A DNA stretch of 45,839 nucleotides, from positions 1 through 45,839 of the forward strand of contig JBGTFN010000139.1 in the NCBI GenBank assembly GCA_041747275.1. Direction: 5' to 3'. A model generated the notes under the pieces. It had not been told where the DNA came from, ran no database searches, and saw nothing but the letters and a program-made list of their open reading frames with translations. The stretch is from Gemmatimonadaceae bacterium. Lineage in GTDB: Bacteria; Gemmatimonadota; Gemmatimonadetes; Gemmatimonadales; Gemmatimonadaceae. The position numbers were made by a program, and so were the translations under genes. Shown in pieces: positions 1 to 45,839 of the stretch (positions are counted from its first letter, which is position 1; each line of letters starts with the position of its first letter).

Positions 1-45
1 GCTGCAGGGGCCGCTGCAGGGGCCGCTGCAGGGGCCGCTGCAAGG
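1..45 (+). repeat. 12-bp tandem repeat gctgcaggggcc x3 plus a partial unit, in frame in the kinase CDS (AAGA repeats)
   Basis: Direct reading: 1-12, 13-24 and 25-36 are identical, and 37-45 is gctgcaagg. The array may continue upstream of the window. Confidence 0.9.
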
Positions 46-405
46 TCCGATGCAGCCGCGCGTCCCGACGCGACGGCGAACGACCACTGGCTCACGATCG
101 TCATCGCCAACGGCCAATGGTTCGGCGGAGCCTTTCGCATCGCGCCCACGGCGTCGCTCGACGACGGGGAGCTTGACCTCGTCGCCATCAGCGCTGCATC
201 GCCACTTCGCCGCCTTCGACTGTTCGGTGCCGCGCTGTGGGGACGTCACACGGGAGCGCTCGAAGTGCGAACATCTCGGCTTTCAACACTCTCCCTGCAC
301 TTCGACACTCCCCCGCTGTTCCAGGCCGACGGCGAACTCTACCACTCCGCCAATACGTCGCTGCACATCCGAATCGTGAGACAATCGCTTCGCGTGATCG
401 CCTGA
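1..405 (+). CDS. Diacylglycerol/lipid kinase family protein, C-terminal part (5' end lies outside the window)
   Basis: Frame 1 is open from base 1 to TGA 403-405. It is absent from the ORF track because it has no in-window start. The translation ...DHWLTIVIANGQWFGGAFRIAPTASLDDGELDLVAIS...FQADGELY...LHIRIV resembles the C-terminal half of YegS/BmrU-type DAGK-family lipid kinases. Confidence 0.6.
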   Translation, partial: AAGAAAGAAAGAAARSDAAARPDATANDHWLTIVIANGQWFGGAFRIAPTASLDDGELDLVAISAASPLRRLRLFGAALWGRHTGALEVRTSRLSTLSLHFDTPPLFQADGELYHSANTSLHIRIVRQSLRVIA

Positions 406-419
406 GCGACGCCGGAGCT

Positions 420-614
420 CCCGTTCGGCTTCACCCCGTCAGGCCCAATCATACGATCTTTCCGCCTGCTCAGACGCGTTCGGCGGTATGGCTGCCGCCG
501 ATTGGGCGAATAGCGATGCGCACGGGCCAAAGCGTCGGCAGCCAAACCGCCGAACGCTTGGTACCGATCAGCGAGGTCGAATGAAGGGGCCTGACGGGGT
601 GAGGCCGAACCGGG
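420..614. repeat. Imperfect palindrome of about 195 bp (long hairpin element) between convergent genes
   Basis: Outer arms 420-446 (cccgttcggcttcaccccgtcaggccc) and 587-614 (gggcctgacggggtgaggccgaaccggg) are reverse complements apart from one mismatch and one indel. Inner arms 476-497 and 536-557 are complementary with one mismatch. The near-identical mirror peptides in ORFs 339..545(-) and 488..718(+) reflect this palindrome. Confidence 0.85.
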
Positions 615-623
615 GGCGTTGGC

Positions 624-1049
624 TCAGGTGCCCGGCGCAGCCAGAATCGGCGAGAAACCGGTCGCGAACAAAGCTTGCAGTGGTTCGAAGAGTGGGGACG
701 GAAGCGCATCCCATGTAAACCACTCCCAACGCGCACACTTCCCGGGTTCACGCACACGCGGCAGGCCGTCTGCAGCTGCTGCGATCGCGAAGACGGTCAA
801 ATAATGCAGCCCCTCTTCTGTGAACACCGTGTTCACGTACGGGCCTTCGCGAACATCGTACACCGGCAGCCCCGTTTCTTCGAGCACCTCACGAATCGCG
901 CACTGCGCGATCGTCTCGCCGAACTCGAGATGTCCACCGGGCGGCGCCCAGCTGCCGGCGCCGTGCGCTCCAAGTCGCTCGCCGAGCAGCACCCGCGTTT
1001 CACGCATCACCAGTACGCCTACGCCCACGCGCGGCTGACGCGTGCTCAT
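624..1049 (-). CDS. NUDIX hydrolase
   Basis: 141-aa ORF containing a Nudix box: GGHLEFGETIAQCAIREVLEETGL (GX5EX7REUXEEXGU). Confidence 0.85.
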   Translation of the reverse strand: MSTRQPRVGVGVLVMRETRVLLGERLGAHGAGSWAPPGGHLEFGETIAQCAIREVLEETGLPVYDVREGPYVNTVFTEEGLHYLTVFAIAAAADGLPRVREPGKCARWEWFTWDALPSPLFEPLQALFATGFSPILAAPGT

Positions 1050-1074
1050 GTCAGCGTCGGTTCAACATCTGCAG

Positions 1075-1617
1075 CTATGCGTCGCCCCAATGCCTGGCCC
1101 GCTCCACTCGTCTTACCATGCGACGCATGGCGACACGGTTGCGAAGCCCACGTGCCCGTTCCTGCGCGAGGCGCTCGGCCAGCGCGGGGCCGAGCTTCGA
1201 TTCTTCGATATCTGCGAAGCCGTTACTGCGATAAAAGGGCGCGTTCCATGGCACGTGAGAGAACGTCGTCAATGTGACAGACGCGTGGCCCGCCTGCTCG
1301 GCTTCCAGCAACACATGCCGGAGCAGTGTCGCGCCAAGGCCGCGTCGCGCGTGATCCGGGTGCACATCCATTTCGCTGATGTGCAGCGTGTGGTCCACGA
1401 CGTCGGCAATGAGGAACCCCACCGGCCGATCCTGCTCATCGGTCGCCACCCAGAGCCGATCGTTGCGCTGCGCCTCTGCAAACTGTTCCGGTGTGACAGT
1501 TTCGATGAGTTCGTCACGTGGCAGATCTTCCGGGGAGTAGATCGACGTTGCGGCGCGTTCGATCTCCGGCAGGGTGGCCAGATGACGCGGTGCAGCGGGC
1601 TTGACTGAATAGCTCAT
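1075..1617 (-). CDS. GNAT family N-acetyltransferase
   Basis: Acetyl-CoA binding region VHPDHARRGLGATLLRHVLLEAEQAG followed by NAPFYRSNGF. The ORF track starts at TTG 1656. I prefer ATG 1617 (MSYSVKP...), but the start is uncertain. Confidence 0.75.
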   Translation of the reverse strand: MSYSVKPAAPRHLATLPEIERAATSIYSPEDLPRDELIETVTPEQFAEAQRNDRLWVATDEQDRPVGFLIADVVDHTLHISEMDVHPDHARRGLGATLLRHVLLEAEQAGHASVTLTTFSHVPWNAPFYRSNGFADIEESKLGPALAERLAQERARGLRNRVAMRRMVRRVERARHWGDA

Positions 1618-1880
1618 CGATCGACTGCTCTCCGGGATCGCACGAGGCCGCCGCAAGCGGTCTCACGCGTTCATGCATGAATGAAAGGGTGCTGCGACCG
1701 TATTCGCGGGATACTAGCCCACGTATGCGGCGCGTCAAGCGCCGATGCACGTCGGCTGACTGACGCTACGCATGACCTGAGTACTGTTCAGCTTGCAAAA
1801 GGGAGCGCTCGGAGGCAAGTCGGGTAGGAGAGCGGGCGTCGCACGTCGCGATGCGAACCATCCCTCAACCGGAGTCGCAG

Positions 1881-2084
1881 ATGTCCGTTGCGAAAGTCAC
1901 CGAAATTCAGTCCTCATCTCCCAACAGTTTCGCCGAAGCCATCGATCAGGGCATCGCGCGCGCCGACAAAACGCTGCGTAACGTCACGGGCGCATGGATC
2001 AAGGATCAGAAACTTGTCATCAAGGACGGCAAGATCACGGAGTATCGCGTGCTCATGAAAGTCACCTTCGTACTCGCCGACTGA
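1881..2084 (+). CDS. Dodecin family (flavin-binding) protein
   Basis: MSVAKVTEIQSSSPNSFAEAIDQGIARADKTLRNVTGAWIKDQKLVIKDGKITEYRVLMKVTFVLAD is the typical dodecin pattern of about 67 aa. GGAG lies 6 nt upstream of ATG 1881. The track start at 1851 adds 10 unsupported residues. Confidence 0.8.
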   Translation: MSVAKVTEIQSSSPNSFAEAIDQGIARADKTLRNVTGAWIKDQKLVIKDGKITEYRVLMKVTFVLAD

Positions 2085-2178
2085 AGAGCCTGCTAGCGGA
2101 CTGCGCGCGATTGGAGTCACATTTGCCTTTCGCCCCCCCCGACGAACCTCCCGCAGCTCTTCCAGAGGAGAACGCGCG

Positions 2179-2913
2179 ATGCGTGCATCCCTGCTTCACC
2201 TGACTTGCGCGGCTGCATTGCTGATGCCGCTGCAGGCGAGTGCGCAGTTGACCGAAGGTTTTGACAACGTAAACACGCTGCCCGGCTGGGTGCTGAAGAA
2301 CAATAGTCAGCCTGTCGGGCTGTTTGGATGGAGTCAGGGCGTCGGTGATCCAACGGTCTTCTTCCCGTCATTTTCCGGCGCCCCCGATTCGTACATCGCG
2401 TCGGCATTCGACGCCGTCGGATTCCCCGAAGATTTCGACCCAAACTTTTCGGGAACGCTGAGCAACTGGTTGCTCACGCCGGAATTATCGCTGTTCAACG
2501 GCGCCACCTTTTCGTTCTACACGCGCGCAAGCGACATCGATCAGTTCCAATTCCCCGATCGCCTCGAGCTTCGCCTCAGTACCTCGGGCGCCAGCACTGA
2601 CGTGGGCAGCGACGCATTGTCCGTCGGTGATTTCACCACATTGTTGCTGTCGGTGAATCCATTGCTTGGCGTCGAGTATCCCACTGTATGGACGCAGTAC
2701 AGCACGACGCTCACCGGTCTGACGGAGCCAGTCAGTGGACGCTTCGCCTTCCGGCATTTCGTTACCAACGTCAGCGAGTCTTCGAACGCGTATTACATCG
2801 GCGTTGACGAGGTCTCGTATGCAGCCCTTCCCATGATTGTGCCGGAGCCCGGGTCGCTCCTGCTGTTCAGTGCCGGCATGCTCGGCTTCGCCGCACGGAA
2901 GCGCAGAGCCTGA
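2179..2913 (+). CDS. Secreted PEP-CTERM protein with a choice-of-anchor-J-like N-terminal domain
   Basis: Signal peptide MRASLLHLTCAAALLMPLQASAQ. The C-terminus VPEPGSLLLFSAGMLGFAARKRRA has the PEP motif, a TM helix and a basic tail. AGGAGA precedes the ATG. Confidence 0.8.
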   Translation: MRASLLHLTCAAALLMPLQASAQLTEGFDNVNTLPGWVLKNNSQPVGLFGWSQGVGDPTVFFPSFSGAPDSYIASAFDAVGFPEDFDPNFSGTLSNWLLTPELSLFNGATFSFYTRASDIDQFQFPDRLELRLSTSGASTDVGSDALSVGDFTTLLLSVNPLLGVEYPTVWTQYSTTLTGLTEPVSGRFAFRHFVTNVSESSNAYYIGVDEVSYAALPMIVPEPGSLLLFSAGMLGFAARKRRA

Positions 2914-3083
2914 CGATGCGACAAACGGCGAGCCATTCCCCCCGGAGTTGCTCGCCGTTTGCGTTTGGGGCCCATTGCATGACATGCCCCTCACGTCCGG
3001 CCGCACCGCACACTATTACTTGATGAGCGGTCACCACATGGCAGGGCCGTTGCTCCACGTGCGTATTGCTCGCGGGAGGCTGC

Positions 3084-5186
3084 ATGTTCCACACCGAACT
3101 CGGTCGACTGGCCAGTGTTGTGCTGGCGCTGGCCCTGGGCGCAACACAAGGACACTCGCACGTGCAGGACGATCCCTATTTGTGGCTGGAAGACGTCGAA
3201 GGCGAGCGCGCGCTTTCGTGGGTGCGAGCACAGAACGCAGAATCGCAACAACAGCTCGAAGATTTGCCGGGATTCGCAGCGCTGCGCGATGACCTGCGCG
3301 CGATTCTCGACTCCGACGCGCGCATTCCGCATGTGCAGAAGATCGGCGCACACTACTACAATCTCTGGCGTGACGCTGCCAATGAGCGCGGACTCTGGCG
3401 CCGCACCACGCTTGACGAATATCGCAAGCGCGAACCTGCGTGGGAAACCGTGCTCGATCTCGACGCGCTGGGAAAGGCCGAGGATGTGAACTGGGTGTGG
3501 GGAGGCGCGAGCTGTCTTCCTCCTGACTATCGCCGCTGCCTCATCGCACTTTCCCGCGGCGGAGCCGACGCCACCACCACCCGCGAGTTCGATCTCGTCG
3601 ACAAGCGCTTTGTTGCTGATGGCTTCGTGCGACCTGAATCGAAGGGAGCACTCGACTGGAAGGACGAGCACACCGTGTACGCATACACCGATTTCGGAGC
3701 CGGCAGCATGACGCAATCCGGTTATCCGCGCACGGTCCGGGAGTGGAGGCGCGGTACGTCGCTCGCGAGCGCGACGCTCGTCTACGAGGGACGCGATGAC
3801 GACATGTACATCGCCGCCTTTCATGACCATTCACCTGGATTTGCACGTGATTTCGTCAGCCGCACGATCGCGTTCTACAACGGTGAGCTGTACCTGCGCA
3901 CAGCTGACGGCACGCTCACAAAGCTCGACGTGCCGAACGACGCCGAGAAGTCGGTGCACCGCGAGTGGCTGCTGCTGAAGTTGCGCAGTGCGTGGACGGT
4001 AGGCGACCGCACCTACGATCCCGGTTCATTGATCGCCACGCCTTTCGATGCATTCATGGGCGGCGATCGAACCTTCACCGTGTTGTTCGCGCCGTCCGAG
4101 ACGACCTCGCTCGACGGCTACAGCTGGACGCGCGATCACCTGATCGTCAATACGCTCGACGACGTCAAAAACCGACTGCACGTGCTGACGCCCGCCGACG
4201 GCGAGTGGAGGCGACGCCCGCTGCTCGGCGCTCCGGATTTCGGCACCGTGAACGCGAGTGGTGTCGATCCGGACGAATCGAACGCGTACTTCATGACGAT
4301 CACCGACTATCTCACGCCCACCACGCTGGAGATCGGCGAAATCGATCAGGCACCCGAGCCTCTCAAGCAGACGCCCGCGTTCTTCGACGCGACGGGATTG
4401 CACATCACACAACACTTCGCCACATCCGAAGATGGCACGCGTGTGCCTTACTTCATGGTCTCGCGCAATCAACTGCCGCTCGACGGTCGCAATCCGACGC
4501 TGCTCTACGGCTACGGTGGCTTCGAGATCTCACTCACGCCGGCTTACAGCCCGGGCGTGGGCTCCGCTTGGCTGACGAAGGGCGGTGTCTACGTCGTGGC
4601 GAACATTCGCGGTGGCGGTGAATACGGACCGCGCTGGCATCAAACCGCGCTCAAGGCCAACCGGAACAAGGCGTACGAAGACTTCGCGTCCGTTGCACGC
4701 GACCTGATCGCACGCCGCGTCACATCGCCGCCGCATCTCGGCATCGAGGGTGGCAGCAACGGCGGACTGCTCGTGGGCAACATGACAGTGCGGTATCCCG
4801 AGCTGTTCGGCGCAGTGGTATGCAAGGTGCCGTTGCTCGACATGAAGCGCTACCACCTGTTGCTCGCTGGCGCGTCCTGGATGGCGGAGTACGGCAATCC
4901 CGAGACGGACGACTGGAACTACCTGCAGCGATATTCGCCGTACCACAATGTGCGCGCTGACGCGACGTACCCGCCAGTGCTGTTCACCACTTCGACACGG
5001 GATGACCGGGTGCATCCAGGCCACGCGCGCAAGATGATGGCGCGCATGAAGGAGCAAGGGCATCGCGTGACGTATTACGAAAACATCGAGGGTGGCCACG
5101 GCGGCGCCGCGAACAACGCGCAGGCCGCCTACATGCAGGCGCTCGCGTACAGCTTTCTCAGGCAACAGCTTTTCCCGAGGGACTGA
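3084..5186 (+). CDS. Prolyl oligopeptidase (S9A family serine peptidase)
   Basis: N-terminal DPYLWLEDVEGERALSWVRAQN, nucleophile elbow GGSNGGLL, and C-terminal DDRV...H catalytic region. GGGAGG precedes ATG 3084. The track start is TTG 3066. Confidence 0.9.
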   Translation: MFHTELGRLASVVLALALGATQGHSHVQDDPYLWLEDVEGERALSWVRAQNAESQQQLEDLPGFAALRDDLRAILDSDARIPHVQKIGAHYYNLWRDAANERGLWRRTTLDEYRKREPAWETVLDLDALGKAEDVNWVWGGASCLPPDYRRCLIALSRGGADATTTREFDLVDKRFVADGFVRPESKGALDWKDEHTVYAYTDFGAGSMTQSGYPRTVREWRRGTSLASATLVYEGRDDDMYIAAFHDHSPGFARDFVSRTIAFYNGELYLRTADGTLTKLDVPNDAEKSVHREWLLLKLRSAWTVGDRTYDPGSLIATPFDAFMGGDRTFTVLFAPSETTSLDGYSWTRDHLIVNTLDDVKNRLHVLTPADGEWRRRPLLGAPDFGTVNASGVDPDESNAYFMTITDYLTPTTLEIGEIDQAPEPLKQTPAFFDATGLHITQHFATSEDGTRVPYFMVSRNQLPLDGRNPTLLYGYGGFEISLTPAYSPGVGSAWLTKGGVYVVANIRGGGEYGPRWHQTALKANRNKAYEDFASVARDLIARRVTSPPHLGIEGGSNGGLLVGNMTVRYPELFGAVVCKVPLLDMKRYHLLLAGASWMAEYGNPETDDWNYLQRYSPYHNVRADATYPPVLFTTSTRDDRVHPGHARKMMARMKEQGHRVTYYENIEGGHGGAANNAQAAYMQALAYSFLRQQLFPRD

Positions 5187-5221
5187 GAAAGCGTAGCGAC
5201 CATCGCCAGCGCACAGCACAA

Positions 5222-5262
5222 GCGGGTGCATCGCGTTCCGAATGATTACGCGATGCACCCGC
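5222..5262. terminator. Hairpin with a perfect 14-bp stem between convergent genes (candidate bidirectional terminator)
   Basis: gcgggtgcatcgcg (5222-5235) and cgcgatgcacccgc (5249-5262) flank a 13-nt loop. There is no clear U-tract on either side. Confidence 0.5.
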
Positions 5263-5279
5263 GGCACTGCGACAGCGAG

Positions 5280-5933
5280 CTACGGACGCGGCTTGGTGTA
5301 GATCTGTGATCCCACCACGCCACCCAGCACCGCGCCCGTGATTGCACCCACCGCGCCACCCTTCACCTTGTCGCGGCTTGTCATGATGCCAACGGCCGTT
5401 CCCGTCGCGCCGCCGATGATCGCACCGCGCTTGGTGTTTGATTCCGTTGCGGCGCCGCTGCCCGAGCCAGAGCCTTCACCGGATCCGCGATACACTGGAC
5501 CAGACGACGACGGCGGCGCGCGGTAGATCACCCGCTGCGGCGCAGGTGCCGGCATCTGCTGCACCACCGGCTGCGGATAGCCATAGGGCTGCGGCGGATA
5601 CTGCGGCGGGTACTGAGCCGGATAGGGCGCCGGATATCCCTGCGGCGGATACGGGGCCGGATAGCCGTAGGGCTGCTGACCGTAGCCCGCCGGATAGCCC
5701 TGCGGATACGGCTGTGCATAGCCCATCTCCATCGGGCTCACGTAACCAGGTCGCATTCCCGGCGCCGTCGACGCCATCGCCAGATCCGACTGCAACGCCG
5801 CATCAAGCCCGCGGGAGTCCTTGCCGCCACACGCGCTGAGAGCGATGGCGGCAGCGAGCACGGCGACCACCAGCAACTGCCGCTGCACTGAAGACCACTG
5901 CCTGGTCGATTCGAACGTAGGAACACGCATCAT
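5280..5933 (-). CDS. Lipoprotein with a Pro/Tyr/Gln-rich repeat region and a C-terminal glycine-zipper domain
   Basis: Lipobox LSAC after a hydrophobic N-terminus. Residues 71-122 are GYAQPYPQGYPAGYGQQPYGYPAPYPPQGYPAPYPAQYPPQYPPQPYGYPQP. The C-terminus GAIIGGATGTAVGIM...GGAVGAITGAVLGGVVG is glycine-zipper-like. Confidence 0.6.
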   Translation of the reverse strand: MMRVPTFESTRQWSSVQRQLLVVAVLAAAIALSACGGKDSRGLDAALQSDLAMASTAPGMRPGYVSPMEMGYAQPYPQGYPAGYGQQPYGYPAPYPPQGYPAPYPAQYPPQYPPQPYGYPQPVVQQMPAPAPQRVIYRAPPSSSGPVYRGSGEGSGSGSGAATESNTKRGAIIGGATGTAVGIMTSRDKVKGGAVGAITGAVLGGVVGSQIYTKPRP

Positions 5934-6227
5934 GCACCTCCCGAGGGATTCTGCTTGGCAGCCGGACCGGTTGCCGATGCCTCCTTCAAGTGCACAGCCC
6001 GTGCCACGGCCAAATCGCCCGAATCGCCGGTAAAATCGGCAGGAAACGTGTGACGGGTCACCGGACGTTGTCCTCTCGCAGCGTCATTCAGCGTCTCCAG
6101 CCGTGGACAGCTCCGCACTGCCTCGAAGATGCCTGCTCCCGGGGTGTCGAACGCTTCGCCCGCGTTCGGGGTATCTTCCGCGTTGGAGAGATCCCGCCCT
6201 TTCTCATGACCATTCTGGAGTCTTTAC

Positions 6228-6791
6228 ATGTTGCCTGCTCGTTATTCCGTTACCGCCGCCGCGCTCGTGTTCGCAGCTGCGTTTGCACCGTCGCTCGGCG
6301 CGCAGGCCGCGCCGCCCAATCTGCTGGCCGTGGGCGACATGGCGCCGGACTTCACGTTGACCACCGTCACCAGAGACGGACCCACCGCCAAGCCGTTCAC
6401 GCTCTCCGAGCACCGCGGCGAAACGGTCGTGCTGGCGTTCTTCCCGAAGGCGCGCACCAGCGGTTGTACTGCGCAGATGCACACGTATCGCGACAAGTAC
6501 GACTCGATGTTCATGAACGGCAGCAAGGTGCGCCTGATCGGCATCAGCACCGACAACGGCGCTGACCTCACCGCATGGGCCAAGGACGATGGTTTCCCGT
6601 TCGCAATGGGCGCAGACACGGACAAGAAGGTCGGCGCGCTCTTCAATGCTGCCACGGAGACGGGCTATCACAAGCGCTTTCTCTACGTGATTGGTCCGGA
6701 CGGCAAGATCGCCTACGCCACGAATTTCCGCGCCATGGCGCAGGACGCGTATGACGATCTCGACGCGGCCATCAAGAAGGTCGCCCGCTGA
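6228..6791 (+). CDS. Secreted peroxiredoxin (AhpC/TSA-Bcp-like, thioredoxin fold)
   Basis: Signal peptide, then APDFTL...FTLSEHRGETVVLAFFPKARTSGCTAQM with the peroxidatic Cys in the T-x-x-C context. GGAG precedes the ATG. Confidence 0.8.
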   Translation: MLPARYSVTAAALVFAAAFAPSLGAQAAPPNLLAVGDMAPDFTLTTVTRDGPTAKPFTLSEHRGETVVLAFFPKARTSGCTAQMHTYRDKYDSMFMNGSKVRLIGISTDNGADLTAWAKDDGFPFAMGADTDKKVGALFNAATETGYHKRFLYVIGPDGKIAYATNFRAMAQDAYDDLDAAIKKVAR

Positions 6792-6862
6792 GTCGTCCCG
6801 CGTCGCCGCACGTCGCACCTCACGCCCTGCTCGCCGCACTGCATCACGCGGCGATCCAGGGC

Positions 6863-8275
6863 GTGTCTGCGTTTCCGCGCACCAATGATCGGGTCCGGCA
6901 ATGGCTTGCGGATCGAACAAGCCAACAACCGATCCGCATCTTCGCGCTTGGCAAGGCTGCACCCGACATGGTCCGAGGTGCGCTTGCTGCGCTGAGCGAA
7001 CGAGGAACGACATGTGCCGGCGGAATCGTCATTGCGTCGCACCGACCTGCCGATGATGTGCTTCCGCTGCCGCTGCGAGTTGGTGATCACCCGCTGCCCG
7101 ACCTCGGTTCACTCGCGGCCGCAGACGCACTAGCCACTGCAGTCTCCGAAGTGAACGCGGGCGATCACATCTTGATTCTGCTCTCCGGCGGCACGACGTC
7201 ACTGTGCGCCGCCCCCTGCGCCGAGCTCGTGTCGCTCACGGGACATCCGGCCGACGCGCAGCAGCACATCGCAGACGCGATGGACCAGATGATGGCGCAC
7301 GGTCTCGCAATCCATGAAATGAACGCGATTCGCCGCCGACTGCTGCGCTGGGGCGCGGGTCGACTTTCCACCGCGCTGCATGCGCGTGGTGCGGGCGAGA
7401 TTCAGCTGCTGGCGATCTCCGATGTGATCGGCGACGATCCCGCCGTGATTGGTTCAGCGCCCTGCACCGCCGATCCGTTGCAAGCCGAAGATCTGTTGGC
7501 GCTCTGTGACGTGCACGGGTTGCGCTCCGCGTTTCACCCCACGGTCGCCCGCGCACTCGGACTCGCCGGAAGTGCGCACGTGGCTATTACAACCGCTCCG
7601 CCGTCACATCCGGCGTTCGAGCGAGTGCGCTACGAGGTGATCGCTGCGAATGCAGACGCATGCAGAGCAGTGTCTCTCGAGAGCGCACGCAGGGGGATCG
7701 AGCACGTGATCACGGCCGATGAACCGCTGCAGGGCGACGCGGAGGAGCTCGGTGCGGCGATCGCGCTGGTTGCACTGCGCTACGCGGAACGCCTTTTCGA
7801 CGAAGTGCATGCTGATGCGCGCAGCGCACATCGTGGCATCCGGTCTACGCACAGCGCGATCCTCATCTGGGGCGGTGAACCCACCATGCATACGCTCGGA
7901 CGCGACCGTGGTGACGAGGATGAAGATCTCGACCCCGATCGCGTCGCGCCGCTCGGCGGACGTATGCAGGCGCTGGCACTTTCCGCCGCGCTCGCGCTCG
8001 ACAACACCGTCTTCTCGGAGCCCGCCGCCCGACGTATCACGATTCTTGCCGCAGGAACGGACGGCCGTGACGGCCCCACCGATGCGGCCGGTGCCATTGT
8101 CGATGCATTCACGCCGACGCTGATCCGACGTGCGGGTCGCGATCCCTTGCGCGACTTGCAGCGGCTCTGCAGCTACCACGCGCTCGATAGCGCCGATGCG
8201 CTCGTTCGCACAGGACCAACCGGCACGAACGTGATGGACGTCGTCATCGCGCACATCGGCGCCGGCGAGTCGTAG
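6863..8275 (+). CDS. Glycerate 2-kinase / hydroxypyruvate reductase family protein (DUF4147 + MOFRL)
   Basis: ALGKAAPDM, LLSGGTTSL, ILAAGTDGRDGPTDAAGAIVD and RTGPTGTNVMDV. The first canonical start is GTG 6863. The frame is open further upstream, and the real start may be CTG 6788 (see findings). Confidence 0.8.
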   Translation: MSAFPRTNDRVRQWLADRTSQQPIRIFALGKAAPDMVRGALAALSERGTTCAGGIVIASHRPADDVLPLPLRVGDHPLPDLGSLAAADALATAVSEVNAGDHILILLSGGTTSLCAAPCAELVSLTGHPADAQQHIADAMDQMMAHGLAIHEMNAIRRRLLRWGAGRLSTALHARGAGEIQLLAISDVIGDDPAVIGSAPCTADPLQAEDLLALCDVHGLRSAFHPTVARALGLAGSAHVAITTAPPSHPAFERVRYEVIAANADACRAVSLESARRGIEHVITADEPLQGDAEELGAAIALVALRYAERLFDEVHADARSAHRGIRSTHSAILIWGGEPTMHTLGRDRGDEDEDLDPDRVAPLGGRMQALALSAALALDNTVFSEPAARRITILAAGTDGRDGPTDAAGAIVDAFTPTLIRRAGRDPLRDLQRLCSYHALDSADALVRTGPTGTNVMDVVIAHIGAGES

Positions 8276-8329
8276 TCTTTCGAGGACCTGGCGCGCATAT
8301 TCGCTAAGCCCTCCCCTCATCCTGCAGGC

Positions 8330-9181
8330 ATGCCTCTCCGATCTTCCCGCCGCGAAAGCACTCGCATAGTCTCTGACGCATCGGCGTCGGGCGAGGCAGA
8401 CGTGCCGTCCGAAGCAGCCTACCGTCGCAAGCCACGGCAGTCGCGCGGACAACGTCGGGTGGACCTGCTGCTCGACGCCGCCGCCGAAGTGATCGCCGAG
8501 CACGGTCTCGATGCGGCAACTGCCGAAGCGATCGCGCAGCGCGCCCACACGGCCAAAGGATCGCTGTACCAGTTCTTTCCCAATCGGGAGGCTGTGGTTG
8601 CTGCGCTGGCGCTGCGATTCGCTGACGAACTGCGCAGCATCCACGAGCGTGCGTTCGCGACCGATCCGCGCGGTCTCGACCTTGAACGCCTGATCGATCG
8701 CATCGTACGACCGCTCGCTGCGTTCCACGATCGCAATCCCGCCTTTCGTCGCGTGTTCATGACCGCCGACGCGCCGGTCGACTCCACGGGTGCCGCACCG
8801 AACCGCATCCGCGCGCAGCTCTTCGAATCCATTGTGGACCGGCTCGACCTGCTGTTCGCCGCTCGCAATCCCCGATTGCCATCTCGCGAGCGTCGGCGAG
8901 CCGCTGTGGTGTGCGCAACGATCGGCCAGGCACTGCTGGCGAGGCGGGATCGTGCACAGGCAGCCGAGAAGAAGCCCTTGCTCGACGACCTGCGACGTGT
9001 GCTGCATGCGTATCTCACGCCGCTGCTCGATGCACCTGTCGCGCCCGCCGCAACGCCGGAGAAACGCTCCATGCCGCGTGCTCGGGCGGCTGCCAGTCAA
9101 AGTGCAAGTGGAAGTGTGAGTGAAGGTGCGAGTGGAAGTGCGAGTGGAAGTGCGAGCTCGCGCACGAAGGCAAAGCCCTGA
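8330..9181 (+). CDS. TetR/AcrR family transcriptional regulator with a Ser/Gly/Ala repeat tail
   Basis: HTH region RVDLLLDAAAEVIAEHGLDAATAEAIAQRAHTAKGSLYQFFPNREAV. The tail SASGSVSEGASGSASGSASS is encoded by five 12-bp units at 9101-9160. Confidence 0.85.
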   Translation: MPLRSSRRESTRIVSDASASGEADVPSEAAYRRKPRQSRGQRRVDLLLDAAAEVIAEHGLDAATAEAIAQRAHTAKGSLYQFFPNREAVVAALALRFADELRSIHERAFATDPRGLDLERLIDRIVRPLAAFHDRNPAFRRVFMTADAPVDSTGAAPNRIRAQLFESIVDRLDLLFAARNPRLPSRERRRAAVVCATIGQALLARRDRAQAAEKKPLLDDLRRVLHAYLTPLLDAPVAPAATPEKRSMPRARAAASQSASGSVSEGASGSASGSASSRTKAKP

Positions 9182-9278
9182 GCGTGATCGCGGCCTACCA
9201 CCAGCCCGCTCACTTAGCGATCTTTCGCTGTTCCGCGCCTATCGATGCGCGCAAGCTCCGACTCGCGCCCCCAGTGCC

Positions 9279-10199
9279 ATGTCCCGCTCCGTGTCCGTCG
9301 GTCTCGTTCAGGAGACCGCCAGCGATGATCGCGTTGCCAATCTCGAACGCACGATCACCAAGATTCGCGAGGCCGCTTCCCGCGGCGCGCAGATCATCGC
9401 GCTGCAGGAGCTCTTCAATGCGCCGTATTTCTGCAAGTCCCTCAAGCTCGACCGCTTCGACCTCGCGGAGCCCGTCTCCGGTGAGACGATCACCACACTG
9501 CAGGCGCTCGCATCCGAGCTTGCCGTGGTGCTCGTGGTGCCCATCTACGAGCGGCAGGCGGCGGGTCTCTACCGGAACTCGGCCTGCGTAATCGATGCCG
9601 ACGGCGCACTGCTCGGCACGTATCGAAAAATGCACATTCCGCACGACCCGCTGTTCGAAGAGAAGTACTACTTCGCACCAGGCGACGTGACGGCCGACGA
9701 GCGCACGCATACGCACCCGGGCATCAACGGTTTTCGCATGTGGCGAACGAAATACGCCGACATCGGTGTGCTCATCTGCTGGGACCAGTGGTATCCCGAG
9801 GCCGCGCGCATTTCCGCATTGCTCGGCGCCGAAATCCTGTTTTATCCAACGGCGATCGGCTGGCATCCGGCCGAGAAATCGGAGTTCGGCACCGCGCAGG
9901 TCGAGGCGTGGCGCACCATGCAGCGTTCGCACGCGATTGCCAACGGTGTGTTTGTCGCGTCACCCAACCGCGTTGGACTGGAGCCCGAAGCCGGCACTGA
10001 TGGCATCGAGTTCTTCGGCCAGTCCTTCATCGCGGATCCGTTCGGGCGCTATCTGGCACAAGCCGGCACGGGGCCGGAAGTGCTGGTCGCGAAGTGCGAT
10101 CTTGGCCTGATCGAGGAGACGCGTCGCAACTGGCCGTTCCTTCGCGATCGTCGTATCGACGCCTATGCACCCATCCTGCAGCGGTGGCTTGGCGCGTGA
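9279..10199 (+). CDS. aguB: N-carbamoylputrescine amidase (CN-hydrolase/nitrilase superfamily)
   Basis: SVSVGLVQ..., ALQELFNAPYFC, YRKMHIP, and ICWDQWYPE with the catalytic Cys. It sits next to aguA. The track start at 9120 lies in the repeat-encoded tail of the TetR gene, and ATG 9279 fits the family length. Confidence 0.85.
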   Translation: MSRSVSVGLVQETASDDRVANLERTITKIREAASRGAQIIALQELFNAPYFCKSLKLDRFDLAEPVSGETITTLQALASELAVVLVVPIYERQAAGLYRNSACVIDADGALLGTYRKMHIPHDPLFEEKYYFAPGDVTADERTHTHPGINGFRMWRTKYADIGVLICWDQWYPEAARISALLGAEILFYPTAIGWHPAEKSEFGTAQVEAWRTMQRSHAIANGVFVASPNRVGLEPEAGTDGIEFFGQSFIADPFGRYLAQAGTGPEVLVAKCDLGLIEETRRNWPFLRDRRIDAYAPILQRWLGA

Positions 10200-11311
10200 G
10201 TGGTGAAAGCGTGCACCACGTGAGCGGCGAGAGCGTGCATATCCATGGCTCATCACCACGCGGCCCGTTTCGCATGCCGGCCGAGTGGGAGCCGCACGAT
10301 GCGACGTGGATCGCGTGGCCACATCACGAACCGGACTGGCCTGGGAAGTTCGAGCCGATTCCATGGGTCTACGCCGAGATCGTACGCGCACTCGCAACAT
10401 CGGAGCGCGTGGATATCGTCTGTCACGACGACGCTGTGCGCGAAGACGCTGGTGCATGTCTGAGCATGCATGGCGTATCGCCAGATGCGTACCGATTGCA
10501 TCAGGCACCAACCGATCGCGTCTGGCTGCGTGACAGCGGACCGACCGGCGTGCACGATTCCATCGGACTCGTGTCGCTCATGCGATGGGACTTCAACGCC
10601 TGGGCCAAGTACGAGAACTACGAGAACGACCGTCGTATTCCGGAACTCGTGCATGTCGTGAGTGGATTGCCGATCGTCGACGCGGTGCGTCCGGACACAG
10701 GTGCGCCGCTCGTGCTCGAAGGTGGCGGCATCGAGACGGATGGACTCGGCACGATGCTCGTGACCGAGGAGTGGTTGCTCTCCGACGTGCAGGTTCGCAA
10801 TCCGGGGCTTGGCCGCGCGGAATACGAAAAGGTGTTCGCCGACACGCTGGGCATCTCACACACCATCTGGCTCGGCGAAGGGTGCGTGGGCGACGACACG
10901 CATGGCCACGTCGACGATATCGCGCGGTTCGTGGCGCCGGGCGTGGTCGTGCTTGCGCATGAGGAAGATTCGTCGGACGACAATCATCGCAGGTCGCTGG
11001 ACAATCTCCAACGGCTTGCGACGGCTCGTGATGCGAGAGGCGAATCGATCCACGTGGTGACGCTGCCGTATCCGCGTCCCGTACTCATGGACGGACAGCG
11101 ATTGCCGGCGAGTTACGCAAACTTTTACATCGGCAATCGTGTGGTGCTCGTGCCCACCTTCAACGATGCAAAAGACCGCATTGCGCTCAACACGCTCGCC
11201 GAACTTTTCCCCACGCGTCAGGTGATCGGCATTCACGCCGTGGACCTCGTCTGGGGACTCGGCACGCTACACTGCCTCACGCAACAGCAGCCGTCCGCAC
11301 GCACGCCGTGA
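10196..11311 (+). CDS. aguA: Agmatine deiminase
   Basis: RMPAEWEPHDATWIAWPH and the C-terminal GLGTLHCLTQQQP with the catalytic Cys. GTG 10196 overlaps the aguB stop as GTGA. ATG 10274 is the alternative start. The track start at 10094 lies inside aguB. Confidence 0.9.
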   Translation: MSGESVHHVSGESVHIHGSSPRGPFRMPAEWEPHDATWIAWPHHEPDWPGKFEPIPWVYAEIVRALATSERVDIVCHDDAVREDAGACLSMHGVSPDAYRLHQAPTDRVWLRDSGPTGVHDSIGLVSLMRWDFNAWAKYENYENDRRIPELVHVVSGLPIVDAVRPDTGAPLVLEGGGIETDGLGTMLVTEEWLLSDVQVRNPGLGRAEYEKVFADTLGISHTIWLGEGCVGDDTHGHVDDIARFVAPGVVVLAHEEDSSDDNHRRSLDNLQRLATARDARGESIHVVTLPYPRPVLMDGQRLPASYANFYIGNRVVLVPTFNDAKDRIALNTLAELFPTRQVIGIHAVDLVWGLGTLHCLTQQQPSARTP

Positions 11312-11892
11312 CCAACATGCCAGACGACCAGCAGGAACAGAATCCGACGCCCGCCGTCGCGGCCGAACCACCCCTCAGCGAGTTCGAGACACGACTGGCC
11401 GTTTTCATCGGGCCGCGTTGGGAGTCCACGTATCGCCGAAAGCTGCGTCCGTTTCTTGAGGACCCCGCATTCACGCCCACCTGGAACTGGGCCGCCGCCC
11501 TCGCCATGCCTTTCTGGTTTCTCTACCGGAAGATGTACCTGTGGTTTGCGGCCTTCGTCTTCGTGCCCGGCGTGTTGTTGCAGTGGTTGGTGCCAACCGA
11601 TGTGCAGCTCACGCCGGAGAACATTCTCGAGCCGCAGAATCGACAGTTGTTGCTCATGCGACTCGCCATTCAGTTTTCGGCAAGCCTCGCAGCCGGAGGC
11701 GCGGCGAACTGGATGCTTTTTCGCCGCGCCCGCACCGCCATCCGCGTGGTCGGGATGCAGCCCATGTCCTCGAACGAAGCACAGGAGCTGCTCCGCCGCG
11801 TGGGAGGCACGAGCCGTGGGCTCACCTTCACCATGCTGGCGCTCTTCGTGGTTCTGGGGCTCGCAGGGTCCATGGCACTCGCCACGCCTTGA
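11308..11892 (+). CDS. DUF2628-like membrane protein
   Basis: WNWAAALAMPFWFLYRKMYLWFAAF is the DUF2628 signature region. There are several TM helices. GTG 11308 overlaps the aguA stop as GTGA. Confidence 0.6.
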   Translation: MTNMPDDQQEQNPTPAVAAEPPLSEFETRLAVFIGPRWESTYRRKLRPFLEDPAFTPTWNWAAALAMPFWFLYRKMYLWFAAFVFVPGVLLQWLVPTDVQLTPENILEPQNRQLLLMRLAIQFSASLAAGGAANWMLFRRARTAIRVVGMQPMSSNEAQELLRRVGGTSRGLTFTMLALFVVLGLAGSMALATP

Positions 11893-11898
11893 TGCGCA

Positions 11899-11924
11899 GA
11901 CGGTCGCCCAAAGGAGCGACCGTC
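11899..11924. terminator. Short hairpin between convergent genes
   Basis: gacggtcgc (11899-11907) and gcgaccgtc (11916-11924) flank an 8-nt loop. There is no U-tract. Confidence 0.35.
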
Positions 11925-11967
11925 GTGAACCACGCGAGAAGCGAGCGCAGGGTCTGCGAATTCGCTG

Positions 11968-13791
11968 CTATCGCCCGCCGCTGACCGTCACGAGCTGCGA
12001 GGTGCTATCCACCGAGGTCGCGCCTTCCAGCGTAACCGTGAGGCGATATTCTCCGGGCGGCACTTCCGGCCAGGTAAACTGCACTGCGCGGCCCGGCAGG
12101 CCATCTGGTCGCCCGGCATCACTGAAAACGATGGAAACCGGCGTCATCGCTTCCGACAGCTTGAGCGCGTTCCCTATTCGCTGCAGAAAACTCGCACTGG
12201 TTCGCGTTGCGCGCACCGTCACCTGCAGCGGAGCCTCAGGCGACACGGGCACGTACGTTTCCCAGTACAGGCCAAACGAACGCCCCGGCAGGATGTCGTT
12301 GCTTCCCCATGCCCGCCCCGCGACGCTCTCGAGCGTTGGTGTGGGACCCGCATCACCGCCGGCCAGCAACAGCATGTCACTGACGCGCACCCCGTTCTCC
12401 AAGGGCTGCACCGCCGTGCGAACGCGCGCCGCGCGATTGGAACGCTGACCAATCACTTCAAGCGACAGCAGGCCCGGCTGCGTGCCGAGTATCGCAAACA
12501 CCGCACCGTTCGCCGACGCGCTGTCGATCACTTCACGAGATGTCACCTTTGCGGAATCGTCCGCGATAAAGAGTCCCGCACGATACGGACCCGGTCCCAT
12601 GCGCAGCTCACGCATCAGGCGCCATGCTCCGGCAACGACGGTATTGGTGCCACGCTTGAACCGCGCGATCTGGTGCGGCAGCTCTCCAAATCCCGTTGCA
12701 TAGCGCGTCGCGTAGCGCATGCGCGCATCCTTGCGATCGGCGTCGAAATCCTTGACTCTGGTCGACAGCGGATTCGCGATCGCCGAAGCTGACGGCATGA
12801 AGTCGTAGCTTGGCGTGGGCTCATGCCCGATGATGCTCGGTGCGCGTGGATCGAGTGCGCCAGCCGTCTGCATGGACCATGCAGTGGGCCAACCGTAGCG
12901 CACTTGAATCGCCGGTATCGATCCGTCGAACGCCATGTCGTACGGAATACGACCCTGCCCGTGCACCATCGAAATGATGTGGCGCGAAAGGAGCTCGTTG
13001 CGCGCATCGTTGGCGGGCAGCATCCAGAGCGGCTGCGCCAGGCGAAGAATCAGATCATTCTGTGCGCTGCGCGCCGCACAGCTCTTCGCGCCGTACACAT
13101 TGTGCATGGACTCGGGCAGCCACGGCCGCAAATCGGTCATCGTGCACCGCATGGAATCCGGCATGGCCGCCAGAGCGCGGTCGAACGCCGTGGCGGATTC
13201 CTCGTGCTGGTTGGCCACGTGCAACGCGAGACCGCGCAGACCCGCGCACCACCAGGCCGTGCCACCGCACTCGCGTGCTGCGTCGATGGCAAGTGGGATC
13301 TTCTGTTGCTCGATTGCATATCGCACGCGCATGCCCGCGACCCAGTCGTCCGTGGGATCGACACGAGCCGCCTGCGCGAGCAGATCGAGCAGTCGGTCGC
13401 GTTCGATGATCAGGTCGGTGCGTTCGGCGGGTGGGGGAACGTCGCCATTGTTGTTCCAATAGCAGAGCATGCCAATCTGCACTTCACACGAGGCATTCGC
13501 GCCGCCGTTGTAAAAGCGCAGACCGGCCCGTCGATTCCGCTCGAACGCATCCTGTGCCGCGCGAGCCTGCGAGCCCTCCGCGGACACCGTTGCGGTCGCG
13601 CCGAGGGCCACGCGTGTGCCCACAACAACTGAATCGGCGCGGGGCGGCGGCGGTGAGGTGTCGCCGGATGCGCCCTGCGCCGCTGCGGCGGACGGAAGCG
13701 TCACCACAGTGCACAAAAGTGCGGTCAGAGCAGACCAATGAGGAAAACGCACAGGCAGCATCCCGATGAGGGTCACGGACACAACGGCCAC
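11968..13791 (-). CDS. Hypothetical secreted protein (607 aa)
   Basis: Long ORF with a hydrophobic N-terminus ending ...LPSAAAAQG and natural-looking composition. I recognise no domain. The plus-strand ORFs over it are Arg/Ala-rich antisense artefacts. Confidence 0.6.
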   Translation of the reverse strand: MAVVSVTLIGMLPVRFPHWSALTALLCTVVTLPSAAAAQGASGDTSPPPPRADSVVVGTRVALGATATVSAEGSQARAAQDAFERNRRAGLRFYNGGANASCEVQIGMLCYWNNNGDVPPPAERTDLIIERDRLLDLLAQAARVDPTDDWVAGMRVRYAIEQQKIPLAIDAARECGGTAWWCAGLRGLALHVANQHEESATAFDRALAAMPDSMRCTMTDLRPWLPESMHNVYGAKSCAARSAQNDLILRLAQPLWMLPANDARNELLSRHIISMVHGQGRIPYDMAFDGSIPAIQVRYGWPTAWSMQTAGALDPRAPSIIGHEPTPSYDFMPSASAIANPLSTRVKDFDADRKDARMRYATRYATGFGELPHQIARFKRGTNTVVAGAWRLMRELRMGPGPYRAGLFIADDSAKVTSREVIDSASANGAVFAILGTQPGLLSLEVIGQRSNRAARVRTAVQPLENGVRVSDMLLLAGGDAGPTPTLESVAGRAWGSNDILPGRSFGLYWETYVPVSPEAPLQVTVRATRTSASFLQRIGNALKLSEAMTPVSIVFSDAGRPDGLPGRAVQFTWPEVPPGEYRLTVTLEGATSVDSTSQLVTVSGGR

Positions 13792-13807
13792 CGGGGGCGA
13801 CCGGACA

Positions 13808-14563
13808 CTAGAAAATAAGCTTCACGCCCGCGCTGAGTGCCCAGTTGTGCGACAGGTTTCCTCGAGAGGCTACGCCCACCGCTTCCTGAGAGTCGAAGCG
13901 TCCGATGTAATCCTTGGCCTGGACGCGCAGCGCGAAGTTCCGGGCGAAGCCGACATCCACCCCTACCCCGGCGGAGTACATGAGGTTCGTACTGTTCACG
14001 GAGAACAGGCTGTTCCGCATGTTGTTGGTCATGCCGCCCACGCCACCCTGCACGAATGGTGCGATGCCCGACCGCGACTTGGACAGCCCGCCGAGTTCGA
14101 GACCGGCGTCGTACACCCACAGGCTGTTCGTGCCGATGTTCACGCCGCCGATGATCGGCACGCCGACGCGCACATCGCCCGACGCATAACCGACATTGCC
14201 GACGAGCGAGAGGCCGGAAACGAGCGGAATCGCGAGCTGCGCTCCAACGATCGGCGCGTTCGTAGTGGACAGCGACGTACCGACGGGACCGTCGTACCAC
14301 TGTCCCGTGACGAGATAGCCGGCATACGGCGTGATGGAGCCGCCCTGACCGAGCGTACTCTGCGCCGAGAGCGAGGACGCTGCGAGCAGCAGCAGAGAAG
14401 TGGCCACCGCACCCGCCGCCACGCGACGCATGACGGACGCAGGGCGAGACGCCGCGAGAGCGACGGAGCGGTGGGCCATGCGATGCGACGCGCGCGTATG
14501 GGGCGAGCGGTCAGTGATCGCGAGAGTGGAACGGACGTCGGCTTCGAACGAAATACGGGTCAT
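13808..14563 (-). CDS. Outer-membrane beta-barrel protein (OmpA-like beta-barrel / OMP_b-brl type)
   Basis: Alternating beta-strand pattern and a C-terminal ...WALSAGVKLIF with terminal Phe. The signal peptide MRRVAAGAVATSLLLLAASSLSAQS starts at ATG 14431. The only good SD (CTGGAGGGCGAC-ATG) serves ATG 14563, so the start is ambiguous. Confidence 0.7.
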   Translation of the reverse strand: MTRISFEADVRSTLAITDRSPHTRASHRMAHRSVALAASRPASVMRRVAAGAVATSLLLLAASSLSAQSTLGQGGSITPYAGYLVTGQWYDGPVGTSLSTTNAPIVGAQLAIPLVSGLSLVGNVGYASGDVRVGVPIIGGVNIGTNSLWVYDAGLELGGLSKSRSGIAPFVQGGVGGMTNNMRNSLFSVNSTNLMYSAGVGVDVGFARNFALRVQAKDYIGRFDSQEAVGVASRGNLSHNWALSAGVKLIF

Positions 14564-14784
14564 GTCGCCCTCCAGGCGTAGCAGATGCCTGAAAAGGGTG
14601 GCATGTCTCGCGCCAACGCGCCGACGATCATGGCAACGATTGTAAACTCTTGTCCTCAAACCACTTGGCCAAAACCGGCAAAGAGGGGAACCTCGCGATT
14701 GTCATCTGGCAGGGACAGTCGCGAGCGCGGTTCCGGTGGCACTCTTCCCTCAGACAAAACCGCGCGCTGGTTGACGGTCGTCGA

Positions 14785-15540
14785 CTATGCCGGCGGCGGA
14801 GACGAGTTCTGCTGCCGCAGCTCAACCGGCACAATCGCCTTGCGCATCTTGAGATTGAGCATCTCCACCAGCACGGAAAACGCCATCGCGAAGTAGGTGT
14901 AGCCCTTCGGAATGTGCTGCCCCATGCCTTCCGCTACGAGGTTCGTGCCGATCAACACCAGGAATGACAGCGCCAGCACCTTCACCGTGGGATGCTCCTC
15001 CACAAAGTCGCTCACCGGCGTCACCGCAACGAGCATGAGACCGAGCGCAATTACGTTGGCGGCCACCATGATCTCGATCTGATCCACCATTCCGACTGCC
15101 GTGATGACGCTGTCGAGCGAAAACACGATGTCAATCACCATGATCTGCGCAATGACGGCATTCATGGACACGGCCGCCTTGATCACCTCGTCGGTGGTGG
15201 CCGTCTGCGGCTCGAGCTTGTGATGCAGCTCGAGTACGGCCTTGCCGATCAGAAAGAGGCCACCGAACAGCAGAATCAGGTCCCGCCCCGCCCAGCCGCG
15301 ACCGAACAGTTCGAACACCGGCTCAGTGAGTCGCGCAATCCACGCTATCGAGAAGAGCAGCGCGAGTCGCGAAACAAAGGCGCCCATCAATCCGAGTTTT
15401 CGCGCGCGCGGCTGCTGCGCCAACGGAAGACGAGACGCCAGAATGGAAATGAAAATAATGTTGTCGATGCCGAGCACGATCTCGAGCAACGTCAGCGTGA
15501 GCAATCCGATCCACGCGTTCGGATCCGACAGCCATTCCAT
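14785..15540 (-). CDS. TerC family integral membrane protein
   Basis: MEWLSDPNAWIGLLTLTLLEIVLGIDNIIFISILASRLP is the TerC/YjbE-type signature. The protein is multi-pass. Confidence 0.85.
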   Translation of the reverse strand: MEWLSDPNAWIGLLTLTLLEIVLGIDNIIFISILASRLPLAQQPRARKLGLMGAFVSRLALLFSIAWIARLTEPVFELFGRGWAGRDLILLFGGLFLIGKAVLELHHKLEPQTATTDEVIKAAVSMNAVIAQIMVIDIVFSLDSVITAVGMVDQIEIMVAANVIALGLMLVAVTPVSDFVEEHPTVKVLALSFLVLIGTNLVAEGMGQHIPKGYTYFAMAFSVLVEMLNLKMRKAIVPVELRQQNSSPPPA

Positions 15541-15558
15541 GGGAAGACTCCAAAGAGG

Positions 15559-15590
15559 TTGTGCGCGACGCGGTCACATCGCGCGCACAA
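15559..15590 (-). terminator. Hairpin between the M28 peptidase stop and the terC start
   Basis: ttgtgcgcg (15559-15567) and cgcgcacaa (15582-15590) form a 9-bp stem. On the minus strand it is followed by cctctttggag, which contains the terC SD. Confidence 0.35.
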
Positions 15591-15593
15591 TGA

Positions 15594-16859
15594 TTACTGA
15601 CGGCAGCGCGCGCTCGGGTCCTGCTTTGGCTGGTCGACCACGGGACGCTGCGGCTGGTTGGCCACGAACGTCGCAAGATCGTGCAGGTACTGCGTCACGC
15701 GCGTGTACTTCGGGTATTCGATGTACTGCGGCTCGTCGGTGACCTGATGGTAGTCTTCGTGAATGCTCGTGAAAAAGAACGCGATCGGCACACCGTACCG
15801 CGCGTAGTGATAGTGATCGCTTCGGCAGTAGAACTGTTGCGGGTGGCCATCGGCGTCGAACTCGTAGTCCAGCACGAACGGCCGATCCTGCTTTGCATTC
15901 ACGTCGCGCACCCACTTGTCATACTGCGACGACAGGCGTCGGGGACCGAGCACCGTCAAAAAATCCTGACCGCCCCCTTTCACGTCATTCGCACCGCCGC
16001 GCCCGATCATGTCGATGTTGATCTGCGCTACGATTTTGGCTCGATCCACCGTCGGATGGTCCATGAACCATTCCGAGCCGTTGAGTCCAAGCTCTTCCGC
16101 CGTGTGCCACACCAGCAGGATCGAACGCTTCGGCTTCACGCTGGCTGTCGCAAACGCCTCGGCGATTTCGAGAAGGGCCATGGAGCCCGAGCCGTCATCG
16201 TCGGCACCGTTGTTGATCGAATCCTGTCGGGCAGGGCGAAGGCGACGCAACGAGTCGACGTTCACTTTCACGCCCGCCCGCATCGACGGAGTGATCGGCG
16301 CATTCGGGTCGCGTCCCGAGGCCGCCCACGCCGCCTGGTTGAACGCACGCAGGGAATCGTGGTCGACTGCGCGACGCGCGATGCCGACGTGATCGCTGTG
16401 CGCTCCGATGGCCACATACTCGGCGCGCAACGATGGATCGCTGCCTTCGATGACGGCGATCACATTGCGTGACCACACCGTGTCCGAACGTCCTGTTATT
16501 GGAACGCGCTGGAAGTATCCGTTCTCTCCCCTGGGCGTGATGCCGAGTCGCGTGAGCTCACCCACGATGTAGGCGAGCGCCTTGTCGTGACCGGGTGTGC
16601 CGGCCGCGCGCCCTTGCATCGAGTCATCGGCGAATATGAACAGCCGCTTGCGCAGGTCGGCCTCGGTGATCGACGGGGAGTAGCCGGAGTTCGGCTGCGT
16701 CGAGGCCCGCGCATTGGTGGACTGTGCACACGCGTTGAGCGACGTCGCGGATAGCGCCGCGAGCAACAGGGCGCTCCGGCGTGCGCTCCTGGCAGGGGAC
16801 TGAAATACGTTGATCGAAGTTGTCACGTGACAGCAGTAAAAGGTGAAGAGACGCGGCAT
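15594..16859 (-). CDS. M28 family metallopeptidase (aminopeptidase), secreted or lipoprotein
   Basis: [28 protein letters not shown] and [18 protein letters not shown] are the M28 Zn-ligand motifs. The signal or lipoprotein-like N-terminus is ...[20 protein letters not shown]. The 656-aa track ORF runs antisense through queC. Plausible real starts are ATG 16859 or GTG 16827. Confidence 0.85.
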
Positions 16860-16901
16860 GAACGATACCACGCGCCCCCTGGACAGAGGTACCTTACCCT
16901 C

Positions 16902-17651
16902 ATGGTTTCCGACTCTCCGGCGGCGAACTCCGCCGCTACTCAAAACACCACGTCGCCCCGCCCCGCCGTCGTATTGCTCAGCGGCGGTCTCGACTCGTCC
17001 ACCGTGCTGGCCGTGGCTCGGCGGGACGGGTTCGTGCCGCACGCTATGACCTTTCGCTATGGACAGCGCCACTCTCACGAAATCGACGCGGCAACGCGGG
17101 TGGCGGCGGCAAACAGCGTGGCGCAGCATATCGTCGTGGACATCGACCTGCGCCAGTGGGGCGGATCGGCGCTCACCAGTGATGTCGCCGTGCCCAAGGA
17201 CCGCGACATGTCGGCAGCGCACGACATCCCCGTGACCTACGTGCCGGCGCGCAATACGATCTTTCTCTCCTTTGCCCTTGCCTGGGCAGAAACGCTCGGG
17301 GCGACGGATATCTTCGTGGGCGTCAACGCGCTGGATTATTCGGGATACCCCGATTGCCGGCCGGAGTACCTGCGCGCATTCGAGCACATGGCCAACCTCG
17401 CCACTCGAGCCGGCGTGGAGGGCACGCAGCGGCTCACGATTCACGCCCCACTGCTTCAACTCACCAAGGCGGGCATCGTACAGCTTGGCCAGTCGCTGGG
17501 CGTGGACTATTCCATGACCACGAGTTGCTACGACCCGGCAGATGACGGCAGCGCATGCGGGCACTGTGATGCGTGCCTGCTGCGGCTCAAGGGGTTCAGC
17601 GAGGCGGGCGCGCGTGATCCGATCGCGTACGCAGGCGTAGAGTCCTCGTGA
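16902..17651 (+). CDS. queC: 7-cyano-7-deazaguanine synthase
   Basis: [12 protein letters not shown] (PP-loop) and the C-terminal Zn cluster CYDP...[17 protein letters not shown] 16902 (MVSDSP...) fits. The track start at 16827 would overlap the divergent peptidase. Confidence 0.9.
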
Positions 17652-18292
17652 CGTACACGGTCAAGGAAATCTTCTACACGCTGCAAGGCGAGGGTGTGAA
17701 TGCCGGTCGTCCCGCGGTGTTCTGCCGTTTTGCCGGCTGCAACCTGTGGACCGGTCGAGAGGCCGATCGCGCCCACGCGGTGTGCCAGTTCTGCGATACG
17801 GACTTCGTCGGTGTCGGACCCGACGGTGGCAAGTTCAAGACTGCGGAGCAATTCGCGTCCGCCGTGCGGTCTCGCTGGCCTGGCAACGCGCCCGACAACG
17901 TCACGCCGTTCGTCGTGTGCACCGGTGGCGAGCCGCTGCTGCAGCTCGATCACGCCGCAATTGACGCGCTGCACGCACTCGGATTCGAAGTTGCCGTGGA
18001 GAGCAACGGCACTATCGCCGCGCCCGACGGCATCGACTGGTTGTGCGTAAGTCCCAAGGCCAACGCCACGCTCGTGCAGACACGTGGCAGTGAGCTCAAG
18101 CTGGTGTTTCCTCAGGACGGCGTCGCAGGCGATCCCGCGCACTACGCGGACATGGAGTTCGAGCACTTTCTTCTACAACCCATGGACGGACCGCAGCGCG
18201 CAGAGAACACGGCGGCGGCAATTGCCTATTGCCTCGAGCATCCGCGGTGGCGCCTGTCGGTGCAGACGCACAAGGACATCGGCGTGCGGTAA
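17648..18292 (+). CDS. queE: 7-carboxy-7-deazaguanine synthase (radical SAM)
   Basis: [30 protein letters not shown]...[11 protein letters not shown] 17648 overlaps the queC stop as GTGA. Confidence 0.9.
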
Positions 18293-18349
18293 ATCATGTG
18301 TTGGACGCGCGCAGCATGTGCCTGGCCGATCGCTGACGAATGCGTCGGA

Positions 18350-19306
18350 CTACACGCCGCGCGCACTCTGGCCACGCACGCTCTGCATGACCGACTGCAG
18401 CGTATTGCCCCGTGCGAGTTCTCTGATGCGCGCCTCGACGCGCGGGTACATCGCCGCACCGTCGCTCTTGAGTGTATTGAAGAGCGCTTTCAGGTCTGCC
18501 GTGGACATGGTGCGATCCTGCGCGTAGTACTGCAGCGCCGCATGACCGAGCGCATAGGTCGTGGCGAAGGTGACGGCGCCACCAGCCGCCATTCCTGCCG
18601 CGCCGCCGAGCGCACCGCCGAACAACGTACCGGCCAGTCCGCCAAACGTCTTGCGCACAACCGCTTCCATTACCTGCGCGGCGACGCCGATGCCGAGCGT
18701 CGCCACCAACTCCTTGACGTGCGGTCCATCCGTCGACTGACCACTGCGCTGTCCGATCGTGTGCACGAGCCGCAACTGCAACGGCAGGATGCCCAGGTTG
18801 GCGAGCCGATCGGGCAGCAGTTCAAGCGCGGCTGTCAGCATCGCCTGATCGAGGATGAAGGCGTCCATTGACTGTTCTGATTGCGCGCCAGAGGCAAAGG
18901 ACTGGGCGCTCGTCGCGCCTCCCGAATCGGCGTTGATCCACTGATCGACTGTGCCGACGGCCGAGGCCGACGTCGCATCGAAACGCGTCGGGTCCACGTC
19001 GAGCGTATGCGCCAAACTGCGCAGGAACATCGTCTCCTTGGTGTTTGCGTAGCCATCGGCATGCACCACGTCGACCGCAACCTGATACGCCTCCTCGCGC
19101 GCCGCGCTCGTGTAGAGCCGGCGTGCCACCTGCGCCGCCGCGGCGGCCGGGCTTGACCCGACTGCGAGCACGATCTCATCGCTGGCAATTCCCAGGCGCT
19201 CCACCGTCTCCTTCACTCGCGCCTGCTCTTGCGCATTGCTTTCGCCATCAGCGAGGGCGGCCAAGGCTGCAATGGTGGCGACGGCTTGTGCAGACTGCTC
19301 GTTCAT
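18350..19306 (-). CDS. TerB-like (tellurite-resistance-type) N-terminal domain protein with a Gly-rich hydrophobic C-terminal region
   Basis: The N-terminus ATIAALAALADGESNAQEQARVKETVERLGI...AYQVAVDVVHADGYANTKETMFLRSLAHTLDVD resembles TerB/DjlA-N repeats. The C-terminus carries FGGLAGTLFGGALGGAAGMAAGGAV. The domain call is tentative. Confidence 0.45.
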   Translation of the reverse strand: MNEQSAQAVATIAALAALADGESNAQEQARVKETVERLGIASDEIVLAVGSSPAAAAAQVARRLYTSAAREEAYQVAVDVVHADGYANTKETMFLRSLAHTLDVDPTRFDATSASAVGTVDQWINADSGGATSAQSFASGAQSEQSMDAFILDQAMLTAALELLPDRLANLGILPLQLRLVHTIGQRSGQSTDGPHVKELVATLGIGVAAQVMEAVVRKTFGGLAGTLFGGALGGAAGMAAGGAVTFATTYALGHAALQYYAQDRTMSTADLKALFNTLKSDGAAMYPRVEARIRELARGNTLQSVMQSVRGQSARGV

Positions 19307-19331
19307 GAATCAGCTCGCGGTTGCTGGTGGT

Positions 19332-19976
19332 TCACGGCTTCACATTCGCCAACTCCGCACGAACGATATCCCGGAACTGCGCCAGCGGAACCGCGCCAAG
19401 CACGCGACGATCGCCCGGGAAAATGAAGGTGGGTGTGCCGTAGATCTTTTTCGAGAGCGCGACGGTCTTGTGCGCCCGCACGCGCGGCCGCATGCGCTCG
19501 CTTTCCACGCATGCGTCGAACCGCGGTCCGTCGAGCCCTGCTTCGCGCGCGATGGTCGCCAACGCCTCGGTCGACGAGCCGAATCGGCTCCAGTCCGACC
19601 GCCGTGCCAGCAACGAGTCGTGCATGCTCAGGTACCGGTTCTGCTCCGCGGCGCACTCCGCCGCCTCCGCCGCGAAAGCCGAGTTCCGAAACGCCCCCAG
19701 CACGAACGGGATGGATCTCCACCGCACCCGACCTGTGGCAATGAACTCCTCGTGGATGCTCGCAAACGCCAGTTCATTGAACCGGGCGCACTGATCACAC
19801 CCGAAGTCCAGAAACTCCACGATCTCGAGCGGCGCCGTGGGAGACCCGATCACATGTCCAAAGGGAGCCAGACTCTGCGCCCCCGCCACCCCTGCCATAC
19901 GGGACCCAGCCATCCCCCACAGCACGACCAGAACCGTGATCCCACGCCGCATCATCCCCTTGGTCATTCCCACCAT
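19332..19976 (-). CDS. DsbA-family thiol:disulfide oxidoreductase (secreted)
   Basis: The active site FGCDQC sits in EIVEFLDFGCDQCARF, and IYGTPTFIF matches the cis-Pro loop region. The signal peptide is MMRRGITVLVVLWGMAGSRMAGVAGAQS. Candidate starts are 19976, 19967 or 19955. The track start at 20090 runs into a repeat. Confidence 0.8.
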   Translation of the reverse strand: MVGMTKGMMRRGITVLVVLWGMAGSRMAGVAGAQSLAPFGHVIGSPTAPLEIVEFLDFGCDQCARFNELAFASIHEEFIATGRVRWRSIPFVLGAFRNSAFAAEAAECAAEQNRYLSMHDSLLARRSDWSRFGSSTEALATIAREAGLDGPRFDACVESERMRPRVRAHKTVALSKKIYGTPTFIFPGDRRVLGAVPLAQFRDIVRAELANVKP

Positions 19977-20043
19977 CTCTCCTATTTCAGTTCGCTTCGC
20001 TCCCCCGACCTTGCCCTTACCCCACTCCCGCTCGCCTCGCTCC

Positions 20044-20070
20044 TTCTTCGCGCGTTCGCGCGTTCGCGCC
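20044..20070. repeat. Half copy of the octamer-array element (gcgcgttc units)
   Basis: ttcttcgcgcgttcgcgcgttcgcgcc matches the right arms of the elements at 22983-23023 and 27337-27367, including the ttctt/ttttt lead-in. Confidence 0.6.
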
Positions 20071-20304
20071 CCCTGCGCCGTCCGGCACACCTGTCCCCCA
20101 AAAACCAGTGCAAATCTCTGTCAACGGTCAACCGTCCGCCCAAGCACAATCGGCGTTAGCGAGTTACGTGTATCACAAAGAAACGAAATTGGCCCCCTCC
20201 CGGGGGTGACGCGACTCGCTCTCCGGTGGTAGGTTCTCTCATCGCCGAAGCATGGTCCTCGAGTTTCACCGGGGGCCCGTGGCCACACCTTTCACCCGCC
20301 CGAC

Positions 20305-21000
20305 GTGCCCCTTTCACCTGCACGCCAGCGCTCCACGATTGCCAGCCTCGCGTTTGCGCTTGCCGCCCTAGCGGCCGCATCGCCACTTTCGGCACAATCC
20401 GGAGCTTCGTCCGCGGGCGATTCGCGCCCCTCCCTCTTCGAAACCAACGCTTCCGCCGCACCACGACTCGCCGTGGACGCCGAGCGTCCGCGCGCGTTCG
20501 CCGGCTTGGCTGTTTCCGTTGGCGCCCTGCGTGACTCGCTCGTGTCGCGCGCGCGGCAGAGCATCGGCATCAAGTATGTCTTCGGCGGCAATGATCCGCT
20601 GCGCGGCCTCGACTGCAGTGCGCTCATCAAGCACGTGCTCTCCGCCTTCGATATCTCGCTCCCGCGCACGGCGCAGGAACAGGCCCGCTTGGGCCGGGCG
20701 ATCCCGAAGGATCGCACGCAGATGAAGCCCGGTGACCTGCTCACTTTCGGCAAGGGCTCACGCGTCACGCATATCGGCATGTACGTCGGCGAGGGTCGCT
20801 TCATTCACGCCAGCACGACACGCAAGCAAGTCATCGAGAGCACGCTGGATCAGACCTCGTCCTCCCTCATCAAGCAGTGGAAGGGCGTGCGACGCGTGAT
20901 CGACGGCGACCTGGTCGCCTCACGGCATGACAGCGTGTTTGCGATGCTCGACGCCGTTCGCGATTCGCTTCGCGACTCCGTCCCTGATTCACGCCACTGA
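20305..21000 (+). CDS. NlpC/P60 (C40) family peptidoglycan endopeptidase
   Basis: Signal peptide ...AAASPLSAQS, then YVFGGNDPLRGLDCSALIKHV (catalytic Cys), THIGMYVGEGRFIHAS (catalytic His). GTG 20305 is the only canonical start. Confidence 0.85.
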   Translation: MPLSPARQRSTIASLAFALAALAAASPLSAQSGASSAGDSRPSLFETNASAAPRLAVDAERPRAFAGLAVSVGALRDSLVSRARQSIGIKYVFGGNDPLRGLDCSALIKHVLSAFDISLPRTAQEQARLGRAIPKDRTQMKPGDLLTFGKGSRVTHIGMYVGEGRFIHASTTRKQVIESTLDQTSSSLIKQWKGVRRVIDGDLVASRHDSVFAMLDAVRDSLRDSVPDSRH

Positions 21001-21377
21001 CCCACATCGCGAGTCCCGAGGCGGAGCTTTCCGCCGACTTCGCGCTTGCCAGCGCGCGATTCCTGCCGCACGTCGTCGACGGGCACCCGTGCGGCCGCAT
21101 GCATGGCCACACGTTTTCGATTCGACTGGTTGTGCGCGGTCCCATTCATCCAGTGGCCGGTTGGGTAATGGATTTTGCTGACATCCACGCTGCCTGGGCG
21201 CCGGTGCATGCCCAACTCGATCACCGCGTCCTGAACGAAGTCGACGGACTCGACAACCCGACCAGCGAGAACCTCGCGCTCTGGATCTGGCGAGCGCTGC
21301 GCGAAACGCTGCCCGCACTCGCCGCTGTCGAAGTATCCGAGACCGGCGGCTTCCGCGTCACTTATCGCGGCGACTGA
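20997..21377 (+). CDS. queD: 6-carboxy-5,6,7,8-tetrahydropterin synthase
   Basis: ...DFALASARFLPHVVDGHPCGRMHGHTFSIRLVV...GWVMDFADI...LDHRVLNEVDGLDNPTSENLALWIW...ETGGFRVTYRGD aligns end to end with E. coli-type QueD. The track ORF starts at ATG 21099, inside the CGRxHGH motif, so the gene must begin upstream. The only start-like codon there is CTG 20997, with ATC 21006 as an alternative. Confidence 0.8.
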   Translation: MTHIASPEAELSADFALASARFLPHVVDGHPCGRMHGHTFSIRLVVRGPIHPVAGWVMDFADIHAAWAPVHAQLDHRVLNEVDGLDNPTSENLALWIWRALRETLPALAAVEVSETGGFRVTYRGD

Positions 21378-21395
21378 GCGCCCGCGTGTCACCGC

Positions 21396-22292
21396 GTGCT
21401 CACCGCCCGCGTGACCGCCCGTTCAGCCCGTCCGCGTCGCTTCCAGTCTGCACCAGTGCCGCCCCCCGAGTCGTCGCGCGAAGTCTTCCCTGAACCGGCC
21501 GCTCGCTCCCACCCGTGGACCGTGAGGTTGGGCGGAGCCGCACTGGCGATGGGCGCGATGGAAATCTCCCTGACGCTCGGACTTTCGGACGGCACCGGCC
21601 TGAATCACATCGCGCTGCGCCTGGTCGCGCTCGTTGCGGGCGCCATGCTCATGACCACACGAGTCGCCCGCCTGCTGTGGGCGGGATCGATTGCCGCAGC
21701 TGTGCTGCTCATGCTCGTCATGTTCACTCCGCTGGTCGAGCGACCCGCCATGTCACTGCTGCGGGCTGACGCCGACGGCACGCCGTCCGATGCGATCGTC
21801 GTCTACTCGGCCAGTTTCACCGACGCTGGGCACATCAACGGTATCGCGCTCACGCGTCTTGTAAGCGCCCTCGACGACGCGCGAACACTCGGCGTGCCGC
21901 ACGTCGTCGTATCTGAACAGATTCGCCGCGTGCGAGGACGAGCGATTTCCACCGTCAGCGACCAGCGGCGCACTGCGGAGTTGCTTGGCGGAGGCGTGAC
22001 CGTGCACGTCGTCACCGACGTGACCAACACACACGACGAAAGCCTCGCCTTTGCGGCGTACGCGCGCACGCAAGGCTGGGCGAACCTGCGCGCAGTCACG
22101 TCGCCGCTGCATGCGCGGCGCGCGTGCGAGACGCTCGAGGCGACCGGAATGCAGGTGACGTGTGCGCCCGCCGAATCCCGGGACGTCGCAATCACCAACA
22201 TCGACTCCCCAGGCGCTCGACTCATCGCCCTGCGCGCCGCGCTGCACGAGGCAATTGGTCTGGTGGTCTACCGCTGGCGTGGCTGGCTGTGA
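21396..22292 (+). CDS. DUF218 (YdcF/ElyC/SanA-like) membrane protein
   Basis: N-terminal TM helices, then IVVYSASF...RLVSALDD...VVVSEQ...VTSPLHARRACETLEATGMQV, the DUF218 core. The start is uncertain (GTG 21396 or ATG 21549). Confidence 0.65.
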   Translation: MLTARVTARSARPRRFQSAPVPPPESSREVFPEPAARSHPWTVRLGGAALAMGAMEISLTLGLSDGTGLNHIALRLVALVAGAMLMTTRVARLLWAGSIAAAVLLMLVMFTPLVERPAMSLLRADADGTPSDAIVVYSASFTDAGHINGIALTRLVSALDDARTLGVPHVVVSEQIRRVRGRAISTVSDQRRTAELLGGGVTVHVVTDVTNTHDESLAFAAYARTQGWANLRAVTSPLHARRACETLEATGMQVTCAPAESRDVAITNIDSPGARLIALRAALHEAIGLVVYRWRGWL

Positions 22293-22807
22293 GATCAAGG
22301 CGCGAAAGGCGTTTCAACTCATTGCGCCCGTTGCTTCTGCTGCTGAGCGCCGCGCTCCCGTCATGCGCGGAGGCAAGTCGCGAACCCTGCGTAGTCGCCA
22401 CCGTTTCCGACGGCGACTCACTGCGATGCACGGACCAACGCCGGGTGCGGCTGCTCCTGCTCGACGCCCCAGAGATCTCGCAGGCGCCCTTCGGCGCTCA
22501 ATCACGCGATGCACTACGTTCGCGTCTCGAGCGCGGCGACACGCTTTGGCTCGAATACGACGTCCGGCGAACCGACCAGTACGGTCGCACACTCGCTCAT
22601 GGATGGACCGCCGCCCGCGGCGGAACGCACGTCAACCTTCAGCAGGCGCGCGATGGCTGGGCGCTCGCCGTCGTCTATCCGCCCAACGTGCTCCACGTGG
22701 AAGCAATTCGCGAAGCGGTGGCGGAGGCAAGACGCGAACGTCGAGGACTGTGGAGCGACGGGCGCTTCACGTGCACTCCGATCGAACACCAACGGGGCCG
22801 CTGCTAG
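22289..22807 (+). CDS. Thermonuclease (staphylococcal nuclease-like) lipoprotein
   Basis: The lipobox-like N-terminus is LLLLLSAALPSCAE. The SNase core is DGDSLRC...RVRLLLLDAPE...YDVRRTDQYGRTLAHGW...VNLQQARDGWA. GTG 22289 overlaps the upstream stop as GTGA. Confidence 0.8.
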   Translation: MRSRRERRFNSLRPLLLLLSAALPSCAEASREPCVVATVSDGDSLRCTDQRRVRLLLLDAPEISQAPFGAQSRDALRSRLERGDTLWLEYDVRRTDQYGRTLAHGWTAARGGTHVNLQQARDGWALAVVYPPNVLHVEAIREAVAEARRERRGLWSDGRFTCTPIEHQRGRC

Positions 22808-22871
22808 GAGGGCAAGGCGCGAAGCGCGTCAGGTTCGACGGTTTGTGGCGTCTGAATGGAGGGTTTGTGTG

Positions 22872-23040
22872 GCGAGAGAGGCAGGAACGCGAAGGCGCGA
22901 ACGCGCAAAGGCGCAAAGGCGCAAAAAGACTGCGTTGGTGGGTGCGAGGCGTGGTCCGCCGTCGAAACACTTCCCCAACATTCTTTGCGCGTTCGCGCGT
23001 TTGCGCGTTTGCGCGTTTGCGCCACTGTCTCAGCCCAACA
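22872..23040. repeat. Palindromic element whose arms are tandem GCGCAAA(G/C) octamers (copy 1)
   Basis: The left arm, about 22885-22927, is gcgaaggcgcgaacgcgcaaaggcgcaaaggcgcaaaaag. The right arm, 22983-23023, is ctttgcgcgttcgcgcgtttgcgcgtttgcgcgtttgcgcc. The spacer and flanks are homologous to the copy at 27200-27385. Confidence 0.85.
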
Positions 23041-23066
23041 CGACACCCCGCCAAAGACGTCAGTCC

Positions 23067-23675
23067 CTACCTCGCCGCAGCCGTCGTTCGCGATTTCTTT
23101 TCGAGCGGGGCTGCCCCGGCATGCAGCAACGCCTTCGCCACTTCCTCCAGGCTGCGCCAGGCGTCACGCGCCGACCCTCGGGAGTGGCTTGAAACAGGCG
23201 ATTCGCGCGTCCTGGCGTTGACGGGGTGCGACTGCTCGTCTTCGAGATAGTACGATGTGCGCTGTTCGACCGCACGCAGGGACAGCACCGTCCCCCCCCA
23301 AGGCGAAGCATCATAGCGCACGAACATCTGCCATTCCCTGAGCTCGGCGGTGTCCAGCCATTCCGCGCCAAGGTCAACACGCACCCAACGTTCGGTCGTG
23401 TGTTGCGCGGCGGTGACCAGACCCGCCTGAACGAATGTGCGGCGCAGGAGCCGGACTGCGTCCGTCTGCCCCAACGGCATGAGCAGCACGATCGACTCGA
23501 GCGCGGGCGTGTCGCGTGATTGTGGCGTGGTCTCGACGGGCACCTCATGCCTGCACGCCGACACCAGTATCAGTGCCATTGAAAGGGAGAGCGCCCGGTG
23601 CGCGTGGGCTACCATTTGCGTACTCGCTGCATGCTCGACGTCCTCATGGTGACCGGCGACACTTCCATCGGGCAC
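23067..23675 (-). CDS. Hypothetical lipoprotein
   Basis: Natural-looking 202-aa ORF. The lipobox LILVSAC suggests the real start is ATG 23615 (MVAHAHRALSLSMALILVSAC). I recognise no domain. Confidence 0.5.
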   Translation of the reverse strand: MPDGSVAGHHEDVEHAASTQMVAHAHRALSLSMALILVSACRHEVPVETTPQSRDTPALESIVLLMPLGQTDAVRLLRRTFVQAGLVTAAQHTTERWVRVDLGAEWLDTAELREWQMFVRYDASPWGGTVLSLRAVEQRTSYYLEDEQSHPVNARTRESPVSSHSRGSARDAWRSLEEVAKALLHAGAAPLEKKSRTTAAAR

Positions 23676-23788
23676 GAGTGCGCGATACGTTCGCGGGGTT
23701 CTGACGCTCGTCCATTCCGATCATGTCACGCTGCGTCCGCCCGGGTCCCGATCGTCCCTGCTTCGTTTCTTTCGCCTCCACTGCTCTC

Positions 23789-24760
23789 ATGTTTCACCCG
23801 AAATCGCGTTTCCGCCAGACCCAGCATCGTTTTCTGCAGCGCATCGCCCTCGGACTCACCGCCGCGGTCTTGCTCGGCGCATGTCAGGACTCCAAGGCGG
23901 TTGCCGAAGCCGACCGCCTCGCGACTGAACTCGCTTTGGCAACGGCGCAGCGGGATTCGCTCGCAGCCCTCGTCACCAGTGCGGATGCGGACAAGGAGCG
24001 CGCTGTCGCCGAACTGTCCGAGGCGAGTCAGTTCGCCGATCAGATCGACGCTGAGCTACGGCAGGTGCGTGGGCTGACGTCGCGCGTGCAGCCGCAGTCA
24101 ACTGATGAAAGTGGACGCGCGCGCGCAACGGCGGCCCGCGAAGACATTCTCGAACGGCTCAAACAGCTGCGGCAGCGCTTGAATGCACGTCAGTCGGAAC
24201 TCACGCGCGCCCGCGATTCGGTCGTGGCACTGCGGGGTCAGTCGTCGGCGGCTTCACGGCTGCTCGAAGATGTGCAGGCGCGTCTCGCAGAACGCGATAA
24301 GGAGATTGTCGCATTCGAAGCCGAGGTGAGAAACCTGCGCGAGGCGAATGTGCAGCTTGTCTACGAGAAGGCCGCGCTCAGCGATACCGTGCGTCAGGTG
24401 GAGACGAAGGCCAATCGAGTCTTCTATGCTGTTGGCACCAAGCGCGAGTTGCTCGACCGCAAGATTGTCACCGAGGAAGGCGGTTCACGCGCGCTGCTCG
24501 TCGTGCGGCTTGGCGAGACGCTGGTGCCCGCACGCAACCTCGACGAGGCGCTGTTCACGCTGGCCGACAAGCGCGACATCATCACGATCCCGCTGCCGCG
24601 TCAGGACAAGAACTATCGCATCGTTTCCCGGCACGATGCCTCGCTCATCGAGGCGGAGCGCAAAGACGACGACGGCTCCTTCCGCGGTACCAGCGTGCGC
24701 ATCACCAATCCATCGGCGTTCTGGGCTGCCTCGCCGTTTCTCATCATCGTCGAGAAGTAA
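23789..24760 (+). CDS. Hypothetical coiled-coil lipoprotein
   Basis: MFHPKSRFRQTQHRFLQRIALGLTAAVLLGACQ (lipobox), then about 180 aa of heptad-like, Q/E/R/L/A-rich sequence and a globular C-terminus. Confidence 0.55.
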   Translation: MFHPKSRFRQTQHRFLQRIALGLTAAVLLGACQDSKAVAEADRLATELALATAQRDSLAALVTSADADKERAVAELSEASQFADQIDAELRQVRGLTSRVQPQSTDESGRARATAAREDILERLKQLRQRLNARQSELTRARDSVVALRGQSSAASRLLEDVQARLAERDKEIVAFEAEVRNLREANVQLVYEKAALSDTVRQVETKANRVFYAVGTKRELLDRKIVTEEGGSRALLVVRLGETLVPARNLDEALFTLADKRDIITIPLPRQDKNYRIVSRHDASLIEAERKDDDGSFRGTSVRITNPSAFWAASPFLIIVEK

Positions 24761-26444
24761 CGCCTCGCCAACGGCGGACCGTGAACGCGAACATGATCGC
24801 GCTCACGGTCGCCCACCATGTCGCGCGCCACAACGCTTCAACAATCGGAAGGGTGTCGCCGGCGAGCAGTGCCGGTGGATCTGCGAACCGCAGCCACGGC
24901 GAGTCCACACCGTTGGCATCGAGCACGACGGCGAGCACCCAGCCGGCAATCAACAGCAAGTGCCCGATGATCTTGTGGCGCACCAGGACGTGCACCGCGA
25001 GTGAAAGTACCGTCCATTGCACGAACGGCACGAACAGCCACAGCGCCCCCGCAATCAGCAGCGTGCGCAGCGGCACGAAGCTGTGCGCCGCGCCGATTGA
25101 AAGCCAGGCGCCGACCAGCAGCGCTGCCACCAGTGCGCCCTGCGCCGCGGCAAGCCCCAGCAGTCGTGCGCCAACGAGACGCGAGGCGGCGACGGACGTA
25201 CTCAGCACCAGTTCCGCAATGCGTTCATCCTCGTCACGCCACAGCAACTCGCCGGCGTAGATCGTGGCGAGAAGAATGAGGAACAGGCGCGAATGCTCGT
25301 GCACAAGCGCGACTACGCCCGCGACGTCAGCCACCGCCGCATCAGGCGCCGTTATCGAGTGTGCGATCACGTTCAGCACGCCGAGCGCCGAAATGACAAG
25401 CCAACCGCGATCCGACCACGTCCAGCGCGTGGTGAACGCTGCGAGCGGAAAGTGTGGACGCGGCAGCCAGCGCGGCAGCGCGTCTGCTACCCCGCTTGAG
25501 AACGCAAGGCGGGTCGACGCAGCACCGGGCACGTTTAATCGCGTGGAGGTGCCATAGCCGACGCGAACCGACACGCGCATCGCCGCAACACCGCTCGCGG
25601 CTGCGATCAGCAACCACAATACGCGACTCGCTCCCGTCAGCCCGATGATCGGCACAAGCTGCGAGTTACGCGCCTGCTCGCTCCAGTCCTGCGTCACCAC
25701 CTGAACGGCTGTCGTGCCGAACGGATCAAGCAGTGCTGCCGCACGAACGAGCGCACTCGGCGAGGCCGCAGCGTCCGCCAGCGCACTCGTTGCGAATGCG
25801 CGCCACACCGCCTCGCAGCCCTGCCAGAGGAAGAGCAGCGCGAGTGCCGCAGCGAGCACTGCCAACAATCGCCGCGTTCTCGCGGCAACGGCGACGAGGA
25901 TGGTCGCGACCGCAATCGTGGTCGGCACTGTCAGCGTAAGCCACGGCCACATCGTGCGAACGAACACCGCGTTCCACGGCACAGCTCGATCGACCCACGG
26001 CGCGAGCGCACCTAGCCACACCCCCGCAATGAGCGCGCTGTACACCACGAGCATCACCATCACGGCAGCCGCCCATCGACCAATCACGAATGCCCGCACG
26101 TCGAGCGGAGTCGTAAACAGCAACTGGTCCGTGCGCCACGCCTCGTCGCGCAGCATGGCGCTGGCCGTGATCATCGTGGTGATGATCTGACCGAACGCGG
26201 TGAGTCCGCCCAGCGCCAGGGCAATCGAGAGTGGCGCAAGCTTGTCGAGCTCGTCCCGTCCCCGCACCAGTTCCACAGTGCCGCTGCTGATGAACGCGAA
26301 CGTGAGCAGCAGGAACACCAGCGCGTAGAGCACCGTGGCCGGTTCGCGTTGCTGGATGGCCAGTTCGAAGCGCGCGATGGCGCGAATGTCCTGCCACCAG
26401 CGTCGCGTTGGATCCTCAATGGCTACGGGCCTGGTAGCGTGCAT
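24744..26444 (-). CDS. Polytopic membrane protein, ABC-2-type permease-like (about 12 TM)
   Basis: 566-aa ORF in which hydrophobic helices alternate with short loops. The N-terminus (IRAIARFELAIQQREPATVLYALVFLLL) resembles ABC-2 permease starts. No ATPase gene is nearby. Confidence 0.5.
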   Translation of the reverse strand: MHATRPVAIEDPTRRWWQDIRAIARFELAIQQREPATVLYALVFLLLTFAFISSGTVELVRGRDELDKLAPLSIALALGGLTAFGQIITTMITASAMLRDEAWRTDQLLFTTPLDVRAFVIGRWAAAVMVMLVVYSALIAGVWLGALAPWVDRAVPWNAVFVRTMWPWLTLTVPTTIAVATILVAVAARTRRLLAVLAAALALLFLWQGCEAVWRAFATSALADAAASPSALVRAAALLDPFGTTAVQVVTQDWSEQARNSQLVPIIGLTGASRVLWLLIAAASGVAAMRVSVRVGYGTSTRLNVPGAASTRLAFSSGVADALPRWLPRPHFPLAAFTTRWTWSDRGWLVISALGVLNVIAHSITAPDAAVADVAGVVALVHEHSRLFLILLATIYAGELLWRDEDERIAELVLSTSVAASRLVGARLLGLAAAQGALVAALLVGAWLSIGAAHSFVPLRTLLIAGALWLFVPFVQWTVLSLAVHVLVRHKIIGHLLLIAGWVLAVVLDANGVDSPWLRFADPPALLAGDTLPIVEALWRATWWATVSAIMFAFTVRRWRGVTSRR

Positions 26445-26486
26445 CGACGCGTGTGCTCTCCAAACCGCTCTACGCGCTACTCTGGC

Positions 26487-26972
26487 TCAGATGTGCGGCA
26501 ACTCGCGATCGCCCAGCTCGCCACCGTCATGATGCCATCGCATTTCATCGTCCGAAAGCGGGCGAATGGCAAGGTCCACGGCGAGCCATGTCGTTTTCGC
26601 GAATGGATAGCACAGCAAGCATCCCGACAGCATGAGCGCAGCAGTCACGTATGTCAGCAGGTCCCACGGAACAGTCGGCCACGTGACGAATACGAATCCG
26701 CACACGCACAGGAACAAGATCAGCTCGACGGCGATCAGGTTGAAGAGATATGCGCCCACAAAGTAGTCGCTCTCGCCGCGCTCGATGCGAAGTCCGCACG
26801 TCGGACAGTCAGATTTGAGCGTGAAGAACGACGCGAAGATGCCTCGTCCACCGCAATGCGGGCAACGCAACAGCAGCGCGCGCCCGAGCATGCGCGTAGT
26901 GGAGACGTGACGCGGGCGCGCTTCGTCTTGCGTTGTCCGCTCGGCGCCGCCCAGTTGAGGGATCGTGAGCAT
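26487..26972 (-). CDS. DUF983 family protein (zinc ribbon plus TM helices)
   Basis: RCPHCGGRGIFASFFTLKSDCPTCGLRIERGESDYFVGAYLFNLIAVELILFL. Confidence 0.75.
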   Translation of the reverse strand: MLTIPQLGGAERTTQDEARPRHVSTTRMLGRALLLRCPHCGGRGIFASFFTLKSDCPTCGLRIERGESDYFVGAYLFNLIAVELILFLCVCGFVFVTWPTVPWDLLTYVTAALMLSGCLLCYPFAKTTWLAVDLAIRPLSDDEMRWHHDGGELGDRELPHI

Positions 26973-26980
26973 ATCGTAAA

Positions 26981-27164
26981 GCTAACGAAATCACCGGTCT
27001 CGAGCCCGGCGATCTCTTCGAGCACCGGAACACCGCCAATCTCGTGCCCAACGTGGACTTCAGTTCCCAGTCGGTCATCCAGTACGCCGTGGGAGCACTT
27101 GGGGTCGAGCATGTGGTGGTGTGATCACTACGGTTGCGGCGGCATCAAGGCCGCGATGCAGTAG
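26981..27164 (+). pseudogene. Beta-class carbonic anhydrase remnant (5'- and 3'-truncated, frameshifted)
   Basis: ANEITGLEPGDLFEHRNTANLVPNVDFSSQSVIQYAVGALGVEHVVV* is followed in the +1 frame by CDHYGCGGIKAAMQ*. Together these match the E. coli Can segment [21 protein letters not shown]...[25 protein letters not shown]. In-frame stops lie just upstream (TGA 26966-26968). The frame breaks at gtggtggtgtgatcac (27113-27128), and TAG is at 27162-27164. Only about 60 of roughly 210 expected codons remain. Confidence 0.75.
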
Positions 27165-27199
27165 GGCGTCGGAGCGCTTTCACCGCGCGATCGGGAGCA

Positions 27200-27385
27200 A
27201 GAGGGGAGGCAGTGGGCGCGAATTCGCAAACGCGCAAACGCGCAAACGCGCAAACGCGCAAACGCGGAAACGCGCAACAACAGCAAAGCTGGTGGATACG
27301 GAACTCGGCCCGCGAATCGAACCACCAAGAAATTTTTCGCGCGTTTGCGCGTTTGCGATTTCGCGCCTCCTGAGCCAGCCCGAAC
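27200..27385. repeat. Palindromic element whose arms are tandem CGCAAACG octamers (copy 2)
   Basis: The left arm 27216-27279 holds seven 8-bp units (cgcaaacg x5, cggaaacg, cgcaacaa). The right arm 27337-27367 is cgcgcgtttgcgcgtttgcgatttcgcgcc. The spacer contains tggtgg...ccacca. Confidence 0.85.
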
Positions 27386-27561
27386 ACGTATTCTCAGATC
27401 GAACCGCCCAGGCCCAGACCCGCCAAGCTGGCACGCCTTGACGACTCCGGCGGCCACTCCGCGTGAACGTCGTTGGTGCTTTGCGCGTATAAAGGGGTGT
27501 CGCGGGCACACTGCCGAGACTCGGCAACGTGCCCGTTTTATTGACGCCTCAATTCGTGCCA

Positions 27562-28797
27562 ATGCGCCCCTTGCTGTCCATACGCACCGTTCTCACCACA
27601 GTCGCGCTCGCCGTCCTCAGCGCGTGCGGAAACTCATCTCCGGAGTCGTCGGCCACGCAGGGCGGTGGAGGTCGAGGCGGTCCCGGCGGCGGTCGGGGCG
27701 GTCCCGGCGGCGGTCGGGGTGGTGAAGGCCAGGTCACGCCTGTCGAGATCGCGATCGTCGATCGGGTCACGCTGTCGAATACAAGTCTGGTCACTGGTCT
27801 GCTGGAACCGATCCGCACCGTCAGTGTGAACGCGCAACTCGGCGGAGCGCTGCTCGCCATGAACGTCGAAGAAGGCAGCAGGGTGCGCGAGGGACAGGTG
27901 CTGGCCACCATCGACGCCAGGGAACTCGAGGCGCAGGTACGTGCCGCCGAGGCGGCCCTGACGTTCGCCAAGGCTACCGCCCAGCGCTCGGCGGAACTCT
28001 TCGAAAAGCAAATTGTGACCGCCGCAGAAAATGAGCGGGACCAGAGCGCGCTCGCGGCCGCCCAGGCCACGGCCACGCAGCTGAAGACCCGACTTGGCTT
28101 CTCCCGCATAGTCTCGCCCATCGGCGGCGTTGTCACGGCGCGCTTCGTTCAGGGCGGCGACATCGTCTCACCGAATACGCGTCTCTTTACGGTGTCCGAT
28201 CTGTCCACCTTGGTGGTGCGATTGCCGGTGTCGGAGCTCGAGGTCAGCCAGCTTCGTACCGGCGCCGAAGTGGGGCTGAGTGTCGACGCGCTCGCCGGAG
28301 CGATCTATCCCGGGCGGATCCGTCGTATTTTTCCGGCTGCCGACTCGGTGACCCGCCTCGTGCCGGTCGAGGTCGCAGTCACTGGCAGCGCGACATCACT
28401 ACTCAGGCCCGGCTATACGGTCCGCGCCACGCTCAAGCTCGACAGCAAGGCCGACGCACTCGTAGTGCCAACCCGCGCCGTGCTTGGCGCTACGGGAGCA
28501 CGCACCGTGTATGTCGTCCGCAATGGGCTCGCGGAGCGCCGTCCCGTGCGCGTCGGAGCCGATGTCGATGGCCAGCTCGAAGTGTTCTCGGGACTCGCCA
28601 TGGGTGACACCGTCATCGTGGCCGGCAACTCGCTGGTGCGCGAAGGCGGCAAGGTTCGCATCGTCGATCCGCTCGCGCCCGACGCCCCCTCACGCGCTGC
28701 AGGCGTGAACGCGACATCATCGACCATCCCCACCTCGGCCGTTCCCTCACCCGCGTCAGCGCCTGACAGCGGCCGCGTTGCGAGGTTGGCTCCGTGA
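27562..28797 (+). CDS. Efflux RND transporter periplasmic adaptor subunit (MFP/HlyD_D23 family), lipoprotein
   Basis: MRPLLSIRTVLTTVALAVLSACG (lipobox), a coiled-coil hairpin (ELEAQVRAAEAALTFAKATAQR...), and beta-barrel/MPD regions. A GRGGPGG x3 linker is encoded by 21-bp repeats at 27670-27729. Confidence 0.9.
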   Translation: MRPLLSIRTVLTTVALAVLSACGNSSPESSATQGGGGRGGPGGGRGGPGGGRGGEGQVTPVEIAIVDRVTLSNTSLVTGLLEPIRTVSVNAQLGGALLAMNVEEGSRVREGQVLATIDARELEAQVRAAEAALTFAKATAQRSAELFEKQIVTAAENERDQSALAAAQATATQLKTRLGFSRIVSPIGGVVTARFVQGGDIVSPNTRLFTVSDLSTLVVRLPVSELEVSQLRTGAEVGLSVDALAGAIYPGRIRRIFPAADSVTRLVPVEVAVTGSATSLLRPGYTVRATLKLDSKADALVVPTRAVLGATGARTVYVVRNGLAERRPVRVGADVDGQLEVFSGLAMGDTVIVAGNSLVREGGKVRIVDPLAPDAPSRAAGVNATSSTIPTSAVPSPASAPDSGRVARLAP

Positions 28798-31700
28798 GTG
28801 AGAAGAAGTATTCGGGCATCTCCAGTTGGTCGATTCTTCGACCAATCGGTACCATCATGCTCACCTGCACCGTGCTGGTGCTTGGCATGGTGTACGCGGG
28901 ACGTTTGCCGGTCGATCTGCTGCCGCGCATTGTCTATCCACAGGTTCGCATTTCCGTGTCCAACCCGGGCGTGGAACCGGTGGTACTCGAAGAGACGGTG
29001 GCGAAGGTACTCGAGTCGTCGCTCGCGACCACGGAAAATCTCCAGCGCATGGAGACGGATATTTCCGAGGGGCGCGTCAGCATCTCGCTCGACTTCCGCT
29101 ACGGCACCAACGTCGACTTTGCGCTGCAGGACGCCGCCAAGAACGTCGAGCGTGTGCGTGCGCGGTTGCCCGTCGAAGCAGATCCGCCGGTCATCAACAA
29201 GTCGGATCCGTCGCAGATGCAGATCTACCAGGTGGCGTTTTCGTCCAGTGAACGCGACCTCGTGGCGTTGCGACAGTGGGTGGACCAGCGACTGCGTCCG
29301 CAACTGCTGTCGGTCGACGGTGTCGCATCGGTGGACGTGTCCGGTGGACTCGTTCGTGAAGTGCAGATCGAGCTCGATCCGGAGCGGTTGCGCGGCTTTG
29401 GCCTCTCCGTCAACGGCGTGCTCGCCTCGCTGCGCAACAACAACCAGAACATCGCTGGTGGCCGTGTCTCCGGTCCCGACCTCGAACTCGTCAGTCGCAC
29501 AACCGGCAAGTTCGACAACGTCGACGATATCCGGAACGTGCTGCTCACCGGAACGGGTGACAGCCGCATTCCGCTGCGTGATGTTGCCACGATTCGAGAC
29601 ACCAGTCAGGAACAACGCTTCTGGGCTCGGCTGAACGGCGTGCCCGCAGTGCGTATCGGCATCCAGAAGCAGCCTGAGGCCAACACGGTGCAGGTCGTGG
29701 ACGGCGTCGAAGCCATGCTGGAGCGGCTCTCCTCCACACGGTACGTGCCGGAAGACATCAAGTACAACGTCACGTTCGACCAGTCGGGCTTTATTCGTGA
29801 CGCACTCTCGTCCGTGCAGGGCGCCGCCATCGTAGGCGCATGCCTAGCCATGCTTGTCGTGCTCATCTTCCTGCGCTCGTTCCGGAAGACGTTCATCATC
29901 GGCGTTTCCATTCCGCTCGCAGTGCTGGCAACGTTTGTGATGATGGGTGTCGCCAACCTGACGCTCAACATCATGTCGCTGGGCGGACTCGCGCTTGGCA
30001 CCGGTCTGCTGCTGGACAACTCGATCGTGATGCTCGAGAACATCTACCGTCGCCGCATGGTGAATGGACTCGACGCCGAGGAAAGTGCACATGTGGGTGC
30101 CGCTGAAGTCGGCAATGCGATCATCGCGTCGACCACGACGAACCTTGCGTCTGTAGCGCCGTTCCTGCTCATCACCGGTCTGGCCGCGCTGATTTTTCGC
30201 GAACTCATCCTCACGATCTCGTTCGCGATTCTCGCATCGCTGCCGCTCGCGCTGACTCTCGTACCCATGCTGGCCGCGCAGCTTGGCAAGGTGCAGTTCT
30301 CGAGTGGCCTCGAGCGATTCCGACCGCTGGTGGCATTCGACCGGTTCCTCAAGCGACTCACTGAGCGCTATCGCGGCGCTGTTGCACGCGCTGTACGGTG
30401 GCGGTGGGCGGTGGTCGGCTCCGCTGCCGCACTGCTGTATCTCGCAATCGTCGTCAGTCGCGACATTCCGAACGAGTTTTTGCCGCAGGTGGATGACGGC
30501 ACCGTGAGCGCCTATGTGCGCCTGCCGGCCGGCGCCACTCCCGATCAGACCAACCGTCTTACGCGCGAGCTCGAGGCAATGGTGCAGGAAATGCCGAACG
30601 TGGTGAGCGTCTTCTCCACGGCGGGCGGCTTCCTGTTTGGCGGCAGCAGCAGCGCCAATGCGGGTCGCGGCAGCCTCGACATACGGCTCTCGCCCACGAA
30701 GGAGCGCGAACTGAGCGCGGAACAGTGGGTGACAGAGTTGCAGACTCGTATCGACGCGCGTGGCTTTGCCGGCGCCCGTGTTGGTGTGCGTCCGCCTCGC
30801 ATTCGCGGCCTGCGTACGTCCAGCAGCGGTGAAGCGGTTTCGGTGGCCGTGGTCGGTGACGAACTCGCCGTCCTCGAACAGGTGGGGCGCGATATTGCGC
30901 GCTCGCTGCAAGGCACACCCGGACTTCAGAACTTCGAGTTTCAGGCCGACGAGCAAAATCCGTTGCTCTCGATCGAACTCGACCGCGAACGCGCGCGCAC
31001 GCTTGGCCTCGACGTGGCGACCGTTGGCCAGACCATCCGCACGGCGCTCGACGGCACGGTGGCCACGCGCTATGCCGAAGGCAACTTCGAGTACGACGTG
31101 CGCGTCTTCTTCCCGCGCGGCCGCTTCCAGAGCGTGAACAATCTGGCGGACCTGCCGCTGTTTCCCGCCGGAGCCGGTCGCGCTCCCGTGCAGCTGCGTG
31201 ACGTAGCGTTTGTCGGACCGGCACTCGGACCCTCGAGCATCCGCCGAGTGAACCAGAATCGCCAGATTCAGCTCACGGGCGACGTGCTCACGAATGTCGC
31301 GAGCATCGGTGCGGTCACGGATTCCATTCGTGAGCGGCTTGGCAACATGGCCGTACCCGACGGATATGGCGTGATTATCGGCGGTGAAGCCGAGGCCATC
31401 GAAGAGAGCAATTCGCAGATGTTGCTCGTGATCGGCCTTGCGATTTTCCTCGTGTTCGTGGTGCTGTCGGTGCAGTACGAGAGTCTCACCGACCCCTTCG
31501 TGATCCTTGGCGCCATTCCGATGTCACTCGTGGGCGTGGTGGCGATTCTCAAGATCACCGGCATCCCCTTCAGCGCACCCGCATTGCTCGGCATGATCCT
31601 GCTTGCAGGTATTGTGGTCAACAACTCCATCCTGCTCGTGGAGTTCGTGAACACGTATCGCGAAGAATCGGGCGTCAGCGTTCCCGAGGCCGTGGTTGAA

Positions 31701-31979
31701 GCGGGCGCTGCGCGCATGCGCCCGATTCTCATGACGACGATCACCTCGTTGGTGGGCACAGCGCCGCTCGCGCTCGGACTCGGTGACGGATCGGAACTCA
31801 TGCGTCCGCTCGCCATCGCGGTGGTGGGTGGACTCAGCGTGTCGACGTTGCTTACACTGTTTGTAGTACCCTGTCTGTATGTGCTGCTGCACGCCCTTAC
31901 CGCGAAGTTGCGCGGTTTCGTGCTGGGCTCACCGGAGTCCGGTCGCACCTCGAGCCCGCAGCCCGTTGCCGGTGATTGA
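28794..31979 (+). CDS. Efflux RND transporter permease subunit (AcrB/HAE1-like)
   Basis: 1061 aa with a typical N-terminus (SSWSILRPIGTIMLTCTVLVLGMVYAGRLPVDLLPRIVYPQVRISV) and a 12-TM architecture. GTG 28794 overlaps the adaptor stop as GTGA. Confidence 0.95.
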   Translation: MSEKKYSGISSWSILRPIGTIMLTCTVLVLGMVYAGRLPVDLLPRIVYPQVRISVSNPGVEPVVLEETVAKVLESSLATTENLQRMETDISEGRVSISLDFRYGTNVDFALQDAAKNVERVRARLPVEADPPVINKSDPSQMQIYQVAFSSSERDLVALRQWVDQRLRPQLLSVDGVASVDVSGGLVREVQIELDPERLRGFGLSVNGVLASLRNNNQNIAGGRVSGPDLELVSRTTGKFDNVDDIRNVLLTGTGDSRIPLRDVATIRDTSQEQRFWARLNGVPAVRIGIQKQPEANTVQVVDGVEAMLERLSSTRYVPEDIKYNVTFDQSGFIRDALSSVQGAAIVGACLAMLVVLIFLRSFRKTFIIGVSIPLAVLATFVMMGVANLTLNIMSLGGLALGTGLLLDNSIVMLENIYRRRMVNGLDAEESAHVGAAEVGNAIIASTTTNLASVAPFLLITGLAALIFRELILTISFAILASLPLALTLVPMLAAQLGKVQFSSGLERFRPLVAFDRFLKRLTERYRGAVARAVRWRWAVVGSAAALLYLAIVVSRDIPNEFLPQVDDGTVSAYVRLPAGATPDQTNRLTRELEAMVQEMPNVVSVFSTAGGFLFGGSSSANAGRGSLDIRLSPTKERELSAEQWVTELQTRIDARGFAGARVGVRPPRIRGLRTSSSGEAVSVAVVGDELAVLEQVGRDIARSLQGTPGLQNFEFQADEQNPLLSIELDRERARTLGLDVATVGQTIRTALDGTVATRYAEGNFEYDVRVFFPRGRFQSVNNLADLPLFPAGAGRAPVQLRDVAFVGPALGPSSIRRVNQNRQIQLTGDVLTNVASIGAVTDSIRERLGNMAVPDGYGVIIGGEAEAIEESNSQMLLVIGLAIFLVFVVLSVQYESLTDPFVILGAIPMSLVGVVAILKITGIPFSAPALLGMILLAGIVVNNSILLVEFVNTYREESGVSVPEAVVEAGAARMRPILMTTITSLVGTAPLALGLGDGSELMRPLAIAVVGGLSVSTLLTLFVVPCLYVLLHALTAKLRGFVLGSPESGRTSSPQPVAGD

Positions 31980-32033
31980 TCCGGCGCGCGTGGTCGGGTT
32001 CGAGCTTCCCGATCACCCGATCCAGGAGAATGA

Positions 32034-32441
32034 ATGAGCTACACGATCAGCGAAATCGAAGGTATTGGAGAGGTCCGTTCGGCCAAGCTGGCCGAGGCGG
32101 GCATCACAACGACAGAGCACCTGCTGCAGCATTGCGCCGATTCCAAGGGACGAGCGTCGATCGCCGAGCGCACCGGCTTCAGCGCCGAAACGCTGCTCAA
32201 GTGGGCCAATATGGCTGACCTCATGCGCGTCGCCGGTGTGGGCAAGGAATTCTCCGAGTTGCTGGAGCTCGGCGGCGTTGACACCGTGAAGGAGCTGCGT
32301 ACCCGTCGTGCCGACAATCTCGCCGCGAAGCTTGCCGAGGTGAACGCGGCGAAGAATGTGGTGCGCAGCGTCCCGACCGAGGCCGTGGTGACGAAGTGGA
32401 TCGAGCAGGCAAAGACGCTCGAACCGCGCATCACGCACTGA
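32034..32441 (+). CDS. DUF4332 domain protein (helix-hairpin-helix-like)
   Basis: MSYTISEIEGIGEVRSAKLAEAGITTTEHLL...MRVAGVGKEFSELLELGGVDTVKELR. AGGAGA precedes the ATG. Confidence 0.75.
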   Translation: MSYTISEIEGIGEVRSAKLAEAGITTTEHLLQHCADSKGRASIAERTGFSAETLLKWANMADLMRVAGVGKEFSELLELGGVDTVKELRTRRADNLAAKLAEVNAAKNVVRSVPTEAVVTKWIEQAKTLEPRITH

Positions 32442-32468
32442 GCTACGTGCACCGCTGAGCAGCAACGC

Positions 32469-33029
32469 ATGCGGCGCGTGACGCTGTTGGTCGCCCTGGT
32501 TGTCGTAGCGACCAGCGCGTCACGTGCTGGCGCCCAGACGCGGTTGCACTCGCACGGGGTCGCGGAACTCAACATCGCCATTGACGGTCGCACGGGGCTG
32601 CTCGAGTTCACCGCCACCGCGCGCGATATATACGGTTTCGAACGTGAACCGCGCACGCCGCCCGAACGCCTGCGACGCGCTCAACACATTGCCGCTCTGC
32701 GCACTCAGTTCGCGTCCGTGGTGCTTTTCGACTCGCAACTTGGCTGCACGATCACACCCATCGAGGTGCATGCAGGCAACGACAGCCACGCGCATGACAA
32801 TCGTACCGGCGGACACTTTCACGCCGGAAACGATGCAACCGGCCAACTGCATGTCGACGTGCATGGCGAGTATGCGTTGCGCTGCGCCAGGGCGCCTGCT
32901 GGCTACGACATCCGCTTCGCCGTCTCGAAAACATTTCCGTCCATACACACCGTGCTCGTGCGCATGCGATCAGACAGCATAGGCGTCGTTGCGCGCGTGG
33001 AGCGCGACAACGGGGCGGTGCGACCGTAG
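32469..33029 (+). CDS. DUF2796 / ZrgA-like periplasmic metal-binding protein
   Basis: Signal peptide, then HSHGVAELNIAIDG..LEFTATARDIYGFEREPRT and a His-rich stretch HAGNDSHAHDNRTGGHFHAGND. Confidence 0.55.
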   Translation: MRRVTLLVALVVVATSASRAGAQTRLHSHGVAELNIAIDGRTGLLEFTATARDIYGFEREPRTPPERLRRAQHIAALRTQFASVVLFDSQLGCTITPIEVHAGNDSHAHDNRTGGHFHAGNDATGQLHVDVHGEYALRCARAPAGYDIRFAVSKTFPSIHTVLVRMRSDSIGVVARVERDNGAVRP

Positions 33030-33057
33030 CGGAGCAGGACTACCGAGCGTGCCGTCA

Positions 33058-34734
33058 TCACGGCGACGTCTTGAGCGCCCCCGTCAGCACCTTCCCGTCA
33101 ACCCGTTCCGTGACCTTGACGTCAAGCAGCGCCGCCAGTGTCGGACCGATGTCAACGACGCGCACAAATGAATCGTCACTCATGACGCGGAACGCCTCAC
33201 CCCAGAAAATCAGCGGCACATGCGCGTCGTAGTCGTGCGGACTGCCGTGCGTGGCCACGTTGCCGCGTCCGTAGATGCTGTACGGCTCGAGCGTGACCAC
33301 CGCAATCACTTCACCGCCGGGCCGGAACATGTGCAGCCAGCGACGGGCGATCGTGTCCTTCACCGTGTCCGCGCGGGCGAGCTGCTCGAGCAGGTCCACG
33401 CGCATCACGCCGTCCAGCTTCTCGGCCTCCTTCTTGAAGGCATTCGCGATCTGCCGAAGCTCGCCATTGCGTCCCTTTACCGAGTCCCGATTCACTGACA
33501 GTGCGAAGCCGTCGAAATCCAGCGCTTCGAGCGGCACCTTCAGGCGCGAAGCAACGATGGCCGAGGCGCGGATCGCAGGCGTGAACTCGTCGAACATCAC
33601 GCGACGCGCCTTTGCGTTGTCGACATGTGCCGAACGCATGTCAGGACTGGGCGCGACGCCGTGATCGGAGGTCAGCACCAGTGCGATCTTGTCGGTACCC
33701 ACGATCGTGCCCAACGAATCAAGAAAGACGCCGAGCGAGCGATCGAGGCGCAGGATGTGATCGTGCATCTCGCGCGACTCCGGTCCCCACCGGTGACCAA
33801 CGGCGTCGGTCGTGGAGAGCGACACTGCGAGCAGATCCGTGTTTCCGCGCTGCCCGAGTTGCATCGCCGATACGCCGCGCAGCGCGAAATCGAGCGTCAA
33901 CTCGTCCATGAAGGGATAGGCAATGAGCAGGTTGTTCGCTCGCAGCGTATCCGACGGCATCAGGTGCGGGAACGTGAACCCCTGCCCGAAGCTCTCCTCC
34001 GGAACAGAATCACGCTCGGGGTACATGGAATCCGGCAGCAGCAGGTCCCATGCACGTCCTGCGTAGCGAGTCATCACCGGTGACTCGGCGTTGTAGGCCG
34101 TAACCCACCTCGGCAGCGTGTCCGCGTAGTAGGTGCTGGTGGTGAAGCTGCCGTTGGACGACGCATACCAGAAGGCCGCGTGCCTGCCGCGGCCTATCGG
34201 CAGGATGGCACCCCGATCCTTTCGCGAAACGGACAGCACGCGCGTGTCCGGATTCGCTTCGGTCATCCAGTCTGCAAGCGTGGTACCCTTGAACCGGAAG
34301 GGACTCGCGCCGGCGTCCGAGGCGCCGATCAGCGGCGCCTCCGCCGTATTCACGCCGACGGAGTTGGCGGCAATACCCGTGCTGTATGGGAAGCGCCCGG
34401 ACAAGATGGATGCGTGCCCGGGTGCCGTTTCGGTGATGGCGTGGTCATGATACGCCTGCGTGTACACCGCCCCTTCGCGTGACAGCCGTGCCAATCCTCC
34501 CGTGAACTGCGCTTTCCACCGCTCGAGATAGTCCGGAATCAACTGATCCACGCTCACCACTACGACCAGAGCGGGGCGCGCAGCGGCGGCGGATACCGAA
34601 GGCGGTTCCGTGGGCGATTCAGCGGGCGATTGCGCATGGGCGCATCCGGCGGCCAGCACGCAGGCGACGAAGAGTTGTCGGATCACGGGAGGATCGGGCT
34701 GGGGTATGAAACCAACATATCTCTCGGACCCCAT
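33058..34734 (-). CDS. Alkaline phosphatase superfamily protein (nucleotide pyrophosphatase/phosphodiesterase type)
   Basis: VVVSVDQL (metal-binding Asp region), TAPGHASILSGRFP (nucleophile region), LSTTDAVGHRWGP and LVLTSDHGV. The N-terminus looks like a signal peptide. Confidence 0.8.
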   Translation of the reverse strand: MGSERYVGFIPQPDPPVIRQLFVACVLAAGCAHAQSPAESPTEPPSVSAAAARPALVVVVSVDQLIPDYLERWKAQFTGGLARLSREGAVYTQAYHDHAITETAPGHASILSGRFPYSTGIAANSVGVNTAEAPLIGASDAGASPFRFKGTTLADWMTEANPDTRVLSVSRKDRGAILPIGRGRHAAFWYASSNGSFTTSTYYADTLPRWVTAYNAESPVMTRYAGRAWDLLLPDSMYPERDSVPEESFGQGFTFPHLMPSDTLRANNLLIAYPFMDELTLDFALRGVSAMQLGQRGNTDLLAVSLSTTDAVGHRWGPESREMHDHILRLDRSLGVFLDSLGTIVGTDKIALVLTSDHGVAPSPDMRSAHVDNAKARRVMFDEFTPAIRASAIVASRLKVPLEALDFDGFALSVNRDSVKGRNGELRQIANAFKKEAEKLDGVMRVDLLEQLARADTVKDTIARRWLHMFRPGGEVIAVVTLEPYSIYGRGNVATHGSPHDYDAHVPLIFWGEAFRVMSDDSFVRVVDIGPTLAALLDVKVTERVDGKVLTGALKTSP

Positions 34735-34778
34735 CCGCGCCGTTGTGGTCCGGCGCGCGGGACGCCATCTTCGCGGCC

Positions 34779-35795
34779 ATGGACTGGTTCATTGAGCATC
34801 CTCTCTGGCGCAACGTGGTCGCCCGCGTCGTCCTCTATTACGCGATCTTCGGTGCCATCGCGGCCCTGGTATATCGGTACGTGCCCACGGCGTGGGGCAC
34901 GCTGAGCGGCGACTCGTTCACCGAGCTGATCGCACGTGACGGTGTGGTGGGTGGGGGATCGGCGGACGGACCAACTCCGCTCGCGACAGCGGTCGCCATG
35001 GCCACTGCCTTTGCCACATCGTTGCCGGTTGCGTGGATCTACACGCTCACGCGTCGCAAGAAGGGCTTTCTGCAGTCCATCGTGCAGACATATCTCATCC
35101 TGCCCGTGGTGGTCGCCGGCATCGTGGTGCTGGTCAAGTTCTCGCTCACGTTGGCGTTCTCGCTGGGCGGCATCGTGGCGGCGGTGCGGTTCCGTACCAC
35201 GCTCGATGACAGCAAGGATGCCACCGGCATCTTCGTGGTGATCGGCATCGGCATGGCGGCCGCGGTGGAGCCCAGTGTCTCCTGGGTGATTTCCATCGGG
35301 TTCAACGCGCTCATGCTTGGCCTATGGTACACGGATTTCGGCCGTCCCACGTCTTTCGAGGGCAAGGGTGCGGAGAAGCGCATGCAAAAGGCGCTGGCCG
35401 TGGCGAACCGCACCGGCATGTTCGTGGCCAAGCTTGATGATGAAGTGCTCAAGTCGCTTTCGCCGGAGCAGCTCGAGGCCATCGCCGACCGCGCCTGGCG
35501 TCGCCGGAAGCGCAACGCCAGCAGCGAACAGGACACGGGTGAACGCGAGGCGCCGCCCGCCTTCGAGCACCTGCTGCGCATCTACACCACGGATGTGGAT
35601 CGCACCCGATATTCGTGCGAGCCGCGGTTCAACGGTTTCTTTTCCCGCTGGAAGTTCATGGGCTCGGTTCAGGAGGGGGATTTGCGTATCGCCGAATATG
35701 GCGTCACGTTTTCCGAGACCGTCACGATCGGCGTCGTCAGCGACGACCTCCGCGCGCTGCCACAAACGCCGGTTCGCAAACTGGAGCTTCGATGA
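34779..35795 (+). CDS. DUF4956-like membrane protein with a soluble C-terminal extension of about 130 aa
   Basis: TM helices and GGIVAAVRFRTTLDDSKDATGIFVVIGIGMAAAV resemble the DUF4956 core. I prefer ATG 34779 (MDWFIEHP...) to the track start at 34743. Confidence 0.55.
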   Translation: MDWFIEHPLWRNVVARVVLYYAIFGAIAALVYRYVPTAWGTLSGDSFTELIARDGVVGGGSADGPTPLATAVAMATAFATSLPVAWIYTLTRRKKGFLQSIVQTYLILPVVVAGIVVLVKFSLTLAFSLGGIVAAVRFRTTLDDSKDATGIFVVIGIGMAAAVEPSVSWVISIGFNALMLGLWYTDFGRPTSFEGKGAEKRMQKALAVANRTGMFVAKLDDEVLKSLSPEQLEAIADRAWRRRKRNASSEQDTGEREAPPAFEHLLRIYTTDVDRTRYSCEPRFNGFFSRWKFMGSVQEGDLRIAEYGVTFSETVTIGVVSDDLRALPQTPVRKLELR

Positions 35796-36853
35796 TGCGC
35801 GCCCTTCAGATCCGCTCCACGTTAGCGCATGCCCTGACAGCGATCGCGATCACTGCATCTCTCATTTTGCCGTCAGCGAGCGCCGGTGCACAGCCGTTGT
35901 TCCGCAGCACCGACGCACTGCAGGTGACCATCACCGCGAACATTCGGGACCTCGTCCGTGAGCGGGACAGCCTCAAACTCGAGTGGTTCGGCGGAACGTT
36001 CACCTATGTTGACGGGGACAGCTCGGTGGCGGTGCCCGTCGAGTTGCGGGCGCGCGGTCATTTTCGCCGCCAGCGCAGCAATTGCGACTTCCCCCCCCTG
36101 TTCGTGCGCGGCAAGAATGCAGACATCCAGGGCACACCGTTGCAGGGAAATCCACGGCTCAAGCTGGTGACACCGTGCCGGCCCGGCATCGATGACTACC
36201 GGCAGTACATCCTCATGGAGTACGGCGTCTACCAGGCGTATGCGATGATGCACGACATCCATCCACGCACACGGCTGGCGGAGATCACATACCGGGATTC
36301 TGCCGATCGCGTGAAGCCGCTCACGGTGCAGGCGTTCTTCATGGAGACAGACGAGGAAGTCGGAAAGGAGCACGACATGGCGCTTCGCGATGAAACCAAG
36401 GGTGCGCGCTTTCGCGACATGAACGAGCCGACGCTGCAGTCGCTGTCGCTCTTCGAGGTGATGATGGGCGGGAACGACTGGTCGCTTGGCGCGCTGCACA
36501 ACATCTACCTGCTGCAGGACAGCACCGGCATCTATTTTCCCGTGGCGTACGACTGGGACTTTTCAGGCATCATCAACGCCCGCTACGCCACCCCGAGTCC
36601 GGTGCTTCCGATCAAGCGCGTCACCGAACGGCATTACATGGGTCCGTGCTACACCCCGGAGCAGTGGGCGCCGATGCTCGACCGTTTCCGTGCCAAACGT
36701 TCGGAGATCGACGGGCTCTGGGCCACCATTCCGGGACTGCAGCCGCGCAAGCAGGAACAGGCCACCAAATATCTGGAATCGTTCTGGAAGATCATCGACG
36801 AACCAAAAGATTTCGCCCGACTCACCCGGACCTGTCGGCCCCAAGGCAACTGA
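35792..36853 (+). CDS. CotH-like (atypical kinase fold) secreted protein
   Basis: Signal peptide MMRALQIRSTLAHALTAIAITASLILPSASAGAQ. GGNDWSLGALHNIYLLQDSTGIYFPVAYDWDFSG resembles the CotH catalytic region. ATG 35792 overlaps the upstream stop as ATGA. The family call is tentative. Confidence 0.45.
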   Translation: MMRALQIRSTLAHALTAIAITASLILPSASAGAQPLFRSTDALQVTITANIRDLVRERDSLKLEWFGGTFTYVDGDSSVAVPVELRARGHFRRQRSNCDFPPLFVRGKNADIQGTPLQGNPRLKLVTPCRPGIDDYRQYILMEYGVYQAYAMMHDIHPRTRLAEITYRDSADRVKPLTVQAFFMETDEEVGKEHDMALRDETKGARFRDMNEPTLQSLSLFEVMMGGNDWSLGALHNIYLLQDSTGIYFPVAYDWDFSGIINARYATPSPVLPIKRVTERHYMGPCYTPEQWAPMLDRFRAKRSEIDGLWATIPGLQPRKQEQATKYLESFWKIIDEPKDFARLTRTCRPQGN

Positions 36854-36879
36854 CTGATACCGGTTGTTAGCTTTCGCGC

Positions 36880-37248
36880 ATGGAACGCCTTTTTGTAGTA
36901 CTCGGCGCCGTGTCCGGCGCGATCAGTGTCGGGGCCGGCGCGTTTGGCGCGCATGCGCTGCGTGAACGGCTCGAACCACGAATGCTCGAGGTCTTCGAGA
37001 CTGCGGCCCGCTATCAGATGTATCATGCGCTCGCGCTGTTTGCCGTCGCGTGGGCCGCATCCCGATTTCCTGGTGCACTGACCACGAGCAGTGGCTGGCT
37101 ATTCGTCGCCGGCACGCTGCTCTTCTCCGGTTCACTGTACGCCATGACGTTTACCGGCATCCGGGCACTTGGCGCCATCACGCCGATCGGCGGCGTCTGC
37201 TTCATTGCCGGCTGGATTTGCCTCGCACTCGCGGCTGCCCGCAGCTGA
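36880..37248 (+). CDS. DUF423 family membrane protein
   Basis: MERLFVVLGAVSGAISVGAGAFGAHAL...TAARYQMYHALAL with four TM helices. Confidence 0.85.
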   Translation: MERLFVVLGAVSGAISVGAGAFGAHALRERLEPRMLEVFETAARYQMYHALALFAVAWAASRFPGALTTSSGWLFVAGTLLFSGSLYAMTFTGIRALGAITPIGGVCFIAGWICLALAAARS

Positions 37249-37255
37249 GGACCCC

Positions 37256-37873
37256 GTGTTTGTCGTCGTCCCGGCCACCGCCGAACACGTCGACGCACTC
37301 AACGACCTGATCGCCCACTCGGCGCGGGAGTTGAGCGCCGGCTATTACTCCGAGCAACAGATTCACTCGGCGATGCGCTGGGTGTATCACCTCGATCGTG
37401 AACTCGTGGACGACGGGACATTCTTCGTCGTGATGCATGAAGGCCGCATCGCAGGATGCGGCGGATGGAGTCGGCGATCGCCGCTCTTCCACACGCCGAC
37501 TGACACCCCGCATGCGACCAGCACGGCCACACTCGACCCGGTGACGGACGCTGCACGCATTCGCGCGATGTTCGTGGCGCCCGAGTACGCGCGTCAGGGA
37601 GTGGGTCGCCTGCTGCTCGAGACGAGCATCGCGGCGGCCGCGGCGTACGGCTTTACGCAGCTGGAACTCGTGGCGACGCTGCCCGGCGTCCCGCTGTACC
37701 ACGCGTACGGATTTCGGGATCTCGCGCAGGAAAGCGTGACGTTGCCGGACGGCGTGGAGTTCCCGTGTGTGCGCATGACGCGTTCGGTCGCGCTACCGCT
37801 TGAGCGAGCGACGCTCCCGTCGCCCGCATCAGCCGTCACGCCGCCCGCTACGCCGCCGCCCGAAACGTCTTGA
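37256..37873 (+). CDS. GNAT family N-acetyltransferase
   Basis: [32 protein letters not shown]...[11 protein letters not shown] 37256 follows the DUF423 stop. The track start at 37169 lies inside that gene. Confidence 0.8.
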
Positions 37874-40226
37874 GCCGCAAACTGTTGCTCACCACACTCA
37901 CCGAGCTGAATGCCATGGCAGCGCTGGCGAGGATGGGACTGAGCAGGAGGCCAAACATCGGATAGAGCACACCAGCGGCAATCGGGATTCCAACCGTATT
38001 GTAAGCGAACGCCCAGAACAGGTTCTGCTTCATCGTGCGCATCGTGCGGCGCGAAAGTTCGATCGCGTGCGCAACAGCCAACAGGTCACCGCGCATGAGC
38101 GCGAGATCGGCGGCTTCGACGGCAACATCCGTCCCTGAGCCGATGGCAATGCCCACATCCGCACGCGCGAGTGCGGGCGCATCGTTCACGCCATCGCCCA
38201 CCATCGCCACCACCTGGCCCGCCTGTTGCAACTGTTCCACTTCGGCAACCTTGCCCTCGGGAAGCACGCCCGCCACCACGCGTTCGATGCCCGCTTGAGC
38301 AGCCACCGCCATCGCTGTGGCCTGCGCATCGCCCGTGAGCATCACCACTTGCAGTCCCATCGCACGCAGCCGCTCAATCGCTTCGCGCGAGCTGGCGCGA
38401 AGCGGGTCGGCCACGGCGATGAGTCCGGCCACGGCGCCGTCCAGCGCCACATACATGAGCGTTTCAGCCAACTCGGCGCGTTGCTTGACACTATCACCGA
38501 GTTGTGCGACGTCGAGTGCCCAGTCTGCCATGTGGGGCGCGTTTCCAACGGCGATTGCGCGTCCGTCCACTACACCGTGCACGCCGCGTCCAGTAACACT
38601 CTCGAACGCTTCCGGCTGCTGCAGGCGCAGCTCGCGTTGCTTCGCACTGCGCACAATTGCATCTGCCAGCGGATGCTCGCTCAACGACTCGAGTGACGCG
38701 GTAAGCCGCAGCAACTCCGTTTCGTCGACCACCGACGGCGTCACGAGCGCGATGTGGGTGACGGACGGACGTCCTTCGGTGACGGTGCCGGTCTTGTCGA
38801 GTACCACTGTGGTGACGTCACCGGCCCGCTGCAATGCCTCACCGCCCTTGATGAGAACGCCGAGTTCGGCGCCCTTGCCCGTCGCGACCATTACGGCCGT
38901 CGGTACAGCAAGCCCCATGGCACATGGGCAGGCAATGATCAGGACAGCCACCGACGCTGCGAAGCCGCGAACGATGGCCTCACCGGCCGAACCACCGCCC
39001 GCATGCAGCGTAACGAACCATACGGTGAACGTGGCGATTGCAATGCTGACGACCACCGGCACGAACACGCCGCTGATGCGATCGGCGAGCCGTTGGATTG
39101 GAGCACGACTGCCCTGCGCATCGCGCATGAGCTTCACGATCTGCGCAAGCATGCTCGCTTCACCGAGTGTGGTGGCACGGTACCGAAACGCGCCCGTTCG
39201 GTTGATCGTCCCGCCGATCACACGATCACCGGCTTGCTTTGCAACGGGTTGCGATTCTCCCGTGAGCATGCTCTCGTCCACGGCACTTGCGCCATCGAGC
39301 ACCTCCCCGTCAACCGGGATGCGTTCGCCGGGACGAACCAGCACCGTGTCGCCACGTACCACCTGTTCAATCGCGATGTCCAAGTCGGCGCCATCGCGCT
39401 GCACGCGAGCCGACTTCGGTTGCAGTTTTGCGAGCGAGCGCAGCGCGGCCGACGTATTGCGTTTGGCACGCGCCTCGAACGCGTTACCCGTCAGAATGAA
39501 CGCGATGATGATGATGACCGCCTCGTAGTACACATCGGGCATCATGCCATTGGCGATGAAGACGCCCGGTGCGACCGTTGCCACCACGGAATAGAGAAAC
39601 GCGGCGCCAGTACCGACGGCGACGAGCGTATTCATGTCTGCGGCGTGGTGCGTGAATGCGGCCCACGCGCGTGTGTAGAAGTGACGTCCCGCCCAGAGCA
39701 TCACGACGAGCGTGAGCGCGAGCAGCGACCATGACAGCACCGGCGCCGGAATGGTGTACAACCACGGCATCGCGCGCTCGAGCGGCGGAGTCAGCGAGGT
39801 CATGGCCCATTGCATGAACGGATCGGCAACCGGGCCGTGATGCGTGCTTTCGCTGCCACCCATCAGCGGCATGCTCACCAGCATCGCCACGGCGCCGGCC
39901 ACCGCGCTGAACATCGCCTTGCGCTTGAGCTCATCGAACTCGCTCTGCTGCGCCGAGTCGCGCGCCGCCTGTTCATCGAAGGCGCTGCGGTCGGGCACCG
40001 GCAACTCTGCGCCGTAGCCGGAGCTTTTCACCACCTCAACCAGCGCATCGGCGGATACGGTCTCCGGGTCGAATGCGATCGTGGCGTTCGCCATCATCAG
40101 GTTGACCGAGGCGTCAGAAACGCCCGGCGTCTTCTGCAGCGTGCGCTGCACGCGCGACTGACAGGCCGCACACGTCATGCCAGACACCGGAATGACGATC
40201 TGCTGTTCCTGCGCCACGGCGCTCAT
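37848..40226 (-). CDS. copA: Copper-translocating P1B-type ATPase
   Basis: HMA domain [13 protein letters not shown], the TM6 motif CPC in [11 protein letters not shown], the phosphorylation site DKTGTVT, and [13 protein letters not shown] 40226 (MSAVAQEQ...) overlaps the upstream stop as ATGA. The 904-aa track ORF extends antisense-style into the cupredoxin gene. Confidence 0.95.
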
Positions 40227-40621
40227 TCGGCCACCACCCGTCCGCGCAGCATGCTCATGCCGCACGTGAACTCGTAGGTGCCCTTGGCGGGCGGGGTGAT
40301 GTCGATGGACGTCTGTTCGAACGCCGGCAGAAAACGCCGCACTCCGAAGTCCGGGAATACCAGCTCCTCGGAGCAGCTGCTCGTTTCCTGGCGGTCGAAC
40401 ACCAGCCGCACCGGCGCGCCGGCCGGCACCCTGATGGTGGACGGCTCGTAGCCGCCCCGGACCGCAATGTGCACTTCCTGGCGTCCCTCGCCAGAAGCCT
40501 TCAGGACTACGCTGCCAGTGTCGGCCATGAAGAAATACCAGTTGACCCAGGCGATCGCGCAAATCCCGGTCGCGATCACCGCCCAGTCGGCGGGGGAGAG
40601 TGCGGAGAACATTTGCGGCAC
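40223..40621 (-). CDS. Membrane-anchored cupredoxin-like domain protein
   Basis: An N-terminal TM helix, then [44 protein letters not shown]...[18 protein letters not shown] (Cupredoxin_1-like with a C..M.M ligand region). This is a typical CopA partner. The start is GTG 40621. Confidence 0.75.
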
Positions 40622-40668
40622 CGTGAAGACGGAGGAAGTTCGGGGCGACGAGGTGTCGCCCTGCCCTG

Positions 40669-40697
40669 ATTATATATACCCCCTCCCCCTATATCAA
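40669..40697 (-). promoter_or_regulatory. Near-consensus sigma70-type promoter of the cupredoxin-copA operon
   Basis: The minus strand reads TTGATA (40697-40692), then the 17-bp spacer tagggggagggggtata, then TATAAT (40674-40669). It is an AT-rich island in GC-rich DNA, about 48 nt upstream of GTG 40621. Confidence 0.55.
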
Positions 40698-40742
40698 GTC
40701 TCGGTCGAACCGTCTGCTCCGCAGCGCAGCAGCGGCCGAAAA

Positions 40743-41191
40743 GCTGTTTGGCATTGGCTGCCGTCGATTCGCGTATGGCCATATGGCCCAGTCTATCAGG
40801 CCATCCAGCCTGGCGGATACGTACAGGGGCACCGAGCGACAATGCTGCCCGGCGGGCATCTGCGTGGCAGACGTTCCTTTTCGGTTCGGCGGGGCGAAGG
40901 CACCGAGGCTGGATGGCCTGATGGACCAGGCCATACGGCCTGGTGCGCGAAACACAACAGCAGTCGGATGGCTGTTGGCCATTGGCTGCAGTCGATTCGC
41001 TTATACGGCTATCCGGCTCAGTCCATCTGGCCATCCAGCCGGGCGGATACGTACAGGGGCACCAAGCGACAATCCTGCTCGGCGGGCATCTGCGTGGCAG
41101 ACGTTCCTTCTCGGCGCGGCGGGGCAAAGGCACCGAGGCCGGAGGCCTGACGCACCAGGCCATACGGCCAGATGCGCGAAACCCAATCGCC
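40743..41191. repeat. Two tandem repeat units of about 225 bp, each with long inverted-repeat arms
   Basis: Unit 1 (40743-40970) and unit 2 (40971-41191) align along their whole length. A third unit begins at 41192 (gctgtatg) and breaks off. In unit 1, 40785-40810 is complementary to 40907-40932 at 23 of 26 positions. Confidence 0.9.
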
Positions 41192-41211
41192 GCTGTATGT
41201 CCGTTCACAAC

Positions 41212-41251
41212 GCAAAAGAGCCCGCCGAGAGATTGCTCTCGCGGCGGGCTC
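41212..41251 (-). terminator. Rho-independent terminator of tRNA-Gln
   Basis: The minus strand reads GAGCCCGCCGCGAGAG-caat-CTCTCGGCGGGCTC followed by TTTTG (plus-strand hairpin 41218-41251, A-run 41214-41217). Confidence 0.8.
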
Positions 41252-41256
41252 CTTCA

Positions 41257-41329
41257 TTGCCCCTCTAGGGCTCGAACCTAGACTCTCCTCATCCAGAGTG
41301 AGGCGTGTTGCCAGTTACACCAAGGGGCA
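41257..41329 (-). tRNA. tRNA-Gln (anticodon CUG)
   Basis: The minus strand reads TGCCCCT TG GTGT AACTGGCA ACAC G CCTCA CTCTGGA TGAGG AGAGT CTAGG TTCGAGC CCTAG AGGGGCA A. The cloverleaf is complete, with U1:A72 as is usual for tRNA-Gln. CCA is not encoded. Confidence 0.9.
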
Positions 41330-41367
41330 GCAATCACTGCTCGGCGAACCGAGCGATAGCATCCCGA

Positions 41368-41397
41368 ATCATATCGCCATCGGCTGGTCACGGGCAA
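41368..41397 (-). promoter_or_regulatory. Candidate promoter of tRNA-Gln
   Basis: The minus strand reads TTGCCC (41397-41392), an 18-bp spacer, then TATGAT (41373-41368). The leader of about 35 nt contains GCTCGG-ttcg-CCGAGC. Confidence 0.35.
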
Positions 41398-41533
41398 CCC
41401 CTCCGCCAACCACCACAGGCGTGACCGCTCGTAGCAGATCGCTGGCCACGAACGGCTTCGCACGCGGGCGGAAAACCGTCGTGCACAATGCCGTGAAGGG
41501 CTCCGACAGGCTCCAGCTGGGTAAAATGACGAC

Positions 41534-42859
41534 GTGAACATTTCTCGTCCATCGCTCATCCGTCCGAGACCGCTCTCGCTGGCCGTGCTCGCGACTGTAA
41601 TTGCGTCGATGCCGGCGTGCCGTGCCGGCGTCGATGCCTACGCGTCCAATCCGGCGGAGGCGCGGCAGGCTGCGTCACAAGCAGTGACCAGTGTGCAGTA
41701 TCGCTTCGACAGTCCGCTTCGTGACGACCGGTATGATGCCGCCCGCATGCGCATCGCGCGTTACGCACTGGCACCGAGCAAGGTCGAAAACGATACGATC
41801 TGGACGAGCCGCGCTGGCTCTCGCCATGAACTGACTGCATTCGGTCGCATCGTCGAAGGACGCTATCTCTTTTCCGCCCGTTCGCAGGTGCCCATGCCGA
41901 CGTCTGTGGGGGAGTCGCGCCACTACGTCGCCCTCGATACGCTTGCGGACGGAGACCGTCTTTGGCGCACGCAGGTGGATCAGGCCATAGGCAGCGTCAC
42001 GCCGCAGTCGATGGCCAACGTCTTCATTGCGCTCTTTCGCAGCGCTGAGCGATCACCCGCAGCGATCCGCGCGGATTATCGGCGCACGATGCCACGAGCG
42101 ACGGCTTCGTTTGGCCGACTCGCCGCGATGGATACGGTGCACACAACACGACTCGACGACGGCTCCACCGCCGTCACGCTCGGCGTGCAGTTGCATCCCG
42201 ACCGCATTGCCGGCGAGCTGCCCGATTTTTCGAAGTACCTCAAGAAGTACATCTCGCCTGCGCGCTACGAGTTCACGCTGCGTGATCCGACGAGCACAGG
42301 CGTGCACGCAAACGATATATGGTTCGCAATAGAGGGCGACGATGATCGCGTGATGTTTCGCTTTCGTTCGCGCAACGGGCGCCTGCAACCGCTCGCCGGG
42401 CCGGCGCGCCCGATGCCGGATACGCTCACGTTGATGGTGGACGCGTCGGCGAAGTTCGGACTGTTCACAGTTGGCGTCGAGCAGATGCGTGGCCGCTTCG
42501 TGTTCGTCAATACGCCGGACGAAGTCGGTTGGGACATGCGATTCATCACGCCACCAAAGTGGCACTTGCCGCCGATCGCAGGCCGTCTGGTTCGTGGGTC
42601 GCTCAACCGGCCGTTTCAGGGCGACGGCGTCACCGCGATCCTCACCGTGAAACGGCTCGGAAACGGGCAAACCGTGATCCACCGTCGCACAGATGTGGCG
42701 GTGAGCGAAAGCGCGATCATGCGGTGGCTGGGCAACCTGGGCTTCACCGCCATGGATGACTTTGCCGGCCGAGTGGAGTTGGAGGAAGCGCGTTTTCTGT
42801 CGCAGGCGATGCGAGCGATGCGGCAGGACATCAGCGCGTTGCCAGTCGCGGGTCAGTAA
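41534..42859 (+). CDS. Hypothetical secreted protein or lipoprotein (441 aa)
   Basis: GTG start. The N-terminus is LSLAVLATVIASMPACRAG (lipobox-like). Composition looks natural and I recognise no domain. Confidence 0.6.
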   Translation: MNISRPSLIRPRPLSLAVLATVIASMPACRAGVDAYASNPAEARQAASQAVTSVQYRFDSPLRDDRYDAARMRIARYALAPSKVENDTIWTSRAGSRHELTAFGRIVEGRYLFSARSQVPMPTSVGESRHYVALDTLADGDRLWRTQVDQAIGSVTPQSMANVFIALFRSAERSPAAIRADYRRTMPRATASFGRLAAMDTVHTTRLDDGSTAVTLGVQLHPDRIAGELPDFSKYLKKYISPARYEFTLRDPTSTGVHANDIWFAIEGDDDRVMFRFRSRNGRLQPLAGPARPMPDTLTLMVDASAKFGLFTVGVEQMRGRFVFVNTPDEVGWDMRFITPPKWHLPPIAGRLVRGSLNRPFQGDGVTAILTVKRLGNGQTVIHRRTDVAVSESAIMRWLGNLGFTAMDDFAGRVELEEARFLSQAMRAMRQDISALPVAGQ

Positions 42860-42869
42860 AACGAAATCG

Positions 42870-42890
42870 CCGCAGCTTTGTGGGCTGCGG
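42870..42890 (-). terminator. Terminator hairpin (minus-strand U-tract), also placed right after the plus-strand gene
   Basis: ccgcagc (42870-42876) and gctgcgg (42884-42890). On the minus strand it is followed by cgATTTCGTTTT. Confidence 0.55.
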
Positions 42891-43126
42891 CGGACGCGGC
42901 GAATCCCGTCGGATCTCGCCTGGCGATCCCTTCGTCAAGGGTCGCAGAAGGTGCCTCACGCATCGCCATTGGAACTCTCCGTCCTACCGGACGATGGCGG
43001 GCTCTCCTTCAGTATTTTGCCTTTATACCCGGACGTACGCCACGGGTTCCTGGTCTCATTTGTGCAACAACGCGCAGTGCCATACTGCTGGCAAGACTTC
43101 GATATGGACGCTGATGACTACTTTGA

Positions 43127-43199
43127 TGGAGCTGAGGGGGCTCGAACCCCTGACCTCTGCAATGCGAATGCAGCGCTCTCCCAGCTGAGCTACAGCCCC
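43127..43199 (-). tRNA. tRNA-Ala (anticodon CGC)
   Basis: The minus strand reads GGGGCTGTAGCTCAGCTGGGAGAGCGCTGCATTCGCATTGCAGAGGTCAGGGGTTCGAGCCCCCTCAGCTCCA. It has the G3:U70 identity pair and the anticodon loop TTCGCAT. CCA is not encoded. Confidence 0.95.
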
Positions 43200-43288
43200 G
43201 CTTGGCGACGCGCCAGAGGCGCTGACCGGCGCGGAACGCCGTCCTACACAAAACCCGCACCGTGGGCGCGGGTCGCTCGGATCTGGTG

Positions 43289-43316
43289 AAGCTAGTCCTC
43301 GCCGTGCTGCTGTCAA
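43289..43316 (-). promoter_or_regulatory. Candidate promoter of tRNA-Ala
   Basis: The minus strand reads TTGACA (43316-43311), a 16-bp spacer, then TAGCTT (43294-43289), about 85 nt upstream of the tRNA. The -35 hexamer sits in the loop of a 9-bp hairpin (43295-43325). Confidence 0.3.
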
Positions 43317-43384
43317 GGCGAGGACGAGCCCGGGCCCCGATCGTCACAGGAACGCAAAACTCGCCGCCTCCGTTACCCTGCACC

Positions 43385-44830
43385 ATGCCCGATACGCCCC
43401 ACCCGCTCGATTCGCACTTCGTTCGCGACCAGCTGGTTCCGCGCTCGACCGATGCGAATCCGATGCGCACGCAACCGGACGGCGAGTACGTGCTGTATTG
43501 GATGCAGAGCACCCAGCGGCTGCACGAGAATTGGGCACTGCGTGCGGCCATTCGTGCCGCCGACAAGGTGGGCAAGCCGCTCGTGATTCATCAGGGGCTC
43601 GACCCGACATATCCGCACGCGAGCGATCGCCACACGCATCACATCCTGCACGCCGCGCGCGAGACGGCGCGCATCGCCGAGCAAATGGGCCTGCACTACC
43701 AGTTCGTGTTGCGCCGCAAGCGCGATGACGACCGCCGCGTCGTGGACCGACTGGCGCAGCAAGCGTACCTGGTGGTCACGGACCGGTTTCCCACGGCGGG
43801 CGTGGACGCGCGCACCTGGCGATTCGCTGAACGTGTGCAGTGCCGCGTGCTCGCGGTGGAGAGCAGCTGCATCGTGCCGTCGGGCGTGCTGGGCAAGGCC
43901 GAGTGGGCGGCGCGAACGATCAGGCCGAAGCTGGCGAAGCTGCGTGACTTGTCACTCGAGCCCGTGGAGGAGCGCGGGCCATCGGTATCGCTTTCGCGCC
44001 ACGTGAAGCAAGGCGTGCACGACGCGCTCGAGGTGGACACGCTGCGGATCGCATCCATGACGGACGATCAGATCGCGCACGAAATCGCGGCGAGCGAGAT
44101 CGATCACGGCGTGACCCCTGTTCACGGTTTTGTGCCGGGCGTACACGCGGCTGCGGATCGTCTTCGCGAGTTCATCGAGGAGCGCCTGCCGCACTACAAC
44201 GAGCGGCGCAATGAAGCGGCCGACGAGCAGACGAGTCATCTCTCGCCCGACCTGCACTACGGCCACATCGCCGCTGCGGAGGTCGTGCGAGCCGCGCTTG
44301 CCAGCAACGCACCGGCGGCCGATGTGGACGCATTCGTGGATCAGGTGATCACCTGGCGCGAGTTGTCGTACAACTGGTGCCTGCACACCCCACGATTCGA
44401 CCAGCTCGATGCACTGCCTGACTGGATCCAGCGCACGATGGCCGCGCACGCGGATGATCCTCGTCCCGAGCGATATACGCTGGCACAACTCGACGCGGCA
44501 GGCACCGACGATGAGTTGTGGAATGCATCGCAGCGCCAGCTGGTGCGTTCCGGCGTGATTCACAACTACGCGCGCATGCTGTGGGGAAAGCAAATCGTGC
44601 GTTGGGCGCCCACCTATGAGGACGCGCGCACGTGGATGTTTCATCTCAACGATCGCTACGCGCTGGACGGACGCGATCCCAACAGTGTAGGCGGCATCAT
44701 GTGGTGTCTCGGCCTCTGGGATCGCTCATGGGGCAACAAGCCTGTCTGGGGCGGGCTGCGTCCGATGCTCACCTCACGCGCCGGCCGGAAGTTCGATGTA
44801 GGTCGCTACGTGCGGAAATGGATGGAGTAG
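43385..44830 (+). CDS. Class II CPD photolyase (deoxyribodipyrimidine photo-lyase)
   Basis: YVLYWMQSTQRLHENWAL, SHLSPDLHYGHI, DELWNASQRQLVRSGVIHNYARMLWGKQIV and LNDRYALDGRDPNSVGGIMWCLGLWDRSWG...RKFDV match class II enzymes such as the Methanosarcina type. ATG 43385 fits, and the track start at 43262 overlaps the tRNA promoter region. Confidence 0.9.
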   Translation: MPDTPHPLDSHFVRDQLVPRSTDANPMRTQPDGEYVLYWMQSTQRLHENWALRAAIRAADKVGKPLVIHQGLDPTYPHASDRHTHHILHAARETARIAEQMGLHYQFVLRRKRDDDRRVVDRLAQQAYLVVTDRFPTAGVDARTWRFAERVQCRVLAVESSCIVPSGVLGKAEWAARTIRPKLAKLRDLSLEPVEERGPSVSLSRHVKQGVHDALEVDTLRIASMTDDQIAHEIAASEIDHGVTPVHGFVPGVHAAADRLREFIEERLPHYNERRNEAADEQTSHLSPDLHYGHIAAAEVVRAALASNAPAADVDAFVDQVITWRELSYNWCLHTPRFDQLDALPDWIQRTMAAHADDPRPERYTLAQLDAAGTDDELWNASQRQLVRSGVIHNYARMLWGKQIVRWAPTYEDARTWMFHLNDRYALDGRDPNSVGGIMWCLGLWDRSWGNKPVWGGLRPMLTSRAGRKFDVGRYVRKWME

Positions 44831-44839
44831 GTTGCATGC

Positions 44840-45839
44840 ATGACCGATACACTACTCCCCGGGATCCTTCCCACGCTCGACTCCGTGCAGCGGGCCGCGC
44901 AGGCGCTTGCGGAAGTCTTTCCCCCCACACCGCTTCGACATAGCCCGGCGCTCACCGCGCTCTGCGGCTCGCCGGTATGGCTCAAACTCGAATGCGAGCA
45001 GGAGACCGGGTCGTTCAAGGTGCGCGGCGCGTACACGGTGCTGCATCGCATGTCGGCCGAGGATCGCGCGCGCGGCGTGGTCGCGTCGAGCGCGGGCAAT
45101 CACGGGCTCGGCGTTGCGTGGGCATCACATCACTTCGGGGCTCCGGCCACACTGTATGTGCCAAGGCACGCGCCACAGGTGAAGAAGGACGGTATCGCAG
45201 CGCTGGGCGCGGTGGTCGATGACACGGCGAACGATTACGACCACGCCATGGTGCTCGCCAAGGCCCATGCGGAGCGAGAAGGCGTGCGATTCATCAATCC
45301 GTGCCTCGGCGAGGACCTGCTCGCCGGTCAGGGCACGGTGGCGCTGGAACTGTTGGCGCAACTGCCCGCTGTGCGCACGGTGCTGGTGTGCGTCGGTGGG
45401 GGGGGGCTGCTTGGCGGCGTAGGTGCTGTGCTTCGTCGCACGTCACCCGACGTGCGGATTGTCGGTGCGCAGAGTGTGCGAACGGCCGCGATGTCGAAAT
45501 CGGTGCACGCGGGACGCGTGGTGGAGATTGCGTCGGAGTCGACGCTGGCCGACGGACTGGCCGGCCAGATCGATGATGACGCGCTGCAGATCGGTCAGCG
45601 CTGTCTTGATGATATCGGCGCGCTCGACGAGGATCTCATCGGCGAAGCGATCGCGTGGCTGGCCACGAATGAGGACCTCACCGTGGAGGGTGCAGGTGCC
45701 GTCACGGTGGCCAGCCTGCTCGATGCAGCGCGCGCTGGACGATCGCGTGGGGAGTCCCCGGTGGTGGCGATCGTCAGCGGGCGCAACATCGATGACTCAC
45801 GCCGAGCTGCGCTCCTCGAACGCTGGACGCGGCCGGGCG
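44840..45839 (+). CDS. Threonine/serine dehydratase (PLP-dependent, fold type II), 3' end outside the window
   Basis: The frame is open from ATG 44840 to the window end, so it is absent from the ORF track. Motifs are VWLKLECEQETGSFKVRGA (PLP lysine), SSAGNHG and VCVGGGGLLGG (phosphate loop). Confidence 0.9.
   Translation, partial: MTDTLLPGILPTLDSVQRAAQALAEVFPPTPLRHSPALTALCGSPVWLKLECEQETGSFKVRGAYTVLHRMSAEDRARGVVASSAGNHGLGVAWASHHFGAPATLYVPRHAPQVKKDGIAALGAVVDDTANDYDHAMVLAKAHAEREGVRFINPCLGEDLLAGQGTVALELLAQLPAVRTVLVCVGGGGLLGGVGAVLRRTSPDVRIVGAQSVRTAAMSKSVHAGRVVEIASESTLADGLAGQIDDDALQIGQRCLDDIGALDEDLIGEAIAWLATNEDLTVEGAGAVTVASLLDAARAGRSRGESPVVAIVSGRNIDDSRRAALLERWTRPG

Follow-up and report, generated by a model that had tools for sequence, protein, structure and literature searches.

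A palindromic intergenic element with arms of tandem GCGCAAAS octamers in a Gemmatimonadales lineage

Between two convergent genes of a Gemmatimonadaceae bacterium, an earlier note had singled out a palindrome whose arms are runs of GCGCAAA(C/G) octamers, separated by a spacer of about 55 bp. We asked what kind of element this is, how it came to occupy its site and what, if anything, it does there. The window, by which we mean the whole 45,839-nt stretch of DNA analysed (G+C ~64%), derives from an uncultured Gemmatimonadales lineage. It is syntenic at 83.5% with L064, an 8-kb piece of the MAG JBBQNT01, and homologues that bear a source name are from Gemmatimonadales, with Gemmatimonas groenlandica only 47% identical (one protein).

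The element, W1, is an imperfect, non-coding palindrome of ~180 nt (22866-23045) in which a 56-nt core lies between inverted GCGCAAAS arrays of about five units each. Arms, units and spacer are thus all present as the note had described them. The left arm (22888-22926; ~4.8 octamers) reads CGCGAAG GCGCGAAC GCGCAAAG GCGCAAAG GCGCAAAA, and the right arm (22983-23022; five octamers) reads CTTTGCGC GTTCGCGC GTTTGCGC x3; neither these nor any other part of the elements described here is assigned to a strand. The core between them (AGACTGCGTTGGTGGGTGCGAGGCGTGGTCCGCCGTCGAAACACTTCCCCAACATT; 22927-22982) is non-repetitive and has a small terminal hairpin of its own. Tandem Repeats Finder reports the arms as period-8 arrays at 22888-22925 (4.8 copies, CGCAAAGG) and 22984-23022 (4.9 copies, TTTGCGCG), and a repeat finder reports them as inverted arms (22878-22925 and 22984-23031) of 48 nt, 79% complementary and 58 nt apart. 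Beyond the arms lie a left outer flank (GTGTGGCGAGAGAGGCAGG...; 22866-22887), whose AGGCAGG is common to both window copies, L121 and L132, and a right outer flank (CACTGTCTCAGCCCAACACG; 23023-23045), which recurs in the second copy; the two pair with each other in the minimum-free-energy structure. A left leader (22808-22865) precedes the palindrome, with the motif GGCAAGGCGCGAAGCGCG at 22811-22828 starting 3 nt past the stop codon of the upstream gene. Within this motif, at 22819-22825, occurs GCGAAGC, an unusually stable DNA mini-hairpin. The leader matches that of the relative L121 at 29/33 nt, above the identity of the flanking genes, and its GGCAAGGCGCGAAS motif recurs after the carbonic-anhydrase stop codon at site 2 of both L121 and L128.

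Folding places the whole of W1 in one long hairpin on either strand, at -98.6 kcal/mol (z -5.4) on the plus strand and -90 kcal/mol (z -4.4) on the minus strand; across the element copies, z ranges from -4.2 to -7.2. On both strands the hairpin includes the outer flanks, which the note had called weakly inverted, and the long hairpin or cruciform that it had envisaged is accordingly possible. Two open reading frames overlap W1 (22767-23054 minus, 22856-23221 plus); we rejected a coding reading because orthologs differ by multiples of 8 nt, steps that shift any reading frame. A CRISPR array was also considered and set aside: its direct repeats measure 23-47 nt and alternate with unique spacers, of similar length, whereas the units here are 8 nt long, contiguous and arranged in inverted blocks.

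The genes on either side converge on W1, as had been claimed. Upstream is the gene of a staphylococcal-nuclease (thermonuclease) homologue (22289-22807, plus strand; Pfam SNase, E 4.7e-16) with a 172-aa product (P0001) and a TAG stop at 22805-22807; the C-terminus of the protein, HQRGRC*, is kept in relatives that lack the element. Downstream is an open reading frame with a 182-aa product (23067-23615, minus strand) and its stop codon at 23067. Its product has no Pfam domain and only seven homologues in 5.8 billion proteins, and is clade-restricted; the ortholog in L121 is likewise 182 aa long.

A second palindrome, W2, occupies 27203-27388 (site 2) and is homologous to W1. It comprises a left arm of eight units (27216-27279), a core (27280-27334), a decaying right arm of about four units (27335-27366) and the right flank CAGCCCGAACACG (27376-27388). 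Its period-8 arrays lie at 27225-27277 (6.6 copies) and 27339-27357 (2.4 copies) by Tandem Repeats Finder, its inverted arms (27210-27246 and 27336-27372) are 37 nt long and 89% complementary, and its hairpin reaches -97 kcal/mol (z -7.2). Site 3, absent from the note, has one arm only (20046-20069; CTTCGCGC GTTCGCGC GTTCGCGC) and separates two divergent genes, a DsbA-like thioredoxin gene on the minus strand and an NlpC/P60 gene on the plus strand. W2 is flanked on one side by the RND efflux operon (HlyD/AcrB) and on the other by a remnant of a beta-carbonic-anhydrase gene (26981-27164, plus strand), which covers residues ~50-110 of 213, carries a frameshift near 27121 and stops at the left edge of W2. 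The gene is intact in L121, L128 and L129, and the remnant was traced by a tblastn search of the window with the intact L121 carbonic anhydrase. In the comparison of the two loci, 650 bp of L121 (15155-15805) correspond to 272 bp of the window (27162-27433). W2 borders the deletion that destroyed this gene. Since the remnant ends at W2, the repeat marks a place prone to deletion and to changes in length. Assemblers, too, appear to break at the element, as one relative's contig ends inside an arm.

The clustering of octamers is far beyond chance. A two-unit octamer pattern with up to two mismatches has 16 matches in the window against 0.34 expected, a number equalled in 0/100 shuffles, and all 16 fall within W1, W2 and site 3. 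Single octamers are not enriched outside the arrays of the window: exact GCGCRAAS occurs 38 times, 17 of them in arrays and 21 outside, compared with ~25 expected for the whole window. The three sites span 7.3 kb, and none occurs in the other ~38 kb of the window. No octamer array was present in 42 kb more of clade DNA (L165 and L166, syntenic with the window from 32.7 to 45.8 kb and beyond). Short tandem arrays of other kinds are abundant in the intergenic DNA of this lineage, such as a 12-mer at 9091-9156, GGCGAATC x6 in L121 and 7- and 12-mer arrays in L165 and L166. The repeat family postulated earlier is real, in that the window holds two homologous palindromes and a one-armed array, and four relatives have orthologous copies. 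Our data do not show a family mobile across the genome: in ~100 kb of clade DNA, the copies are confined to one 7.3-kb neighbourhood, and copy number looks low and local, unlike that of classical REP or MITE families.

Database and literature searches returned nothing specific to the element. A core-specific pattern that fits all three known copies (GCGCRAAN{8,16}KKGKTTCGAN{14,19}GYAYCMAYCA) gave four matches in a metagenome collection, all in coding DNA without arrays and thus attributable to chance, and BLAST gave no match to the element in plasmid and phage collections. In the full-text literature searched, the 16-mers were absent and the 8-mers appeared only as primers, and the literature on octamer repeats, Gemmatimonas and Sorangium MITEs held nothing specific to the element. 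Rfam 15 at gathering score identified only two tRNAs in the window and had no match on 17 look-alike loci from other genomes.

To trace the descent of the element, we gathered orthologous regions by way of proteins homologous to the nuclease and to the 182-aa product. The flanking genes of four close relatives (L121, L128, L132 and L064) are ~81-91% identical to those of the window, and these relatives carry elements at the same positions wherever sequence exists: the window, L121 and L128 have one at each of the three sites, L132 has one at site 1 and L064 one at site 3. Three more distant relatives have no elements. The convergent genes that border W1 lie 5 bp apart in L129 and L130, an empty site 1; arrays are also absent from L129 downstream of its intact carbonic-anhydrase gene and from its DsbA/NlpC spacer, and L122 and L123 have no array at any of the three sites. 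With close relatives filled and distant ones empty, the element must date from the ancestor of one clade, whose members inherited it. In this Gemmatimonadales ancestor a ~180-bp unit, made up of the 56-nt core, the two octamer arms and the outer flanks, came to occupy at least two intergenic sites, and its inheritance since has been vertical.

Within the clade, the arms change by whole units. Unit number, whose comparison among relatives had been set beforehand as a refuting test, varies, an outcome in favour of the element: site 3 has 2.9 units in the window, 4.1 in L064, ~4 in L128 and 7.2 in L121, with differing unit variants, and the right arm of site 1 has 4.9 units in the window and 6.1 in L121. 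One unit variant tends to take over in each arm. The right arm of site 1 contains GTTTGCGC x3 in the window and ATTTGCGC x3 in L121, the left arm of L132 is (GCGCGAAC CCGCGAAT) x2, and site 3 of L121 holds CTTGGCGC x5. Across all orthologs, GCGC..AA is the only constant part of the units, with positions 5 and 8 drifting. Because each arm is homogenised separately, the arms in the window mismatch at every eighth position and are 79% complementary. We infer that this pattern reflects units being gained and lost by strand slippage rather than selection for perfect pairing. Slipped-strand mispairing could be aided by the self-complementary GCGC in each unit, through which neighbouring units might pair as GCGC-NNNN-GCGC mini-hairpins.

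The cores record a second process. At site 1 the core is 56 nt long in both the window and L121, without indels, and is 73% identical, compared with 81-84% for the flanking genes, so that constraint on it is modest. The W1 and W2 cores align with 35/61 columns identical, and those of W1 and of site 2 in L128 with 39/62; in each case 0/2000 shuffles score as high. The homology of spacer and right flank between the two window copies, asserted in the earlier note, is thus borne out, the right flanks aligning as CAGCCCAACACG in W1 and CAGCCCGAACACG in W2. The outer flanks AGGCAGG and CTGTCTC..CAGCCC(G)AACACG are common to sites 1 and 2. As cores and outer flanks are homologous across 4.3 kb, a composite unit was copied, and not just an array grown in place; judged by sequence homology, the unit copied between sites measures at least 150 bp. 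The site-2 core of L128 is a mosaic, its left half resembling W1 and its right half W2. The site-1 core of the same relative is unrelated and has been replaced, and its spacer holds an extra copy of the right arm. These rearranged forms point to exchange and rearrangement between copies, and homologous, partly mosaic cores of this kind indicate copying or gene conversion between sites. At site 2 of L121, the core is shortened and the right arm decayed.

Taken together, the element was gained once in a Gemmatimonadales clade, was copied locally, is evolving in place and promotes local rearrangement. As to its nature, we favour, on balance and with considerable reserve, a non-coding, hairpin-forming dispersed repeat of the REP/REPIN/MITE kind, whose stem consists largely of tandem GCGCAAAS octamers. 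Such an element would be mainly a selfish or neutral structural repeat. If transcribed, as its location in 3' regions between convergent or tandem genes would allow, its ~60-bp stem could block 3' exonucleases or read-through, as proposed for REP and STRR sequences. Alternatively, the fact that every clade member examined has kept all three sites could reflect selection for a function.

Similar hairpins occur well outside this clade. A scan for three GCGCRAAS units, with one genome per species, returned at least 120 loci; those listed are from Acidobacteriota (many of them Pyrinomonadaceae), Sorangium, Byssovorax, Planctomycetota, Verrucomicrobiota, Chlamydiota, Lentisphaerota, Chloroflexota, Cyanobacteria, Proteobacteria and a few Actinomycetota. 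Palindromic loci among those listed come from Acidobacteriota, Myxococcota, Planctomycetota, Chlamydiota, Chloroflexota, Verrucomicrobiota and Proteobacteria. The hairpin form of this wider class is (GCGCAAAG)~3-loop-(CTTTGCGC)~3: among the arrays listed, the unit is nearly always GCGCAAAG or GCGCGAAG, and 109/123 have three units. Full hairpins measure 64-286 nt and are MITE-like, and the outer boundary of the arrays is typically tctc|GCGC or aac|GCAAAG; some Pyrinomonadaceae look-alikes start with CGTCTC. Copies within a genome have common loops and outer inverted flanks, as in Sorangium (ggatccagagagagttcaac...gttgaatctctc..gatccctgg) and in Pyrinomonadaceae (loop tagaaacgcggtagcg), and one array sits within a Trichormus MITE. 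Among the complete genomes with look-alikes are those of Sorangium cellulosum So0157-2 (NC_021658.1) and a Pyrinomonadaceae chromosome (OY970389.1). The left arm-to-loop junction of W1, GCGCAAAAAGACTG, is identical to one in Byssovorax. The order (GCGCAAAG)n..(CTTTGCGC)n, within 300 nt, was found in 56 of the 120 loci listed and the opposite order in 9 (p < 1e-8 under equal odds, relatedness not corrected for). The only recurring neighbours at these 120 loci encode TPR proteins, a promiscuous family, and no autonomous partner element was found in the window or among them.

Composition-matched control octamers were scanned in viral contigs only. There, the GCGC type yielded 11 loci, 4 of them palindromic, compared with none of the 21 control loci (CGCG 3, GGCC 15, GCCG 3; one-sided Fisher p ~0.009). 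As control arrays are equally common yet never palindromic, arrays as such are ordinary, and the palindromic layout is specific to the GCGC octamer. The architecture is more general than one unit, as Lentisphaerae loci include palindromes whose arms are arrays of 9-mers.

Two further readings strike us as possible though unlikely, and to a similar extent. The first takes all (GCGCAAAG)n-loop-(CTTTGCGC)n hairpins as one undescribed, horizontally spreading class, with the octamer arrays as its functional ends and the Gemmatimonadales copies as old, decaying members. Such a class would extend over Acidobacteriota, Myxococcota, the PVC phyla, Chloroflexota, Cyanobacteria, Proteobacteria and Gemmatimonadota, and its ends would be sub-terminal candidate binding sites of either a transposase or some conserved host factor, RNA polymerase for instance. 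With regard to RNA polymerase, the 8-nt period equals the G-10 to G-2 spacing of the consensus elemental pause.

The second is a selected function, in which the element would act as a bidirectional transcription stop or mRNA 3'-end protector, presenting 5'-(GCGCAAAS)n-loop-(SUUUGCGC)n-3' from either direction. The copies are well placed for such a role, right after stop codons and between convergent (site 1) or tandem (site 2) genes, and both strands give a very stable hairpin. On both strands, moreover, the A-containing arm lies 5' and the U-containing arm 3', which is the order that prevails by 56 to 9 among the loci listed, although this bias may stem from shared ancestry. Stabilisation of transcripts is also the function proposed for STRR sequences (PMC2670836). 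No canonical terminator is predicted in the 8-kb region, and other devices may therefore be needed there. As an intrinsic terminator in its own right the element was rejected: no terminator-like site was predicted at any of the three positions, no U-tract follows the stem of W1 or W2, and an A-tract/T-tract test for canonical bidirectional terminators was negative. In the wider class as well, a T-rich tail (at least five T in the 10 nt past the helix) occurs in only 6/55 hairpins among the loci listed. Further evidence speaks against either role: site 3 is a lone arm in a divergent promoter region, the right arm at site 2 of L121 has decayed, the arms do not co-vary to keep pairing, and a relative with the same two genes 5 bp apart manages without the element there.

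A role for the arrays as double-stranded DNA seems distinctly improbable. By analogy with known operators, the octamer array would provide putative phased binding sites for an oligomerising protein, and the palindrome would reflect two-fold symmetry. The constant GCGC..AA with drifting positions 5 and 8 is what one would expect of a spacer next to a contact motif. Promoters lie downstream of sites 2 and 3 (those of the RND efflux operon and of the DsbA-like and NlpC/P60 genes), and all three sites persist in every clade member. Against this, isolated octamers are not enriched, the 21 outside arrays falling below the number expected for the whole window, and arms may have anything from 3 to 8 units. 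No candidate gene, whether for partition, for a ribbon-helix-helix protein or of another kind, accompanies the element, none of the first two kinds having been found among the window ORFs scanned, and outgroups with the same genes have no arrays. The dimeric DNA-binding protein proposed in the earlier note thus finds no support here, the two arms also drifting independently of each other. Occurrence of the same octamer in many phyla would, moreover, require a pan-bacterial binding protein, and we know of none for an octamer of the GCGCAAAS type.

We are still more doubtful of a local mutational by-product, that is, a microsatellite-like array with an inverted copy arising by fold-back or template switching, devoid of mobility and function. 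This would suit a lineage whose intergenic regions are rich in other short tandem arrays, as well as the confinement of all copies to one neighbourhood and the bare, coreless array at site 3. It fits poorly with the homology of non-repetitive 56-nt cores and outer flanks between sites 1 and 2, with control octamer arrays that are never palindromic in viral contigs, and with same-genome families in other phyla that have common loops and outer flanks.

That the core encodes a small structured RNA, with the octamer arms merely clamping it, is barely credible: the 56-nt length in the window and L121 without indels, the TCGAA kept in 5/6 cores (GGTTCGA, T-loop-like, on the opposite strand) and the predicted terminal hairpin would suit it, but Rfam gives no match on the window even at E<=1 except for generic miRNA-precursor hairpins far below threshold, the core is 73% identical between close relatives and so less conserved than coding DNA, predicted core folds differ between copies, and the core has been replaced at site 1 of L128 and shortened at site 2 of L121. 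A tRNA-like reading of the core (TGGTGG...TCGAACC) was likewise rejected, as ARAGORN predicts no tRNA-like gene there and the arms lack the geometry of a tRNA.

For the source genome, the element accounts for three odd intergenic regions and one dead gene. What merits follow-up is the cross-phylum class of GCGCAAAG hairpins, which appears to be undescribed. Hairpins of short tandem units have so far been treated as a cyanobacterial curiosity, the STRR sequences, and here they occur in many phyla and some viral contigs. Should the class prove to be one mobile family or one conserved recognition mechanism, it would form a widespread, so far unannotated part of bacterial intergenic DNA, and the varying unit numbers would also be a useful strain-typing marker.

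How, then, does the element compare with known systems? Like an intrinsic terminator, it is a GC-rich hairpin right after stop codons and symmetric between convergent genes; unlike one, it has a stem ten times the usual length and no U-tract, and at site 3 it is a single arm in a promoter region. Its 8-bp periodicity recalls DNA-binding arrays: the met boxes of MetJ are 8 bp long, and ribbon-helix-helix proteins of the ParG type bind arrays of a tetramer box plus a 4-bp spacer. The MetJ met boxes and the ParG sites at parH are similar in consisting of a 4-bp box and a 4-bp A/T-rich spacer in direct and inverted arrays, but the arrays described here have no linked binding-protein or partition genes and are chromosomal, intergenic and spread across phyla, and the likeness is one of analogy only.

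Bacterial MITEs (Correia/NEMIS, ERIC, Nezha) are closer. They are intergenic, measure 100-250 bp, have long inverted termini and no coding capacity, and form within-genome families with common termini, exactly the appearance of the Sorangium and Pyrinomonadaceae relatives. They differ in that the inverted parts here contain tandem octamers and in that the window family is local and old, with cores ~60% identical. No direct repeat that might represent a target-site duplication was seen outside the W1 and W2 palindromes, whose insertion boundaries are obscured by extra sequence in the filled spacers and by the mere 5 bp of the empty site in L129. REPs and REPINs (PMC3116915, PMC3333891, PMC3733652) are intergenic elements mobilised by RAYT (TnpA-REP) transposases of the Y1 HUH type. 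They are imperfect palindromes crowded near stop codons and inherited at orthologous sites, the REPIN being an inverted doublet that forms a hairpin, and a selfish origin with possible side effects at the RNA level is proposed for them; in all of this our element would agree. It differs in that no GTAG or CGTC, one of which is conserved at one end of REP palindromes, abuts either arm of W1 or W2, in its apparently low copy number, where REPs are dispersed over a genome in tens to hundreds, and in its stem, since REP stems are single palindromes of 20-40 nt and not arrays of tandem units. Nor did a Pfam scan of 30 window ORFs reveal a RAYT, transposase or integrase gene.

The closest parallel is with the STRR sequences of cyanobacteria, which are non-coding, hairpin-forming runs of 7-bp tandem units found, for example, in the hupS-hupL intergenic region, with a proposed role in transcript stability and a function that is not known (PMC2670836); to go by the title of Vioque (1997), an STRR also occurs inside a helix of RNase P RNA. 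The earlier note had called an inverted repeat of phased octamers unusual. The word calls for some qualification, as the STRR sequences are hairpins of tandem units (PMC2670836) and the octamer architecture recurs in many phyla, in hairpins of which we found no description. STRR sequences and our element are both intergenic, non-coding runs of a short unit (period-8 arrays here), and in both an inverted partner array allows folding into a hairpin. Their units differ in length (7 bp and 8 bp) and are unrelated in sequence, and their hosts are heterocystous cyanobacteria in one case and Gemmatimonadales, with look-alikes in many phyla, in the other. A further difference is the conserved, non-repetitive core of our element, which was copied from site to site along with the outer flanks. 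By this analogy, it is best read as an octamer counterpart of the cyanobacterial STRR hairpins.

The left edge of octamer-hairpin copy 2 coincides with the endpoint of a 3′ deletion in a beta-carbonic-anhydrase gene. What is left of this gene in the window is a pseudogene at 26981-27164, comprising residues ~50-110 of 213; its first 49 codons are deleted, as is the C-terminal half, and near 27121 it carries a frameshift. Two close relatives (L121 and L128) and the more distant L129 have kept an intact gene. In L121, a different octamer array, GGCGAATC in six copies, lies directly upstream of the GCGCAAAS arm at the same site (15544-15593 of that locus), and is absent from the window.

Short tandem arrays in spacers seem to be a general proneness of the window's lineage. 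A 12-nt array of about five units, AAGTGCGAGTGG, was found at 9091-9156, at the 3′ end of a TetR-family gene or just after it. A similar 15-mer pair, ggtgagcgagtggcg in two copies, adjoins the octamer element in the close relative L132, and the two clade members syntenic with the right part of the window (L165 and L166) carry further intergenic arrays with 7-, 9- and 12-nt units. A long inverted repeat, with 88-nt arms that are 76% complementary and 18 nt apart, is located at 420-613. Lastly, two tandem copies of ~230 nt, 79-89% identical and containing GGCC-rich internal inverted repeats, occupy 40774-41205, immediately adjoining tRNA-Gln (41257-41329). These copies probably represent the other intergenic repeat family that the note implies when its title counts the octamer element as a second one. 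Just past the equivalent position, L165 and L166 have a ~1.9-kb gene for a PAS/HisKA hybrid kinase, which the window lacks.

We also observed a strongly conserved non-coding stretch at 20150-20300 (7850-7990 in L121, and present in close relatives L064 and L128), positioned upstream of the NlpC/P60 gene start or overlapping it, with the pattern gtatcacaaag..attggcc..cccgggggtgacgcgac..ggtggtaggttct..tcgccgaag.atgg. A ydaO-type riboswitch was rejected as its identity because Rfam returned no match at E<=1; the stretch is possibly a new leader or regulatory RNA.

Repeats built from short units were also seen outside this lineage. Two Lentisphaerae loci (L092, 2350-2950; L025, 1-520) carry modular repeats of ~127 nt, each of which includes three copies of CGCGAAGG and a hairpin, cttgccgc..gcggcaag. 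The same loci hold separate palindromes with arms made of 9-mer arrays, (ATCGGACGG)n/(CCGTCCGAT)n, and Rfam gave no match. In a Pyrinomonadaceae MAG (L117), two oppositely oriented octamer hairpins that are almost identical (1408-1471 and 7870-7925) flank a 6.4-kb segment of ordinary-looking genes, in which we noticed no transposase on reading. High-G+C Sphingomonadales and viral contigs (L120, L139 and L141) harbor GCGCGAAG hairpins preceded by another octamer array, (GGAGACGC/GGAGGCGC)n, which suggests composite elements; the contigs that carry some of them are classified as viral.

Follow-up and report, generated by a model that had tools for sequence, protein, structure and literature searches.

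An intergenic stretch of a Gemmatimonadaceae contig (JBGTFN010000139.1, assembly GCA_041747275.1), positions 40720–41212, was found by repeat finding, BLASTN and alignment to hold a tandem array of two full ~229-bp units and the stub of a third. The unit is built on a long imperfect palindrome, occurs in 0, 1 or 2 copies at the same site in different species, lies outside both predicted transcripts that flank it and carries neither a coding nor a covariation signal. The reading we favor, with about as much confidence as doubt, is that of a local, lineage-restricted extragenic palindrome of REP/BIME- or MITE-like architecture that has been expanded and deleted by recombination. The array is best read as non-coding DNA that would act, if at all, at the DNA level. 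Throughout, the window denotes the whole 45,839-nt stretch that was analyzed (64% G+C); its nearest representative genome is "Gemmatimonadales bacterium Co_metawrap_266."

Organization of the array and its surroundings

Unit 1 (40743–40970) and unit 2 (40971–41191), in the phase chosen by the first-pass annotation, have the same sequence order. They had been said to align end to end at roughly 85% identity; a gapped alignment of 40720–40947 with 40948–41176 gave 194 matches in 227 (85.5%), the differences comprising 21 transitions, 12 transversions and 3 gap columns, and BLASTN of one unit against the 45.8-kb window recovered the other with E = 1.4e-69. The unit coordinates proposed from the letters alone proved exact, but the similarity goes further left, to 40720. 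Repeat searching resolved a 140-nt core at 89% identity and a spacing of 230, with flanks at 77–79%; Tandem Repeats Finder missed the array, and other repeat finding, MAFFT and BLAST were used instead. Differences between the units are unevenly distributed, with 7 in 94 positions of the core, 15 in 78 of the arms and 14 in 53 of the flank (Fisher p = 0.003).

The pentamer GCTGT stands at 40743, 40971 and 41192, and a short sequence, TTGGCTGCNGTCGATTCGC, is found ahead of each unit and again after. A third unit, cut off, had been placed from 41192; the third GCTGT is indeed there and opens a short stub, GCTGTATGTCCGTTCACAACG (41192–41212), which the aligned sequences identify as unit flanks without the palindrome. 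In unit 1 the left arm (40754–40810) contains GGCCATCCAGCC and GGCCATATGGCC, the latter a perfect 12-nt palindrome at 40777–40788, and a core of 96 nt (40811–40906) separates it from the right arm (40907–40966), which is its inverted copy. The corresponding left arm of unit 2 (40982–41040) is degenerate, as is the right arm (41137–41195), which has a 1-nt deletion; the unit 2 core lies between them at 41041–41136. Between TCGATTCGC and GGCCATCCAGCC unit 1 has 26 nt and unit 2 has 28, which corrects an earlier count of 29 versus 31 nt and retains its 2-nt difference.

On the minus strand the array is preceded by tRNA-Gln(CTG) and its terminator and followed by a promoter, a Cupredoxin_1 gene and a CopA-type ATPase gene, in that order. 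The tRNA gene (41257–41329, minus strand; tRNA prediction and Rfam) has a promoter-like site at 41397–41368 by consensus scan and is followed by an intrinsic terminator hairpin (41215–41254, minus strand), an inverted repeat with an 18-bp stem followed by TTTTG that forms the right boundary of the array. The left boundary is a sigma-70-type promoter of the cupredoxin–copA operon (40669–40697, minus strand; TTGATA-17-TATAAT, 11 of 12 consensus matches) with a G5AG5 tract inside its −35/−10 spacer, and 23 nt separate the −35 box from the array upstream of it. Downstream of the array, the first gene of the operon encodes a Cupredoxin_1-domain protein (40223–40612, minus strand; domain match), and it is followed by the gene for a P1B ATPase of CopA type (37848–40226, minus strand; matches to the HMA, E1-E2_ATPase and Hydrolase domains). 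The placement of the repeats between the tRNA-Gln terminator and the copper operon promoter, as first described, is thus borne out and, because the array sits behind the former and upstream of the −35 box of the latter, it is outside both predicted transcripts.

The promoter itself drew attention as a separate feature. Its sequence is common to all relatives, with or without a repeat unit, and on the plus strand, TATATACCCCCTCCCCCTATATCAA (40669–40697) shows a C5-T-C5 tract with ATATA/TATAT on either side, between −35 and −10. A scan of JGI metagenomes found the exact promoter 25-mer on 21 contigs, in differing surroundings; in several of these the sequence just upstream looks, by eye, like the 3′ terminus of a small ORF that encodes HxxxCxxC. 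From its sequence the tract looks like a candidate conserved operator of Gemmatimonadota copper operons, and its shape resembles that of RcnR/CsoR-type sites.

Copy number at the same site in related species

Relatives were gathered with the cupredoxin gene as anchor, which gave few public contigs of the genus-level group; exact-protein look-ups returned mostly short Logan contigs that end before or inside the spacer. From promoter to tRNA-Gln terminator, the spacer measures ~515 nt in the window (two units and the stub), ~370 nt in L108 (ENA ERZ25039510, a 63-kb contig), where one unit is present in the same orientation, 75 nt in L001 (GCA_038330215.1), where the sequence resembles the outer flanks of the unit only, and ~30 nt in L110–112. 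In L107 the same interval is taken up by ~4 kb of unrelated genes (PBP-like protein, porin and MCP), and in two more distant genomes tRNA-Gln lies 2.6 kb upstream of the cupredoxin gene. This variability across relatives marks the spacer as an insertion/deletion hot spot. At the tRNA-Gln site the copy number is therefore two in the window, one in L108 and zero in L001 and L110–112, so that the phrase "amplified next to a tRNA," used for the repeats at the outset, describes the situation well.

The L108 unit occupies the orthologous site and is 75–77% identical to the window units (BLAST E = 1e-46). It is followed by a second copy of the first 20 nt of the unit and by a run of GGCCGTTGGCC mini-repeats. 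In the aligned sequences, the third-unit stub of the window matches both the L001 spacer and the last, "empty" unit of L108. Over 1.8 kb of cupredoxin–copA, all pairs of relatives are 85–91% identical, and the tree based on copA, with pairs at 85–87%, is almost star-like, so a single gain in one sub-lineage is weakly polarized.

Several further differences were seen around this site. At the junction of the unit with the terminal partial unit in L108 (~9607–9650), the 7-nt mini-repeats run as GGCCGTTGGCC GTTGGCC GTTGGCC and so on, a further sign of slippage at the tRNA-Gln locus. A short-read contig from the same strain (L004, Logan SRR28170462) ends at window position 40935, in the right arm of unit 1, where the two units have only a 16-mer in common; the population may be heterogeneous in copy number, or coverage may simply be low. 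Beside tRNA-Gln, L001 (7839–10021) and L108 (7408–9470) carry a PAS/HisKA/response-regulator hybrid kinase, and the window (41330–41533) does not. A GNAT acetyltransferase gene lies between the DUF423 gene and copA in the window (37336–37833) and in L108, and is missing from L001.

For comparison with sites expected to be neutral, the window and L108 were aligned over the neighboring genes. Identity at four-fold degenerate sites is 56% in copA and 66% in the cupredoxin gene, and it is 56% in the 5′ UTR adjoining the element. The corresponding figure for the unit is 77%, its arms reaching 80–86% and its core 70%; the core of unit 1 is 92% identical to that of unit 2 and 70% identical to that of L108. 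An identity of 77% between species, compared with about 57% at neutral sites, points either to constraint, mainly on arm sequence, or to an element younger than the species split. A neutral relic inherited vertically should have diverged beyond 77%, which counts against purely neutral descent; under the second option, the same site would have been reached twice.

A long palindrome preserved in unit 1 and decayed in unit 2

Unit 1 forms an imperfect palindrome of ~215 nt. By repeat search its arms are 40777–40811 and 40906–40940 (35 nt, 89% complementary), and with bulges the stem reaches ~40754–40966, giving arms of ~57–60 nt. The pairing reported at first sight, 40785–40810 with 40907–40932 at 23 of 26 positions around 96 enclosed nt, was reproduced exactly. 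The predicted fold has an energy of −124.6 kcal/mol (z = −7.3), and none of 200 shuffles was as good. The unit in L108, with which unit 1 is collinear, also gives a long hairpin (z = −5.5). Most pairing is lost from unit 2 (z = −2.1), in agreement with the earlier remark that its arms are more degenerate. Each inverted arm holds either a local stem of 6–8 bp or the 12-nt palindrome GGCCATATGGCC.

Folding energies of the plus and minus strands are close to each other, at −123.0 and −121.5 kcal/mol for unit 1 and −121.6 and −125.0 kcal/mol for L108, and a profile built from the three copies also matches the element in reverse orientation. Since both strands fold equally well, the palindrome is a symmetrical DNA feature in which no strand is marked as RNA, and a strand-specific RNA was rejected on the same ground. 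The array contains the 12-mer palindrome three times, where 0.06 occurrences would be expected in the whole window. Across the window and the related loci, no other occurrence was found outside the element except one probable chance match in L010; a regulon defined by the 12-mer was accordingly rejected.

When the copies are polarized with L108, the changes divide into 13 specific to unit 1, 15 specific to unit 2 and 35 on the L108 or stem branch, which places the duplication in the lineage of the window, after the split. Among stem positions, all five changes specific to unit 1 keep a pair, whereas six of the nine specific to unit 2 break one (Fisher p = 0.03). One copy is maintained, and the other is decaying. 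The sequence TTGGCTGCNGTCGATTCGC stands before each palindrome, and in L108 a copy of it also follows the last palindrome.

Tests for coding and RNA function

The region had been judged non-coding by inspection, and each test run here agreed. A concatenated six-frame translation found no match among 5.8 billion proteins, substitutions between the units are spread evenly over codon positions with no codon periodicity, and the indels that separate the units are 2 and 1 nt long. A type I toxin–antitoxin repeat was rejected: no small hydrophobic ORF is conserved, and unit 2 has lost the ATG present in unit 1.

An Rfam 15 search returned only tRNAs at the gathering threshold and only weak, chance-level matches at E ≤ 10, in keeping with the initial statement that no known RNA family could be recognized. 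A consensus scan of both strands found no sigma-70-like site within the units, and the terminator-like sites in them are weak stems of 5 bp. In the three-copy alignment, 30 of the 47 pairs of the long stem are invariant, 10 vary on one side and 7 have broken cells. A covariation check on these three copies gave no compensatory change in any of the 47 pairs, a comparison of low power with only three sequences. Three inner pairs changed on both sides, a count that 65 of 500 shuffles also reach. The proposal of a structured sRNA or cis-regulatory array found no support: the array sits behind a terminator and upstream of the −35 box, no promoter-like site was seen in the units, the long stem shows no compensatory change in the three copies and both strands fold alike. 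Its variant, cis-regulation of the copper operon, is likewise unsupported, since there are species that have an identical promoter and operator and carry no element.

Other candidates were tried and set aside. From a reading of the sequence, the spacings in the core do not fit a sigma-54 or ECF promoter, and the R-box consensus of an integron attC site (GTTRRRY/RYYYAAC) is unmatched, with no integrase nearby. Duplication of a tRNA 3′ end by an integrase (att) was also dismissed, the flanking repeat having no similarity to the tRNA.

Search for further copies and for hallmarks of mobility

BLASTN with one unit, the check first suggested for copy number, was run on the 45.8-kb window, on L108 over 20 kb and on related Gemmatimonadota loci totalling 945 kb, and found no further copy; a profile search (nhmmer --max) of the L108 and Gemmatimonadota sequences was equally negative. 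An exact 23-mer had no match in 185,579 representative genomes, a two-block pattern none in the JGI metagenomes, and two degenerate arm patterns none in viral contigs; these pattern scans demand exact matches, and diverged copies would escape them. Distant blastn against plasmids and phages gave no match, no translated copy (as a spurious ORF call) was found among the 5.8 billion proteins, and none of the 21 JGI loci fetched with the promoter 25-mer has a tRNA-Gln gene or the element.

Pfam domains of transposases, integrases or reverse transcriptases were absent from the scanned ORFs of the window, and no RAYT was found either; the scan took in all but the shortest ORF calls (92, 92 and 83 aa) and a 350-aa ORF at 34743–35795, whose orthologue in L001/L108 is listed as DUF4956. 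Terminal inverted repeats of the kind expected of a MITE are present, as arms of 35 nt that are 89% complementary with a bulged extension to ~57–60 nt. The tetramer CGCG lies on both sides of the palindrome and, being itself palindromic, is ambiguous as a target-site duplication. In L108 an 11-nt direct repeat, GCCAAATGGGC, encloses the whole block, its right copy forming the foot of the terminator; no clear target-site duplication or equivalent of this repeat was found in the window. Dispersed copies, typical of MITEs, were not seen in the window, the 20 kb of L108, the 945 kb of loci or the collection scans, and the tens to hundreds of copies characteristic of REP, REPIN and BIME families were likewise not seen, the arm motifs occurring in the window and loci only inside the element. 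The pattern of a simple tandem duplication is present: the units stand head to tail in the same orientation, and their number varies among relatives. Of the early suggestion of a REP/MITE-like selfish element, the architecture and the presence/absence among relatives stand; the data searched showed neither dispersed copies nor a cognate transposase, nor a target-site duplication free of ambiguity.

Other non-coding features of the contig

Two further kinds of feature were noted elsewhere in the window. Downstream of tRNA-Ala (43127–43199), at 42862–43068 on the minus strand, lies a non-coding block of ~205 nt that is almost invariant in three species with gene identities of only ~85%: against L108 it is 97% identical over 229 nt and 100% over 42900–43000. 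It ends in a clear intrinsic terminator, GCCGCAGCCCACAAAGCUGCGGC then UUUCGUUUU, and matches no Rfam family. The block is a candidate for a new small RNA encoded next to, or co-transcribed with, tRNA-Ala.

Octamer arrays occur at two sites. At 22888–23022, 4.8 copies of CGCAAAGG are followed by 4.9 of TTTGCGCG, and at 27225–27357, 6.6 copies of CGCAAACG by 2.4 of GCGCGTTT. At both, the second array lies ~60 nt on and is the approximate reverse complement of the first, and the paired arrays could form long hairpins.

Discussion

REPINs are REP doublets mobilized by RAYT transposases, BIME clusters are arranged with their units head to tail, and REP/BIME elements of E. coli are bound by gyrase and IHF. 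The architecture described here is comparable to that of extragenic palindromes such as REP/BIME, REPIN, ERIC and MITEs; membership of one of these families is not claimed. As in REP/BIME/REPIN systems, the array is extragenic and follows a terminator, each arm of the unit has its own short palindrome, and the units stand head to tail; inverted arms with a spacer, forming a long hairpin, come close to the definition of REPINs as worded in one account (PMC3337134). REPINs, however, are ~100 bp long and number tens to hundreds per genome, whereas the present unit has 229 bp, a 96-nt core and one known locus; its arms are longer than a typical REP, lack a GTAG/CTAC motif and flank a spacer of 96 nt. 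With MITEs, such as Correia elements or the ERIC-type imperfect palindromes, the unit shares small size, non-coding sequence, long inverted arms and an intergenic location, going by a general description of these elements (PMC3184786), and also its presence/absence pattern between relatives. It differs from them in having no unambiguous target-site duplication, no dispersed copies found and no known partner IS, and in that conservation in the second copy is lower in the arms than in the core, the opposite of what is usual in active MITEs. With ordinary intergenic tandem duplications of variable copy number, produced by slippage or unequal crossing-over, the array shares the single orientation, the 0/1/2 copies, the partial terminal copy and the short direct repeats at the borders; it differs from them in that the unit is itself a long palindrome and is better conserved between species than neutral sites.

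For the local, lineage-restricted palindrome that we favor, the following history may be proposed. The palindrome would have been inherited vertically within one small Gemmatimonadales sub-lineage. A second, head-to-tail copy would then have arisen through unequal recombination between short flanking direct repeats, or through slippage between them during replication. Units would be lost by the same process or by excision of the palindrome. Recombination or slippage between direct repeats would explain why a unit was gained here and why L001 has the flanks only, and the near-empty spacer of one relative, in which almost nothing is kept, would likewise represent unit removal. Since the duplication, unit 1 has retained its pairing, and unit 2, being redundant, is decaying. 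We infer that this scheme accounts for the gain and loss of units, and not for the origin of the palindrome.

A different origin, which we consider doubtful, is that of a mobile non-autonomous element of MITE- or REPIN-like type, with copies elsewhere in the genome. It would have entered at the base of the tRNA-Gln terminator, perhaps by separate events in the two species, and local amplification would have followed. The arms resemble long terminal inverted repeats and are better kept between species than the core (80–86% versus 70%), the element is present or absent at one site among closely related species, the spacer between tRNA-Gln and the cupredoxin gene is a hot spot of insertion and deletion, the identity above neutral sites fits an age younger than the host split, and the 11-nt direct repeat GCCAAATGGGC around the L108 block could be a target-site duplication. 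Against these points, no second locus appeared in the window, in the L108 and Gemmatimonadota loci searched (20 and 945 kb) or in the collection scans, the scanned window ORFs offer no transposase, integrase or reverse-transcriptase domain, and the window itself shows no clear target-site duplication, its CGCG being palindromic and so ambiguous. The short repeats flanking the L108 unit are, moreover, only 80% alike, which would make any insertion old. That the array is a structured RNA seems very improbable, be it an sRNA gene duplicated in tandem or an RNA that affects tRNA-Gln read-through or copper operon expression in cis. It would draw on the very stable folds predicted for unit 1 and L108, on the conservation above neutral sites, on the three inner pairs changed on both sides and on the unit-1-specific stem changes, after all of which the plus strand still has a standard or G-U pair. 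Yet the inner changes are within the range of shuffles (65 of 500), none of the 47 long-stem pairs is compensated, folding energy shows no strand asymmetry and unit 2 has not kept the fold; Rfam yields nothing above chance level even at E ≤ 10, and the units show nothing that resembles a promoter and, for terminators, only weak 5-bp stems. The array is also behind a terminator and outside the operon transcript, and sister species with the same flanking genes dispense with the element. The element would further seem not to regulate the copper operon, because promoter and operator are identical in species that lack it.

It is also possible, although we think it unlikely, that the array is a DNA element selected by the host, bearing protein-binding sites (the 12-bp palindromes GGCCATATGGCC/GGCCATACGGCC) or, as a cruciform-prone or gyrase/IHF-type element, insulating a promoter from the strongly transcribed tRNA gene before it. 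Conservation of both arms in sequence without covariation would suit such a role, as would the like folding of the strands, the threefold occurrence of the 12-mer (0.06 expected in the window) and the survival of one intact copy as its duplicate decays. In the window and the related loci the 12-mer is, however, confined to the element bar one probable chance match (L010), which speaks for no regulon; sister species lack the element, and no binding protein is known. We would give similarly little credence to a palindrome selected by the host within the sub-lineage, whether as a DNA insulator or protein-binding module or as a hairpin in read-through RNA, in either case set between a strongly transcribed tRNA gene and the copper-efflux promoter, of which one copy would have stayed under selection after the duplication and which would have been kept at 77% against ~57% for neutral sequence.

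If the reading of a local, lineage-restricted palindrome is correct, the locus would be a small natural example of a long extragenic palindrome being gained, duplicated and deleted beside a tRNA gene, with uncultured Gemmatimonadales relatives showing 0, 1 and 2 copies of it. Annotation of the array as an sRNA or a copper riboregulator is unwarranted. To our knowledge, no structural DNA function of REP-like elements has been described in the Gemmatimonadota; if the better-than-neutral conservation reflects selection by the host, the array would point to such a function for REP-like elements in this phylum.
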